A DNA stretch of 39,997 nucleotides from Candidatus Terrybacteria bacterium RIFCSPHIGHO2_01_FULL_48_17. GTDB lineage: Bacteria > Patescibacteriota > Minisyncoccia > Terrybacterales > 2-01-FULL-58-14. Shown here piece after piece: positions 1 through 39,997 of this stretch. The stretch is taken from positions 37,297 through 77,293 of the forward strand of contig MHSS01000001.1 of NCBI GenBank assembly GCA_001822835.1, given 5' to 3'. Below the pieces are notes generated by a model that searched no databases, was not told the DNA's origin, and worked only from the letters and a program-made list of their open reading frames with translations. The translations under genes were made by a program, and so were the position numbers. Each line of letters starts with the position of its first letter. Positions within the stretch are counted from its first letter, which is position 1.

Positions 1-157
1 GCCGCTGTACTGGTTTTAGGCCATCGCGCGCATCGGGTAATGCGCGCGAAACAATGACCGACATCGCGTAATCCAGATACGATGTTGTCATCTCTTCGGT
101 AATCTCCTGTGGCGTAATCGTACCAATATTTTGTTCCACGGAATCTTTTTTTGCCAT
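1..157 (-). CDS. gyrA: DNA gyrase subunit A, 5' portion (runs off the window)
   Basis: Manual translation from ATG at 157: [52 protein letters not shown], the conserved GyrA N-terminal signature. Confidence 0.95.
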
Positions 158-178
158 ACCTACTGCTCTATTTCTATC

Positions 179-520
179 TTAAGGGAGCTGCGTTGGTGCA
201 ACACCCGCTTCATTCTTGCGTTCTTCCAATGGAGCTTCATTCTTATTTTTTTCTTGTTCTAGTTCTGCCGCTATGATGCGTAAATGCTGCTGAAACCCAG
301 ACACCGCACCGCCCAGCGAGCTTCTCACAAAACTGCCGGGAGATTTTTCCCCTTCCGTGTTATCCGATTTTTCAAGAGCGCCTAACGATTTCATCTGCAA
401 CGGTAACAATAAAAGCCACAAAACAAAAAAAAGTATCCCGGCAATACCTGCCCCAAAAATTATAAGCCGCCACCGATCCTCCTCGGGAAGTGCGCGGATT
501 CTTATAAAAAGATTCTGCAT
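179..520 (-). CDS. Hypothetical single-pass membrane protein
   Basis: ORF 179..625, likely start ATG 520 (MQNLFIRIR); one hydrophobic segment (LIIFGAGIAGILFFVLWLLLLP); co-directional and tightly packed with neighbours. Confidence 0.6.
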   Translation of the reverse strand: MQNLFIRIRALPEEDRWRLIIFGAGIAGILFFVLWLLLLPLQMKSLGALEKSDNTEGEKSPGSFVRSSLGGAVSGFQQHLRIIAAELEQEKNKNEAPLEERKNEAGVAPTQLP

Positions 521-524
521 ATTC

Positions 525-1121
525 CTATTTCTTAAAAATAACCGTTCGCATCCGATCCTGTTCGCGATCATTGGCTGCGATTTTGTATCGGAAAGAGGTT
601 TGCTCCTCGGGATTTTTTGCCCCAATGAATTTTACCGCAGCGGCGACAACTTCAGGCGCGCCAACAGGGATAAAAACAGACGGCTCAATCTGATGCACCG
701 CCTCAATGCCTTTAAGAACGGCTTCGCCCTCCTTATTACCTTTGCTGCCTTTATGCGCCATTACATATATCATGATATCTACCGTTCCTATTGCATCGAT
801 ATGCTCGTCCTTCAAACTGCGTGCAACAGTAGGACTTAAAAGACAAACGCTGCTTTCGTCATCGGATACCACAAGCGCGTTTTCCCATTCCCCGGCTTTT
901 TTAAATACCGGCACCGCTTTAATGCGAAAACCGGCACAATCATATTCACCGGGACCCTCAATAACAAACCCACGAGCTTCTGTCTGAGGAGGAAAAAGAA
1001 TAACATCGGCACGCTCAAGCGCCCGGCTCGTTTTATCCTCTGCATACATGGCTAACCGCGCCTCTCCAGCATATTTTATTTGCAACTGAACACAACCAGC
1101 TCCACATTGGCCTATGGTCAT
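525..1121 (-). CDS. Degenerate MBL-fold (beta-lactamase-like) protein
   Basis: Likely start ATG 1121 (MTIGQCGAGCVQLQ); motifs FVIEGPGEYD, IGTVDIM and QIEPSVFIP resemble MBL-fold proteins; metal-binding His motif not evident. Confidence 0.6.
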   Translation of the reverse strand: MTIGQCGAGCVQLQIKYAGEARLAMYAEDKTSRALERADVILFPPQTEARGFVIEGPGEYDCAGFRIKAVPVFKKAGEWENALVVSDDESSVCLLSPTVARSLKDEHIDAIGTVDIMIYVMAHKGSKGNKEGEAVLKGIEAVHQIEPSVFIPVGAPEVVAAAVKFIGAKNPEEQTSFRYKIAANDREQDRMRTVIFKK

Positions 1122-1228
1122 AACGCTCTTATGGTAACATAAAAATTCACATACTGCACACTGGACATACGCCAAAAAACAATATATTCTGGGAAAACGC
1201 TGGCGTTCGTAAAGAAAGGAGGCGAAAA

Positions 1229-2440
1229 ATGGAAATACCACAACCAACAACACAATTACCTTCCTCCGATGAAAGCTCGGAGGGATTAACGCAGCTATTT
1301 AATGAAGCGACGGCCCTGTTGCCGAAAATCGGAGAGATTGTTGAGGGTACCGTCGTTGCACGAGGTACGGCTTCAATTTTTGTTGATCTGGGCCCCAGAG
1401 GCACCGGCGTTATTTTTGGAAAAGAATTTTATGCCGCGCAAGAAGCGCTCAAGGATTACGCGATTGGAAATATGATTGTGGCGAAAGTAGTGGATACGGA
1501 AAACCAAGAAGGCCTTATTGAGCTATCGATCGCGGAAGCCGGAAAAGAGCTTGCATGGTCGCACATCAAGGAAACGCATCGTAACGGAAGCATTTTCTCA
1601 ACAACGATCAAATCGGCAAATAGAGGCGGTCTCGTTGCGGATGTCGAAGGAACCGCAGCATTTCTTCCTGCTTCCCAATTAGGATTTGACCATTATCCCC
1701 ACGTGGAAGGGGGCGACAAAGAAAAAATTCTTGAAGAATTGCGCAAGTTAATCGGCCAACAATTACGCGTAAAAATCCTGGACATTAATCCCAAAGAAGA
1801 AAAAGTGATCTTGTCAGAACGCGCCGCTGAACTCGACGAACTCCAGGAAGAATTGAACCAATTTCATGTGGGCGATGTCGTGGAAGGAAATATTTCGCGC
1901 ATTGCGGACTTTGGAATATTCGTACGTTTTGGCCCGGATGAAAAACTTGAGGGCTTAGTACATACATCCGAGCTTGATTGGACACCAGTTCCTGATTTTC
2001 AGCAACACTACAAAGTAGGAAACAAGCTTAAAGTAAAGATAATTGATATTCAAGATGGAAGGGTTTCGCTCTCATTAAAGGCCTTGAAGCCCGATCCTTG
2101 GGCAAAAATAATAGAAAGGTTCCCAAAAAATACAAAAGTGTCGGCAGCCGTCGTGCGCATCACTACCTTCGGCGCATTTGTGGAATTAGCTCCAGGGGTT
2201 CAAGGATTAGTGCATATTGCAGAATATGGCTCGGAAAAGGCGCTTCAAGAAGCCCTCGAAGTCGGGAAAACCTACGATTTTCGGATGGCCGATATTGATC
2301 CGGAAGCGCGACGCATCAGCTTAAAACCGTGGCGAGAGCATGAACCCGAAAAAACTGAACAAGAACTAGCAACCTCAGAAATGAAAGGGGAAGAAATCCA
2401 ACAAGAAGATGCGCCGAAAAAGACCGAGGAAAATTCCTAA
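1229..2440 (+). CDS. rpsA: 30S ribosomal protein S1 (four S1 domains)
   Basis: Repeated S1 motifs (GEIVEGTVV, NRGGL..AFLPASQL, DFGIFV..EGLVHTSEL, FGAFVEL..GLVHI); SD AAGGAGG upstream. Confidence 0.93.
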   Translation: MEIPQPTTQLPSSDESSEGLTQLFNEATALLPKIGEIVEGTVVARGTASIFVDLGPRGTGVIFGKEFYAAQEALKDYAIGNMIVAKVVDTENQEGLIELSIAEAGKELAWSHIKETHRNGSIFSTTIKSANRGGLVADVEGTAAFLPASQLGFDHYPHVEGGDKEKILEELRKLIGQQLRVKILDINPKEEKVILSERAAELDELQEELNQFHVGDVVEGNISRIADFGIFVRFGPDEKLEGLVHTSELDWTPVPDFQQHYKVGNKLKVKIIDIQDGRVSLSLKALKPDPWAKIIERFPKNTKVSAAVVRITTFGAFVELAPGVQGLVHIAEYGSEKALQEALEVGKTYDFRMADIDPEARRISLKPWREHEPEKTEQELATSEMKGEEIQQEDAPKKTEENS

Positions 2441-2461
2441 CAGAAAGACAACGGTTACTGC

Positions 2462-2498
2462 GTCAACCCCCTGCTTTGTATAAAGCGGGGGCTTGACT
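2462..2498 (+). terminator. Hairpin after rpsA, overlapping the next -35 element
   Basis: GTCAACCCCCTGCTTT-gtat-AAAGCGGGGGCTTGAC imperfect inverted repeat; weak U tract. Confidence 0.55.
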
Positions 2499-2547
2499 TA
2501 TAAAGCGCGATACGATATAATATAAAAGTCACAATAGCTCTTTTAAA
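2493..2547 (+). promoter_or_regulatory. Sigma70 promoter plus boxA-like leader motif
   Basis: TTGACT(2493)-17 nt-TATAAT(2516), then GCTCTTTTAAA at 2537. Confidence 0.8.
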
Positions 2548-2598
2548 TCGTGACAAAACGAAAGGGAAACGGGCAACAATACAACAAGGAGGACACTG

Positions 2599-4161
2599 AT
2601 GAGGACAACCGCCACCAAGGCCGGCAAGCCGGCCGCTACGGCTCGCCCCAAGCGAGCCCGACAACCGAATACCGGGAAGGCCACGGCCTCAACCCCTTCC
2701 AACGAACCCAAGCCACAAGTGGCCCGGAAGCCCACACTTCATCGACCGAAGGTGACGGCAGCAGAACTCCTGAAGCAAGAGCGTAAGCTCGAACAGCAGG
2801 AGGAAATAACTGAGGCCGGCGATACACTCTCGGAACTGATCGAGATGCGCGGGCAACTTGCCGAGTTCGAGCGGGCCCGCGCTGCGCTTGAGCGGGAACA
2901 CAAGAAGCCGTCGGCCGAATTCGTCGCGCTGGAACGCAAGTTCCGGGACGACGCCGAACGCCTCCAACACGATCTTGAGGCAAAGGGTGAAGACGTGGCC
3001 AGAATCGCGCAATTCCGTGCCGCTTCGCAGCGGCTGCGCGAGATGGCTCCTCGCCGACCGCACACGCACGGCCCTGACTGCGAACGACCGTGCAAGACGC
3101 CGGATCCGAACGCGGACTACGAGCCGCCCGCCGAAGGCGAATACATCGAGGCGATCCATGGGCTTTTGGAGGTCACTGACCACCAGTCAGTTGATCCCGG
3201 GGCCTATAAGCGCTTGGACGAGACCGATCAGCGCCACCTCGTGTTCTGCCCGTGCCGCGAGCACCGGCAAAACGAGTACATGCTGGACTTCGGTCGCGGG
3301 AGGAAGGCAACCTTCAGAGGAACCTTCTTCTCACTGGACTCCTACGGGAAGTCAAAGGCGATCCGGGCCAGCGTGGACAATGCTGTTCGCATCTACGCCA
3401 AGGTGCGGGAAGCGATCCGCGGTCAGCTCCGGGAGCTCAAGGACCTTGGGACGAAGGCCGTCACGGTGACAGCCGCTGACGTTCTCAACCTCGAGACCGA
3501 AGGCCTTGTCGCTGTTCCCGTGTTCTTCCGGAATCAGGAAGGCGACGATGCCGAGAAGCCGGCCGGCAACCTATTCCTCGAGTGCTCCGGCAACGAGGTG
3601 ACCCTGCGCGCCGCGACTCACATCGGCATGCAGAAGATCCTATCTGACTGCATGGGCCAAACCCTCGCTGGCGGCCCCCGCAAGGACGGCAAGCCAGGTG
3701 TGTGGTTCGAGGGCCCGAAGCTTCTCATTTCCGTCCTCCAATCTGCTTGGGGGGTAGAACGGGAAGCGGCCCGGAGCGAGCGCGAACGCGCCCACAGCAC
3801 CCTCACGATCCAGAAGGCCGATCCCGTTCGGGCCGTCGGCGTCGAAAAGCTCGAGCAGCTCGGCGAAAAACTGCGAAGCGAGGAGAAATCCCCGCGCCGC
3901 AAGCCCAGCCGCAAGAGCACTAGCGAAGCCGAGGGCGAGTCAAAGCCCAAGGCGCGCACGCGCCGACAAGCAGAAAAGCCCACCGCCGAGGTCGAGGATG
4001 AGGCCGATGTCGAAGCCGCAGCTAGCGCTGCTGCCTCGACCGACGCCGACCCCCACACCGAGCGGACATCATCTGGCAGCGAGCCGGAACAGACAGCCAT
4101 GGCAGCGGCTCTGAGAGCCGCCGGCGTGGCGGCCGAGGAAGAGTCCGAGGCCACCAACTAG
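2599..4161 (+). CDS. Hypothetical GC-rich 520-aa protein with basic low-complexity N-terminus, coiled coil and Cys/His clusters
   Basis: Long ORF with SD AAGGAGG, own promoter and terminator; visibly GC3-rich codons; no family recognised. Confidence 0.85.
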   Translation: MRTTATKAGKPAATARPKRARQPNTGKATASTPSNEPKPQVARKPTLHRPKVTAAELLKQERKLEQQEEITEAGDTLSELIEMRGQLAEFERARAALEREHKKPSAEFVALERKFRDDAERLQHDLEAKGEDVARIAQFRAASQRLREMAPRRPHTHGPDCERPCKTPDPNADYEPPAEGEYIEAIHGLLEVTDHQSVDPGAYKRLDETDQRHLVFCPCREHRQNEYMLDFGRGRKATFRGTFFSLDSYGKSKAIRASVDNAVRIYAKVREAIRGQLRELKDLGTKAVTVTAADVLNLETEGLVAVPVFFRNQEGDDAEKPAGNLFLECSGNEVTLRAATHIGMQKILSDCMGQTLAGGPRKDGKPGVWFEGPKLLISVLQSAWGVEREAARSERERAHSTLTIQKADPVRAVGVEKLEQLGEKLRSEEKSPRRKPSRKSTSEAEGESKPKARTRRQAEKPTAEVEDEADVEAAASAAASTDADPHTERTSSGSEPEQTAMAAALRAAGVAAEEESEATN

Positions 4162-4177
4162 CCCTTTCGTTAACTCA

Positions 4178-4212
4178 ACCCCCATCGTGCCCGCGATGGG
4201 GGTAATTCTTTT
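4178..4212 (+). terminator. Rho-independent terminator-like hairpin
   Basis: ACCCCCATCG/CGATGGGGGT 10-bp stem followed by AATTCTTTT. Confidence 0.7.
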
Positions 4213-4260
4213 ATCTATCCCGGTTTTTCTATATGACGCCAGCGTGTTACACTATACGCA

Positions 4261-4989
4261 GTGCCAAAACGTCGCTCTAAACGTTTACGAAAACAAAAGA
4301 AAAATAATCAGCCGCATATTATTGCGCTTGGCGGATCCGTAGTTGCGCCTGATGGAATTAATTTAGAGTTTATTTCAAAATTCGGGGCATTTATCAAACA
4401 AGCGGTGCGCCATGGTCACCGTTTTCTTATTGTCATTGGAGGCGGGGCGCTCGCGCGCGAATATCAACGGGCTGCAAAATCGCTTGCCAAAGATACTCCA
4501 CAGATCGAGCTTGATACCATAGGAATGCGAGCAACAAGAGTAAATGCCGATCTTTTGCGTGTGGCGCTTGGAAAAAATGTACACCCAGAAATTGTCGAAA
4601 GTCCAGAAAGATTATTGCATATCCGTGATCCTATCGCAATTGCTGCTGGCTTTATGCCCGGCTACTCCACAGATACGGTTGCCATACGCATCGCAGAAGA
4701 AATTAATGCGGAGCGCGTTATTATTGCAGGAAGGCCGGCGTATGTATACGATCGCGATTTTATGCGCTACCCAAACGCAAAACCGTTCCGTTCGCTCACC
4801 TGGAACGCATACAAGAAGCTTATCGGGAAACGTTGGAAACCAGGCATGTCCTCACCCGTTGACCCGGTTGCGGCACAGCGCGCATCAAAATTCGGCATTG
4901 AGGTCGTGGTAGTTCGCGGAAACGACCTTTCCAACTTTGAAAAGGTCATTATGCGTAAGCCCTTTCGAGGAACGCGCATCAGCAGATAG
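4261..4989 (+). CDS. pyrH: UMP kinase, archaeal-type
   Basis: ALGGSV, IVIGGGALAREYQ, DTIGMRATRVNA, PGYSTD, VDPVA, FRGTRI motifs. Confidence 0.88.
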   Translation: MPKRRSKRLRKQKKNNQPHIIALGGSVVAPDGINLEFISKFGAFIKQAVRHGHRFLIVIGGGALAREYQRAAKSLAKDTPQIELDTIGMRATRVNADLLRVALGKNVHPEIVESPERLLHIRDPIAIAAGFMPGYSTDTVAIRIAEEINAERVIIAGRPAYVYDRDFMRYPNAKPFRSLTWNAYKKLIGKRWKPGMSSPVDPVAAQRASKFGIEVVVVRGNDLSNFEKVIMRKPFRGTRISR

Positions 4990-5040
4990 TTTTGTTGGTT
5001 GCGGATATTAACAATATACGATATAACGGTCAAGTTACCC

Positions 5041-6891
5041 ATGAAAGGATTTACTAAACAATTAATTGTTGTCATCGTGGTGCTTTTTGCGCTTTCCGCG
5101 ATTTTTTCCATTATTTCAGCACGGCTTCAAAAACCGGAGGATATAGCCATCTCACAAGTTGCCACGGAGATTCAAGAGAAAAAGGTGAAACGGCTCGTAG
5201 TGGAATCAAATAAGGTCACCATTGAACGTACCGAAGGCCCCCGAGCACAAGCGAGGAAAGAAGATGAGTCATCCATTACCGAAACACTTGATCGTTTCGG
5301 CGTAAGCCCGGAGGAGCTGCGCAATATTGAAATCGTCACAAAAGAACCAAGCGGCATTGGAGTATGGTTGCCAACTCTTCTTTCCATTTTTCTGCCCATT
5401 CTTATTATTCTTGGCATTTTTTGGTTCTTCACAAATCGTGCACAACAATCAACCATGCAGGCATTCTCTTTCGGAAAAGTGCGGGCGAAAATCTTTTCAT
5501 CCAGGGAACAAAAAGAACGAGCTACATTTGCCGATGTGGCAGGGGTACAGGAGGCAAAGGAAGAACTTCAAGAAGTTGTTGAATTTTTAAAGTTCCCGCA
5601 AAAATTTCTTACGATCGGCGCCCGCATCCCACGAGGAGTTCTTTTGGTGGGACCGCCGGGATCGGGTAAAACGCTCCTTGCGCGCGCGGTTGCGGGAGAA
5701 GCGGACGTCCCCTTCTTTCATATCTCTGGTTCAGAGTTTGTGGAAATGTTTGTTGGTGTAGGCGCTTCACGCGTGCGAGACCTTTTTGAACAGGCAAAAC
5801 GTACCGCCCCGTCCATTGTGTTTATCGATGAAATCGATGCGGTTGGCCGCATGCGAGGTACGGGACTTGGAGGAGGACATGATGAGCGGGAGCAAACCTT
5901 AAACCAGATCCTGGTTGAAATGGATGGGTTTGATCGCGCCACCAATGTTATCGTAATGGCAGCCACCAACCGGCCCGATGTTTTGGACCCGGCCCTTCTA
6001 CGCCCGGGGCGCTTCGATCGACACGTAATGCTTGATCAACCAGACATTAAGGCGCGTGAAGAGATTTTGCGCATACACGCAAAAGAAAAGAAGCTCTCCC
6101 CCGACGTTAATTTTCGCGCCATTGCCGAACGTACCCCGGGATTTTCCGGAGCCGATCTTGCCAATCTTATGAATGAGGCAGCCATCCTTGCTGCCCGCAG
6201 GAACAAACAAAACCTTACCCAGCTTGAGCTTTCAGAATCAATCGATAAGGTGATGTTGGGGCCAGAACGCAAATCCAAAGTACTTTCAGAAAAGGAAAAA
6301 GAAATCGCTGCATACCATGAAGCAGGACACGCGCTTATCGCCGCTTCAATCCCGGGAGCGGATCCCGTACATAAGGTTTCCATTGTTTCACGCGGCATGG
6401 CTGGCGGCTATACACAACAACTGCCTACCGAGGACAGGCGCCTTCATTCGCGTTCGGAGTTTCTCGCGCGGCTTGCAGTGCTTTTGGGCGGTTATGCGTC
6501 GGAGGAACTTGTCTTTAACGAATTAACAACCGGCGCATCAAACGATTTGCGCATCGCGAGTGATCTTACGCGAAAACTGGTTTGCGAATACGGCATGTCG
6601 GAAAAACTTGGACCGGTGGTCTATACGGAACGACAAGAAATGGTGTTTTTGGGCCGCGAACTTGCAGAAAAAACACATTATTCGGAAGAAATTTCCCAAA
6701 TCATTGATAAAGAAATCGAGCGGGTAATTCGTGAAGCGCATCTTCGGGCAAAACGAATCCTTACCCAAAAAAGAAGCTTGCTTGAAAAAATTGCGCAAAC
6801 TCTTATAAAACAAGAAACGCTCGAACGGGAAGAATTTGAGAGAGTGATTGGGAAAAAACTTCCCCCTACGACAAAAAACAAAGCAGCTTAA
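5041..6891 (+). CDS. ftsH: ATP-dependent zinc metalloprotease FtsH
   Basis: Two TM segments, Walker A GPPGSGKT, Walker [12 protein letters not shown] region, HEAGH zinc motif; ATG 5041 chosen as start. Confidence 0.97.
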
Positions 6892-6916
6892 AAACAAAAA
6901 TAAGGAGCAGTGTTAA

Positions 6917-7639
6917 GTGCGCATACGTGCGGTGCTGTGCGATATAGACGGCGTATTGCTTAATTCGATACCGCCTGCCTTGGAAATCGTAAAAACTATC
7001 CTTATATCGCAGGGAGTAGAGTGGACTGAAAAGCGCGAAGAAGAGTTCAGAAAAATAGCAGGTTTTCGCCTCACAGAATACTTTACAGTGCTTTTCCCAA
7101 ACCAATCGTTTGAACAAGCACGGGCTTCGTGGCGAGTGATTCAGCAACAAATTATTCCATCAACTATTCCTGCGTTCCCTTATGCAACGCGCGCAATACG
7201 CTCTCTCAAGAAACTGAAACTTCTGGTGGTCCTGGCAACCAACCGCCAAGCAGCTTCTTTCCCAGACCATGCGGGCAGCCACCCTCCCTGGCTTGATCTT
7301 GCCGATGCCATTCAAACGCTTGGTAAACGGTCGCCGAAACTCCATCCCCGGCACCTCACCACCAAGTGGGCAAAGCCAAATGGCAAAGCGTTGCATCCTG
7401 CAATACAATGGCTCAAAATGCGCGGCGTCCCCAAACACGAAATTGTGTTTGTCGGTGACTCGCTTGCGGATTTAATTGCCGCTTATGAAAATCATCTTCG
7501 CTTTATAGGAGTTCTTACGGGAACGATTGATACGCAAGAGCGATGGATTTTATGGGCACGCGAATACAATATTTCCCTTGCCACTGAAAATATTATTCCA
7601 TCTATTCGTGAATTTCCCGAATGGATACAACATCAATAG
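6917..7639 (+). CDS. HAD-superfamily hydrolase
   Basis: Motif I DIDGVL, motif II ATN, KPNG, motif IV FVGDSLAD; SD AAGGAG. Confidence 0.88.
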   Translation: MRIRAVLCDIDGVLLNSIPPALEIVKTILISQGVEWTEKREEEFRKIAGFRLTEYFTVLFPNQSFEQARASWRVIQQQIIPSTIPAFPYATRAIRSLKKLKLLVVLATNRQAASFPDHAGSHPPWLDLADAIQTLGKRSPKLHPRHLTTKWAKPNGKALHPAIQWLKMRGVPKHEIVFVGDSLADLIAAYENHLRFIGVLTGTIDTQERWILWAREYNISLATENIIPSIREFPEWIQHQ

Positions 7640-7666
7640 CGCCCCACAATCGTGGGGCGTGTTATT
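7640..7666 (+). terminator. Terminator-like hairpin
   Basis: CGCCCCAC/GTGGGGCG stem right after the stop codon. Confidence 0.55.
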
Positions 7667-7715
7667 ATCCTACTTTTGATATAGTATATCATGAAGATGT
7701 CATCTCCTCTTATTT

Positions 7716-9089
7716 ATGCGGACAAACGTTGACCAACCTGCCAAATCACAACAAATGCAACCCCCGCCATCTGACGTTTCCCCTTGGACGGGACTTGTGG
7801 GCTTAGTAGGATTTGCTCTTGCTTTTTTTGTAGCTTTTGTATTGCAAAAGGGTCTGCATCCGGCCCTCCGATCCATAGAAATGCTAAGCATAACCGGCCT
7901 TTTTATGATCGTTTTCGAACTCATCCGACTTAAAAATTATCCCCTTCTTTTCCAGATCATAAAAGGGCGATTGGACAAAGAAATACACGTATGGTCTGCG
8001 CGCGATATATTAATGCGTCTGTTGGGGGCTCTTATAACATTTACGCCATTTACGATCGGATATGTGGTATTAAAAACAATTATGCCGGATCGGTACGCGC
8101 CCTTTTTGATCGGTATTCTAATAAGTATTCCAATCGTTCTCCTATTTCTTGCGGTGCATTTTCTGCTTACCCCCTCCCAAAAGGACGTTTGGTGGCAGCT
8201 TGGCATGGTGGTGCTGCGAAAACAAAAAATAAAAGATATTCACGAAGGGGCAGAACATTGGCGACAATGGATGCTAAAAGCGTTTTTTATTCCTTTCATG
8301 TTTGGAATTGTGTACGGTAATCTTACTATTCTTGGCCGTATCATCGATAACTTCTCCTTTGAATTGCCCCGGGTTTTTTTGGTTCTGCATATGTTCATAT
8401 TTGCTGTCGATACGGTATTCGGTACGGCAGGTTATGTGTTGTCATTTCGTATAACCGATTCTCACATCAGGTCAACGCAAAAAAGCATCTTCGGTTGGGC
8501 TGTGTGCCTTATCTGCTATCCCCCGCTCCTATTTGTATTATTTTCCATTGCCGATTATCAAGATTCTATTACGTGGGATAAATGGCTTGGTACTACAGGA
8601 CCTTTGGCATGGGGATGGGCGCTTGCTATCCTCCTTTTTGAAACTCTGTATGTATGGGCAACGGTTATTTTTGGCCTACGATTTTCGAATCTTACACATC
8701 GTGGCATTGTTACCAATGGCCCCTATCGTTATTTCAAGCATCCCGCCTATTTTGCAAAGAATATCGCCTGGTGGCTGGTATATATCCCATTCATACCCAT
8801 TCTTTCGCTCGGTGTGGCGCTGGTTAATAGCGCGCAGCTTCTTTTTGTAAATTATATCTATTATCTTCGGGCAAGGACCGAAGAACAACACCTCATGGAA
8901 GACCCACGCTACCGCGAATATGCGGCGTGGATTGACGAACACGGAGTGCTTCCGTCGCTTCGATATACCGTTGCGAAAAGCTTTGCCGGAAGATTTGCGG
9001 CGCGACTAAGCAAACCGATTCTGATCCGCATATCGAATGCACACTATAAATATGTCCCGTGGAAGCATATTTTTAAAAAACTTTTGTAA
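7716..9089 (+). CDS. Polytopic membrane protein with C-terminal isoprenylcysteine carboxyl methyltransferase (ICMT)-like domain
   Basis: Many hydrophobic segments; RFSNLTHRGIVTNGPYRYFKHPAY and RARTEEQHL motifs. Confidence 0.78.
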   Translation: MRTNVDQPAKSQQMQPPPSDVSPWTGLVGLVGFALAFFVAFVLQKGLHPALRSIEMLSITGLFMIVFELIRLKNYPLLFQIIKGRLDKEIHVWSARDILMRLLGALITFTPFTIGYVVLKTIMPDRYAPFLIGILISIPIVLLFLAVHFLLTPSQKDVWWQLGMVVLRKQKIKDIHEGAEHWRQWMLKAFFIPFMFGIVYGNLTILGRIIDNFSFELPRVFLVLHMFIFAVDTVFGTAGYVLSFRITDSHIRSTQKSIFGWAVCLICYPPLLFVLFSIADYQDSITWDKWLGTTGPLAWGWALAILLFETLYVWATVIFGLRFSNLTHRGIVTNGPYRYFKHPAYFAKNIAWWLVYIPFIPILSLGVALVNSAQLLFVNYIYYLRARTEEQHLMEDPRYREYAAWIDEHGVLPSLRYTVAKSFAGRFAARLSKPILIRISNAHYKYVPWKHIFKKLL

Positions 9090-9097
9090 TCACACTC

Positions 9098-9127
9098 AAA
9101 AACCCAGGCATTGCGCCTGGGTTTTTT
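9098..9127. terminator. Bidirectional terminator
   Basis: AAAAACCCAGGC/GCCTGGGTTTTT between convergent genes. Confidence 0.8.
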
Positions 9128-9161
9128 ATTTCTTTCATAGAAAGCGGTACCCTGCGCAAAA

Positions 9162-9235
9162 TGGGCGCGCCCTGACTCGAACAGGGGACCTTCTCGGTGT
9201 AAACGAGACGCTCTAACCAACTGAGCTACGCGCCC
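9162..9235 (-). tRNA. tRNA-Val(TAC)
   Basis: GGGCGCG/CGCGCCC acceptor, anticodon arm TCTCG-TT TAC AC-CGAGA, TTCGAGT T-loop. Confidence 0.95.
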
Positions 9236-9321
9236 GCTTTATACGGGATTGCGATTTGTTCCCAATCGCTTCTATCTTGCCTGCCCGCCGAAACGTTGCG
9301 CAGATGGGGACAAATCGGGAA

Positions 9322-9385
9322 TAAACGAGACGCTGTCAACTGCCTTGTCCGCCGTAGTTTTAACGAAGGAGGAAGCTAGCCGCTC
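9322..9385 (-). pseudogene. Degenerate 5' half of a tRNA-Val-like gene interrupted by a 31-nt REP-like insert
   Basis: 13-nt exact match to 9200-9212 (TAAACGAGACGCT); CAACTG and AGCTA match the D arm either side of insert 9343-9373. Confidence 0.6.
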
Positions 9386-9389
9386 CCTT

Positions 9390-9851
9390 CTAGTTGTCAC
9401 CCGCCTTTTCTTCTTCTCCTTGATTTTTTTGACTATCCGTCTCTTGGGTAGATTTCGCCACCTCGATCTCCTGTGATTCTTTTTGAACTTGTCCTATCTC
9501 AGGAGGCACAAGCTCTCCGCGAAGGGTGGATCGCTTACCCACTCGTTTTCGTATAAAATTGAGCTTTGCGCGACGCGTTTTTGCACGACGGATAATTTCA
9601 ATATTAACCACCGTTGGGGCCCACAAAGGAAAAATTCGCTCAACACCAACCCCAAAAGCAATTTTCCGTACCGTAATAGTAGCGCCGGGCTCGGCGCCGT
9701 GCTTGCGCGCAATAACCAATCCTTCAAATATTGCGTTGCGTTCTTTCCCCCCCTCTTTCACTTTTTCGGTTACGCGTACCGTATCGCCCGGGCGAACATC
9801 GGGCCGGGGAGGTCTGGCAACCGATTGTTGAAATGTCGTGAGTAAATCCAT
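9390..9851 (-). CDS. rplS: 50S ribosomal protein L19
   Basis: PDVRPGDTVRV, FEGLVIA, TITVRKIAFGVGVERIFP, RRAKL motifs. Confidence 0.96.
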   Translation of the reverse strand: MDLLTTFQQSVARPPRPDVRPGDTVRVTEKVKEGGKERNAIFEGLVIARKHGAEPGATITVRKIAFGVGVERIFPLWAPTVVNIEIIRRAKTRRAKLNFIRKRVGKRSTLRGELVPPEIGQVQKESQEIEVAKSTQETDSQKNQGEEEKAGDN

Positions 9852-9888
9852 AAATACTACGAAATACGAGTTATTACGAATATACGAA

Positions 9889-10638
9889 TCAATGATATTC
9901 TATCGATGGCTCGTTGTCTATATTACGCGTGGGAGCGAGATTTTCAAGTGTTTCAAGAAAATCCTCCGGTGGGTCTGCTTCGATGCTCAAACGGAGGCCG
10001 TTTGGCGTTAAAAAATGGAGAGTGCTTGCATGCAGCATCTGCCGGTGTGTTCGTTTCGAGGCGACCTTTCCGCCATACAATTGGTCCCCCAATACCGGAT
10101 GCCCCAACGCCGCAAGATGCACCCGTAATTGGTGCATTCTACCCGATTTTGGATGAAGTTCCAATAGCGTGGCATCTTGCAATCGCTTGCGCACTAAAAA
10201 TTCGGTTTCTGCCTCACGTATTGTCTTGTGCTCTGTACCCTGTACCCTGTACCCTGTGCGAAGTGCCTGCTGTTTTAGCTTGCCTCTTACAATAGGATAG
10301 CGGATTGTTCCTCTAGGTGCTTTAACGTTGCCTTGGACTATAGCAAGATAGGTTTTTTCAACTTTGCGTTGTTTAAATTGATCCTTAAGAAATAAAAATG
10401 CCTTTTGATTTTTTGCAACAGCCAAAACGCCCGAGGTATCCTTGTCCAACCGATGTACAATCCCTGGCCTTTCAGAGCCTTCGCCCACCCCTTGAATTTC
10501 TGGCCGCTGGATAAGCAATATATCGGCAAGCGTTTCCTCGTCTTTCACGCCCGCTCCTTGATGCACCACAAGCCCCGCAGGCTTATTGAGCGCTATTACG
10601 TCATCGTCTTCGTAGAGAATATCGAGGGATCCCTTCAT
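9889..10638 (-). CDS. RluA/RluD-family pseudouridine synthase
   Basis: NKPAGLVVH, catalytic HRLDKDTSG, GRMHQLRVH, GDQLYG; start ATG 10638. Confidence 0.93.
   Translation of the reverse strand: MKGSLDILYEDDDVIALNKPAGLVVHQGAGVKDEETLADILLIQRPEIQGVGEGSERPGIVHRLDKDTSGVLAVAKNQKAFLFLKDQFKQRKVEKTYLAIVQGNVKAPRGTIRYPIVRGKLKQQALRTGYRVQGTEHKTIREAETEFLVRKRLQDATLLELHPKSGRMHQLRVHLAALGHPVLGDQLYGGKVASKRTHRQMLHASTLHFLTPNGLRLSIEADPPEDFLETLENLAPTRNIDNEPSIEYH
10233..10253. repeat. Tandem heptamer (CTGTACC)x3 inside the RluA-family CDS
   Basis: Three perfect units (21 nt) read directly. Confidence 0.85.
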
Positions 10639-10682
10639 AATATACTTGAATTTTATTCTGGTAACATTAGTATATAACAAGA

Positions 10683-10756
10683 GGGCGGTTAGCTCAGCTG
10701 GTTAGAGCGTCACATTGACATTGTGAAGGTCAGTGGTTCAAGTCCACTACCGCCCA
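10683..10756 (+). tRNA. tRNA-Val(GAC)
   Basis: GGGCGGT/ACCGCCC acceptor; TCACA-TT GAC AT-TGTGA anticodon arm. Confidence 0.95.
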
Positions 10757-10778
10757 TTGGGCACGTAGCCCAACGGTA

Positions 10779-10798
10779 CCTGCCTACCGGCAGGCAGG
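10779..10798. repeat. 20-nt near-perfect palindrome (REP-like) in the D-loop of the interrupted tRNA
   Basis: CCTGCCTACCGGCAGGCAGG. Confidence 0.8.
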
Positions 10799-10849
10799 GA
10801 GCGCGAAGTCCCGAAAACGCCCGCGAGCTATAATATATTAATATATTAG

Positions 10850-10923
10850 GGATGCGTAGCTCAATTGGTTAGAGCGCCAAGCTTATACCTTGGTGGTTCC
10901 AGGTTCGAGTCCTGGCGCATCCA
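10850..10923 (+). tRNA. tRNA-Ile(TAT), intact, nested inside the interrupted tRNA
   Basis: GGATGCG/CGCATCC acceptor; CCAAG-CT TAT AC-CTTGG anticodon arm; CCAGG-TTCGAGT-CCTGG T arm. Confidence 0.93.
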
Positions 10924-11122
10924 TAAGCGAGTGGTTATGTTTTCGTGATCCCGTTGTCTCGCGGATATAAGATCAAAACACCGACCGGGCAATACGGGAA
11001 CTCGAAAACCTAAGCTCCGCAACTGCATGGGCTCAGCAAGATTTTCGGGACTTATACCTTTGTGGTTCTAGGTTCGAATCCTAGCGTGCCCACCAAAATT
11101 TGGTTATAGTAATAAAAGTTGT

Positions 11123-11194
11123 GCTGGGGTAGCTCAGTGGTAGAGCATCTGCCTGAAGAGCAGAGGGTCGTCGGTTCGATCCCGACCCCCAGCA
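11123..11194 (+). tRNA. tRNA-Phe(GAA)
   Basis: GCTGGGG/CCCCAGC acceptor; TCTGC-CT GAA GA-GCAGA. Confidence 0.95.
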
Positions 11195-11201
11195 TACGTT
11201 G

Positions 11202-11224
11202 AAAGCCGCCGTTTGGCGGCTTTT
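11202..11224. terminator. Bidirectional terminator
   Basis: AAAGCCGCC/GGCGGCTTTT. Confidence 0.8.
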
Positions 11225-11275
11225 ATGTTTTCAGGTGTTATCCGCAACTTAATTGTTCTTACGCAATCTGCCTTA

Positions 11276-11710
11276 TTAATAGTATGCGATTTTTTTCATC
11301 GAAGCAAAGGGCTCGGGTTGCGGATTCACAATAGGGCGGACGCGCCGGATATATGCGACCGCCTCATCCCAATCCATGCCTAAGCGGGTATGCAGCCACG
11401 TGGCAATAAAAGCCGTGCTGCGGCTAATGCCCATGGCACAATGCACGAGACATCGCTTCTTGAGTAAAACCATAAGGTCAAGAAACTGCAGTGCTGCCAC
11501 AAACGCAATCTCTGCGTCTTCGGGAATTGGCTTGGAATCGACAATCGGGAGTTTTGTGTACACAATTCCGGCCTTTTTATACTTCTTGCGCGGCACACGT
11601 ACCCAATCGGCGACACAGATTACCGCCTCTATATGCGCCTCTTTTAACGCTTTGATATTGCGGGCATCATGCCGATCCCCAATTGCAATCCATTCGGTAA
11701 CGAATTCCAC
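11276..11710 (-). CDS. Dual-specificity protein phosphatase family protein
   Basis: Catalytic HCAMGISRS (HCxxGxxRS), upstream LPIVD and downstream RPIVNP; GTG start with SD AAGGAG. Confidence 0.9.
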   Translation of the reverse strand: MEFVTEWIAIGDRHDARNIKALKEAHIEAVICVADWVRVPRKKYKKAGIVYTKLPIVDSKPIPEDAEIAFVAALQFLDLMVLLKKRCLVHCAMGISRSTAFIATWLHTRLGMDWDEAVAYIRRVRPIVNPQPEPFASMKKIAYY

Positions 11711-11734
11711 TCGTGTCTCCTTAACTAAAGCAGG

Positions 11735-11784
11735 TTTTAAAGAACTAGTTGCTGTAGTATGGCAGATTTAACCTCGTAGGTCAA
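11735..11784 (-). promoter_or_regulatory. Sigma70 promoter plus boxA-like motif
   Basis: TTGACC-17-CATACT then GTTCTTTAAAA on the minus strand. Confidence 0.7.
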
Positions 11785-11834
11785 TCGGAGGATGCTAAAA
11801 ATAGGAACCCCGCCTTTTGGCGGAGGCAATTTTC

Positions 11835-11909
11835 TGGAGCGGGTGAGCGGAATCGAACCGCCATCTCTACCTTGGCAAGGTAGTATAATAACCACTATAC
11901 GACACCCGC
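11835..11909 (-). tRNA. tRNA-Gly(GCC)
   Basis: GCGGGTG/CACCCGC+TCCA; CTACC-TT GCC AA-GGTAG. Confidence 0.95.
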
Positions 11910-11988
11910 AAAATAGGGTTCAGTAATTAGGGTACAGGTAAGAAAAGCGAGCGTCAAGATAAAAGGGCCGACGATCGGCCCTATATTT

Positions 11989-12222
11989 TTAAAACTCCAG
12001 GCGTTCATTAGAATCTTCGGCGTTCTCCACCGAAAGAACAAAATATTCTTTTCCGTAATTGCGGCCATTCCACGTTGTTTCACGCGCCACCTTCTTTTGT
12101 GCTTTAACCACCGCCCTTGTAATGGTACCGGCCCTCACATCCCATGTAATAAATGAGGTTCGCGCTCCCCACCGGTCATATACAGCCACCTGTACAGTAA
12201 CCCGAAAAAGCAAGGGCTTCAT
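11989..12222 (-). CDS. Hypothetical small protein
   Basis: Start MKPLLFRV with SD AGGAG; abuts the upstream ORF. Confidence 0.55.
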   Translation of the reverse strand: MKPLLFRVTVQVAVYDRWGARTSFITWDVRAGTITRAVVKAQKKVARETTWNGRNYGKEYFVLSVENAEDSNERLEF

Positions 12223-12224
12223 TT

Positions 12225-12551
12225 TTACATTTCTCCTCGCAAGGATTTCAGATGATGACGCCAAAAACGAACCGCGCCTCCACACTGTAGGCAAGGTGCT
12301 TGATACTCCACCAGCTCAAATTTAAGCTCATTCTCGGTTGGCGGAGAAATCCTATTTCCTTCACGATCGTATGAAATAGCGGAGGTTCCTACAAAAACTT
12401 CTTGTCCTCTGCCGTCTTGATAAGGCACGGCAAAAGGACGCGTTCTTCCCGTTCTTTTTGCATGCCTATAATCAGGAATGTGGCGCCCTGTCGGCCGGCC
12501 GAAGCGATCTTTTGAAGTACAGAAAAACCAACCCCACATCTTATGTAACAT
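12225..12551 (-). CDS. Hypothetical protein (C-terminal CxxC)
   Basis: SD-like AGGAG upstream, follows pyrF; CLQC motif; no family recognised. Confidence 0.55.
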   Translation of the reverse strand: MLHKMWGWFFCTSKDRFGRPTGRHIPDYRHAKRTGRTRPFAVPYQDGRGQEVFVGTSAISYDREGNRISPPTENELKFELVEYQAPCLQCGGAVRFWRHHLKSLRGEM

Positions 12552-12571
12552 TCCCTTCTCCTTTTTTGCTG

Positions 12572-13285
12572 TTAATGTCCTTTCAGTACAGCATTGATTT
12601 CTTCAATAATCAACTGCGCTGCTTTTTGAGGCCCTCCGATGTTTTTTGGTGGCCTCGTAATAGAACGGCCCACCACAAGATAATCCGCTCCGGCTTGTAT
12701 TGCCTCATGAGGAGTCATTGTGCGCTGCTGGTCATCTGGCGGTGCCCACGCTGGTCGTATTCCCGGCGTCATTTTCAAGAGATGCTTAAATTCCAACGTC
12801 GATACGTATTCAAGTTCCCGCGGGGAACAAATTATACCATCGCACCCCGCATACTCGGCAATACGTGCAAACTGAAGCACTTTTTCTTTAACGGATGCGC
12901 CATAAATAAATCTGCACTGCTGCTCATTAAACGAGGTAAGCACCGTTGCAGCAAACAAAAGCGCCTGCCCCTTTCGATTTGCTGCTGTTCGCAGGGCCTT
13001 AGTTCCCGATGAAGCATCTATACTTACCATGGCAACATTCAAAGCCGCAGCTGCTTGCGTCGCACCCCCTAGGGTATAAGGAATTCCCTTAAACTTACAG
13101 TCGAGAAACGTTCTACAACCGAAACCTCGAACCAATTTCACGGCATGTGGCACCCCGACTGCAGTCGCAAACTCAAGCCCCACTTTAAAATAAGTCACGT
13201 ACGGGGAAAGTTGTTTTACCAAGCGCTTTGCTGAAACAAAGGAAAACTCATCAAGCGCAACAATGAGACGATCTTTTGCGTCCAT
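12572..13285 (-). CDS. pyrF: Orotidine-5'-phosphate decarboxylase homolog with variant active site
   Basis: LIVALD, FKVG, TVLTS, TPGIRP, DDQQR, GADYLVVGRSIT motifs; DxKxxD motif reads DCKFKG. Confidence 0.88.
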   Translation of the reverse strand: MDAKDRLIVALDEFSFVSAKRLVKQLSPYVTYFKVGLEFATAVGVPHAVKLVRGFGCRTFLDCKFKGIPYTLGGATQAAAALNVAMVSIDASSGTKALRTAANRKGQALLFAATVLTSFNEQQCRFIYGASVKEKVLQFARIAEYAGCDGIICSPRELEYVSTLEFKHLLKMTPGIRPAWAPPDDQQRTMTPHEAIQAGADYLVVGRSITRPPKNIGGPQKAAQLIIEEINAVLKGH

Positions 13286-13315
13286 CTCTTCTCCTTTTTT
13301 TCATTTTCAAAGCTA

Positions 13316-13399
13316 TGCCGGCGGCAGGACTTGAACCTGCAAGGAGTTTCCTCCAAGGGATTTTAAGTCCCTCGCGTATACCAATTCCGCCACGCCGGC
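13316..13399 (-). tRNA. tRNA-Leu(TAA)
   Basis: GCCGGCG/CGCCGGC; AGGGA-CT TAA AA-TCCCT; long variable arm. Confidence 0.95.
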
Positions 13400-13500
13400 G
13401 CGAAATTTTCTTGCGAGCGAAGCGAGTAACGGTTCGGCCAGAGCTCACCGCCCTGAACGCACCGAAGGGCTGAAAATTTCAGCGCCTCGCCTCTGGCGGA
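13397..13500. repeat. Composite REP-like hairpin cluster 5' of tRNA-Leu
   Basis: Outer IR GGCGCGAAATTTTC/GAAAATTTCAGCGCC enclosing CGGTTCG..CTCACCG and GCCCTGAA..CGAAGGGC hairpins; CGCCTCTGGCG hairpin adjacent. Confidence 0.7.
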
Positions 13501-13505
13501 CTTCC

Positions 13506-13907
13506 TTAACTTATATATCCCATTTGCTTTAAGTCCTCAAACACAATGGGAAGAATTTCGTATGAATAAATTTCATCGGCATACACCCACTGATACGCCA
13601 CGTGTTCATCATTTAAACGCGGCGCGTCTTGCGCTGTTTGAAACCGATAAGCCCACGTGCGCCATGTTTTCCCCTCATAATCAACATCATATATCGGATA
13701 TTCTTGAGTAAGCGTTACGTCAAGACCGGTTTCTTCTTCAATCTCGCGAAGTGCTGCGGTATGCGGTTCTTCGTTCTCTTCAATATGGCCGGACACAATA
13801 TTCCATACGTTTGGCGCCCACTTTTTGTGAGGCGCACGCTTCATTAACAAAAGCTTTCCTTCCCTATTTTCGATGGCAGCAACAATCACTGGGACAATTT
13901 CTAGCAT
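13506..13907 (-). CDS. NUDIX hydrolase
   Basis: Nudix box GHIEENEEPHTAALREIEEETGL. Confidence 0.92.
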   Translation of the reverse strand: MLEIVPVIVAAIENREGKLLLMKRAPHKKWAPNVWNIVSGHIEENEEPHTAALREIEEETGLDVTLTQEYPIYDVDYEGKTWRTWAYRFQTAQDAPRLNDEHVAYQWVYADEIYSYEILPIVFEDLKQMGYIS

Positions 13908-13909
13908 AT

Positions 13910-14380
13910 TTATGAAAAATAATCGTGTTCCATCAAGAAGGGAATGATTTTGTTGCGCAAGATCGGAGAAAGCTCATCGTCGTCATCCCATCCCGGCGCA
14001 TACCATACGACTTCCGCAATTTCGTTGCTTGCTTCGGGTGTTGATACAAGCCCCGCCGTATACAAACGAATTGATACGGTTTTCTCGTCATAAAGATCAT
14101 CGGCAGCCGCCACATCTTCAAACTCACCAATAAAATCAATCGGCTCCACCATTTCGGTGGATAGTTCTTTCTTAATTTCCCTTCGCAAACACGACAGATC
14201 ATCTTCTCCCGGCTCATATTGTCCGCCGGGAAGGATAAGTTGAGTTGTTGTGTCGCCTTCTCGCTTCCGGACTAACAATATTTGTTTTTTCTCATCAAAC
14301 ACCAAAAGGCCGCATTTGTTGATGGTTCGACTTTGCTCACCATCAATCCTGAGCTTGGCCGAAGGATTGAAATCTGCCAT
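13910..14380 (-). CDS. NUDIX hydrolase with a 16-aa repeat-derived N-terminal insertion
   Basis: Nudix box GGQYEPGEDDLSCLRREIKKELS. Confidence 0.88.
   Translation of the reverse strand: MADFNPSAKLRIDGEQSRTINKCGLLVFDEKKQILLVRKREGDTTTQLILPGGQYEPGEDDLSCLRREIKKELSTEMVEPIDFIGEFEDVAAADDLYDEKTVSIRLYTAGLVSTPEASNEIAEVVWYAPGWDDDDELSPILRNKIIPFLMEHDYFS
14321..14368. repeat. 48-nt double-hairpin REP-like element in-frame within the Nudix CDS
   Basis: GATGG-TTCG..CTCA-CCATC followed by AATCC-TGAG..CGAA-GGATT. Confidence 0.75.
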
Positions 14381-14409
14381 AAATATTTCTTAGATGCAGG
14401 ATATATTTA

Positions 14410-14481
14410 AGGCCGCGGCGGGAATCGAACCCGCGAATAAGGCTTTTGCAGAGCCTTGCCTTACCACTTGGCTACGCGGCC
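14410..14481 (-). tRNA. tRNA-Cys(GCA)
   Basis: GGCCGCG/CGCGGCC+T; AGGCT-CT GCA AA-AGCCT. Confidence 0.95.
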
Positions 14482-14489
14482 ATAAAACT

Positions 14490-14846
14490 CTATTCCCTAT
14501 TCCCTAGTTTCCTTATTTTGTAAAGCTCCTCTTCAATTTCAGCTGCTTGAGCTTCAACATTATCCAATAAAAACCTGATGCGCGGCACAGGACGCATACG
14601 TAGGCGTTTGTTCACCATCTGTTGAAACTCGAAGGTGCGCTGCGCAAGCTCTTGAAGAATCTGTCCCGCTTTTGTCCCGGGAAGCACGCTCACAAACACA
14701 TCCGCAGCGGCAAGATTAGGGGCAACGTCAACCCGAGTTACGGTAAGAAAGAGGTCCGGCGGTATATCCATTTCACGGTTCAGTATTTTTGCAAGCTCTT
14801 CTTGCATCAGCACATCAACTTGCTTTTGACGTCGTTCCGTCGCCAT
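14490..14846 (-). CDS. rbfA: Ribosome-binding factor A
   Basis: LTVTRVDVAPNLAAADVFVS and LRMRPVPRIRFLLD; downstream of infB. Confidence 0.9.
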   Translation of the reverse strand: MATERRQKQVDVLMQEELAKILNREMDIPPDLFLTVTRVDVAPNLAAADVFVSVLPGTKAGQILQELAQRTFEFQQMVNKRLRMRPVPRIRFLLDNVEAQAAEIEEELYKIRKLGNRE

Positions 14847-14885
14847 AATACCAACATTTTGTTGCAAATCCAAAACACTGAATCC

Positions 14886-16406
14886 CTAAAACAATTTTCT
14901 TTCCCTCCGCTCCTCATGAAATACTCTCAGCATATCTCCCTCAACAATATCAATGCTTCCTTTAATTTCAATAAGCATGCCGCATTCATTGCCTTGCTTC
15001 ACCTCATCTACCGGAATCTTATTTTGCTGCACTTCTTTAAGCCTTCCTCGACCCAACAAGCGATCGTCGCGCATCACCTCTGCAAATTCACCCTTGCGGA
15101 TAATGCCCGAAGCCACCCTTCCGCCCACAATCTGTTGCGTTCCCTCATCCCTGAAAAGCGCCAAAACACGTACCTGCCCAAGATCTTCTCTAATAATTTC
15201 AGGTGGAACGGTATCTTGCAATGCCCGTTTTACAATGTCGGTCAGGTCATAAATAACAGCAAGCATATGGATTTTTACCCCAGTCCTTTCGGCGCGCAAT
15301 GCAATCTGCCCGCGGATTTTTGTACGGAATGCAAAAATCTGGGCACGTGTTGCCTCGGCTTGGTCAATATCATTCTCGCTTACTTCCCCCGTATCCGCGC
15401 TTACGATATGAAGAGCAACATAGGGATTTGCCAATTTCTCAAGTTCGCCCACAATCGCCTCAAGCGAGCCGACAACATCCGCCCGAATTATCACCGCAAG
15501 TGTTGCCTCGCTCTCTTGACCGCCCAATATTTTTTCAAACGTACGTCGACTCGCTTCTTTTTCTGCGGCAGCCACCGCTTCCTTTTCTGAATCAAACGTC
15601 AACACCCTATCCCCCACATCTGGAACATCATTAAAACCAAGAAGAACTACAGGTATTGCGGGGCTGGCTTCGGTTACGGAATTTTTAAGAAAATTTTCCA
15701 TAGCTTTCACCTTTCCCACAACGGTTCCTGCAGAAATAACATCCCCAACTTTCAATATGCCGCTTTTGACCAATACTGTAGCAGTAGGACCCTGTCGAGA
15801 ATCTCGATGTGCCTCTATCACTACGCCCCAAAATGGTTCATCAACGGTATCCTTTAGTTCCGCAACTTCCGCAACGAGCAAAAGAAGTTCCAACAATTCT
15901 GCGATGCCCGTACCCGTTTTCCCCGAAACCTCAAGATTGGGCACGTCCCCTCCCCATCCCTCAAGCAAAACGCCCGCTTCAGCAAGTTGCGTTTTCGCGC
16001 GCTGCACATCTGCCTGCGGAAGATCGATTTTGGTAAAAGCCACAAGGTAAGGAATTTTGGCTGCACGAATCGCTTCAAGCGCCTCGCGTGTCTGAGGCTT
16101 CATGCCGTCATTGGCCGCTATAACAAGCACGGCAATATCGGCAACTGCTGCCCCACGCTTACGAATTGCAGAAAAGGCCTCGTGGCCAGGCGTATCCAGA
16201 AAGGTTATTTTTTTCCCATCGTGTTCCACCTGATAGGCACCAATATGCTGGGTAATGCCCCCCGATTCACGCGCAACCACATTCGTTTTGCGGATATAAT
16301 CCAAAAGCGTGGTCTTTCCATGATCAACATGACCTAAAACAACCACTACGGGGGGGCGAGTGGTTTGCGCAATTTCTTTTCGTTTTTTCCCTGCTGTTGC
16401 AGCCAT
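14886..16406 (-). CDS. infB: Translation initiation factor IF-2 (short, no N-terminal domains)
   Basis: [43 protein letters not shown]. Confidence 0.96.
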
Positions 16407-16452
16407 AATATTAAAACACTATTCCGATTTTAGGATCTGATTAGGACATTGA

Positions 16453-16920
16453 TTATTCGTTTTGTAATGCCCGTCTGATTGCCTCCCGCTCTTCGTCTGA
16501 CAGATGATGCTTGGAAGATCCGCGAACAATTGCCTTAGCAAAAATTCTCGCGCCTTCCCGTGAATAGAGAGAAGAGATAACGGCGCCATTATCATTTGCG
16601 TCAAGCAATGCTATGGCAAATGACTGATCGCCTCCCGTATCATCAAACGGATTAAAACGGACCACCCCAACCTTTTGCACGGCGTCGGTCGCCATAACAT
16701 CAATACGCGCGACATCGTCACGCAGATTCTTGAATTCCTTTTCAATCGCCACAAGCCGTTTAGTTGCTTCAGAAATAACTCCTTCCAGGTCTTTGCCTTT
16801 ATTGCCTCGAAAAATTTCGGTGAGGCGGCGGTCAAACCCTAAAACCTTAAAAAGGACGAATATCGAAACGATAAGCGCCACAAGGGACCAAAGCCAGGAA
16901 TATTGAACCATAAAAGACAT
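16453..16920 (-). CDS. DUF4446-like membrane-anchored protein
   Basis: N-terminal TM; QKVGVVRFNPFDDTGGDQSFAIALLD motif. Confidence 0.75.
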   Translation of the reverse strand: MSFMVQYSWLWSLVALIVSIFVLFKVLGFDRRLTEIFRGNKGKDLEGVISEATKRLVAIEKEFKNLRDDVARIDVMATDAVQKVGVVRFNPFDDTGGDQSFAIALLDANDNGAVISSLYSREGARIFAKAIVRGSSKHHLSDEEREAIRRALQNE

Positions 16921-17119
16921 AATCCTATTATATCAAAGCTTTTTGAGAACAAAATTGAAATAGGGGCGCACGGCCTGTGCAAAAGAGGTATATAAATTCT
17001 AAAAATTGCATATTCTTGGTATTCAAAAATCCGCCTCATCCAGGTTCGGTACTTCGATACGCCCAATACGAATACTATCCATGCTAACGCATGTTATGGA
17101 TTTTTGGAAGTCACTGCTA

Positions 17120-19219
17120 TCAAATTTTTTTATTTCGTAACAGTAGGGCATTAACTGCCACAATCACGGTGCTTAGCGACATAAATACGGCGGCAATGGC
17201 AGGACTAAGGATAATTCCCTTAAACGCCAAGGCGCCCGCCGCAAGCGGCATTGCGACCACGTTATAGCCGGTCGCCCAAAAGAGATTTTGGATCATTTTT
17301 GTATACGTCATTCTGGATAACCTTATAATTTTCACAATATCGCGGGGGTCGTTTCGCACAAGAATAATGCCTGCCGATTCGATGGCAACATTTGTTCCTG
17401 CGCCAATTGCTATGCCAAGCTCGGCTTGACTAAGGGCCGGAGCATCATTGATCCCATCGCCGACCATGGCAACTTTGAAGCCGCGGCGTTGAAGTTCTTT
17501 TATCTTTTCCGATTTCTCATGAGGCAAAACGCGAGCGAAATATTCATCGATGCCAAGCTCTTGGCTTACCCATTTTGCAACATCTTCGGAATCACCGGTG
17601 ATCATGGAAGTATTAACCCCCGCCTCTTTGAGGGCAGTAATGGCTTGACGCGATTCCTCACGGATAATGTCTGCAAGCGCAATTGCGCCAATAAGCATTC
17701 TGTCTTTCACCACAAATATGACTGTCTGTCCTGTTTTGCCGGCCTCCTCGATTGTTTTCTGTGTTTGGCCGGAAATCATTACTCCAATACCCTCAAGAAG
17801 CGCCGGTCCGCCAACCATAACTTCCGCATCCTCAAGAAATGCTTTTACACCGCGCCCCTTGAGCGCCTGAAATTTTTTAGGTTCTTTAAGGAGAAGACCG
17901 CGTCCTTTTGCTTCGGCAACAACTGCCTTGGCGATCGGATGTTCTGACAGGGCGTCAACGGAACCGGCCAGCATCAACACGTCGTCGCGGCTCTTGTTGC
18001 CAAACGCCCAAATATTAACAACTCCAAATTCGCCCCGAGTCAGCGTGCCGGTTTTATCGAAGAGTACCGTATCGACCGTCCGTGCTATTTCCAAGGCAAG
18101 GCGTTGCTTTACCAAAAAACCATTTTGCGCCGCTTTCGTCGTTGAAATCGAAGCCACCAAAGGCACGGCAAGACCGAGCGCATGAGGACATGCAATTACG
18201 AGCACGGCTACAAGCCGGGCTGCAGCAAAACCAACTTCGGCGCCGGCCACAAGCCAGGCAATCAGGGTGATAATTCCTCCCCCAACAGCCACAATCGTTA
18301 GGTAAAGCGCTGCTCTGTCCGAAAGAATTTGAAGCCGCGATTTAGAGGCCTGTGCCTCTGCAACTAAGCGCATGACGCCGGCAAGAAATGTTTTCTCCCC
18401 AATGTGTGTAACTTTCACCTTAAGCGCGCCGTCTCCACTGATCGTACCGGCAATAACGGAATCGCCCTCCTTTTTTGAAACGGGCTTTGACTCGCCGGTC
18501 ACCATTGATTCATTCACGTCCGAATCTCCCTCAATAATTAATCCGTCCACAGGAATTTTTGCACCGGGTTTGACCAATACTACATCATTCTCCACAAGAC
18601 CAGCAAGGGGAATAATTTCTGCTTTTCCATTGCGGATTACCTCTGCAGTATCGGGAAGGAGTTTTGATAATTCCTTCAATGCGCCTTGCGCTCCAGAAAC
18701 CGCCCGCATCTCCAGCCAGTGGCCAAACAGCATAATAGTGATAAGTGTCGTGAGCTCCCAGAATAATGCTTCCATGCTGGCAAAAACTGCATAGACACTC
18801 CAAAAATAAGCGGCCGAAATGGCGATACCGATAAGGGTCATCATGCCCGGCAACCGTCCCCTGATTTCGCGCCACGCCCCGGCAAGAAATACCCACCCGC
18901 CATAGAAAAAGACGATCGAACCAAGGATCAAAGGAAGATAATCCGAGCCGGGAAAATCCGGTGGTGACCATTTGAAAATGGTCTTCACAATATCCGCAGA
19001 AAGCACCACCGGAAGAGTAAGGATTAAGCTAACCCAGAACTTTCTGAAAAATATTGAAGTGCTATGTCCGGCATGTTTATCGTGCCTTTCGTGCGTCAAT
19101 GGTTTCTTCTTCGTGGGCACCAACCGCATACCGCACTCAGGACACATGCCGGGTTTATCCTGAATAATTTCCGGATGCATCGGGCAGGTATAAGCTTCGT
19201 GAGAAATTTTGGTATTCAT
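17120..19219 (-). CDS. Heavy-metal (copper-type, CPH motif) translocating P1B ATPase
   Basis: YTCPMHP..CPECGM N-terminal metal-binding domain, TGES, CPHALGLA, DKTGTLT, SEHP, GDGINDAP. Confidence 0.95.
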   Translation of the reverse strand: MNTKISHEAYTCPMHPEIIQDKPGMCPECGMRLVPTKKKPLTHERHDKHAGHSTSIFFRKFWVSLILTLPVVLSADIVKTIFKWSPPDFPGSDYLPLILGSIVFFYGGWVFLAGAWREIRGRLPGMMTLIGIAISAAYFWSVYAVFASMEALFWELTTLITIMLFGHWLEMRAVSGAQGALKELSKLLPDTAEVIRNGKAEIIPLAGLVENDVVLVKPGAKIPVDGLIIEGDSDVNESMVTGESKPVSKKEGDSVIAGTISGDGALKVKVTHIGEKTFLAGVMRLVAEAQASKSRLQILSDRAALYLTIVAVGGGIITLIAWLVAGAEVGFAAARLVAVLVIACPHALGLAVPLVASISTTKAAQNGFLVKQRLALEIARTVDTVLFDKTGTLTRGEFGVVNIWAFGNKSRDDVLMLAGSVDALSEHPIAKAVVAEAKGRGLLLKEPKKFQALKGRGVKAFLEDAEVMVGGPALLEGIGVMISGQTQKTIEEAGKTGQTVIFVVKDRMLIGAIALADIIREESRQAITALKEAGVNTSMITGDSEDVAKWVSQELGIDEYFARVLPHEKSEKIKELQRRGFKVAMVGDGINDAPALSQAELGIAIGAGTNVAIESAGIILVRNDPRDIVKIIRLSRMTYTKMIQNLFWATGYNVVAMPLAAGALAFKGIILSPAIAAVFMSLSTVIVAVNALLLRNKKI

Positions 19220-19235
19220 AGATCAGTCCCTATGT

Positions 19236-19697
19236 TTATTCGATATTCCATTTAAATGAACGCTCGAGGATTCCACCTACGCCTTTGATTTTTAATTCAA
19301 CAAAGGATGGTATTGGGTTGATGGGATCAAACACTAACACTCCTTCACGATGATGACCTCCTGCTCCAGGCCCCTCCCATGCAATCGGCTGGTATATATT
19401 GCCTTTGTCATCTATGAGTGTCGCTACGACAAGAGGATCGTCATCTAAACTTCCGGAGTGGGCATCAAAGGCAACATCAAACTTCCACAAAGGGATATCC
19501 TTACCCAATTTAAGCGGAGTCACCGTAATTGTTACTGGCGGCTGTTCGTCGGTTTTCGTTTCCCATTGCGGTTGAGTGGTTTGTTCTTGATTGATAGATG
19601 CACTCTCATCTTTCTTGGGGTTTTTTGGAACAACCAAGAAAATGTACATTAAAAACACGACTGTCAGGCCAATTATTATAAAGCGTAAATATTTCAT
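19236..19697 (-). CDS. Hypothetical exported/membrane-anchored protein in the metal operon
   Basis: N-terminal hydrophobic segment; His motifs (DAHSG, GGHHREG). Confidence 0.7.
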   Translation of the reverse strand: MKYLRFIIIGLTVVFLMYIFLVVPKNPKKDESASINQEQTTQPQWETKTDEQPPVTITVTPLKLGKDIPLWKFDVAFDAHSGSLDDDPLVVATLIDDKGNIYQPIAWEGPGAGGHHREGVLVFDPINPIPSFVELKIKGVGGILERSFKWNIE

Positions 19698-19703
19698 ATT
19701 CTT

Positions 19704-20141
19704 TTACCGTAATAGTTTAGCGACCCTATTCGCCATAAAACCAATACCGCCAAGGTTAAACAGTAATCCAACCCAAAACAACTCAACCTGATACTGTGAG
19801 ACAAATGTCACAATACCTACAACACCAAGAATAGGAAGGAAATTCGCTAGATAGTGAGTACAGCATGAAATCATTGCGGCGGTGGATGTGGTTCCGGTAA
19901 CCCCCAAAACCGCACCTTCGCCGCGAGCCCCCTTAAGGAGAGCTTTTAGATAAACGTAAAGCCCAATCTGAATTCCAAAGCCAATTGCTAAACTTACAAT
20001 AAAATACCAAAAAGTTGAAAATTGGCTTTGGGCAAAATTCAAACCCGAAACTAAGGCAAGGATGACAAAATAAGCCCCGAGCAAGAGTCCGCTTGCCAAG
20101 ATGCCGTATAAAATAGGCCTTACGAGCATTCTCCCACGCAT
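19704..20141 (-). CDS. Hypothetical membrane protein with SCCTH motif
   Basis: About four hydrophobic segments; located between the repressor and ATPase genes. Confidence 0.7.
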   Translation of the reverse strand: MRGRMLVRPILYGILASGLLLGAYFVILALVSGLNFAQSQFSTFWYFIVSLAIGFGIQIGLYVYLKALLKGARGEGAVLGVTGTTSTAAMISCCTHYLANFLPILGVVGIVTFVSQYQVELFWVGLLFNLGGIGFMANRVAKLLR

Positions 20142-20192
20142 GATTCAGCAATGTTATCCAGATATAATCAAAAATGAATTGCTGCACCTATA

Positions 20193-20465
20193 TTATCTAG
20201 TGGACAACGTATAAACCCTAATCAATTCTTTGATGGCCTTTTCTTCTTTATCTCTTCCCCTCATCTGGCGCTTCACGTGGGTCCTTAAGTGATTTTCTAG
20301 AAGAAAAGCGTCAAGGCTTTTCAGCGATTTTTGAACGGAAAGCGATTGCCCCAAGAGCTCCGGACAATAAACCTCTTTTTCGATTGCCTTAATAAGGCCA
20401 TCGATCTGGCCCCGAATGATTTTCGCGCGATGGATTGATCTCCTTTTTAGCTTTTGATCCAACAT
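20193..20465 (-). CDS. CsoR/RcnR-family metal-sensing repressor
   Basis: RAKIIRGQIDGL..YCPELL..ENHLRTH; 90 aa; first gene of the operon. Confidence 0.88.
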   Translation of the reverse strand: MLDQKLKRRSIHRAKIIRGQIDGLIKAIEKEVYCPELLGQSLSVQKSLKSLDAFLLENHLRTHVKRQMRGRDKEEKAIKELIRVYTLSTR

Positions 20466-20504
20466 GGCAAATAAGCATTTATAGAGTGCGCGACCTGTTT
20501 CTAC

Positions 20505-20532
20505 ACCTTATACCCCTCCCCCCTATTTGCAA
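20505..20532 (-). promoter_or_regulatory. Putative promoter with CsoR/RcnR-type operator in the spacer
   Basis: ATA-CCCCTCCCCCC-TAT (20510-20526) between TTGCAA and TAAGGT (minus strand). Confidence 0.6.
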
Positions 20533-20589
20533 GAGGGCTTGTGGATAGTTTGTATTCCCCCCATATCCATACCGTGATTTTCCTTACGA

Positions 20590-20619
20590 AAACAGCAGCG
20601 CATATGCGCTGCTATTTTT
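20590..20619 (-). terminator. Terminator-like hairpin
   Basis: GCAGCGCA/TGCGCTGC stem with flanking A and T tracts. Confidence 0.6.
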
Positions 20620-20670
20620 AACTTATTATGAAGAAAGCCCTTGGCGCCGCCCCGCTTAGGGGACATGGGT

Positions 20671-20865
20671 TTAACTTTTCCTCTTACTAAAAATAAAAAT
20701 ATAGAGAATATCCACCACCCCAAGCGTCTGCAACACTAAAAGCACGATAAACCATCCTCTATCGTTACGCGTGGCTGCCCTCCATAAGGCCCATCCTTTC
20801 CAAGGGATAGCCCATAACATAAGCGGAATTAAAACCCACAAATTGTGTTGGAAAAACTGTTCCAT
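20671..20865 (-). CDS. DUF5652-like small membrane protein
   Basis: WAIPWKGWALWRAA..WFIVLLVLQTLGVVDILYIF. Confidence 0.75.
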   Translation of the reverse strand: MEQFFQHNLWVLIPLMLWAIPWKGWALWRAATRNDRGWFIVLLVLQTLGVVDILYIFIFSKRKS

Positions 20866-20972
20866 GCAATTTTGAGATAGTTGGCTTTACTCTTTTGCAG
20901 TAAATTTTTTATTTATCTAATTTTCCATTTGGTTATTCGACTCTCTCGATCCTCGATAAAAAATGTTGTGTG

Positions 20973-21059
20973 CGGTGGGGGTGGGATTCGAACCCACGGT
21001 ACCCGCAAAGGTACACCTGATTTCGAGTCAGGCCCGTTCGTCCACTCCGGCACCCCACC
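20973..21059 (-). tRNA. tRNA-Ser(CGA)
   Basis: GGTGGGG/CCCCACC; CCTGA-CT CGA AA-TCAGG; long variable arm. Confidence 0.95.
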
Positions 21060-21098
21060 GTCTAACCACGATTACCATATCAGAAATTATTCCAAGAG

Positions 21099-21129
21099 AA
21101 AAGCCGGCGCTCAAAGAGAACCGGCTTTT
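21099..21129 (-). terminator. Terminator-like hairpin
   Basis: AAAAGCCGG/CCGGCTTTT downstream of the small ORF. Confidence 0.6.
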
Positions 21130-21148
21130 CAGCAAATGCAAAATAGGG

Positions 21149-21304
21149 TTATTTCTTTTTACCCATGATGCGATACATGGACGTGCCGCATACGGGACAC
21201 TTGCCCTTCATGGCATACCGTCCGCCTTTCATGTCCACTTCCGCGGCATCGTTCATAGTACGCTTTTGTTTGCATTTGACGCAATATGCTTCGACGTCTG
21301 CCAT
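21149..21304 (-). CDS. Small zinc-ribbon protein (DUF5679-like), 51 aa, not in the ORF track
   Basis: Manual translation MADVEAYCVKCKQKRTMNDAAEVDMKGGRYAMKGKCPVCGTSMYRIMGKKK; two CxxC. Confidence 0.85.
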   Translation of the reverse strand: MADVEAYCVKCKQKRTMNDAAEVDMKGGRYAMKGKCPVCGTSMYRIMGKKK

Positions 21305-21569
21305 ATATTAATAGTATACCTGTTAAGGAAAGGCGGCACAAACCAATTGTGGAAGCATTTTTTCATTGTGCGGTAACGGTTTTGGACGCTCTTATAGCCA
21401 TAAGCAATTTTCACCGTTCCTCTCCTTGGTATAAAACCCGGTAAATTATCCCACCCTAGCAACGAAAATATATCTATAATGCAAGAAAAAATATCTTCTT
21501 GTGTTCATCCGTTTGGTGTACGATACAAACCTCTTCGAAAAACACTGCAGTTTATGATAGAATAACAAT

Positions 21570-22784
21570 ATGAAGCTTTTCACCAACCGATATTCCTTGA
21601 GAATATTCGCCGTCCTCGGCATGTTGCTGGCTATGGGTGTGCTTACCTATCTTGTATTTCTGCCAAACCAAAAAGTTACCATCGTATATAACGAGTCCAC
21701 CTTTATTGGCGATGAAATCGTGGTGCAATTCCCCCGATGGGCCACCGAGAAAGCTGCCGTTTCCGCATTTCACATTGCGCCTACAACCCGAGGACAAATG
21801 GTATGGCTTGATGATACGAAAGAACTTCATTTTGTACCGGAAGCTGGCTTCGACCCCACAATCTCCTATCGCATCACGGTAACGCTCAAGCACCCGCTTG
21901 TGGCGGCAGCAACGCTCGCGCAAAAAACCTATACCGTAACGGCGCCCGCCGCAAAAAACGAAACGTATTATCCTCCTGCAATCACTGAAGGGAAATATAT
22001 TGATGTAAATCTTGAAACCATGAAATTAACGCTTGTGGAAAACGGGAAAACGCATAAGGCATTCCCCATGGCCGGCAAAGGAAATCCGTGGCGTACCCCT
22101 ACGCGCCAAGGCACGTTTACTATCAGGTCAAAAGAGAACCTCCATTGGTCAACCATTTACAAACTCTGGATGCCATACGCCATGAATTATTCCGGCGATT
22201 ATTTCCTTCACGGCATGCCATATTGGCCCAATGGTGCACGGCTTACCAGCATCTATTCGGGAGGGTGCGTCCGTTTATTTGATGACGTCGCGAAAGCGGT
22301 ATTTGAATGGTCGGAAATTGGGACAAAAGTCGTGGTTCATTCAACCCCACAAGCGTCGTTGGTTGCGCCTACTCATCTTGAAGACGGAGATCTTGTTCGC
22401 GAACTTGGGGACCCACGCGTATATCTTGTCAAACAAGTTGACGCGAAACGTTTCAAGCGTCATATTCTGACTGACAAAATGCAAGAATGGTATCCGCACC
22501 TTAAGCCCTTCTTCCCTAAAGTAAAGATTGTACCGCAGGGTATGCTTGCCGATTATATTGAGTCGCGCTGGGTTCGCACGGATCAAACCGATGCCGCTAT
22601 TTATGAAATAATTGCTGACGGCACAAAGCATCCCATGACGTGCGGCAACACTACTAATTGCAATGGCGCATGGACTGCATATGGCTGGGATGCGGAAGAA
22701 ATTTATACTGTCAACGAGCGGGAGCTTAATTTCTATAAAACGGGTCATGTTGTTGAGCTTGAACGTGCGTCGCTTGCGCCTTAA
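21570..22784 (+). CDS. L,D-transpeptidase (YkuD) family protein with N-terminal anchor and Ig-like region
   Basis: YIDVNL, TPTRQGTF, WMPYAM, FLHG..SGGCVRL, GTKVVV. Confidence 0.85.
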   Translation: MKLFTNRYSLRIFAVLGMLLAMGVLTYLVFLPNQKVTIVYNESTFIGDEIVVQFPRWATEKAAVSAFHIAPTTRGQMVWLDDTKELHFVPEAGFDPTISYRITVTLKHPLVAAATLAQKTYTVTAPAAKNETYYPPAITEGKYIDVNLETMKLTLVENGKTHKAFPMAGKGNPWRTPTRQGTFTIRSKENLHWSTIYKLWMPYAMNYSGDYFLHGMPYWPNGARLTSIYSGGCVRLFDDVAKAVFEWSEIGTKVVVHSTPQASLVAPTHLEDGDLVRELGDPRVYLVKQVDAKRFKRHILTDKMQEWYPHLKPFFPKVKIVPQGMLADYIESRWVRTDQTDAAIYEIIADGTKHPMTCGNTTNCNGAWTAYGWDAEEIYTVNERELNFYKTGHVVELERASLAP

Positions 22785-22804
22785 ACATATTATTGTGCTG
22801 CGCC

Positions 22805-22837
22805 AAAACACCGCTTCGCTGAAGGAAGCGGTGTTTT
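22805..22837. terminator. Bidirectional terminator
   Basis: AAAACACCGCTTC/GAAGCGGTGTTTT between convergent genes. Confidence 0.8.
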
Positions 22838-22855
22838 TAAAAAAACAAGAAACAT

Positions 22856-23662
22856 TTACACAAGCGTAAAATCTTCAGCTTTTTGTCTTATAAAGCCCTC
22901 TGTCGCAAGAGCTTTGAGAATAGGCTTAAGTTCCCCTATCGGTTTTTGAAACCGGTGAGCAAGGGTTTTAGCGGACAGCTTTTGTTCTATGATAAAGAGC
23001 TTTAAAATTTTCCCGCGAAGTTGTCTGCGCGAGCCCATAAAGGGTGTTTGTTTCCTATAATGTAAACTCCGACGATTCGGATTTTGAGAAGACCGAACGG
23101 CAAGCATTGCACCGTAATCCATAAGCGCCCAAAACCATTCGCGTGGATATCGCATATCTATGGTACGGGCAACAAGTTTTAAGATATCGGCATCTTGTAC
23201 CTTGCGTTTTTGCGGAAAGAAAAAGTGAATATAGACGCGTCTGATATTGGTTTCAATAAACGGAACGGGTTTATTGAACGCAAACGCGCATATGGCTCCT
23301 GCCGTTGCATTACCTACGCCAGGAAGCGCGACCAATTGTTCGAGATCTTGGGGCAGCCGACCCTTATAATCACGCACGACAATTACGGCAAGGCGTTTTA
23401 GCGCGAGCGCCCGGCGGTTATAGCCCATACCCTGCCATACACGAAACACCTGAGAAAGGCGCGCGTGCGCAAGTGTTTTGAAGTTTGGGAAACGCGTGAG
23501 AAACTCGCCGTATTTTTGTATCACCCGCTGTGTTTGCGTCTGCTGAAGCATCACCTCCGAAACCAGGATATGGTAAGGATCTTTTGTCCTCCGCCATGGA
23601 AAATCGCGCCGATAAGCGCGGAAGTGCCTCCAAATTACCTTTCGAAATAAAGCATCAGACAT
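22856..23662 (-). CDS. mutY: A/G-specific adenine glycosylase (MutY-like, short)
   Basis: RDFPWR, VSEVMLQQT, WQGMGYNRRA, LPGVG HhH motif; start ATG 23662. Confidence 0.85.
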   Translation of the reverse strand: MSDALFRKVIWRHFRAYRRDFPWRRTKDPYHILVSEVMLQQTQTQRVIQKYGEFLTRFPNFKTLAHARLSQVFRVWQGMGYNRRALALKRLAVIVVRDYKGRLPQDLEQLVALPGVGNATAGAICAFAFNKPVPFIETNIRRVYIHFFFPQKRKVQDADILKLVARTIDMRYPREWFWALMDYGAMLAVRSSQNPNRRSLHYRKQTPFMGSRRQLRGKILKLFIIEQKLSAKTLAHRFQKPIGELKPILKALATEGFIRQKAEDFTLV

Positions 23663-24425
23663 AAGAACCGCACACAGCATAATTCGACAAAGTGATATGA
23701 TGACGCTCAACTGCCGCCCTTGCCTTTGGGGAACAAAGTATTTCAAGTTCATTGAGACGCTCTTGATTATAGGAATCCTCTAATTGCTGGCTGACAAAAC
23801 CGGGGTGTGCCGAAATTTCATTAATTCCATCGGGAAGATCTTCCAGCAACTGTTCAAGATCGCGCAGCACAAGATGACCTCCGTGAAATAAATCGTACCA
23901 TCGATGCGGGCATTTTGATTTTTCCGACAGAGGAGAAGTTAGCTCATTTACGCGCTTAAAACGAAAAACAATACGTGCTTTTTGAGCAAAAGCGATAAAG
24001 ACGTCAAGCACCTCTGGGATAAAATGCAAGCCAAAATGATAACTCACGTGGTTTGGCAAAACCCCTACCATTCCATAAAACAGTTCGGTCTGTCGTTCAA
24101 ACTCATACGAAACGGCCGCAAGCACATCTGGTGAAAGACGCTCATTGATCTTTCCTAGTTCTTCTCGCTCGTATAGCACCTGCCGGAGCAGGCCATGCGG
24201 GCCGAAAAGGTCGCCGGCATCCGCAAACTCCCCCGAAAAAAGATTCAAATGTAACCCCACAGGCAAACCGTGTTTTTGTGCAAGCCGTGCGGCGTCTTTG
24301 CTTGCCATCTCATTTACGATCATGCTGGCGTTTGTTACGATTCCATTCTCAAAACAATGCACGATGCCTTGGTTTATCTCGACAGAAAACCCATAATCAT
24401 CAGCGTTTACAATAAGATGCTTCAT
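23655..24425 (-). CDS. ChbG/HpnK/YdjC-family deacetylase
   Basis: LIVNADDYG, VGLHLNL, EISAHPG motifs. Confidence 0.88.
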   Translation of the reverse strand: MKHLIVNADDYGFSVEINQGIVHCFENGIVTNASMIVNEMASKDAARLAQKHGLPVGLHLNLFSGEFADAGDLFGPHGLLRQVLYEREELGKINERLSPDVLAAVSYEFERQTELFYGMVGVLPNHVSYHFGLHFIPEVLDVFIAFAQKARIVFRFKRVNELTSPLSEKSKCPHRWYDLFHGGHLVLRDLEQLLEDLPDGINEISAHPGFVSQQLEDSYNQERLNELEILCSPKARAAVERHHITLSNYAVCGSYV

Positions 24426-24835
24426 AAAGTTGGGCTGATGAAAGAATATACAACTTTTCGGGTTCGGGGGCCGCTGAACTCCACAAGCACTATACGTTGC
24501 CACGTGCCAAGCATAAACTTTCCATTCTCAAACGGCACATTTAATGAGGTTCCGATGAGTGCTGATAAAAAATGGTTCGGCATATGAGACGGATCGTGTG
24601 GATGTCGCCATGCCACCTCCGGCACCAATCGTTCAAAGCCATCTAATAAATCAAGATCGGTTCCGGGATCAAGGTCTGCGGTAGTCAAAGCCGCGGTTGT
24701 ATGGAGCAAGAAAAGATGCGCCACTCCACGTATAGTTTTTTTTGGGAGCAATTCCTCAAGCGTATCAGTAATATCAACTATTTCTTTTTCTTTTGTAGTG
24801 TGAACTAATAATTGACTCTCCGACGTATTGCGCAT
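24422..24835 (-). CDS. YjbQ/UPF0047 family protein
   Basis: LHTTAAL, LGTWQRIVLVEFSGPRTR. Confidence 0.88.
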   Translation of the reverse strand: MRNTSESQLLVHTTKEKEIVDITDTLEELLPKKTIRGVAHLFLLHTTAALTTADLDPGTDLDLLDGFERLVPEVAWRHPHDPSHMPNHFLSALIGTSLNVPFENGKFMLGTWQRIVLVEFSGPRTRKVVYSFISPTL

Positions 24836-24882
24836 GGCTTCTAATAAAAAACGATAACATTTCGAGAAGCAACTTATTTTTC

Positions 24883-25791
24883 TTAGAATGTCGGGAGTGA
24901 ACTGCTTTCTTTTTCATGCAATTTTTCATTCAAGCCAAACCAAAAAAAGAACCAAAACATTCCCAATAGAAGCCCCCCCACCACATCGGAAAACCAATGA
25001 ACGGAAAGAATAATCCTACTTACCACAACAAATGCAATAACCGTACTGGCCATAACCCATATATATCTTCGGCGTGTTTCAGAAGCGGTAAGGATATACG
25101 CCACAATAAGCCATAACACGGTCCCCAAAAATACGTGGCCGCTGGGAAAGCTTGAACCATATGCCTGGACCCATTCCACGGCCTCCGGCCGAGGACGGGA
25201 AAAAAGAAATTTCAGCAACAGCACAATGAGTTCACCCCCCAACAACCCTCCCGCCAAAAGAGTAAAATGTTTATAGTGTTGTCGCACTAAAAGTATAAGC
25301 GACATGAGTCCCCCTACACCCACAATGACTTGCCATCCGCCAAGCAAGGTTACGATTCTTGCAAATCCGATACCAAATGACGTACGGAAAGGAATGAGGA
25401 ATTCCTGCAAGGTAAAATCAAACAGTAACAAAGGGCGTACTAAAATAAGTCCGGCAATAATAACTGCAGCCGTTGCCGCAAGCAATACCGCTCCGGCCAT
25501 TGTATCCTTAATACGCTTTACCTCGGGGGAAAAATGCGGATGAATAAGGTCGAGCATGCGCTCAAACAGGGAATTAATAACCTCAAGCGCAAGCACAAAC
25601 GTAATTATTAAAACGAGTACAGCTCGCTCAAGTCCGTGCAACGGAAGGATGATCATGGCCGCCAAAACTCCTACGGCAATAAACGCCTCAATTCTGAAAT
25701 TGGGTTCCTTTTGCCATGCATACCAAATACCACGAAACGCATGGACAAAACGTTCTGTAAGCGGCGATTTGCCCTTATAATACGGCTCCAT
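24883..25791 (-). CDS. Diacylglycerol/undecaprenol kinase (DgkA family) fused to a PAP2 phosphatase
   Basis: HAFRGI..EPNFR, EVINSLFE, KDTMAGAVL; then KFLFSRPRP, SFPSGH, SRIILSVHWFSDV. Confidence 0.88.
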   Translation of the reverse strand: MEPYYKGKSPLTERFVHAFRGIWYAWQKEPNFRIEAFIAVGVLAAMIILPLHGLERAVLVLIITFVLALEVINSLFERMLDLIHPHFSPEVKRIKDTMAGAVLLAATAAVIIAGLILVRPLLLFDFTLQEFLIPFRTSFGIGFARIVTLLGGWQVIVGVGGLMSLILLVRQHYKHFTLLAGGLLGGELIVLLLKFLFSRPRPEAVEWVQAYGSSFPSGHVFLGTVLWLIVAYILTASETRRRYIWVMASTVIAFVVVSRIILSVHWFSDVVGGLLLGMFWFFFWFGLNEKLHEKESSSLPTF

Positions 25792-25816
25792 ATTTATTGC
25801 GTTATTTTGTCGAAAG

Positions 25817-26683
25817 CTATCCGGAAACGCAACGGTTAAATTCGGTAACCTCCATATTATACTGCGCAATCATGGCCTGGGTATGTTCAAATAATTGATT
25901 ATATTGGGCAACCAAAACATTGTACTCCTCGGCCTTCTGGTTATACTGCGGATCGTGTTGCGCGCGCATGCGATCAAGCTCCTGTTTGCGTAGCGCAAGC
26001 TCTTGTTCTTGCCGATCGAGTTCCTGGACATTGCCATCTATGCTCTCTTTTAAAGAAACATCAGGCCACACACAGGCAGACGAGGGTTTTGCGAACTCCT
26101 GAACCGCAACCCATGTGGTCTCTCCTTCGAATGTCCCCCGAACAACACCGACGCCAATTTCCGAAAACAGAGGGCTTAATATATTTTCGCGGTGGCCGGG
26201 GCTCGCCATCCATGCCTGCACCAAAACCATATCATCCTCGTAATTACCCAAAGCAAGATTTTCTCCCACTGCGAGAAATTCATATCCCGCGCCCTCAACC
26301 AATTCTTGCACATTCTGGCCTGTGGGTGATTCGTGGGCAAAATATTGACGAGCCAATATATCTTTTGCCTTTGTGAGGGCCGCCGCATTCAATATCTCGT
26401 TTTCTGAAAGTTCTGCCACCCCGTATAATATTCTCTGTCTATTGGTCTCTGCGATAACGCCGTTTGGCGTCAATAATGCATCGGAAGCCGAACCTTGAGA
26501 ACGAAGCGGAGGAGGCAGTGAAAATGTTTTTTCGAGAGGCGTTGCTAATTCCGTCCGAACACTTCGAATGCTATCAAAAATACCTGCAATTTCGCTACGA
26601 TATAATACCGCGACTCCCGCAACCGAAAGAACCAGCATAGCTCCGCCCACCAACCAAAAGAGCTTGCGAGAAATACTATTCAT
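25817..26683 (-). CDS. CAP (SCP) domain protein with TM anchor and C-terminal coiled coil
   Basis: TNRQR, YFAHESP, GENLA, WMASPGHRENIL, EIGVGV; start ATG 26683. Confidence 0.88.
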   Translation of the reverse strand: MNSISRKLFWLVGGAMLVLSVAGVAVLYRSEIAGIFDSIRSVRTELATPLEKTFSLPPPLRSQGSASDALLTPNGVIAETNRQRILYGVAELSENEILNAAALTKAKDILARQYFAHESPTGQNVQELVEGAGYEFLAVGENLALGNYEDDMVLVQAWMASPGHRENILSPLFSEIGVGVVRGTFEGETTWVAVQEFAKPSSACVWPDVSLKESIDGNVQELDRQEQELALRKQELDRMRAQHDPQYNQKAEEYNVLVAQYNQLFEHTQAMIAQYNMEVTEFNRCVSG

Positions 26684-26744
26684 GGTGTTGTATGTCCTAC
26701 TACAAAATCGTACGAGTGGCCTTTCTGCTGGTTTTAAAACATCC

Positions 26745-27287
26745 TCATTGCTTAATGAACTTTGAAAATTTTTTCTGAAGGTATGCGATTTTGGGGGCAA
26801 TGACCGCTTGGCAATAAGCTTTCTGGGGATTCTGTTCAAAATACCGATGATGATATGCTTCGGCTTCAAAAAATTGCTTAAGTGCCTTCACTTCCGTAAT
26901 AATTGGTTGCGCAAAGATTTTCTTACGCCCAAGCTCTAAAAGAAACTCCTCGGCTCTACGCTTTTGCTCATCATTTTCGTATAAAATGATCGAACGATAT
27001 TGCTCACCACTATCGTTCCCCTGCCGATTTTTAGTAGTAGGATCATGCACAGCAAAAAAGACCGAAAGGAGATCTCCGTAGGAGATTATCGAAGGATCGT
27101 ATTCAATCTTTACGACTTCGGCGTGTCCAGTGGTGCCCCCACATACCTCTTGATAGGTTGGATTCGGAACGTGACCGCCAGCATACCCCGGCACTACCGA
27201 TACCACGCCTTTTAACTGCAAAAAGGCGGCTTCAGTACACCAAAAACATCCGCCGCCCAAAACCGCAGTTTCAATTTTCTTTTCCAT
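26745..27287 (-). CDS. msrA: Peptide-methionine (S)-S-oxide reductase
   Basis: [28 protein letters not shown]; start ATG 27287. Confidence 0.95.
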
Positions 27288-27654
27288 ATCCTTGTTTCGG
27301 TACGAATCGAAGCGAGATGGAATTGACGCAATGGCGGATGTTTTTGGGAGTAAAGCTCTCTCCCTTAAAAACATGCCCAAGGTGCGCCCCGCACGCAACG
27401 CATGTAATTTCTGTGCGGATGCCATCCGGATCGGGTGCGCGTCTCACAGCACCTTTAACCTCATCGTCAAAACTTGGCCAGCCGCATTTTGCGTCAAACT
27501 TATCTTTCGAACGATAAAGCACTGCACCGCAGCGTTTACACACATATGTTCCCTCTTCCCAAAAATCTTCGTATTTTCCGGAAAAGGGTTTTTCCGTCCC
27601 CTTCTGGACAATCACTCTTTTTTCTTCTGGAGTAAGTTTCGTGAAGTGAGCCAC
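27271..27654 (-). CDS. msrB: Peptide-methionine (R)-S-oxide reductase
   Basis: GTEKPF, CKRC, CGWPSF, HLGHVF, RHCVNS. Confidence 0.95.
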
Positions 27655-27672
27655 GTGTTTTCGTTTTGCCGT

Positions 27673-28614
27673 TTAAAAGGTAATCGGCATATACAATGCA
27701 TCCTGATGTTCCGGAAGTCCTGAAGGATTGTCCTTCTCAAAAATAATTCTTCCCTGAAGTGTTAAGGGCTTTGAAAATTCAATTTCTCCGCGAAATGGTA
27801 CAAACTCCTCCGTCATCCATTCGTCTTGTGCCTGCGCAAAACTAACTCCAAGTTCGTTGCCGCTATCATCGAGAATACGTATTGGAAAACTTGCCTCAAA
27901 AAACCAAATACCGCGTGCTTCGCCCTCAACCACGAGAGGGCTTGAAATTATTTGGTTCGGCCGCGGGCTTGAAACACGAATGAGGTCCTGTTTCTCAAGT
28001 TCATTGCCGATATCCTGCACAAAACCTTCGCCGTCCGGAGTTTTGCATTGCGCCGGATAGCTTTCCAGCACCGGATAACCAGCTTTCACGCACTCGTCAA
28101 AATTAGTAATCTGTCCCGTGTTCCCGCTATCCCCCAAGCTGCTTGCGTTGAGCTTCCATAAAGAAAAGTTTAAGACAGCGGCAAACGATACCCAAATAAG
28201 ATAAGGTATTAAAAGCACTGCGGCCCATTTATATATCTTTCGAAATTGTGCGATCAGTATTGCAATCAACGCCCACAATATAATAATCTCGATAAATGCG
28301 AGAAGCAGATTTTGAAAGCCGAAAAAAATAATTGTCCAAGCAGCATTAAATATCAAATGTATCAAAAAAAACAAAGCAGCCCTCCTTACCTCCAAACGCC
28401 CAAGACCTTTTTGCCATATTAAAAAGAAAGAGATACCCATAAGGGTGTAAAGCGTCACCCACACCGGACCAAACAGCCAATTTGGCGGGCTGAATGAAGG
28501 TTTATCAAGCATTGCATACCACGTAGGTATGGCTGATACCGTAAACGCCGACCCTACCACGCCGGCCAATTGCGACACCGCAATTGCCAATAAAAGCTTT
28601 AGAAGTTTTTCCAT
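27673..28614 (-). CDS. TspO/MBR protein fused to a Gmad2-like Ig domain
   Basis: WYAMLDKPSFSPPNWLFGPVW, LLIPYLIWVSFA; C-terminal SPLVVEGEARGIWFFEASFP..KDNPSG. Confidence 0.82.
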   Translation of the reverse strand: MEKLLKLLLAIAVSQLAGVVGSAFTVSAIPTWYAMLDKPSFSPPNWLFGPVWVTLYTLMGISFFLIWQKGLGRLEVRRAALFFLIHLIFNAAWTIIFFGFQNLLLAFIEIIILWALIAILIAQFRKIYKWAAVLLIPYLIWVSFAAVLNFSLWKLNASSLGDSGNTGQITNFDECVKAGYPVLESYPAQCKTPDGEGFVQDIGNELEKQDLIRVSSPRPNQIISSPLVVEGEARGIWFFEASFPIRILDDSGNELGVSFAQAQDEWMTEEFVPFRGEIEFSKPLTLQGRIIFEKDNPSGLPEHQDALYMPITF

Positions 28615-28646
28615 AAAATAAGTATACCATACTCTTTGCTCTCAAA

Positions 28647-28676
28647 AACGAAAATCCCCGAGAGGGGATTTTCGTT
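28647..28676 (-). terminator. Rho-independent terminator
   Basis: AACGAAAATCCCC/GGGGATTTTCGTT. Confidence 0.8.
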
Positions 28677-28699
28677 GCGTCCGAAAATAGAACGCATCG

Positions 28700-28960
28700 T
28701 CAGTCGCGCGGCGCCATAGGACGCGCCTCATTTACGGTAATAGTCCTGCCATCAAGCTCTTTCCCATTGAACATTTCAATGGCTTTTTGAGCTTCCTCGT
28801 CAGAGGACATCTCAACGAACCCAAACCCCTTAGAGCGTCCGGACATTCGGTCAGTAATAATTACTGCCGATTCCACGGTACCCGCCTTTAAAAAGGCCTC
28901 TTTAAGGGTTGGTTCGACGGTGCTGTAGGATAAACCGCCGACAAATAATTTCTTTGCCAT
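28700..28960 (-). CDS. RRM (RNP-1) RNA-binding protein
   Basis: RNP2 LFVGGL, RNP1 KGFGFVEM, ITVNEARP; start ATG 28960. Confidence 0.93.
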   Translation of the reverse strand: MAKKLFVGGLSYSTVEPTLKEAFLKAGTVESAVIITDRMSGRSKGFGFVEMSSDEEAQKAIEMFNGKELDGRTITVNEARPMAPRD

Positions 28961-29071
28961 GGGTTTAAAATAAAGAATAAACAACTAGCAAGCCGACCTA
29001 TCTTATGATCTTCCGCGCTTACCGAAGTCGGCCCGCTAGAAGAACACAAAGAAACTTACTCGTACTATTGC

Positions 29072-29100
29072 AATATACCCCAGGAGAGGATAAAACGCAA
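29072..29100 (-). promoter_or_regulatory. Sigma70 promoter of the RRM gene
   Basis: TTGCGT-17-TATATT. Confidence 0.6.
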
Positions 29101-29106
29101 TATCTT

Positions 29107-30981
29107 TTATTGTTCAATTTCTAAAATCGGCGTTGTAGCAACCGCACCGTAACCGCACGGCGGTCCGGGATCGGGAATGGGTGTTCCATCGGTTGCGGTC
29201 GCAATACCTTCGGCTGCATGATAATGATTTCCGCAATTCCCCTCCCCCTCAACAATAAGTTGGCTGACCGGAATATACTTTCCGTGGTATGCGATGACAC
29301 GGATTTTCTCTGAAGGTTGCGGAGGAGGCGAGGTGGTAGATCCTGTATCGGGAGGCGGGGTCGTTGTGCTTGTGTCGTCTTCCTTGGGCTGCATACAAAG
29401 ATTCTTTCCGGGTTCTCCATCCTTACCCGGTGGATTACCCTGTCCCCCAATACCACCTTTCCCTTCAAGGCAGCCATCGCCGCCATTTCCGCCATCGCCG
29501 CCTGGCTCACTAAGCACTTCTCCATCATCTCCCCGACGCGTATCTCCTTGACCTCCCTTTCCTGGCGTCGCTTTGGCATTGCCGCCATCGCCGCCATCAC
29601 CACCGAAATCCGTAGGGTCACAATCCCCTCCCTCACCACCCTTACCTCCTTCAATATCTGCGTCACCGCCTTTGCCACCGACATCTTCCGCATCAATTGT
29701 GCTGCCAGCACCCCCTAGTTTCACGCTCGCTCTACCACCATCGCCACCGGTAGCCGTGCCATGGCCACCGCGGCCCCCGTCGCTGTCGCAACCCTTGCCG
29801 TTGCCACCATTTCCCGGGAGCGCGGTTGCATTGCCTCCTGCGCCACCAGTGACTGATCCAATCTCCACGCTTGCCACACCAGACACCGCTCCCACGGCTT
29901 TCAACTGCTTGATGTTATCCGCACCCCGTCCTCCAAAAGCATCGGCATCTCCGCCAGGCTCTTCAGGACCCTTGCCGTCTGCAGCATATGCTATTGCATC
30001 GCCGCCTTTGCCGCCATTGCCAGGGTTAAGACGAAACACGCCTTCAATCGCAAGAGAATTTCCTGCGAGAATTTTCAGATTCCCGGATTCTCCGCCGACT
30101 CCTCCCTCCGCACGCGCTTTAGGATAACAATCCGGAGAGGTTTCCGCATAACCTCCTTCGCCCCCGTCTCCCAAGGTAAGCGTTATGTTATTGATCCGAA
30201 CATTCCCCCCGGCCCAAAAGAGCAGACGCCCCGCCTTTTTCCCCTGACCCCCGCGAGCGTCACAATTTCCGACATCTTCGGTGCCGGGGTCACCAGGCGG
30301 TACGGTCATTGTCAGATTTTTCAGAACCAAATTTGATGCATTCGGAAACCAAAAGAGGATTAACTGTTGACGAGGTGTTTTCGGTTTCTTCACATCCCAT
30401 TTCCCGCTGACGGTCACGGTATCCCCCCGTTGCGTTATTGTATGGCTTGATGCTTCCGCCGTTCCTACAAAGGCAAGCGGCTTCCCTTTTGATTCTTCCA
30501 AGAAAGGACGTGAAACAATGTCAACCGCTGGAGATAAAAAGGTTTGCCCAATCTTATTCTCGGGCACAAACGGCCCAATGCATACACCATCGCAAGAATC
30601 ATTCCCGGCTTCGTTAAAAAGTTCGTCGAGCCGTTCCTGCGTTGGCGCAAGCTGGTCTGCGCTCTCAACAACTTGAATACTACCTTCGGACGAAACTTCC
30701 GCAGTATCTGCAAAACCGACATTGCCGCCAACCACAAGCACGATGCCTTTCTCGTCGCCTTCAAGCGTCCCAGCAACTTCAAGATTTCCAGTTACTGTAA
30801 GCTTCGCACCATTCTTTAAAACGACCTTGGATCCTTCGGCAATCATATAATCGCCCTCAATAGTCATATCAGACGCAATCACTTTTGCGCCTTGAGATAC
30901 GCCAACGAAAAACAAAATAATGCCTATGCCCACAACAGCGGCTGCAATACCACCCAAGAGCAGTATTTTATTCTTTTTCAT
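29107..30981 (-). CDS. Membrane-anchored glycine-rich repeat protein
   Basis: N-terminal TM; many GGxGGx repeats; Pro/Thr linker; small Cys/His C-terminal domain. Confidence 0.85.
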   Translation of the reverse strand: MKKNKILLLGGIAAAVVGIGIILFFVGVSQGAKVIASDMTIEGDYMIAEGSKVVLKNGAKLTVTGNLEVAGTLEGDEKGIVLVVGGNVGFADTAEVSSEGSIQVVESADQLAPTQERLDELFNEAGNDSCDGVCIGPFVPENKIGQTFLSPAVDIVSRPFLEESKGKPLAFVGTAEASSHTITQRGDTVTVSGKWDVKKPKTPRQQLILFWFPNASNLVLKNLTMTVPPGDPGTEDVGNCDARGGQGKKAGRLLFWAGGNVRINNITLTLGDGGEGGYAETSPDCYPKARAEGGVGGESGNLKILAGNSLAIEGVFRLNPGNGGKGGDAIAYAADGKGPEEPGGDADAFGGRGADNIKQLKAVGAVSGVASVEIGSVTGGAGGNATALPGNGGNGKGCDSDGGRGGHGTATGGDGGRASVKLGGAGSTIDAEDVGGKGGDADIEGGKGGEGGDCDPTDFGGDGGDGGNAKATPGKGGQGDTRRGDDGEVLSEPGGDGGNGGDGCLEGKGGIGGQGNPPGKDGEPGKNLCMQPKEDDTSTTTPPPDTGSTTSPPPQPSEKIRVIAYHGKYIPVSQLIVEGEGNCGNHYHAAEGIATATDGTPIPDPGPPCGYGAVATTPILEIEQ

Positions 30982-31135
30982 ATGATGTATTATGTTAACG
31001 ATTTTTTAATAAAAAATTACGACTTTATCACTATACCGCAACCATACAAGCCCCACAACGATATTGGGGAAAAGTTTTTTCGCGCATAATTCACCCGAAA
31101 AGCTTTACCGTTGTAGCCATACCATTTCGGAGGTC

Positions 31136-31357
31136 TTACATTTCAACCTCAAACACCTTTTGGCGCGAAGCAAATCCCGACATCAAATGCACCCCAGAAG
31201 CCGGAACGGAAAAATATTTCGCAAGTGCTTTAACAATAGCTGCATTCGCTCGTCCCTGCTTGGGCGGCTCTTTTACCAAGACAACAAAATGCGTATCGTC
31301 TGCTTTTTCTATTTTGTCCTGGCTTGCGCCTGGTTTTGCGTGAACGAAGATTCTCAT
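31136..31357 (-). CDS. DUF167/YggU family protein
   Basis: VHAKPGA, VKEPPKQGRAN, SGFASRQK. Confidence 0.85.
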   Translation of the reverse strand: MRIFVHAKPGASQDKIEKADDTHFVVLVKEPPKQGRANAAIVKALAKYFSVPASGVHLMSGFASRQKVFEVEM

Positions 31358-31452
31358 AATATAATTTACTGATATATGTTTGTTTTATTTCGCATAGGTT
31401 TATTATAACAAACTCTTTTCTGCTTAAACTCGATACGCAGACAAAAGCCGCG

Positions 31453-32070
31453 CTAAGAGCGCGGCTGCAAAAATTGAACAGATTCGATTTTGTCAACAAG
31501 AATATACACTATTTCTTCCAGGCCAACGCCTGGCCTTGTGATTGGCTTATCGGGATCGGGTAGCATAATTCGCTGCGTACGAACTTCCAGAACTCTTCCT
31601 TCGATCATAACCTCATTGCCTTGTGCCAATGCAAGAAGTTCTTCTTGCTGCTCGCACGGGATGTTGCCCGTAAAACGAAACGTGTATTCAGCCGGCAATG
31701 AGAGTGTCTCCTTTGCACGAACTATACTCATAGAAGACGAAGCCTCTGCTGTCGCCTCGAATTTACACGTCGAACTAATTACCAACGTATCCTTTTGTAA
31801 ATCTTTCACGGTATATCGAGAAATAGAGATGTCAGCAAGCGTTACAGGAATAACCACAGCAATACCGCGCCGCGGCCACATACGAAATTCCCCTTTTATG
31901 ATGTCATCACGGTCATGCTGGAGTGTCCGGAATTGTACCAACGAATCGGCCATCTCTTGAAGTGTTGTTTGTTGATAGGGACTCCCCTTACCAGGACTCC
32001 ACAACAATACACCCACCACTACAACACCGCATAAAATCACGGCCGCGTAAAAGAGAAGCACGAACCTCAT
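31453..32070 (-). CDS. Hypothetical membrane-anchored protein
   Basis: N-terminal TM, SD AGGAGG, own promoter. Confidence 0.7.
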   Translation of the reverse strand: MRFVLLFYAAVILCGVVVVGVLLWSPGKGSPYQQTTLQEMADSLVQFRTLQHDRDDIIKGEFRMWPRRGIAVVIPVTLADISISRYTVKDLQKDTLVISSTCKFEATAEASSSMSIVRAKETLSLPAEYTFRFTGNIPCEQQEELLALAQGNEVMIEGRVLEVRTQRIMLPDPDKPITRPGVGLEEIVYILVDKIESVQFLQPRS

Positions 32071-32088
32071 AGGATTACCTCCTGTCGC

Positions 32089-32135
32089 TTTTCAAGGTGC
32101 AAAGTCACGTATAGCATAAACTGCTATTCTGTCAA
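32089..32135 (-). promoter_or_regulatory. Sigma70-like promoter plus boxA-like motif
   Basis: TTGACA-16-TATACG (TG-extended), then GCACCTTGAAAA. Confidence 0.55.
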
Positions 32136-32173
32136 TGACCTTGAGAAGAATAAACCGCTCCATCAAGGAGCGG

Positions 32174-33058
32174 CTAGTGATTTACGTAGGAACCTGCGAA
32201 TCGGGCGTAGCTAAACATTTCAGAAATACGGTTTGTCGTCATTTTGTCCGCCCCCCACGCAAAAACCCGCAGTGCTTTTTCTGGATCATCAACCGTCCAT
32301 ACCGCAACAAAAATTCCACGTGCTTGGATTTGACGAACGATACGTTGGGCTGATGAATCACCCATCTGGGCAAGATTATGGAAATCGATATATATGCCGG
32401 CAATCTTGCACGCCTTAAGATAACGCAACACATCAAGCAAATAAGTGCCTGAAAGCGATGCTCCCCCAGGATCAAAGCCAAGCATGAGCTTCGGGAATTG
32501 CCTAGATAATGTGCAAAGCATTTCTCTTTGGCCGGAGCTTATAGTAACACGTTGTTGGATTTGTGGATGGCTTGAGATAAAATCTGCCAATACCGCAAAG
32601 CCCTGCTCGTCCTTAAGTTTTGCGTCTATCTGCAAACGGGCGCGGGGGTATTCCCTCAAAAGCATAAAAACATCTTCAAGAGATGCGATAGGTTCTCGGG
32701 TTACATTTCCGTGGTCGTCTTTGCGTGCAAAACCGGCTAGTTCTGAAAAGGCACGTTCCTCAACGCGACCAACCCCATTTGTTTCATTTCGTAGATCAGA
32801 ATCGTGTAAAAGAACGAAGCGGCTATCGAGGGTTACGCGCACATCAATCTCCGCCTCTCCGCCAGGATTCCTGTTAAACACTTCCCGAAGTGCTGAAATG
32901 CTATTTGGCGGAGTATCGCTATCAAAAATTGCGCGATGCGCCACCAATTCGGGGATCTTTTGGATGTCATCAAGTGACCGTCTCGGTGGATTGCTGAAGA
33001 ACAAAATGCCCAGACAAATTACACCAAGTAAAACGATCAATGGTCTTATTTTTCGCAC
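32174..33058 (-). CDS. Glycerophosphodiester phosphodiesterase family protein
   Basis: LVAHR, EIDVRVT, LLHD, IDAK, VAVWTVDD, MTTN motifs; signal/TM segment. Confidence 0.88.
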   Translation of the reverse strand: MRKIRPLIVLLGVICLGILFFSNPPRRSLDDIQKIPELVAHRAIFDSDTPPNSISALREVFNRNPGGEAEIDVRVTLDSRFVLLHDSDLRNETNGVGRVEERAFSELAGFARKDDHGNVTREPIASLEDVFMLLREYPRARLQIDAKLKDEQGFAVLADFISSHPQIQQRVTISSGQREMLCTLSRQFPKLMLGFDPGGASLSGTYLLDVLRYLKACKIAGIYIDFHNLAQMGDSSAQRIVRQIQARGIFVAVWTVDDPEKALRVFAWGADKMTTNRISEMFSYARFAGSYVNH

Positions 33059-33070
33059 TCAATTCTCCTC

Positions 33071-33116
33071 TCAAGGTACTGTAATATATTATACATCTTT
33101 TTAAAAAATTTTACAA
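33071..33116 (-). promoter_or_regulatory. Sigma70 promoter plus boxA-like motif
   Basis: TTGTAA-17-TATAAT (TG-extended), then GTACCTTGA and SD GAGGAG. Confidence 0.7.
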
Positions 33117-33179
33117 GTATCTGTTGTGGGCATGGTTTATCGTAAACGAAATCCGCGCCGGAAAGGCGCGGGTATGTTA

Positions 33180-34565
33180 TTACAAAAGCTCTGCACCAAG
33201 CTCAGCAAGGCGTGAGCGCTCGGTCTTTTTCATGGTGATATGCCCAAAGGCATCTTTGCCTTTCATGCGCTCGATAACGTGCACAAGACCGTTTGCGGTT
33301 GGATCTAAAAATGCATCGGCAATTTGTTCAGGATCGCCTGTAAGCACAATCTTTGATCCCTCACCCATGCGCGTGATCACGATTTTCAACTCTGCCGGCG
33401 TAAGGTTTTGCGCTTCATCTACAATCACGAACGCCGAATGAAGCGTGCGGCCTTGGATAAAGTTAATGGGGCTTATTTCAAGAAGACCGTGCTCGATGAA
33501 ACCCTCAATATCAACATAGAGCCCCGCCTTTTTCCCTTTTTGCCTAGAAAGCCCTTTCACGTTGGGTGTCTCAGGCGGTCCGTGCATGACCAAAATAAGA
33601 TTGTCAAAAATTGGCTTCATCCACGGCTCAAACTTCTCTTCGAGCGTTCCGGGAAGATATCCCAGAGGCCTTCCCAATTCTATATTAGGACGGTACACCA
33701 CCAGCTGCCGATAGCGATCTTCCAATTGGTTGTATCCGGCGAGCAATCCCATAAGGGTTTTTCCGGTGCCTGCCCTTCCTGCAAGGGTAACAAGAGTAAT
33801 ATTAGGATCCGTAAGCAAGGCGTAGGCAAAACATTGTTCGTCGTTGATCGGAATGATTTTATTTTCTTGCTGCTGCGGTTTCGATACCAAAAGGAATTGC
33901 TGTTTTTGCTCGCAATAACGAGCCAATATACTTTTGCCCCCGGGCAACACAAGACAACAACACTGGTTGGCAAGAAGCTCGGGAGGTTCGGAAAGCATTG
34001 CAAAGATATGGGCTTGAGCAACGGCTCCTCCTTGGCAAAGCTCGGCCAACACCCGCTGATCCGGTTGAGCCACCGTAAGAGTGGCAACACCCCCATAAAG
34101 GTCTTCGGTAGAATTGAGTACCTTATCATGACGATAATCCTGCGCAGTAAGCTTAAGCGAGTTTGCCTTAAGGCGCATATTAAAATCCTTGCTTACTAAA
34201 ATGACCTCGGCATCCGGGTGTTCGGCTTTAAATTTAATCGCAGTAAGAATAATACGGTGATCGTTGGTCTGACCAAACCCCTGCGGCAACCCGGCATAAT
34301 CATCTCCTGCATAATCGACAATGAGCATGCCGCCGCTTTTGGTAGATACGCCTTCTTGCAGATTTCCTAGGTCGCTGTATGCATCCAAAAAACGGGAGGC
34401 GCGACGCGCCATTTCGCCTTTATGGGGAATAGTTTTAAGCTTATCCAATTCTTCAATCACCCAAATAGGTACGACGACAATGTTGTCTTCAAACCGCTCA
34501 ATAGCCGCGGGATCGTGCATCAAAACGCTCGTATCAATCACATAGGCCTTTTTCGGTGAACTCAT
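33180..34565 (-). CDS. PIN-domain + PhoH-family ATPase (PhoH2/YlaK-like)
   Basis: PIN: YVIDTSVLMHD, EELD, NDHRI, VSKD; PhoH: GRAGTGKT, GYLPG, QGRT, DEAQN, TGDPEQ. Confidence 0.92.
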   Translation of the reverse strand: MSSPKKAYVIDTSVLMHDPAAIERFEDNIVVVPIWVIEELDKLKTIPHKGEMARRASRFLDAYSDLGNLQEGVSTKSGGMLIVDYAGDDYAGLPQGFGQTNDHRIILTAIKFKAEHPDAEVILVSKDFNMRLKANSLKLTAQDYRHDKVLNSTEDLYGGVATLTVAQPDQRVLAELCQGGAVAQAHIFAMLSEPPELLANQCCCLVLPGGKSILARYCEQKQQFLLVSKPQQQENKIIPINDEQCFAYALLTDPNITLVTLAGRAGTGKTLMGLLAGYNQLEDRYRQLVVYRPNIELGRPLGYLPGTLEEKFEPWMKPIFDNLILVMHGPPETPNVKGLSRQKGKKAGLYVDIEGFIEHGLLEISPINFIQGRTLHSAFVIVDEAQNLTPAELKIVITRMGEGSKIVLTGDPEQIADAFLDPTANGLVHVIERMKGKDAFGHITMKKTERSRLAELGAELL

Positions 34566-34634
34566 CTAACTCCTTTTCGATTGGAAACGTACCTCTAAAC
34601 GTACGGTAGCGCGCAGTGGAGTTTTTGTAAAGGA

Positions 34635-34663
34635 ATGCCGCCCCGCAGAACGCGGGGCGGCAT
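34635..34663 (-). terminator. Strong hairpin / terminator
   Basis: ATGCCGCCCCGC/GCGGGGCGGCAT 12-bp stem. Confidence 0.65.
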
Positions 34664-34674
34664 GAAACATGACT

Positions 34675-34836
34675 TTATGCCCCCACTTCTTTTTTCAGCT
34701 GCTCATAGGTGTTCTTTTTAGCTTCATCAATGGACTGATTTGCTGCTTTAGCTGCCTCTGAAAAGGTTTCGCTAGTAATATTTTTGGCATTGCCCATATC
34801 GTTGTCGAGCATGCCGCATCCGCAGTTGTAGCACAT
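34675..34836 (-). CDS. Small Cys-rich hypothetical protein, 53 aa, not in the ORF track
   Basis: Manual translation MCYNCGCGMLDNDMGNAKNITSETFSEAAKAANQSIDEAKKNTYEQLKKEVGA; fills the gap between two hairpins. Confidence 0.7.
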   Translation of the reverse strand: MCYNCGCGMLDNDMGNAKNITSETFSEAAKAANQSIDEAKKNTYEQLKKEVGA

Positions 34837-34954
34837 ATATTGTAGTGATTAATGAACAGGGAATTAGGGAATAGTGAAGCGACCTTTATATAGCATATCA
34901 TAAACTGCCATATTAAAACAAAAACCGCCACATGGGCGGCCTTTTTGCTATGCC

Positions 34955-35287
34955 TTACGATAAAAGGTCGTTCAGAAATGTCTTTTCAATGGCGTCTTTC
35001 TGACGAAAACCAACAAATCTTCCCACCAGTTTCCCGCCCTTAAACCCAATAACCGTGGGAATGGAACGAACGCCAAAACGTACGGCAAGATCAACGTTGT
35101 CGTCCGTATTCACCTTCACAAATTTCACTTGGTCTTTAAATTCTCGGGCAAGTTCTTCCAAGACCGGCGAAAGCATGCGACACGGGCCGCACCACGGCGC
35201 CCAAAAATCGACAACCACGGGTTTGTCGGTTTGTAAGACCTCTTCGTCAAATGTCGCCTCAGTTACTTCCCCGACCATTCCGACCAT
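34955..35287 (-). CDS. trxA: Thioredoxin
   Basis: DFWAPWCGPC, VRSIPT; SD AAGGAG. Confidence 0.95.
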   Translation of the reverse strand: MVGMVGEVTEATFDEEVLQTDKPVVVDFWAPWCGPCRMLSPVLEELAREFKDQVKFVKVNTDDNVDLAVRFGVRSIPTVIGFKGGKLVGRFVGFRQKDAIEKTFLNDLLS

Positions 35288-35299
35288 TGCTCTCTCCTT

Positions 35300-35351
35300 T
35301 TTTCAAAAAACTCCTTCTACAACTATATCGTTCTCCGTATTATCCTGTCAA
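35300..35351 (-). promoter_or_regulatory. Sigma70 promoter plus boxA-like motif
   Basis: TTGACA-18-TATAGT then GTTTTTTGAAAA. Confidence 0.6.
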
Positions 35352-35393
35352 TGCTTCCGTGCAGATGAATACGTGCGCGTCTGTTCGCGCTAT

Positions 35394-37106
35394 TTACGCA
35401 ACCGGTATGGTAACAACAAACGAAGACCCCTTCCCAAGATTAGACGAAACAGTAATTGTGCCACCGTGCGCCTCAACAATGCTTTTTGACAAAAAGAGCC
35501 CAAGTCCATGGCCTTCGGTTTCCTTTAATATGGCGTTCTTTGCGCGAAAGAATTTTGTAAAAAGGCGGGACATGTCGTCCGCCGCGATGCCTATCCCGGT
35601 ATCTTGAACCACTACTTCTACCATACCGTCACGAGACGTAACCAGCAGCGATACGCTTCCCCCGGAATCGGTATACGCAATTGCATTCTCGATAAGATTT
35701 TCAAATACCATCCGGATGCGCTCTGGATCTATCCTTGCCTCTGGAAGCGGCTGTGGCGGCCATTGAACAGACAACGTAATACCTTTCCTTTTTGCCGAAC
35801 CCGTAAAAGATACCACCACATCATGAATCACCGAGGCGAGCGGCTGAGCCACAAAATGGTACTCGTAGCTTCCTTCTTCGATGCGTACTACGTCAAGTAC
35901 TTCATTCACTATACGTATCATGCGTTCTGTTTGCTGAAGCTCTTTTTCCAGCGCCCCTCGTTGAACATCCGAAATTGATCCGTATTCCCCTTCCAACATA
36001 AAATTTAAATTCCACTTCATTGCAGATAATGGCGTGCGAAGCTGATGGGCAACCAATGAAATGAATTCGGACTTCATTTTATTGATAATGGTATCCCGGG
36101 AAATATCGGTAAAGATGATTACAGAAAGTACGCGCGTTTTTCTGTAAGGATCCTTGATTTCAAGGCCGCGGGCACGAAAAGTGCGCGGGGCGCGTGATCC
36201 AATCGCCACCTCTTGCGCGTCTCCCCTCCAGGCACGCTCAAACCACTGCGAAAGAAGATGAAATACGGTTTTCGCTTCCTCGCGTGGGGCGATATCAGAA
36301 AACAACTTGCCGCTTACTGCAATAAATGGATACCCTAACAAATTTGCCGCAACCGAATTGACATATACAAACCGCCTTATTTCATCAAAGACCACAACGC
36401 CCTCGGGCAAATTTTCAAATACCGCATCAAGACGGTCGCGTTCAATAAGCAATGCCGCGCTCTTTTCGCGAAGTTTATCTGAAAAAATTCGGCTGTAATA
36501 ACCGATAAAAAATAAAAGCCCTAATGTGGAAAGAATGTTTACCGCAAAAAAAGATGGGTTCCGATTTGCTTCCACCGAAACGCCGGTAATGTTAAAGGAT
36601 GGAATGGTACCAAAATATTCCAAAAAGGAAGTAGCAGAAAAAAATAAAAGAACGGCGGCAAGCACAGTATAGCTTTGCCATCTGAACGGATATACCAAAT
36701 AGGCATAAATAATATATAACGGCAATGCAAGAATCGCCCCGAACGTGAAACCTCCAATAACATACAGCAACGAACCAAGAATCAATAGGTCTGCTATCGT
36801 AATAAGGGTTGAAGCAATACTTAGCGTAAAGAGCGTCTTAAAAACCTTCCACCGCAAAAAAAGAAGATAATAGATTGCGGAAAGCGCAAACAAAATCCCT
36901 AATATGGGGAAAATAGCCCAGTGGATGGGAAGATCAAAGAGCCATTTGATCAACGCAAAACCGGGTATGAAAAATGCGCTGATATACGAACGCACTCGAA
37001 GGTTTGTTTGTACATTCTTTAAAAGCTCATCGTATTGTTCTTTTACGTTGCGGTCTTGCATGGTAGCTATTATTTTTCGAATTTTGTCTCTTCCATTGCG
37101 CCCCAT
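35394..37106 (-). CDS. Membrane sensor histidine kinase with PAS domain
   Basis: Multiple TMs, PAS (FENLPEGVVVFD..YVN), H box AHQLRTPL, NLIENAI, DTGIGI, GHGLGL; start 37106 or 37061. Confidence 0.92.
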   Translation of the reverse strand: MGRNGRDKIRKIIATMQDRNVKEQYDELLKNVQTNLRVRSYISAFFIPGFALIKWLFDLPIHWAIFPILGILFALSAIYYLLFLRWKVFKTLFTLSIASTLITIADLLILGSLLYVIGGFTFGAILALPLYIIYAYLVYPFRWQSYTVLAAVLLFFSATSFLEYFGTIPSFNITGVSVEANRNPSFFAVNILSTLGLLFFIGYYSRIFSDKLREKSAALLIERDRLDAVFENLPEGVVVFDEIRRFVYVNSVAANLLGYPFIAVSGKLFSDIAPREEAKTVFHLLSQWFERAWRGDAQEVAIGSRAPRTFRARGLEIKDPYRKTRVLSVIIFTDISRDTIINKMKSEFISLVAHQLRTPLSAMKWNLNFMLEGEYGSISDVQRGALEKELQQTERMIRIVNEVLDVVRIEEGSYEYHFVAQPLASVIHDVVVSFTGSAKRKGITLSVQWPPQPLPEARIDPERIRMVFENLIENAIAYTDSGGSVSLLVTSRDGMVEVVVQDTGIGIAADDMSRLFTKFFRAKNAILKETEGHGLGLFLSKSIVEAHGGTITVSSNLGKGSSFVVTIPVA

Positions 37107-37113
37107 CTGATGA

Positions 37114-37725
37114 TTAACGGATAAGCACTACTCTGGTGGGCGCGCCGTCGCGGCCAACAAGTTTCAACGGCAACCCAACAAATATATACGTTCCGGACGA
37201 AACCTTTGAAAGATCTAATCCCTCAAAAATGGGAATACCCTGTTTTAAAAGCTCGGTATGCGGCCGATTGTCGCTACTGCCGTATTGCTTTACGGAAAGA
37301 TAATCGATGCCAAAAAGCGCTATTTTTTTCTTCGCCATATACGCTGCAGCGTCGCCGTCAAGATAAACGTAATTGCGATAAAAGCGGCTAAAGCCCCGTT
37401 TTGAATTGGTGGTTTTTACTAAAATGCGCTCTCCTGTTTTAATGCGATGCCGCAACAGATCTTTTGTAAAAATAGCTTTGCGGTTACGAGTTAAATCAAG
37501 CACGCGGCATGGGCCGATCAAAACCTTAGGCCTAATTGCGTCTACGCCCCATCCGTTCTTGAATACGTGCCGCGCAACATCAACGTGGGTACCCGTATGT
37601 GTTCCCAGCGTTGTTTTGGTAAGCCAGGAGTGCGGGGTTTTTACCCAACGCAATGAAACTCTGGGATTGAGAGGATAAATGAGCGTTTTTGGGGATATTG
37701 GAAGAGAAATATCGTAAAGCTGCAT
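37114..37725 (-). CDS. Cyclase family (kynurenine formamidase-like) metal hydrolase
   Basis: HTGTHVD, GIDYLSV, IFEGL, DGAPTR. Confidence 0.9.
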   Translation of the reverse strand: MQLYDISLPISPKTLIYPLNPRVSLRWVKTPHSWLTKTTLGTHTGTHVDVARHVFKNGWGVDAIRPKVLIGPCRVLDLTRNRKAIFTKDLLRHRIKTGERILVKTTNSKRGFSRFYRNYVYLDGDAAAYMAKKKIALFGIDYLSVKQYGSSDNRPHTELLKQGIPIFEGLDLSKVSSGTYIFVGLPLKLVGRDGAPTRVVLIR

Positions 37726-37793
37726 ATACTAGATTTTTTAAGGAAAATATCTTATGGTAAGAAAAAGTTCATTTCCAAGAAAGAGGAAGAAAC

Positions 37794-38525
37794 GTGCAGG
37801 AATTATTGGCGGATTTTCATGTACATACTGCCCAAAGCGATGGCCAAGTACCACTGCTTGAGGTTATCGATATTTTCGGGAAGGGCGGTGTAAAGGTCAT
37901 TAATATTTCAGACCATCTTTACGATACCATCACGGAACACGGAAAACGAGTGCATGAGATGAAACAGTGCATTCAAGATTGGGAGTTGTACTGTGCGCAA
38001 GTAGAGAAAGCGCGCCGATATGCGGAACAACGATACGGTATGTTGGTAATCCGCGGGGCTGAAATTACGCGCGCCGATTCGGGAGACGGCACTGCCGGTT
38101 TTCATATTGTCGCGGTGGATCTAAAAGAGCCGGTAAATCCCAATCTTTCTCCGCAAGAAATTGTAAAAGCAATACAGGCGCAAGGCGGACTTGCAATTTC
38201 CGCGCATCCTTACGACAAACCCGATGCGGGACCGCGAGGCAACGTCTTTTATCTTTGGGAGAATCTTGAGGCGTTTCGAGACATGGTGGATCTTTGGGAA
38301 ATCGGAAACGGGCGCGTATTATACGAAAAAGTAGCACAGGAAGGGCTCCGGTTTGTTGCCGACTCAGATTTTCATATACATATCGACTCCCACGATGCAC
38401 AATGCCTAAGCCAATTTTTTTCTTGGAAAACGAAAGTGGCGGCAAAACGAAACAAAGACGCCGTGAAAGAGGCACTTTTGAAACAGAAGGTTTCCTTGGT
38501 CCTTGTTAACAAAACGCCGGGATAA
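37794..38525 (+). CDS. PHP-domain phosphoesterase-like protein
   Basis: DFHVHT..SDG, ISDH, GAE, AHP, SDFH. Confidence 0.88.
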   Translation: MQELLADFHVHTAQSDGQVPLLEVIDIFGKGGVKVINISDHLYDTITEHGKRVHEMKQCIQDWELYCAQVEKARRYAEQRYGMLVIRGAEITRADSGDGTAGFHIVAVDLKEPVNPNLSPQEIVKAIQAQGGLAISAHPYDKPDAGPRGNVFYLWENLEAFRDMVDLWEIGNGRVLYEKVAQEGLRFVADSDFHIHIDSHDAQCLSQFFSWKTKVAAKRNKDAVKEALLKQKVSLVLVNKTPG

Positions 38526-38534
38526 TCGCCGGCG

Positions 38535-39386
38535 TTATTTATTGAGAGCTACTTGTTGTTTTAAAAATTCCAGTGCGCCGTAAAGACCGCCAAAATCCCC
38601 CAAACTTGCCTCAACAACTTCTGGAGGATTGGGGAAAATGGTAAGAATGGTTTTTAAATGCCTCCGCACGTCTTCAACATCGATACCCGGTTTTTTCAAA
38701 ACCATAGGACCCCCTAAAATAATAATATCGGGAGACCACAATACCGTGACGTTATTGAGCCCAAACGCAAGCCATTGCGCAAGCTCATCCCATACGGCCG
38801 TATCGGTAATATCATAAGGTTTTTTCTTAAACCGTTTTTCCGTGGCAGTACCAGAGGCAAGGTTTTCAAGAATTCCGCCTCCCGCGCACGTCGGACACAG
38901 CTTGCCGCTTGCGTCCACAATTTGATGCCCTGGTTCAAACCCGAGGGCATTGTTATCAATTCTCTCTTCAACAATGCGTGCGCCTCCAATGCCCGTGCTT
39001 ACGGTGAGATACGCGACAATGCGCTTTCCTTTCCCAGCGCCATGTACGGCCTCGCCAAGTCCGGCAAGTGCGGCATCATTCTCAAAAAACATTGGAGCCG
39101 AAAACGCTTTTTCAATCGCCTTTTTTATGGGAGCATTTGCCCACAACGGCATATTAGGGGGTGTTAATAGATGCGTGCGTTCACGATTCATGGGTCCTGC
39201 AATGCCGCCTGCCACTGCATCAATTTTTTGGCCATCGGAAAGCTCTTTGGCTGTTTTTTCAAGTAACAGAAGGCCGTCGCGAAACGCAGGCGGCGTTGGA
39301 CGCACCACCGGATTGTCTAATGCCGTGCCGTCATGAGAAACGGCAATGCGCATGTTTGTTCCCCCGATATCAAAAAGAAGGTACAT
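38535..39386 (-). CDS. ROK-family sugar kinase
   Basis: FDIGGT, ENDAALAGLGE, VSTGIGG, EPGH, CPTC. Confidence 0.92.
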   Translation of the reverse strand: MYLLFDIGGTNMRIAVSHDGTALDNPVVRPTPPAFRDGLLLLEKTAKELSDGQKIDAVAGGIAGPMNRERTHLLTPPNMPLWANAPIKKAIEKAFSAPMFFENDAALAGLGEAVHGAGKGKRIVAYLTVSTGIGGARIVEERIDNNALGFEPGHQIVDASGKLCPTCAGGGILENLASGTATEKRFKKKPYDITDTAVWDELAQWLAFGLNNVTVLWSPDIIILGGPMVLKKPGIDVEDVRRHLKTILTIFPNPPEVVEASLGDFGGLYGALEFLKQQVALNK

Positions 39387-39419
39387 AATATACGTTCCAA
39401 GGCGACAGTAAATTTCAGA

Positions 39420-39997
39420 TTACAAAAAAAGGCGTGCGACACTAAAATAAACGAACACGCTTAAAATATCCTGAATGATAGTAGCGATCGGCCCGCTTGC
39501 GTTTGCAGGATCAAGCCGAAACTTGCTAAACATAAACGGCACAATTACCCCGGTAAAAAGAGAGGTTAAGATCGCCGCAAACAACGCAACCACCAATACA
39601 AAACTCATGCGGAAACTAGAGTAAAGCGCAAGGCTTACGACGAAAAGCAAAATACTAGTAATTGCCCCCAAAAGAACAACGACGGTAAATTGCCGCCCTA
39701 AATACTTTATGAATTGAAATTTTTGACTCGTAGCTAAATCGCGAATAACAAATGCTACCATCTGCGCGCTCACCGCGTCGGCCATATATACAACAAGTGG
39801 AATAAAGGCAGCAATCAAAAGATTTTGCGAAAGCACGTCTTCAAATCCATTAACGATCCCTGCCACAAACATTCCGCCCAAAAGCCCCAAAAGGAGCCAC
39901 GGCAACCGATGCTTGAGCGATGTCAGTATAGGAATTTGCATGATATCGTCAAACGACCCTTTATGCAGAACTCCTCCGAACCGTAAGATATCTTCAA
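39420..39997 (-). CDS. MgtE-family magnesium transporter, 3' portion
   Basis: RLPWLL, FIPLVVYM, DPANASGP..IQD; frame remains open to the window edge. Confidence 0.85.
   Translation of the reverse strand, partial: EDILRFGGVLHKGSFDDIMQIPILTSLKHRLPWLLLGLLGGMFVAGIVNGFEDVLSQNLLIAAFIPLVVYMADAVSAQMVAFVIRDLATSQKFQFIKYLGRQFTVVVLLGAITSILLFVVSLALYSSFRMSFVLVVALFAAILTSLFTGVIVPFMFSKFRLDPANASGPIATIIQDILSVFVYFSVARLFL

Follow-up and report, generated by a model that had tools for sequence, protein, structure and literature searches.

The REP/REPIN elements moved by RAYT and the palindrome-associated derivatives of IS200/IS605 are non-coding hairpin elements of tens to about 200 nt, which make no target duplication and have a short target motif beside their left end. 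They are not known to transport genes or to favour tRNA genes as targets. In phage T4, the free-standing GIY-YIG homing endonuclease SegB is encoded in a tRNA gene cluster. In the tRNA-dependent lysogeny of actinobacteriophages, as described in excerpts of Guerrero-Bustamante and Hatfull (2024; PMC10865867), a mobile element enters an essential tRNA gene of the host, which is not reconstituted in the process. Related intervening sequences also occur at several positions of different tRNA genes in archaea, as transposing tRNA introns and split tRNAs (Fujishima et al. 2009, 2010, via extracts of PMC10714607); these introns are spliced by EndA at bulge-helix-bulge motifs, and the interrupted gene is the working gene (PMC10714607, same extracts). 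Moreover, CPR rRNA genes carry mobile introns (Tsurumaki et al. 2022, as cited in extracts of PMC10714607). In its extracts, this meeting report covers only archaeal split tRNAs and CPR rRNA introns, and literature searches on tRNA-gene interruptions or inserts in CPR/Patescibacteria returned no description of tRNA-in-tRNA cassettes in bacteria.

The locus reported here lies in a window of 39,997 nucleotides (the whole stretch of DNA that was analysed) from Candidatus Terrybacteria bacterium RIFCSPHIGHO2_01_FULL_48_17, where an intact tRNA-Val(UAC) gene stands inside the remains of another tRNA-Val gene downstream of rplS. It is a decayed member of a recurrent and apparently undescribed class of self-complementing tRNA-gene insertions, in which a non-coding cassette acting at the DNA level probably breaks the tRNA gene and supplies its replacement. 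Members of this class combine exact, duplication-free boundaries, inverted termini, two hairpins and a tRNA cargo at the apex with the same anticodon in relic and cargo, and their relics decay. Like tRNA-dependent lysogeny, as far as the excerpted text describes it (PMC10865867), the arrangement unites a disrupted host tRNA with an element-borne tRNA of the same isotype. However, the lysogenic elements of that text are complete temperate phages, equipped with a tyrosine integrase and with an attP/attB common core of roughly 10 bp, whereas the cassette is a non-coding insert of 140-240 nt with inverted hairpin termini and an apex tRNA, found in a Patescibacterium host with no linked recombinase.

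The features of the Val locus and of a second locus of the same kind in the window are collected in Table 1. The nested tRNA-Val(UAC) would be the working gene. The break in the 5' relic (TTTA/, the slash marking the break here and below) coincides with a conserved double-hairpin element (TTCCCGATTTG...CAAATCGCAATCCCG); the hairpin that the first-pass annotation had noticed at this point is real and belongs to a conserved family. On the minus strand between 9000 and 10000, a promoter scan returned promoter-like sites only upstream of rplS and, therefore, the tRNA-Val is probably co-transcribed with rplS, through the relic.

Table 1. Features of the tRNA-Val locus (9098-9851) and of the tRNA-Ile locus in the window.
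Feature	Position	Strand	Evidence and remarks
rplS (ribosomal protein L19)	9393..9851	-	Pfam Ribosomal_L19, E 6.8e-33; directly upstream of the relic; stop TAG 9392-9390
tRNA-Val 5' relic (ghost)	9322..9387	-	tRNA positions 1-35 (1-36 in the alignment); ends TTTA/ inside the anticodon
31-nt secondary insertion, D arm of the Val relic	9343..9373	-	belongs to a dispersed hairpin repeat with an approximate consensus of TCCGCCTTCGTTAAAACTACGGCGGACAAG
Element left module	9244..9321	-	TTCCCG terminus, hairpin 1 (CGATTTGT...ACAAATCG, interior enlarged here), then CGCAATCCCG; 9321-9244 reads TTCCCGATTTGTCC...GGGAACAAATCGCAATCCCG
8-nt leader TATAAAGC	9236..9243	-	between the TCCCG arm of the element and the nested tRNA; by reading
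Intact nested tRNA-Val(UAC)	9162..9235	-	ARAGORN; Rfam tRNA, 70.6 bits
Trailer and decayed right terminus TTTTGCGCAGGGT	9149..9161	-	alignment with the G016 locus; consensus ...GCGGGA/, seen in other copies
ACCG, last trace of the 3' relic	9145..9148	-	expected CAC CGAGA...; remainder of the 3' half missing
Palindromic hairpin resembling an intrinsic terminator	9098..9126		terminator scan and reading; closes the rplS / tRNA-Val unit
tRNA-Ile(UAU) relic (locus 10759..11095)	10759-10808 and 11051-11095	+	acceptor GGGCACG/CGTGCCC (slash separating the two strands), CCA encoded
Ile insert, 242 nt	10809-11050	+	TCCCGAAAA...TTTTCGGGA; holds intact tRNA-Ile(UAU) 10850-10923

The first-pass annotation had read the stretch upstream of the intact gene as a tRNA-Val-like 5' half, and all the letters that it quoted are present on the minus strand where it had placed them. 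When aligned, this ghost reads GGGAGCG(+GC) TA GCT, 31 nt, CAGTTG-ACAGCG TCTCG TTTA, and an exact 13-mer (AGCGTCTCGTTTA) is common to it and the intact tRNA-Val. A gap-tolerant local alignment of the intact tRNA with its own 250-nt upstream flank gave a score of 30, which was reached by none of 3000 random genome windows (background maximum 24-29; antisense 15). Moreover, the ghost was compared with a tRNA-Val profile HMM made from 11 Val genes of relatives, none of them from this genome. In its native form it scored 3.4 bits against this profile (E=32 locally and E=64 genome-wide) and was not reported by the general tRNA model of Rfam, whereas with the 31-nt insert scripted out it reached 14.1 bits (E=0.014 in a genome-sized search), and none of 5000 control windows, each at least 700 nt from any tRNA and given the same treatment, rose above 3.6 bits. 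The significance of the ghost is therefore reached only once the 31-nt insert is allowed for, and the half reconstructed in this way, as the annotation had envisaged, scores significantly against the tRNA-Val profile. Decay accounts for most of the difference between the ghost and the nested gene, namely one substitution in the acceptor (identity 6/7), an insertion of 2 nt, a deletion in the D loop and the 31-nt insert. A 3' ghost of tRNA-Val, sought by alignment in the downstream flank, gave only background scores (14-16); a matching 3' half with a complementary acceptor strand is absent at this ghost, with only ACCG left.

The missing parts could be recognised by comparison with relatives, whose loci were searched for in 41 genomes (40 relatives plus G000). 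In one of them, G016, which belongs to the same class but to a different family, the locus aligns base for base with the Val locus of the window and is complete. Its 5' relic reads GCGCGCT TA GCTC AGTT, a hairpin, GTCCGAGC G ATCCG TTTA/, and is followed by the element, TTCCCGATTTGTCCCCGCTTAGCGGGGTAACAAATCGCAATCCCGC TTAAAGT, the tRNA-Val(TAC) and CTTTGT GCGGGA/, the left arm of which consists of TTCCCG, hairpin 1 and then AATCCCGC-TTAAAGT before the nested gene. The 3' relic, CAC CGGGT ... AGCGCGC A, lies beyond. Excising TTCCCG...CGGGA from this locus restores the loop TTTACAC, and in the relic the acceptor stem is paired at 7/7 and the anticodon stem at 5/5 positions; after a further deletion in the D region, ARAGORN called the relic a tRNA-Val(tac) in 282 of 1128 tested deletions. 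The perfect stems of this relic, found across family-level distances, could hint at selection on relics. In addition, the relic and the nested gene of G016 differ by paired changes in two stems and, thus, relic and cargo come from different lineages. Across genomes, the nested Val genes are 76-100% alike (mean 85%) in the comparison of nested-gene and relic similarity.

Homology with G016 also assigns the letters downstream of the intact gene in the window. The first-pass annotation had suggested that CAGGGT-ACCGCTT (9142-9154) could pair with the acceptor of the ghost. These letters are present and pair formally with GAGCGGC at 6/7 positions, but in alignment with the tRNA the downstream flank does not rise above background, and the acceptor reading gave way to the homology with G016. 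By this homology, GCAGGGT is better read as the mutated right terminus of the element (consensus GCGGGA), and ACCG as the remainder of the 3' relic.

Whereas G016 provides the complete copy, a relative from the same family as the window (G001) provides the uninterrupted state, with rplS, 26 nt and an uninterrupted tRNA-Val(TAC), and with neither ghost nor element at this rplS-tRNA-Val site. The ghost of the window occupies the position of this uninterrupted tRNA-Val, and the G001 locus is the empty orthologous site. The window locus is mainly of value as a dated, decaying example; set beside the complete copy in G016 and the empty site in G001, it shows in which order the steps took place. Within the species, no filled-versus-empty polymorphism was caught: among public contigs from 4 DNA runs, compared with the interval from 8900 to 11300, those of the organism itself end at the tRNAs, and none bridges either insert (Val or Ile) in the manner of an empty site. 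Most contig joints over this interval come from tRNAs of other organisms, and one of them, from 9260 to 9306 with 12 other letters between, corresponds to the shorter hairpin 1 of other organisms.

The 31-nt insert in the D arm has a different origin. The first-pass annotation had counted it as part of a grammar common to the Val and Ile loci; the insert is there, at the length of 31 nt, but it does not belong to that grammar. It matches other genomes at 85-93%, and ten fetched copies form a hairpin repeat of about TCCGCC-TTCGTTAAAACTAC-GGCGGA-CAAG. Since none of these ten copies from other genomes is at a tRNA gene, the insert is taken to be unrelated to the element; judging by these copies, it is a second, dispersed repeat that landed in the dead tRNA half. 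A shorter related hairpin occupies the equivalent place in the G016 relic.

The same layout recurs in the genome of the window, which comprises 865 kb in 16 contigs and is 98.68% complete. ARAGORN finds 45 intact tRNA genes, covering 19 of the 20 amino acids; Asn, the only one without such a gene, has an apparent intron-bearing tRNA-Asn gene, recognised by reading. The relics are therefore not needed. In a scan for relics, each of the 45 tRNAs was aligned to its own 600-nt flanks and its score compared with that of the best non-cognate tRNA. The cognate scored higher at 9/45, namely Gln(CUG), Ile(UAU), Trp, Gly(CCC) on both sides, Ser(UGA), Arg(GCG), Gly(UCC), Val(UAC) and Ser(GGA), and Tyr and Ala(UGC) were added by reading, so that at least 9 of the 45 tRNA genes are accompanied by same-isotype relics. 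Complete nests are found at Ile (window 10759-11095), Gly(CCC), where the nest has two layers, and Ser(GGA). When the Ile insert and a stretch of the D region were scripted out, ARAGORN called a tRNA-Ile(tat) in 361 of 820 tested second deletions. Other loci are arranged differently: at Tyr, an element without cargo interrupts the T loop of the relic, and the intact gene follows after 4 nt; at Trp, the order is relic, GIY-YIG ORF and intact Trp; and the 3' relic of Arg(GCG) is a 19-nt exact repeat of the gene end.

In this genome, the 13-mer AATCGCAATCCCG occurs four times, always less than 400 nt from a tRNA, a distance within which just 4.4% of the genome falls. A second family of 60-62 nt, TCCCGACG...TCGGGATCCCGA...CGTCGGGA, comes after TAG/ in the D stems of two relics and once elsewhere. 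As a genome-wide repeat family, TCCCG...CGGGA palindromes were discarded, 17 being found against 12 in a scrambled control.

The element extends far beyond this genome. The 14-mer AAATCGCAATCCCG, with at most one mismatch, is found in 182 of 401 genomes of the class, many of the one-mismatch matches being chance occurrences in genes; by reading of the table, and uncounted, the reversed 14-mer used as control is far rarer. A gapped-pattern search of a species collection returned at least 119 loci, nearly all of them labelled Patescibacteria, and 80 were fetched, of which 71 have the full left terminus. A tRNA begins within 40 nt of the element in 45 of these 71 copies (39 in sense and 6 in antisense orientation) and lies within 300 nt in a further 14, whereas 12 have none; the commonest gap between the conserved AATCCC and the tRNA start is 9 nt among the listed loci. 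Under a strict rule for the right end, 30 copies hold a nested sense tRNA, 2 a nested antisense tRNA and 4 another cargo, while 7 are cargo-less and in 28 no right end was found. Together with the Ile locus of the window, the relics of its genome and the Val locus of G016, these loci in dozens of other Patescibacteria bear out the suggestion of the first-pass annotation that an intact tRNA of the same identity inside a split ghost, with a TCCCG-type element at the break, reflects a repeated process.

The boundaries of the insert are exact. With the insert scripted out, ARAGORN restored a tRNA across the junction in 19 of the 80 fetched loci. When three left-end and two right-end offsets were tried, only the cut TTCCCG...GGGA restored the nested gene's own anticodon with a standard call at anticodon-loop junctions, for Val, Ser GGA/UGA/GCU and Gly CCC. 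Exact removal restores a loop of 7 nt, without any target-site duplication. The insert measures 140-240 nt, and no ORF fits in it. To the left, the flanks are mostly TTA/ (Val), TTG/ (Ser, Thr and, in antisense, Cys), TTC/ (Gly) and ATG/, a loose motif and, thus, the break appears to follow a short motif (TTN/) instead of a fixed tRNA position. Copies of the element occur in either orientation, and the offset of the junction depends on the strand.

Hairpin 1 is conserved as a structure. In an alignment of 70 distinct copies, double changes have preserved 8 of the 15 predicted pairs (columns that the search pattern itself prescribes cannot vary here), and the base stem occurs in the variants CGATTTG with CAAATCG, CGTTTCG with CGAAACG and CTGTTTG with CAAACAG. 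The arms of hairpin 2 were seen by reading. The hairpin 1 of the window is not unusually stable (z -1.01; 38 of 200 shuffles fold as well). Copies without tRNA cargo sit in dispensable DNA: in spacers between 23S and 5S genes, next to group I introns of 16S and 23S genes or inside such introns, and, in one case, in a dead tRNA-Tyr beside an intact Tyr.

The proposed course of events begins with a small hairpin-bounded cassette that would have entered a resident tRNA-Val(UAC) between A35 and C36 of the anticodon (TTTA/CAC). Its parts are a TTCCCG terminus, the conserved hairpin 1 and a second palindrome, the arms of which begin with TCCCG and end with CGGGA, with a complete tRNA-Val(UAC) at the apex of the second palindrome. 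Such an insertion would be tolerated in a genome with one gene per anticodon because the cargo replaces the gene that is destroyed. Transcription from the rplS promoter would then pass through the relic into the nested tRNA, which the usual tRNA end-processing enzymes would release. The old halves are free to decay. In the window, the 5' half has gained the 2-nt insertion, the D-loop deletion and the 31-nt hairpin repeat; furthermore, hairpin 1 is enlarged, the right terminus is mutated and the 3' half is deleted nearly entirely. Through selection, the cassette would survive only in a cognate tRNA gene. As a guess, the mover may be a hairpin-recognising enzyme acting on single-strand DNA (HUH-type), or another trans-acting enzyme, with a short T-rich target.

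The alternative that survives best, although it is considered unlikely, is a local tandem duplication of the tRNA gene, followed by the entry of generic hairpin repeats into the redundant copy, with no tRNA carried as cargo. Tandem layouts do exist, at Tyr and Trp in this genome and at Ala(CGC) in other genomes; moreover, relic and nested Val of the window are near-identical (13-mer and acceptor), and at several other loci the anticodon stems of relic and nested gene are identical. However, tandem duplication with a later insertion cannot yield the nested order of 5' relic, arm, whole tRNA, arm and 3' relic that Ile, Gly(CCC), Ser(GGA) and the Val locus of G016 display, and this course is opposed by the paired changes between relic and nested gene in G016 and by the nearly constant spacing from element to tRNA.

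A still less probable origin is the scar of an integrase-type element, that is, a phage or island that entered the anticodon loop with its own tRNA and was later almost wholly deleted. The logic of disruption and complementation is documented for actinobacteriophages in the excerpts of PMC10865867, this genome encodes one tyrosine recombinase, and the exact 19-nt repeat at Arg(GCG) is of the kind seen at att sites. Against this origin, the insert has no room for an ORF and contains no tyrosine integrase, its ends are inverted (TTCCCG...CGGGA) whereas integrase-type elements have a direct-repeat core at their junctions, the junction is free of a duplicated core after exact removal, the pair of hairpins at the bounds recurs in 71 copies, and the sole recombinase lies elsewhere, unlinked, on contig C4.

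A splicing explanation at the RNA level, in which the outer halves would be functional, kept in contact through the TCCCG/CGGGA helix and through the acceptor stem, and then ligated, e.g., by RtcB, is regarded as very improbable. It could draw on the exact removal that restores a canonical anticodon loop, a feature that the inserts have in common with archaeal introns (PMC10714607, as extracted), on termini that form a closing helix on either strand, on the flawless stems of some relics and on an RtcB RNA ligase kept in this 865-kb genome, which makes RNA-level rejoining chemically possible. However, a search for the archaeal-type splicing endonuclease EndA (PF01974) gave no match in the genome, while the control search was positive in 4 archaea. 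By reading, a 5x3 internal loop appears to separate the anticodon stem from the TCCCG/CGGGA helix at the junctions, where a bulge-helix-bulge would have 3-nt bulges 4 bp apart. Unlike archaeal introns, the inserts are accompanied by an intact copy of the split gene, and the relics decay: the Val relic of the window lacks its 3' half, and 61 of the 80 fetched relic loci were not restorable. The break tracks TTN/ and not a fixed tRNA position, both orientations occur with strand-dependent junction offsets, and no case with the split gene as only copy was read among the 45 loci with a tRNA at most 40 nt from the element. Group I introns of bacterial tRNAs likewise interrupt the anticodon loop, and the apparent intron of tRNA-Asn in this genome looks like such a case; however, the insert holds a tRNA instead of a ribozyme core, and the Intron_gpI covariance model found no match in the window from 8800 to 11500, which includes the Val and Ile inserts, at E up to 10. 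Finally, the reading by which the upstream stretch merely looks like half a tRNA by chance, which could appeal to the failure of Rfam and of the native profile search to detect the ghost, is refuted by the 3000 and 5000 control windows, none of which matched the observed scores, and by the base-for-base homology with the complete G016 locus, and retains practically no probability.

With the DNA-level cassette as the preferred reading, known mobile elements offer partial parallels. Like REP elements and IS200/IS605 derivatives, it is short and non-coding, with hairpins at or near both ends, which in its case are kept by compensatory change; it makes no target duplication, and its left flanks follow a loose motif. 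Unlike them, it carries a tRNA cargo. The genome contains one Y1_Tnp-like (RAYT-like, HUH) ORF, at C9:31407-32117, which was rejected as the cognate transposase, as it is flanked by TATGGTAGTCCGAC-type hairpins and not by the tRNA-splitting element. The Y1 family is present in 4/5 element-rich genomes and in 1/5 genomes without a match to the motif, a tiny sample in which three of the rich five belong to one genus. As in classical MITEs, which depend on a DDE transposase, short inverted termini are present, but the target-site duplication of MITEs is missing. Two small GIY-YIG ORFs adjoin tRNA genes in this genome, one of them between relic and intact Trp, an arrangement reminiscent of T4 SegB; however, the relic loci of Val, Ile, Gly, Ser and Gln all lack such an ORF. 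The link to GIY-YIG enzymes was set aside, since it fits only the Trp locus; at Gln(TTG), a GIY-YIG ORF is present but no relic accompanies the gene.

A more far-reaching possibility, which is put forward only as a speculation with rather little chance of being right, is that the cassette would be a natural drive for RNA-gene alleles. It would be moved as single-strand DNA, and its right end would be set by an internal guide, TCCCGN, pairing with any downstream N'CGGGA; hence, it could capture a tRNA at its apex and replace the same gene from within in other Patescibacteria. If this were true, the tRNA repertoires of reduced genomes would turn over horizontally, gene by gene.

As a rule, tRNA genes count as the most static components of a genome and as vertically inherited; in ultra-small bacteria, there is a single gene per anticodon. 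If the proposed cassette is real, a parasite of about 200 bases safely breaks a tRNA gene by bringing the spare part with it, which would be a minimal form of a disrupt-and-complement strategy so far shown only for whole phages. It would also explain the many half-tRNAs by which the annotation of CPR genomes is confused, and it would point to an enzyme that recognises hairpin DNA with short T-rich targets. Moreover, it would provide these organisms with a route for the horizontal replacement of tRNA alleles.

The nest at tRNA-Ile(UAU) (see table) is complete: the Ile(UAU) relic, a decayed tRNA gene whose acceptor stem is perfect and whose CCA is encoded, carries a 20-nt hairpin in its D loop and is broken by an insert of 242 nt (TCCCGAAAA...TTTTCGGGA) that holds the intact tRNA-Ile(UAU). 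Since AUA is read by this gene and only two CAU-anticodon tRNAs are found in the whole genome, the lysidine route for AUA may be absent here. A relative of the same family, G001, has a 3' relic of its own past tRNA-Ile(UAU), in which the break lies in the T loop and not in the anticodon arm.

Coordinates of the features in the source genome (contigs C5 to C15), the window and the relative G001 (locus L011)
Feature	Location	Details
Complete nest, tRNA-Ile(UAU)	window 10759-11095	
Intact tRNA-Ile(UAU) gene	window 10850-10923	reader of AUA
3' relic after tRNA-Ile(UAU), G001	L011:2211-2275	...ACGGGA/CGAATCCTGACAGGCCCACCA
Interrupted tRNA gene	C13:55855-56169	outside window; anticodon-loop interruption of ~240 nt
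Small GIY-YIG ORFs	C5:29590-29790; C8:11988-12215	both adjoining tRNA genes
Stretches rich in GTCCCGAGC-like units	C8:11860-11970; C12:4520-4590	3' of both tRNA-Gln genes
RAYT/IS200-like Y1 transposase ORF	C9:31407-32117	236 aa
Second-family element copies	C6:391-452; C13:98266-98341; C15:35255-35314	

The interrupted gene on C13 is called by ARAGORN as Thr(tgt) with an intron, and its exons, by our reading, would give CTGT/TAA, that is, tRNA-Asn(GUU); Asn is the sole amino acid without an intact tRNA gene in this genome. The interruption itself looks like a group I intron and is regarded as a putative one. Regarding the GIY-YIG ORFs, one is located between a decayed and an intact tRNA-Trp, and the other lies 134 nt past tRNA-Gln(UUG), a locus with no relic. 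TATGGTAGTCCGAC-type hairpins are present on the flanks of the Y1 transposase ORF, which itself contains one further hairpin of this type, translated in frame. The genome also harbors a second family of small elements (TCCCGACG...TCGGGATCCCGA...CGTCGGGA, 60-62 nt), each of whose three copies is directly preceded by TAG; two of the copies interrupt tRNA relics at the D stem (U8-A9-G10).

Among the loci from other genomes, L105 is chimeric, with a Val relic as left flank (AGCGTCTCGTTTA/), a nested gene and right flank that are Ser(GGA), and a run of N upstream; recombination between two element copies likely produced it. In other Patescibacteria, the double-hairpin element is also found in 16S and 23S rRNA genes and in 23S-5S spacers (rRNA genes at L067, L053, and L093; further loci L059 and L064), and the copies in rRNA genes directly adjoin, or lie within, Rfam group I intron matches. 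At L061 and L091, a protein gene has its stop codon 12 nt before the element, and the gene's last 10 codons recur on the far side of the element. Because these codons are repeated and all six differences between the two copies at L061 are synonymous or stop-to-stop, the arrangement suggests that the replace-what-you-break logic proposed for tRNA genes would extend to a coding 3' end.

Follow-up and report, generated by a model that had tools for sequence, protein, structure and literature searches.

Positions 10759 to 11095 of the 39,997-nt stretch of DNA analysed here (the window), in the middle of a Val-Ile-Phe tRNA gene cluster, hold a tRNA-Ile(UAU) gene within which a second, intact tRNA-Ile(UAU) gene is nested. 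The host genome is bacterial, as judged from its FtsH and IF-2 genes; the ORFs neighbouring the cluster encode a pseudouridine synthase and a phosphatase, and none adjoining the locus encodes an integrase. From 5′ to 3′, the features are:

10683-10756, plus strand: tRNA-Val(GAC), the first gene of the cluster (ARAGORN; Rfam 71.2 bits), ending 2 nt ahead of the outer tRNA
10759-10778, plus strand: positions 1-21 of the outer tRNA-Ile(UAU), with the acceptor 5′ strand, the D-stem 5′ strand GCCC and the D-loop to GGTA (in-silico removal of inserts)
10779-10798, no strand: near-perfect 20-bp palindrome CCTGCCTACCGGCAGGCAGG between tRNA positions 21 and 22 (empty site in the sister strain L235; repeat family)
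10799-10808, plus strand: outer tRNA positions 22-31, with the D-stem 3′ strand GAGC and the anticodon-stem 5′ strand CGAAG (sequence, in-silico removal)
10806-10817, plus strand: left arm of a 12-bp inverted repeat (repeat search), its core TCCCGAAAA at 10809-10817 within the insert
10829-10834, plus strand: TATAAT hexamer, a -10-like box only, 15 nt upstream of the inner tRNA (sequence)
10850-10923, plus strand: inner, intact tRNA-Ile(UAU) (ARAGORN; Rfam 74 bits), with no second tRNA-Ile(tat) call in the genome, identical in L235
10924-11041, plus strand: insert tail containing a long, imperfectly paired hairpin (arms 10935-10954 and 10994-11013; fold, repeat search)
11042-11053, plus strand: right arm of the 12-bp inverted repeat (repeat search), its core TTTTCGGGA at 11042-11050 within the insert, unchanged in the sister strain
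11051-11095, plus strand: outer tRNA positions 32-76, with the anticodon loop CTTATAC, the stem strand CTTTG, the T arm, the acceptor 3′ strand and an encoded CCA (sequence, in-silico removal)
11122-11195, plus strand: tRNA-Phe(GAA), the last gene of the cluster (ARAGORN, Rfam)
11200-11225, plus strand: terminator-like hairpin followed by a T run, at the end of the cluster (promoter/terminator scan)

On the intact locus, the inner gene is the sole tRNA-Ile(tat) that ARAGORN and Rfam report. When both inserts (10779-10798 and 10809-11050) are cut out in silico, ARAGORN calls a 75-nt outer tRNA-Ile(tat) with its CCA, and removal of either insert alone yields no call of the outer tRNA. The full cloverleaf with anticodon TAT described in the first-pass annotation is thus borne out by ARAGORN, but with two flaws that had gone unmentioned, one D-stem mismatch (GCCC versus GAGC; C-A) and, within the anticodon stem, one G-U pair. 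The same annotation correctly placed a complete tRNA with the same anticodon within the 242-nt insert, on which ARAGORN and Rfam agree, and a perfect 12-bp inverted repeat at the junction. The two tRNAs are 79.7% identical and, as it also described, their acceptor and T stems are written in different letters with pairing kept in both. Such paired differences imply that the outer gene was formerly a working tRNA, and to this extent the proposed structural constraint on it stands; present function does not follow from them, and the outer gene is presumably non-functional now. The promoter scan listed no site for the insert at the TATAAT hexamer, which has no matching -35 box.

The arrangement recurs in independent data. 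Unitigs from four public runs of four studies (one of these runs may be the source sample of the window's assembly) cover all junctions with no differences; record 11 of X2 spans 10704-11091, record 4 of X1 spans 10710-10884 and record 30 of X4 spans 10895-11091. A metagenome scan with a 19-mer across the right junction gave five matches, of which four (L231-L234) were set aside as coding sequences without relation to the locus, leaving as the only homolog L235, an independent metagenome contig with the order Val, outer 5′ half, insert, inner tRNA, tail, outer 3′ half, Phe. L235 lacks the 20-mer: in this comparison of a filled with an empty site, the latter represented by one assembled contig, GGTA runs uninterrupted into GAGC, and the window is exactly 20 bp longer without a target duplication. 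Because L235 is nested yet free of the 20-mer, the 20-mer and the 242-nt insert are independent DNA events. Its outer gene is a flawless cloverleaf (D stem GCTC, anticodon stem CTTGG, no encoded CCA), compared with which that of the window has decayed by the C-A mismatch and the G-U pair; the damage lies in the D and anticodon arms, and neither strain has a flaw in the acceptor stem or T arm. Window and L235 differ at 3 of 72 outer positions and at 13 of 127 tail positions, too few for a statistical test. The 13 tail substitutions, which are those of a second strain found as a unitig in runs X1 and X3, include one fully compensatory pair, four changes that keep pairing and one that breaks it. 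The inverted repeat shows no change between the two and is one pair longer (13 bp) in L235.

The 20-bp palindrome, which the first-pass annotation removed together with the larger insert, proved to be not an intron but a member of a very widespread family of palindromic repeats. With up to two mismatches it occurs in 220 of the 401 genomes of the class, in as many as 41 copies per genome, and the reversed pattern, scanned as a control, gave 0 in every genome listed. Seven of the 31 sampled palindrome sites lie in a tRNA D-loop. The exact 27-mer composed of GTA, the palindrome and GAGC, at the same D-loop site, was found in 118 DNA stretches from many lineages of Patescibacteria and from Omnitrophota. 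The repeat resembles REP elements in its many copies in many genomes and in its presence or absence at an otherwise identical site. No transposase could be tied to it: the single PF01797 gene of the genome (G000:C9:31416-32114), the candidate for a cognate RAYT/Y1 transposase, is flanked by a different palindrome.

The palindrome-tagged loci read for comparison (84 tagged sites in 80 loci) share a common organization. At 62 of the 84 sites, an intact tRNA, for the most part of matching kind, comes after a tagged piece of a tRNA, with either a GIY-YIG ORF (40 sites) or a short spacer (22 sites) between them; in 44 of 70 cases the acceptor strand of the fragment equals that of the next tRNA. The remaining sites comprise six flagged as nested by script (L124 and L146 among these flags being without confirmation by eye), three otherwise complete tRNAs carrying the palindrome and 13 of other classes. 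The GIY-YIG ORF, present at 46 of the 84 sites, is about 80 aa long and consists of the bare catalytic domain; two representatives match Pfam PF01541 with 53 and 57 bits. Inspection by eye identified at least five nested cases elsewhere, L090 (Phe), L110 (Thr), L139 (Asn), L107 (Met) and L071 (Asn), the last with a GIY-YIG ORF within. The outer genes of L090, L110 and L139 cannot decode because their anticodon loop or stem is destroyed, and the repeat that brackets the insert differs in sequence from case to case. Intact partners accompany further tagged copies: L094 and L100 each adjoin one of their own kind, and the contig of L140 also bears an intact tRNA-Asn (L075).

A separate observation concerns Omnitrophota, in which the D-loop of tRNA-Asn contains a group I-like intron whose splicing in silico takes out the palindrome and restores the tRNA. 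The D-loop introns of L138 and L237 score 14.8 and 18 bits, respectively, with RF00028, below threshold. Where L237 and L089 end in the terminal G, L138 has A. The complete genome behind L138 has no tRNA-Asn gene other than the tagged locus, and since a group I-like RNA can, in silico, remove the palindrome from it, a tagged gene is not always dead.

The ends of the 242-bp insert of the window form terminal inverted repeats such as characterize MITEs (a 9-bp core, or 12 bp with flanking bases, 100% complementary), and the 12-bp repeat marks the boundary of the tRNA-bearing cassette. The junctions show no direct repeat that would represent a target-site duplication, the right end has only one 20-nt match elsewhere in the genome, and the tail has no match in 60 relatives. 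Neither in nor beside the insert is there a GIY-YIG ORF; a profile built from 36 related ORFs found only two, both elsewhere in the genome. A GIY-YIG remnant was considered and rejected, as the overall best tblastn match (E 0.005) lies over tRNA-Phe and the best in the 242-nt insert has an E of about 0.1, and the tail, translated in six frames, is riddled with stops. With ORF and remnant both absent, the link of the insert to the GIY-YIG cassettes is one of analogy. Two further candidates were dropped: homology of the flanks of the inner tRNA with those in G001, a genome of the same family, is not significant (alignment score 32; the best shuffle reached 34), and leader-trailer repeats are not general to tRNAs of the inner type, three relatives having no repeat longer than 7. 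Separately, a T-loop/acceptor-like string of 22 nt lies 46 nt after the tRNA-Ile of G001 (18/22 identical, E 0.26), a hint, at this level of similarity, that nesting may be older.

Taken together, we favour, with a probability of roughly 0.7, the reading that the locus is a displaced tRNA gene that holds its own replacement and was later struck by a mobile palindrome. The palindrome marks displaced tRNA copies across phyla, so the locus is most likely a relic of mobile elements and not a case of new splicing. The first event would have been the entry, between positions 31 and 32, of a cassette of about 240 bp with a complete tRNA-Ile(UAU) and 9-12 bp inverted repeat ends; the outer copy, by then displaced, would afterwards have received the 20-bp palindromic element precisely between its positions 21 and 22. 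The working gene would be the inner tRNA, presumably freed from the cluster transcript by RNase P and 3′-end enzymes, with the outer halves most likely a relic from which no mature tRNA is made. On this view, a tRNA-bearing cassette that has entered a resident tRNA gene and has not been resolved would give the nested form, and recombination between the repeated 3′ parts would then give the commoner form, a 5′ fragment with an intact tRNA. Both the direction and the mechanism of cassette insertion are postulated here, and the GIY-YIG protein may have a role in the replacement. Against this reading count the outer halves, still nearly perfect in both strains, the inverted repeat, which has no differences between the strains and gains a pair in L235, and the presence of an RtcB RNA ligase gene. 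The differing repeats of the nested cases could also reflect selection on structure, and not the ends of an element.

A broader possibility, which we consider rather unlikely, is an active, phylum-spanning system of tRNA gene replacement in ultra-small bacteria, in which hairpin-seeking palindromes and GIY-YIG/tRNA cassettes would disable the resident gene and install a new copy, the acceptor and T arms of the shell with the bracketing helix would act as an RNA processing platform for the nested tRNA, and a ribozyme, where there is one as in the D-loop intron of Omnitrophota tRNA-Asn, would remove the palindrome from the RNA.

It is also conceivable, if unlikely, that the outer halves persist because they serve as a tRNA-like scaffold that does not decode. 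Their acceptor and T arms, with the anticodon stem lengthened by the inverted repeat, would fold around the inner tRNA, so that RNase P and the 3′-end enzymes could still punctuate the Val-Ile-Phe transcript and free the inner tRNA cleanly. The 337-nt precursor is unusually stable (-129 kcal/mol, z = -4.07; none of 100 shuffles equally stable), and its minimum-energy fold pairs the outer halves with each other and the inverted repeat as well. A scaffold fits the perfect acceptor stem and T arm beside the damaged D and anticodon arms, the conserved or extended repeat that directly abuts the anticodon stem, and four other nested loci that keep the outer acceptor/T-arm pair together with a bracketing helix of different sequence. 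The comparison, however, covers two strains, with outer substitutions counted over too few sites to test; 62 of the 84 tagged copies lack any 3′ half, so that such a scaffold is not generally needed, and in G001 no clear outer halves surround this tRNA-Ile.

The relation to G001 bears equally on the direction of events. The inner tRNA-Ile(UAU) is 97.3% identical to the tRNA-Ile(tat) of G001, and the best match of the outer tRNA, at 86.3%, is in a genome of another family; because the inner copy is lineage-typical and the outer is not, either of them may have been the resident and the other the arrival. These identities, with the CCA encoded in the outer gene and in none of the Val, inner Ile and Phe genes, would suit an inner tRNA that is the old resident with its flanks, the foreign outer halves having come by recombination with a mobile element bearing tRNA-Ile. 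Nesting nevertheless requires the inner segment to have been inserted in the outer gene, as a single crossover would give side-by-side hybrids; the outer gene occupies the operon slot between Val and Phe, 2 nt after Val, and that of L235 has no CCA. Such a reversal appears quite improbable.

The first-pass annotation had proposed either an unrecognised splicing or processing route or a tRNA-targeting element carrying a replacement. By the former, both inserts would be cut and joined out, for instance by an endonuclease and RtcB, to give two tRNA-Ile(UAU) from one precursor. The complete cloverleaf, anticodon loop and CCA obtained in silico are in its favour, as are the RtcB gene of the genome (PF01139, 558 bits, G000:C2:24697-25983), a weak result because this ligase is common in bacteria, and the Omnitrophota D-loop intron. 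RF00028, which gives 60.5 bits on an example of a bacterial group I tRNA intron (L073), has no match at E up to 10 over 10650-11250. In bacterial group I tRNA introns, the exon before the intron ends in U and the intron itself in G; here the base ahead of the large insert is G (10808) and the last base of that insert A (11050), its junctions reading G|T and A|C, and the corresponding two bases for the small insert are A and G. If the large boundary is moved by one base, U precedes the insert but C ends it. By inspection, no bulge-helix-bulge is present at the junctions: instead of two 3-nt bulges around a 4-bp helix, the fold stacks the repeat helix on the anticodon stem and leaves one bulge, of 7 nt, at the 3′ side. 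The tRNA-splicing endonuclease profile PF01974 has no match in this 98.68% complete genome, and in the control it matched four archaea. Ends made by RNase P and RNase Z are not known to be joined by RtcB. What would be gained from a second tRNA with the same anticodon is not obvious, the strains differ in the presence of the 20-mer, as fits DNA insertion, and the tagged copy is truncated in most relatives.

The annotation was accordingly right that the junctions resemble neither group I introns nor archaeal bulge-helix-bulge motifs, but a new splicing route finds no support in these searches, and we regard removal at RNA as very unlikely. Its second proposal comes close to the evidence, with the corrections that the two inserts are independent, that the 20-mer belongs to a repeat family and is no intron, and that the 12-bp repeat delimits the cassette with the tRNA. 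Some joints among the unitigs of the four runs skip from 10803-10805 to 11126-11130 with other letters in between, and are read as palindrome-tagged loci of other organisms and not as a spliced or empty form; neither 10808 to 11051 nor 10778 to 10799 is among the joints listed, which is not evidence of absence. Six RNA or possibly-RNA runs contained a fraction of 0.04-0.05 of the sampled words and are uninformative. Groundwater and soil runs indicate the habitat of the organism.

Finally, tRNA genes and palindromes are repeats that confuse assemblies, and several contigs in the palindrome scan end there, but the unitigs across all junctions and the same order of parts in the independently assembled L235 leave practically no room for a chimera of two tRNA-Ile genes.

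A palindrome-tagged tRNA next to an intact one, often with a GIY-YIG ORF, is apparently a widespread and undescribed arrangement in Patescibacteria and Omnitrophota. A full-text literature search gave no description of the palindrome or of the arrangement, titles retrieved for REP elements and RAYT transposases of these phyla included none of relevance, and the main text of two Omnitrophota genome papers mentions neither tRNA introns nor palindromes. Although tRNA genes are among the most conserved genes, they appear here as hot spots of a specific traffic, involving one 20-bp palindrome at one D-loop position in ultra-small bacteria from two or more phyla; the usual companions of the palindrome are a bare GIY-YIG gene and an intact tRNA, in most cases one of matching kind. 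The window, with its nested tRNA, may preserve a rare unresolved intermediate that illustrates how such replacement happens. Finders of tRNA genes miss or mis-call these loci, which would affect completeness estimates and inferences on codon reading for Patescibacteria and Omnitrophota. The loci also offer material on the targeting of RNA genes by homing nucleases, on the choice of hairpin loops by palindromes and on the rescue of damaged genes by introns, and a replacement system, if real, would allow fast turnover of tRNA sequences, for example under tRNA-cutting toxins.

Comparison with known systems places the locus between several of them. With bacterial group I introns of the anticodon loop it shares an insert of a few hundred nucleotides in the anticodon arm of a tRNA, but it has no ribozyme core, no U before or G at the end of the insert, and a different site, 31/32. 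In the split tRNAs of Nanoarchaeum, complementary stretches flank the halves. Archaeal tRNA genes disrupted by bulge-helix-bulge introns at non-canonical sites are described in one report (PMC3978253). The window resembles these archaeal genes in its D-loop and anticodon-arm inserts and in complementary stretches that could join the halves; it differs in being bacterial, in having no endonuclease gene and no bulge-helix-bulge, and in the whole tRNA contained in the insert.

REP elements and the palindromic elements of Rickettsia are palindromes that insert into genes for RNAs or proteins. The 20-mer is likewise short, strain-variable and, as in REP elements with their RAYT, present in many copies per genome, but it departs from them in that the same 20 bases recur in different phyla at a single defined position of tRNA genes. 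Integrative elements in tRNA genes duplicate the 3′ part, encode an integrase and restore the gene; the likeness lies in a mobile insertion that leaves a partial copy and a working tRNA gene, but here no integrase gene is adjacent, and what is displaced is mostly the 5′ part of the gene or else a shell that encloses a whole new tRNA. A last parallel is provided by SegB of phage T4, a free-standing GIY-YIG homing endonuclease encoded among tRNA genes whose spread carries neighbouring tRNA genes along, as stated in two reports (PMC2330249, PMC13096335). The related loci recall it by the GIY-YIG ORF between the tagged fragment and the intact tRNA. They differ from it in that the window has no GIY-YIG ORF, the proteins elsewhere are of about 80 aa, the hosts are cellular and not phages, and the resident tRNA is left behind as a tagged fragment or shell.

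The nested tRNA-Ile locus lies on contig C1 of its genome (865,335 bases in 16 contigs, 98.68% complete), in a window of bacterial gene content (FtsH, IF-2, pseudouridine synthase, OMP decarboxylase). The tRNA cluster that holds it comprises the following features:

10683-10756, + strand: tRNA-Val(GAC), first in the cluster (ARAGORN, Rfam)
10759-11095, + strand: nested Ile locus, in the middle of the cluster, between Val and Phe
10850-10923, + strand: inner tRNA-Ile(UAU), the sole tRNA seen at the Ile locus by ARAGORN and Rfam (74 bits)
11122-11195, + strand: tRNA-Phe(GAA) (ARAGORN, Rfam)
11200-11225: terminator-like hairpin after tRNA-Phe

The first-pass annotation had described a tRNA-Ile(UAU) split by a 20-nt and a 242-nt insert, the larger one containing a complete tRNA with the same anticodon, and this description matches the window sequence: both programs call the inner gene, and in silico removal of 10779-10798 together with 10809-11050 produces an ARAGORN call of a 75-nt tRNA-Ile(tat) with CCA, a call not obtained when a script removed one insert alone. 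The perfect 12-bp inverted repeat bounding the larger insert is likewise present (10806-10817 and 11042-11053). The outer cloverleaf, 79.7% identical to the inner tRNA, is imperfect at two places, with a single mismatch in the D stem (GCCC versus GAGC) and a single G-U pair in the anticodon stem. The nested structure is real: unitigs from four public DNA runs of four studies (the assembly itself may derive from one of these runs) cover all junctions without difference, one unitig spanning 10704-11091, and the same arrangement occurs in L235, an independently assembled metagenome contig of a sister strain. An exact second copy (20-23 nt) of the insert's right end, GCTCAGCAAGATTTTCGGGACTT (11031-11053), lies between rpsG and fusA in this genome (C2:105146-105168).

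We consider it likely, with a probability of roughly 0.7, that a resident tRNA-Ile gene received a repeat-bounded cassette with a complete tRNA-Ile and, after it, a palindromic repeat, such that the inner gene would be functional and the outer halves would be left as a relic. Among the tRNAs called in the whole genome, only two carry a CAU anticodon and only one is tRNA-Ile(UAU); therefore, decoding of AUA probably depends on the inner tRNA. The order of events follows from L235, in which Val, Phe and the inner Ile gene match the window fully or almost so, and the tail of the insert (10924-11041) differs by 13 substitutions, position for position those in the second strain's unitig from runs X1 and X3. 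This contig lacks exactly the 20 bases of the D-loop insert (GGTA joined to GAGC, with no duplication and unambiguous boundaries) and is nested nonetheless; therefore, the nested insertion came first and the palindrome was gained or lost afterwards. The earlier proposal of a tRNA-targeting element that brings a replacement is partly supported, in that the cassette carries a complete tRNA-Ile, but the 20-mer belongs to a separate, later event.

That the outer halves are retained as a tRNA-like processing scaffold appears unlikely, although some observations point to constraint. The outer gene of L235 is a flawless cloverleaf without the D-stem mismatch, the inverted repeat is unchanged between the strains and one pair longer in L235, and the genome encodes RtcB. 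Between the strains, 3 of 72 outer positions and 13 of 127 tail positions are changed, hand counts too small for a test. The precursor fold, a check proposed in the first-pass annotation, is far better than that of shuffled sequences (z = -4.07, 0 of 100 as good), with the outer halves predicted to pair together and the repeat arms with each other. Against function of the outer gene stand its D-stem mismatch in the window, the lack of a GIY-YIG remnant and of splicing features (below), the presence or absence of the palindrome between strains and the state of tagged copies in relatives, which are truncated or lie close to an intact partner (L094, L100, L140). Less probable again is a reversed direction of replacement. 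The inner tRNA is lineage-typical (97.3% identical to a tRNA of G001, a genome of the same family), whereas the best match of the outer gene reaches 86.3% and G001 has no clear outer halves; therefore, the resident and the incoming copy are assigned tentatively. In G001, the sequence CGAATCCTGACAGGCCCACCA (L005:1619-1640), 46 nt after tRNA-Ile(tat), agrees at 18 of 22 positions (E 0.26) with the part of the outer gene that covers the T-loop, the 3' acceptor strand and CCA, which hints weakly that the two genera may have diverged after the nesting arose. True splicing yielding two tRNAs, compatible with the in silico product, is very improbable: the junctions do misfit the group I rule (U...G), as had been noted, no group I core was found in 10650-11250 (RF00028), inspection revealed no bulge-helix-bulge motif, again in line with the first reading, and no splicing endonuclease gene was found in the 98.68% complete genome. 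The RNA runs contained a fraction of 0.04-0.05 of the words sampled. An assembly artefact, the remaining explanation, is contradicted by the unitigs and by L235 and has a negligible chance of being correct.

The 20-nt D-loop insert, CCTGCCTACCGGCAGGCAGG, is a mobile palindrome, a single mismatch short of perfect. With up to two mismatches, it occurs in 220 of the 401 genomes of the class, at a maximum of 41 copies per genome, and the reversed pattern, searched as a control, gave 0 in every listed genome. Of 31 sites in 30 loci from the class-wide search, 7 are in tRNA D-loops and several others occupy the loop of a different hairpin. In the window's own genome, the 20-mer is perfect between smpB and the next gene (C2:52903-52922) and diverged at other sites, one of which has arms of the AAATCCAAAATCC type and is placed inside an apparent coding region (C14:13067-13095). 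Short TTTAGAG/TTTGGA-like repeats flank other copies and, in L235, also make up the spacer that precedes tRNA-Phe. The sole Y1-transposase (RAYT-like) gene of the genome (233 aa, in the region C9:31380-32160) is flanked by another palindrome, TATGGTAGTCCGAC(C/T)ACCATAG, with an in-frame copy within its own coding sequence.

The exact 27-mer GTA+palindrome+GAGC was found in 118 stretches of a one-genome-per-species collection. These belong to many lineages of Patescibacteria and to Omnitrophota, where one of the genomes is complete; a few more come from records labelled otherwise. One contig labelled Nanoarchaeia (L148) has two palindrome-tagged tRNA fragments by tRNA-Gly, tRNA-Leu and tRNA-Pro.

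Classification of 84 sites in 80 of the 118 stretches
40 sites: tagged 5' fragment, GIY-YIG ORF, intact tRNA
22 sites: tagged fragment, short spacer, intact tRNA
6 sites: flagged as nested
4 sites: fragment and GIY-YIG ORF, next tRNA uncalled (in L072 and L073, that tRNA contains a group I intron)
4 sites: cut by contig end
4 sites: no downstream tRNA called
3 sites: otherwise complete tRNA
1 site: other class

Among the tRNAs that come next, Asn is the commonest (30 cases), ahead of Thr (14), Phe (11) and Lys (7), with 8 of other kinds; in 44 of 70 cases, the acceptor strand of this tRNA is that of the fragment, the homology of which stops at variable points within the anticodon arm. The ORFs are of about 80 aa, and two representatives match Pfam GIY-YIG (53 and 57 bits). 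The mirror order, with the intact tRNA first and a tagged partial or decayed copy directly after, occurs at Val(cac) in L062 and Asn in L100. Standard group I introns reside in the tRNA-Asn anticodon loop of two Patescibacteria genomes (L072; L073:324-544, RF00028 score 60.5 bits), directly 3' of a palindrome-tagged fragment and GIY-YIG ORF. The window's genome has two GIY-YIG mini-ORFs (C5:29481-29935 and C8:11782-12245), both adjoining tRNAs and neither at the nested Ile locus, the insert of which has no GIY-YIG remnant; one lies between a decayed tRNA-Trp copy that holds a hairpin replacement, with a diverged palindrome upstream, and the intact tRNA-Trp that comes after it, and the other follows tRNA-Gln.

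By eye, the window architecture is repeated in L090 (Phe), L110 (Thr), L139 (Asn), L107 (Met) and L071 (Asn), each with a tagged outer 5' part, an intact inner tRNA and an outer 3' part, the acceptor strand of which pairs with the 5' part; L124 and L146, flagged as nested by script, were unconfirmed by eye. Inverted repeats of 8-15 bp, different in sequence at each locus, bracket the inner tRNA in L090, L110, L139 and L107. L090, L110 and L139 have lost the anticodon loop or stem of the outer gene, and these shells therefore cannot decode. In L071, a GIY-YIG ORF adjoins the inner tRNA, which suggests that the nuclease gene and the tRNA can move jointly as a cassette. In L107 (minus strand), the D-loop copy is not the only such insert in the outer gene: another palindrome-like sequence, CCTTGCCTGACGGCAGGCAGG, sits where the T stem and acceptor stem meet.

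Literature searches on tRNA palindromes and GIY-YIG in CPR, on GIY-YIG at tRNA genes of Patescibacteria and Omnitrophota and on introns (group I and tRNA) in CPR yielded no description of such loci; full-text search with the palindrome string returned 0 papers, and for CPR nothing relevant was found on REP elements or RAYT. Known systems taken for comparison were SegB, REP/RAYT elements, Rickettsia palindromic elements, split tRNAs and integrative elements. Neither tRNA introns nor palindromes are treated in the main text of two papers on Omnitrophota genomes; any tRNA tables in their supplements could bear on the missing tRNA-Asn. In the complete Omnitrophota genome of L138, Rfam finds 44 tRNAs and ARAGORN assigns every amino acid but Asn; the sole Asn-like sequences are at the palindrome-tagged locus. 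At this locus and two others, the D-loop of tRNA-Asn(GUU) is interrupted between positions 20 and 21 by a group I-like intron:

L138:1100-1450 (G401:C1:1401098-1401446); L089; L237:1400-1850

At L138 and L089, tRNA-Asn positions 1-20 are followed by an A and the palindrome, then by a duplicate of positions 22-32, ~230 nt of structured RNA and positions 21-76. This RNA is also present at L237, where the palindrome is absent (GTTGGT/AAATTTTGCCAAC...AAATTTG/AGAGC). An internal guide pairs with the exon end, with a G-U pair at the cut, and covaries with the D-loop (GCCAAC with GTTGGT, GCCGAC with GTCGGT), and by inspection the helices of L138 and L089 differ by paired changes. The terminal intron base is the usual G in L237 and L089 and A in L138; in silico removal gives tRNA-Asn(gtt) in all three. 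No such ribozyme is present in the window. A palindrome-tagged tRNA gene can, on this model, remain functional where a putative ribozyme removes the tag. The D-loop introns score 14.8 and 18 bits with the Rfam group I model (threshold 50), and to our knowledge the known bacterial tRNA group I introns are all located in anticodon loops.
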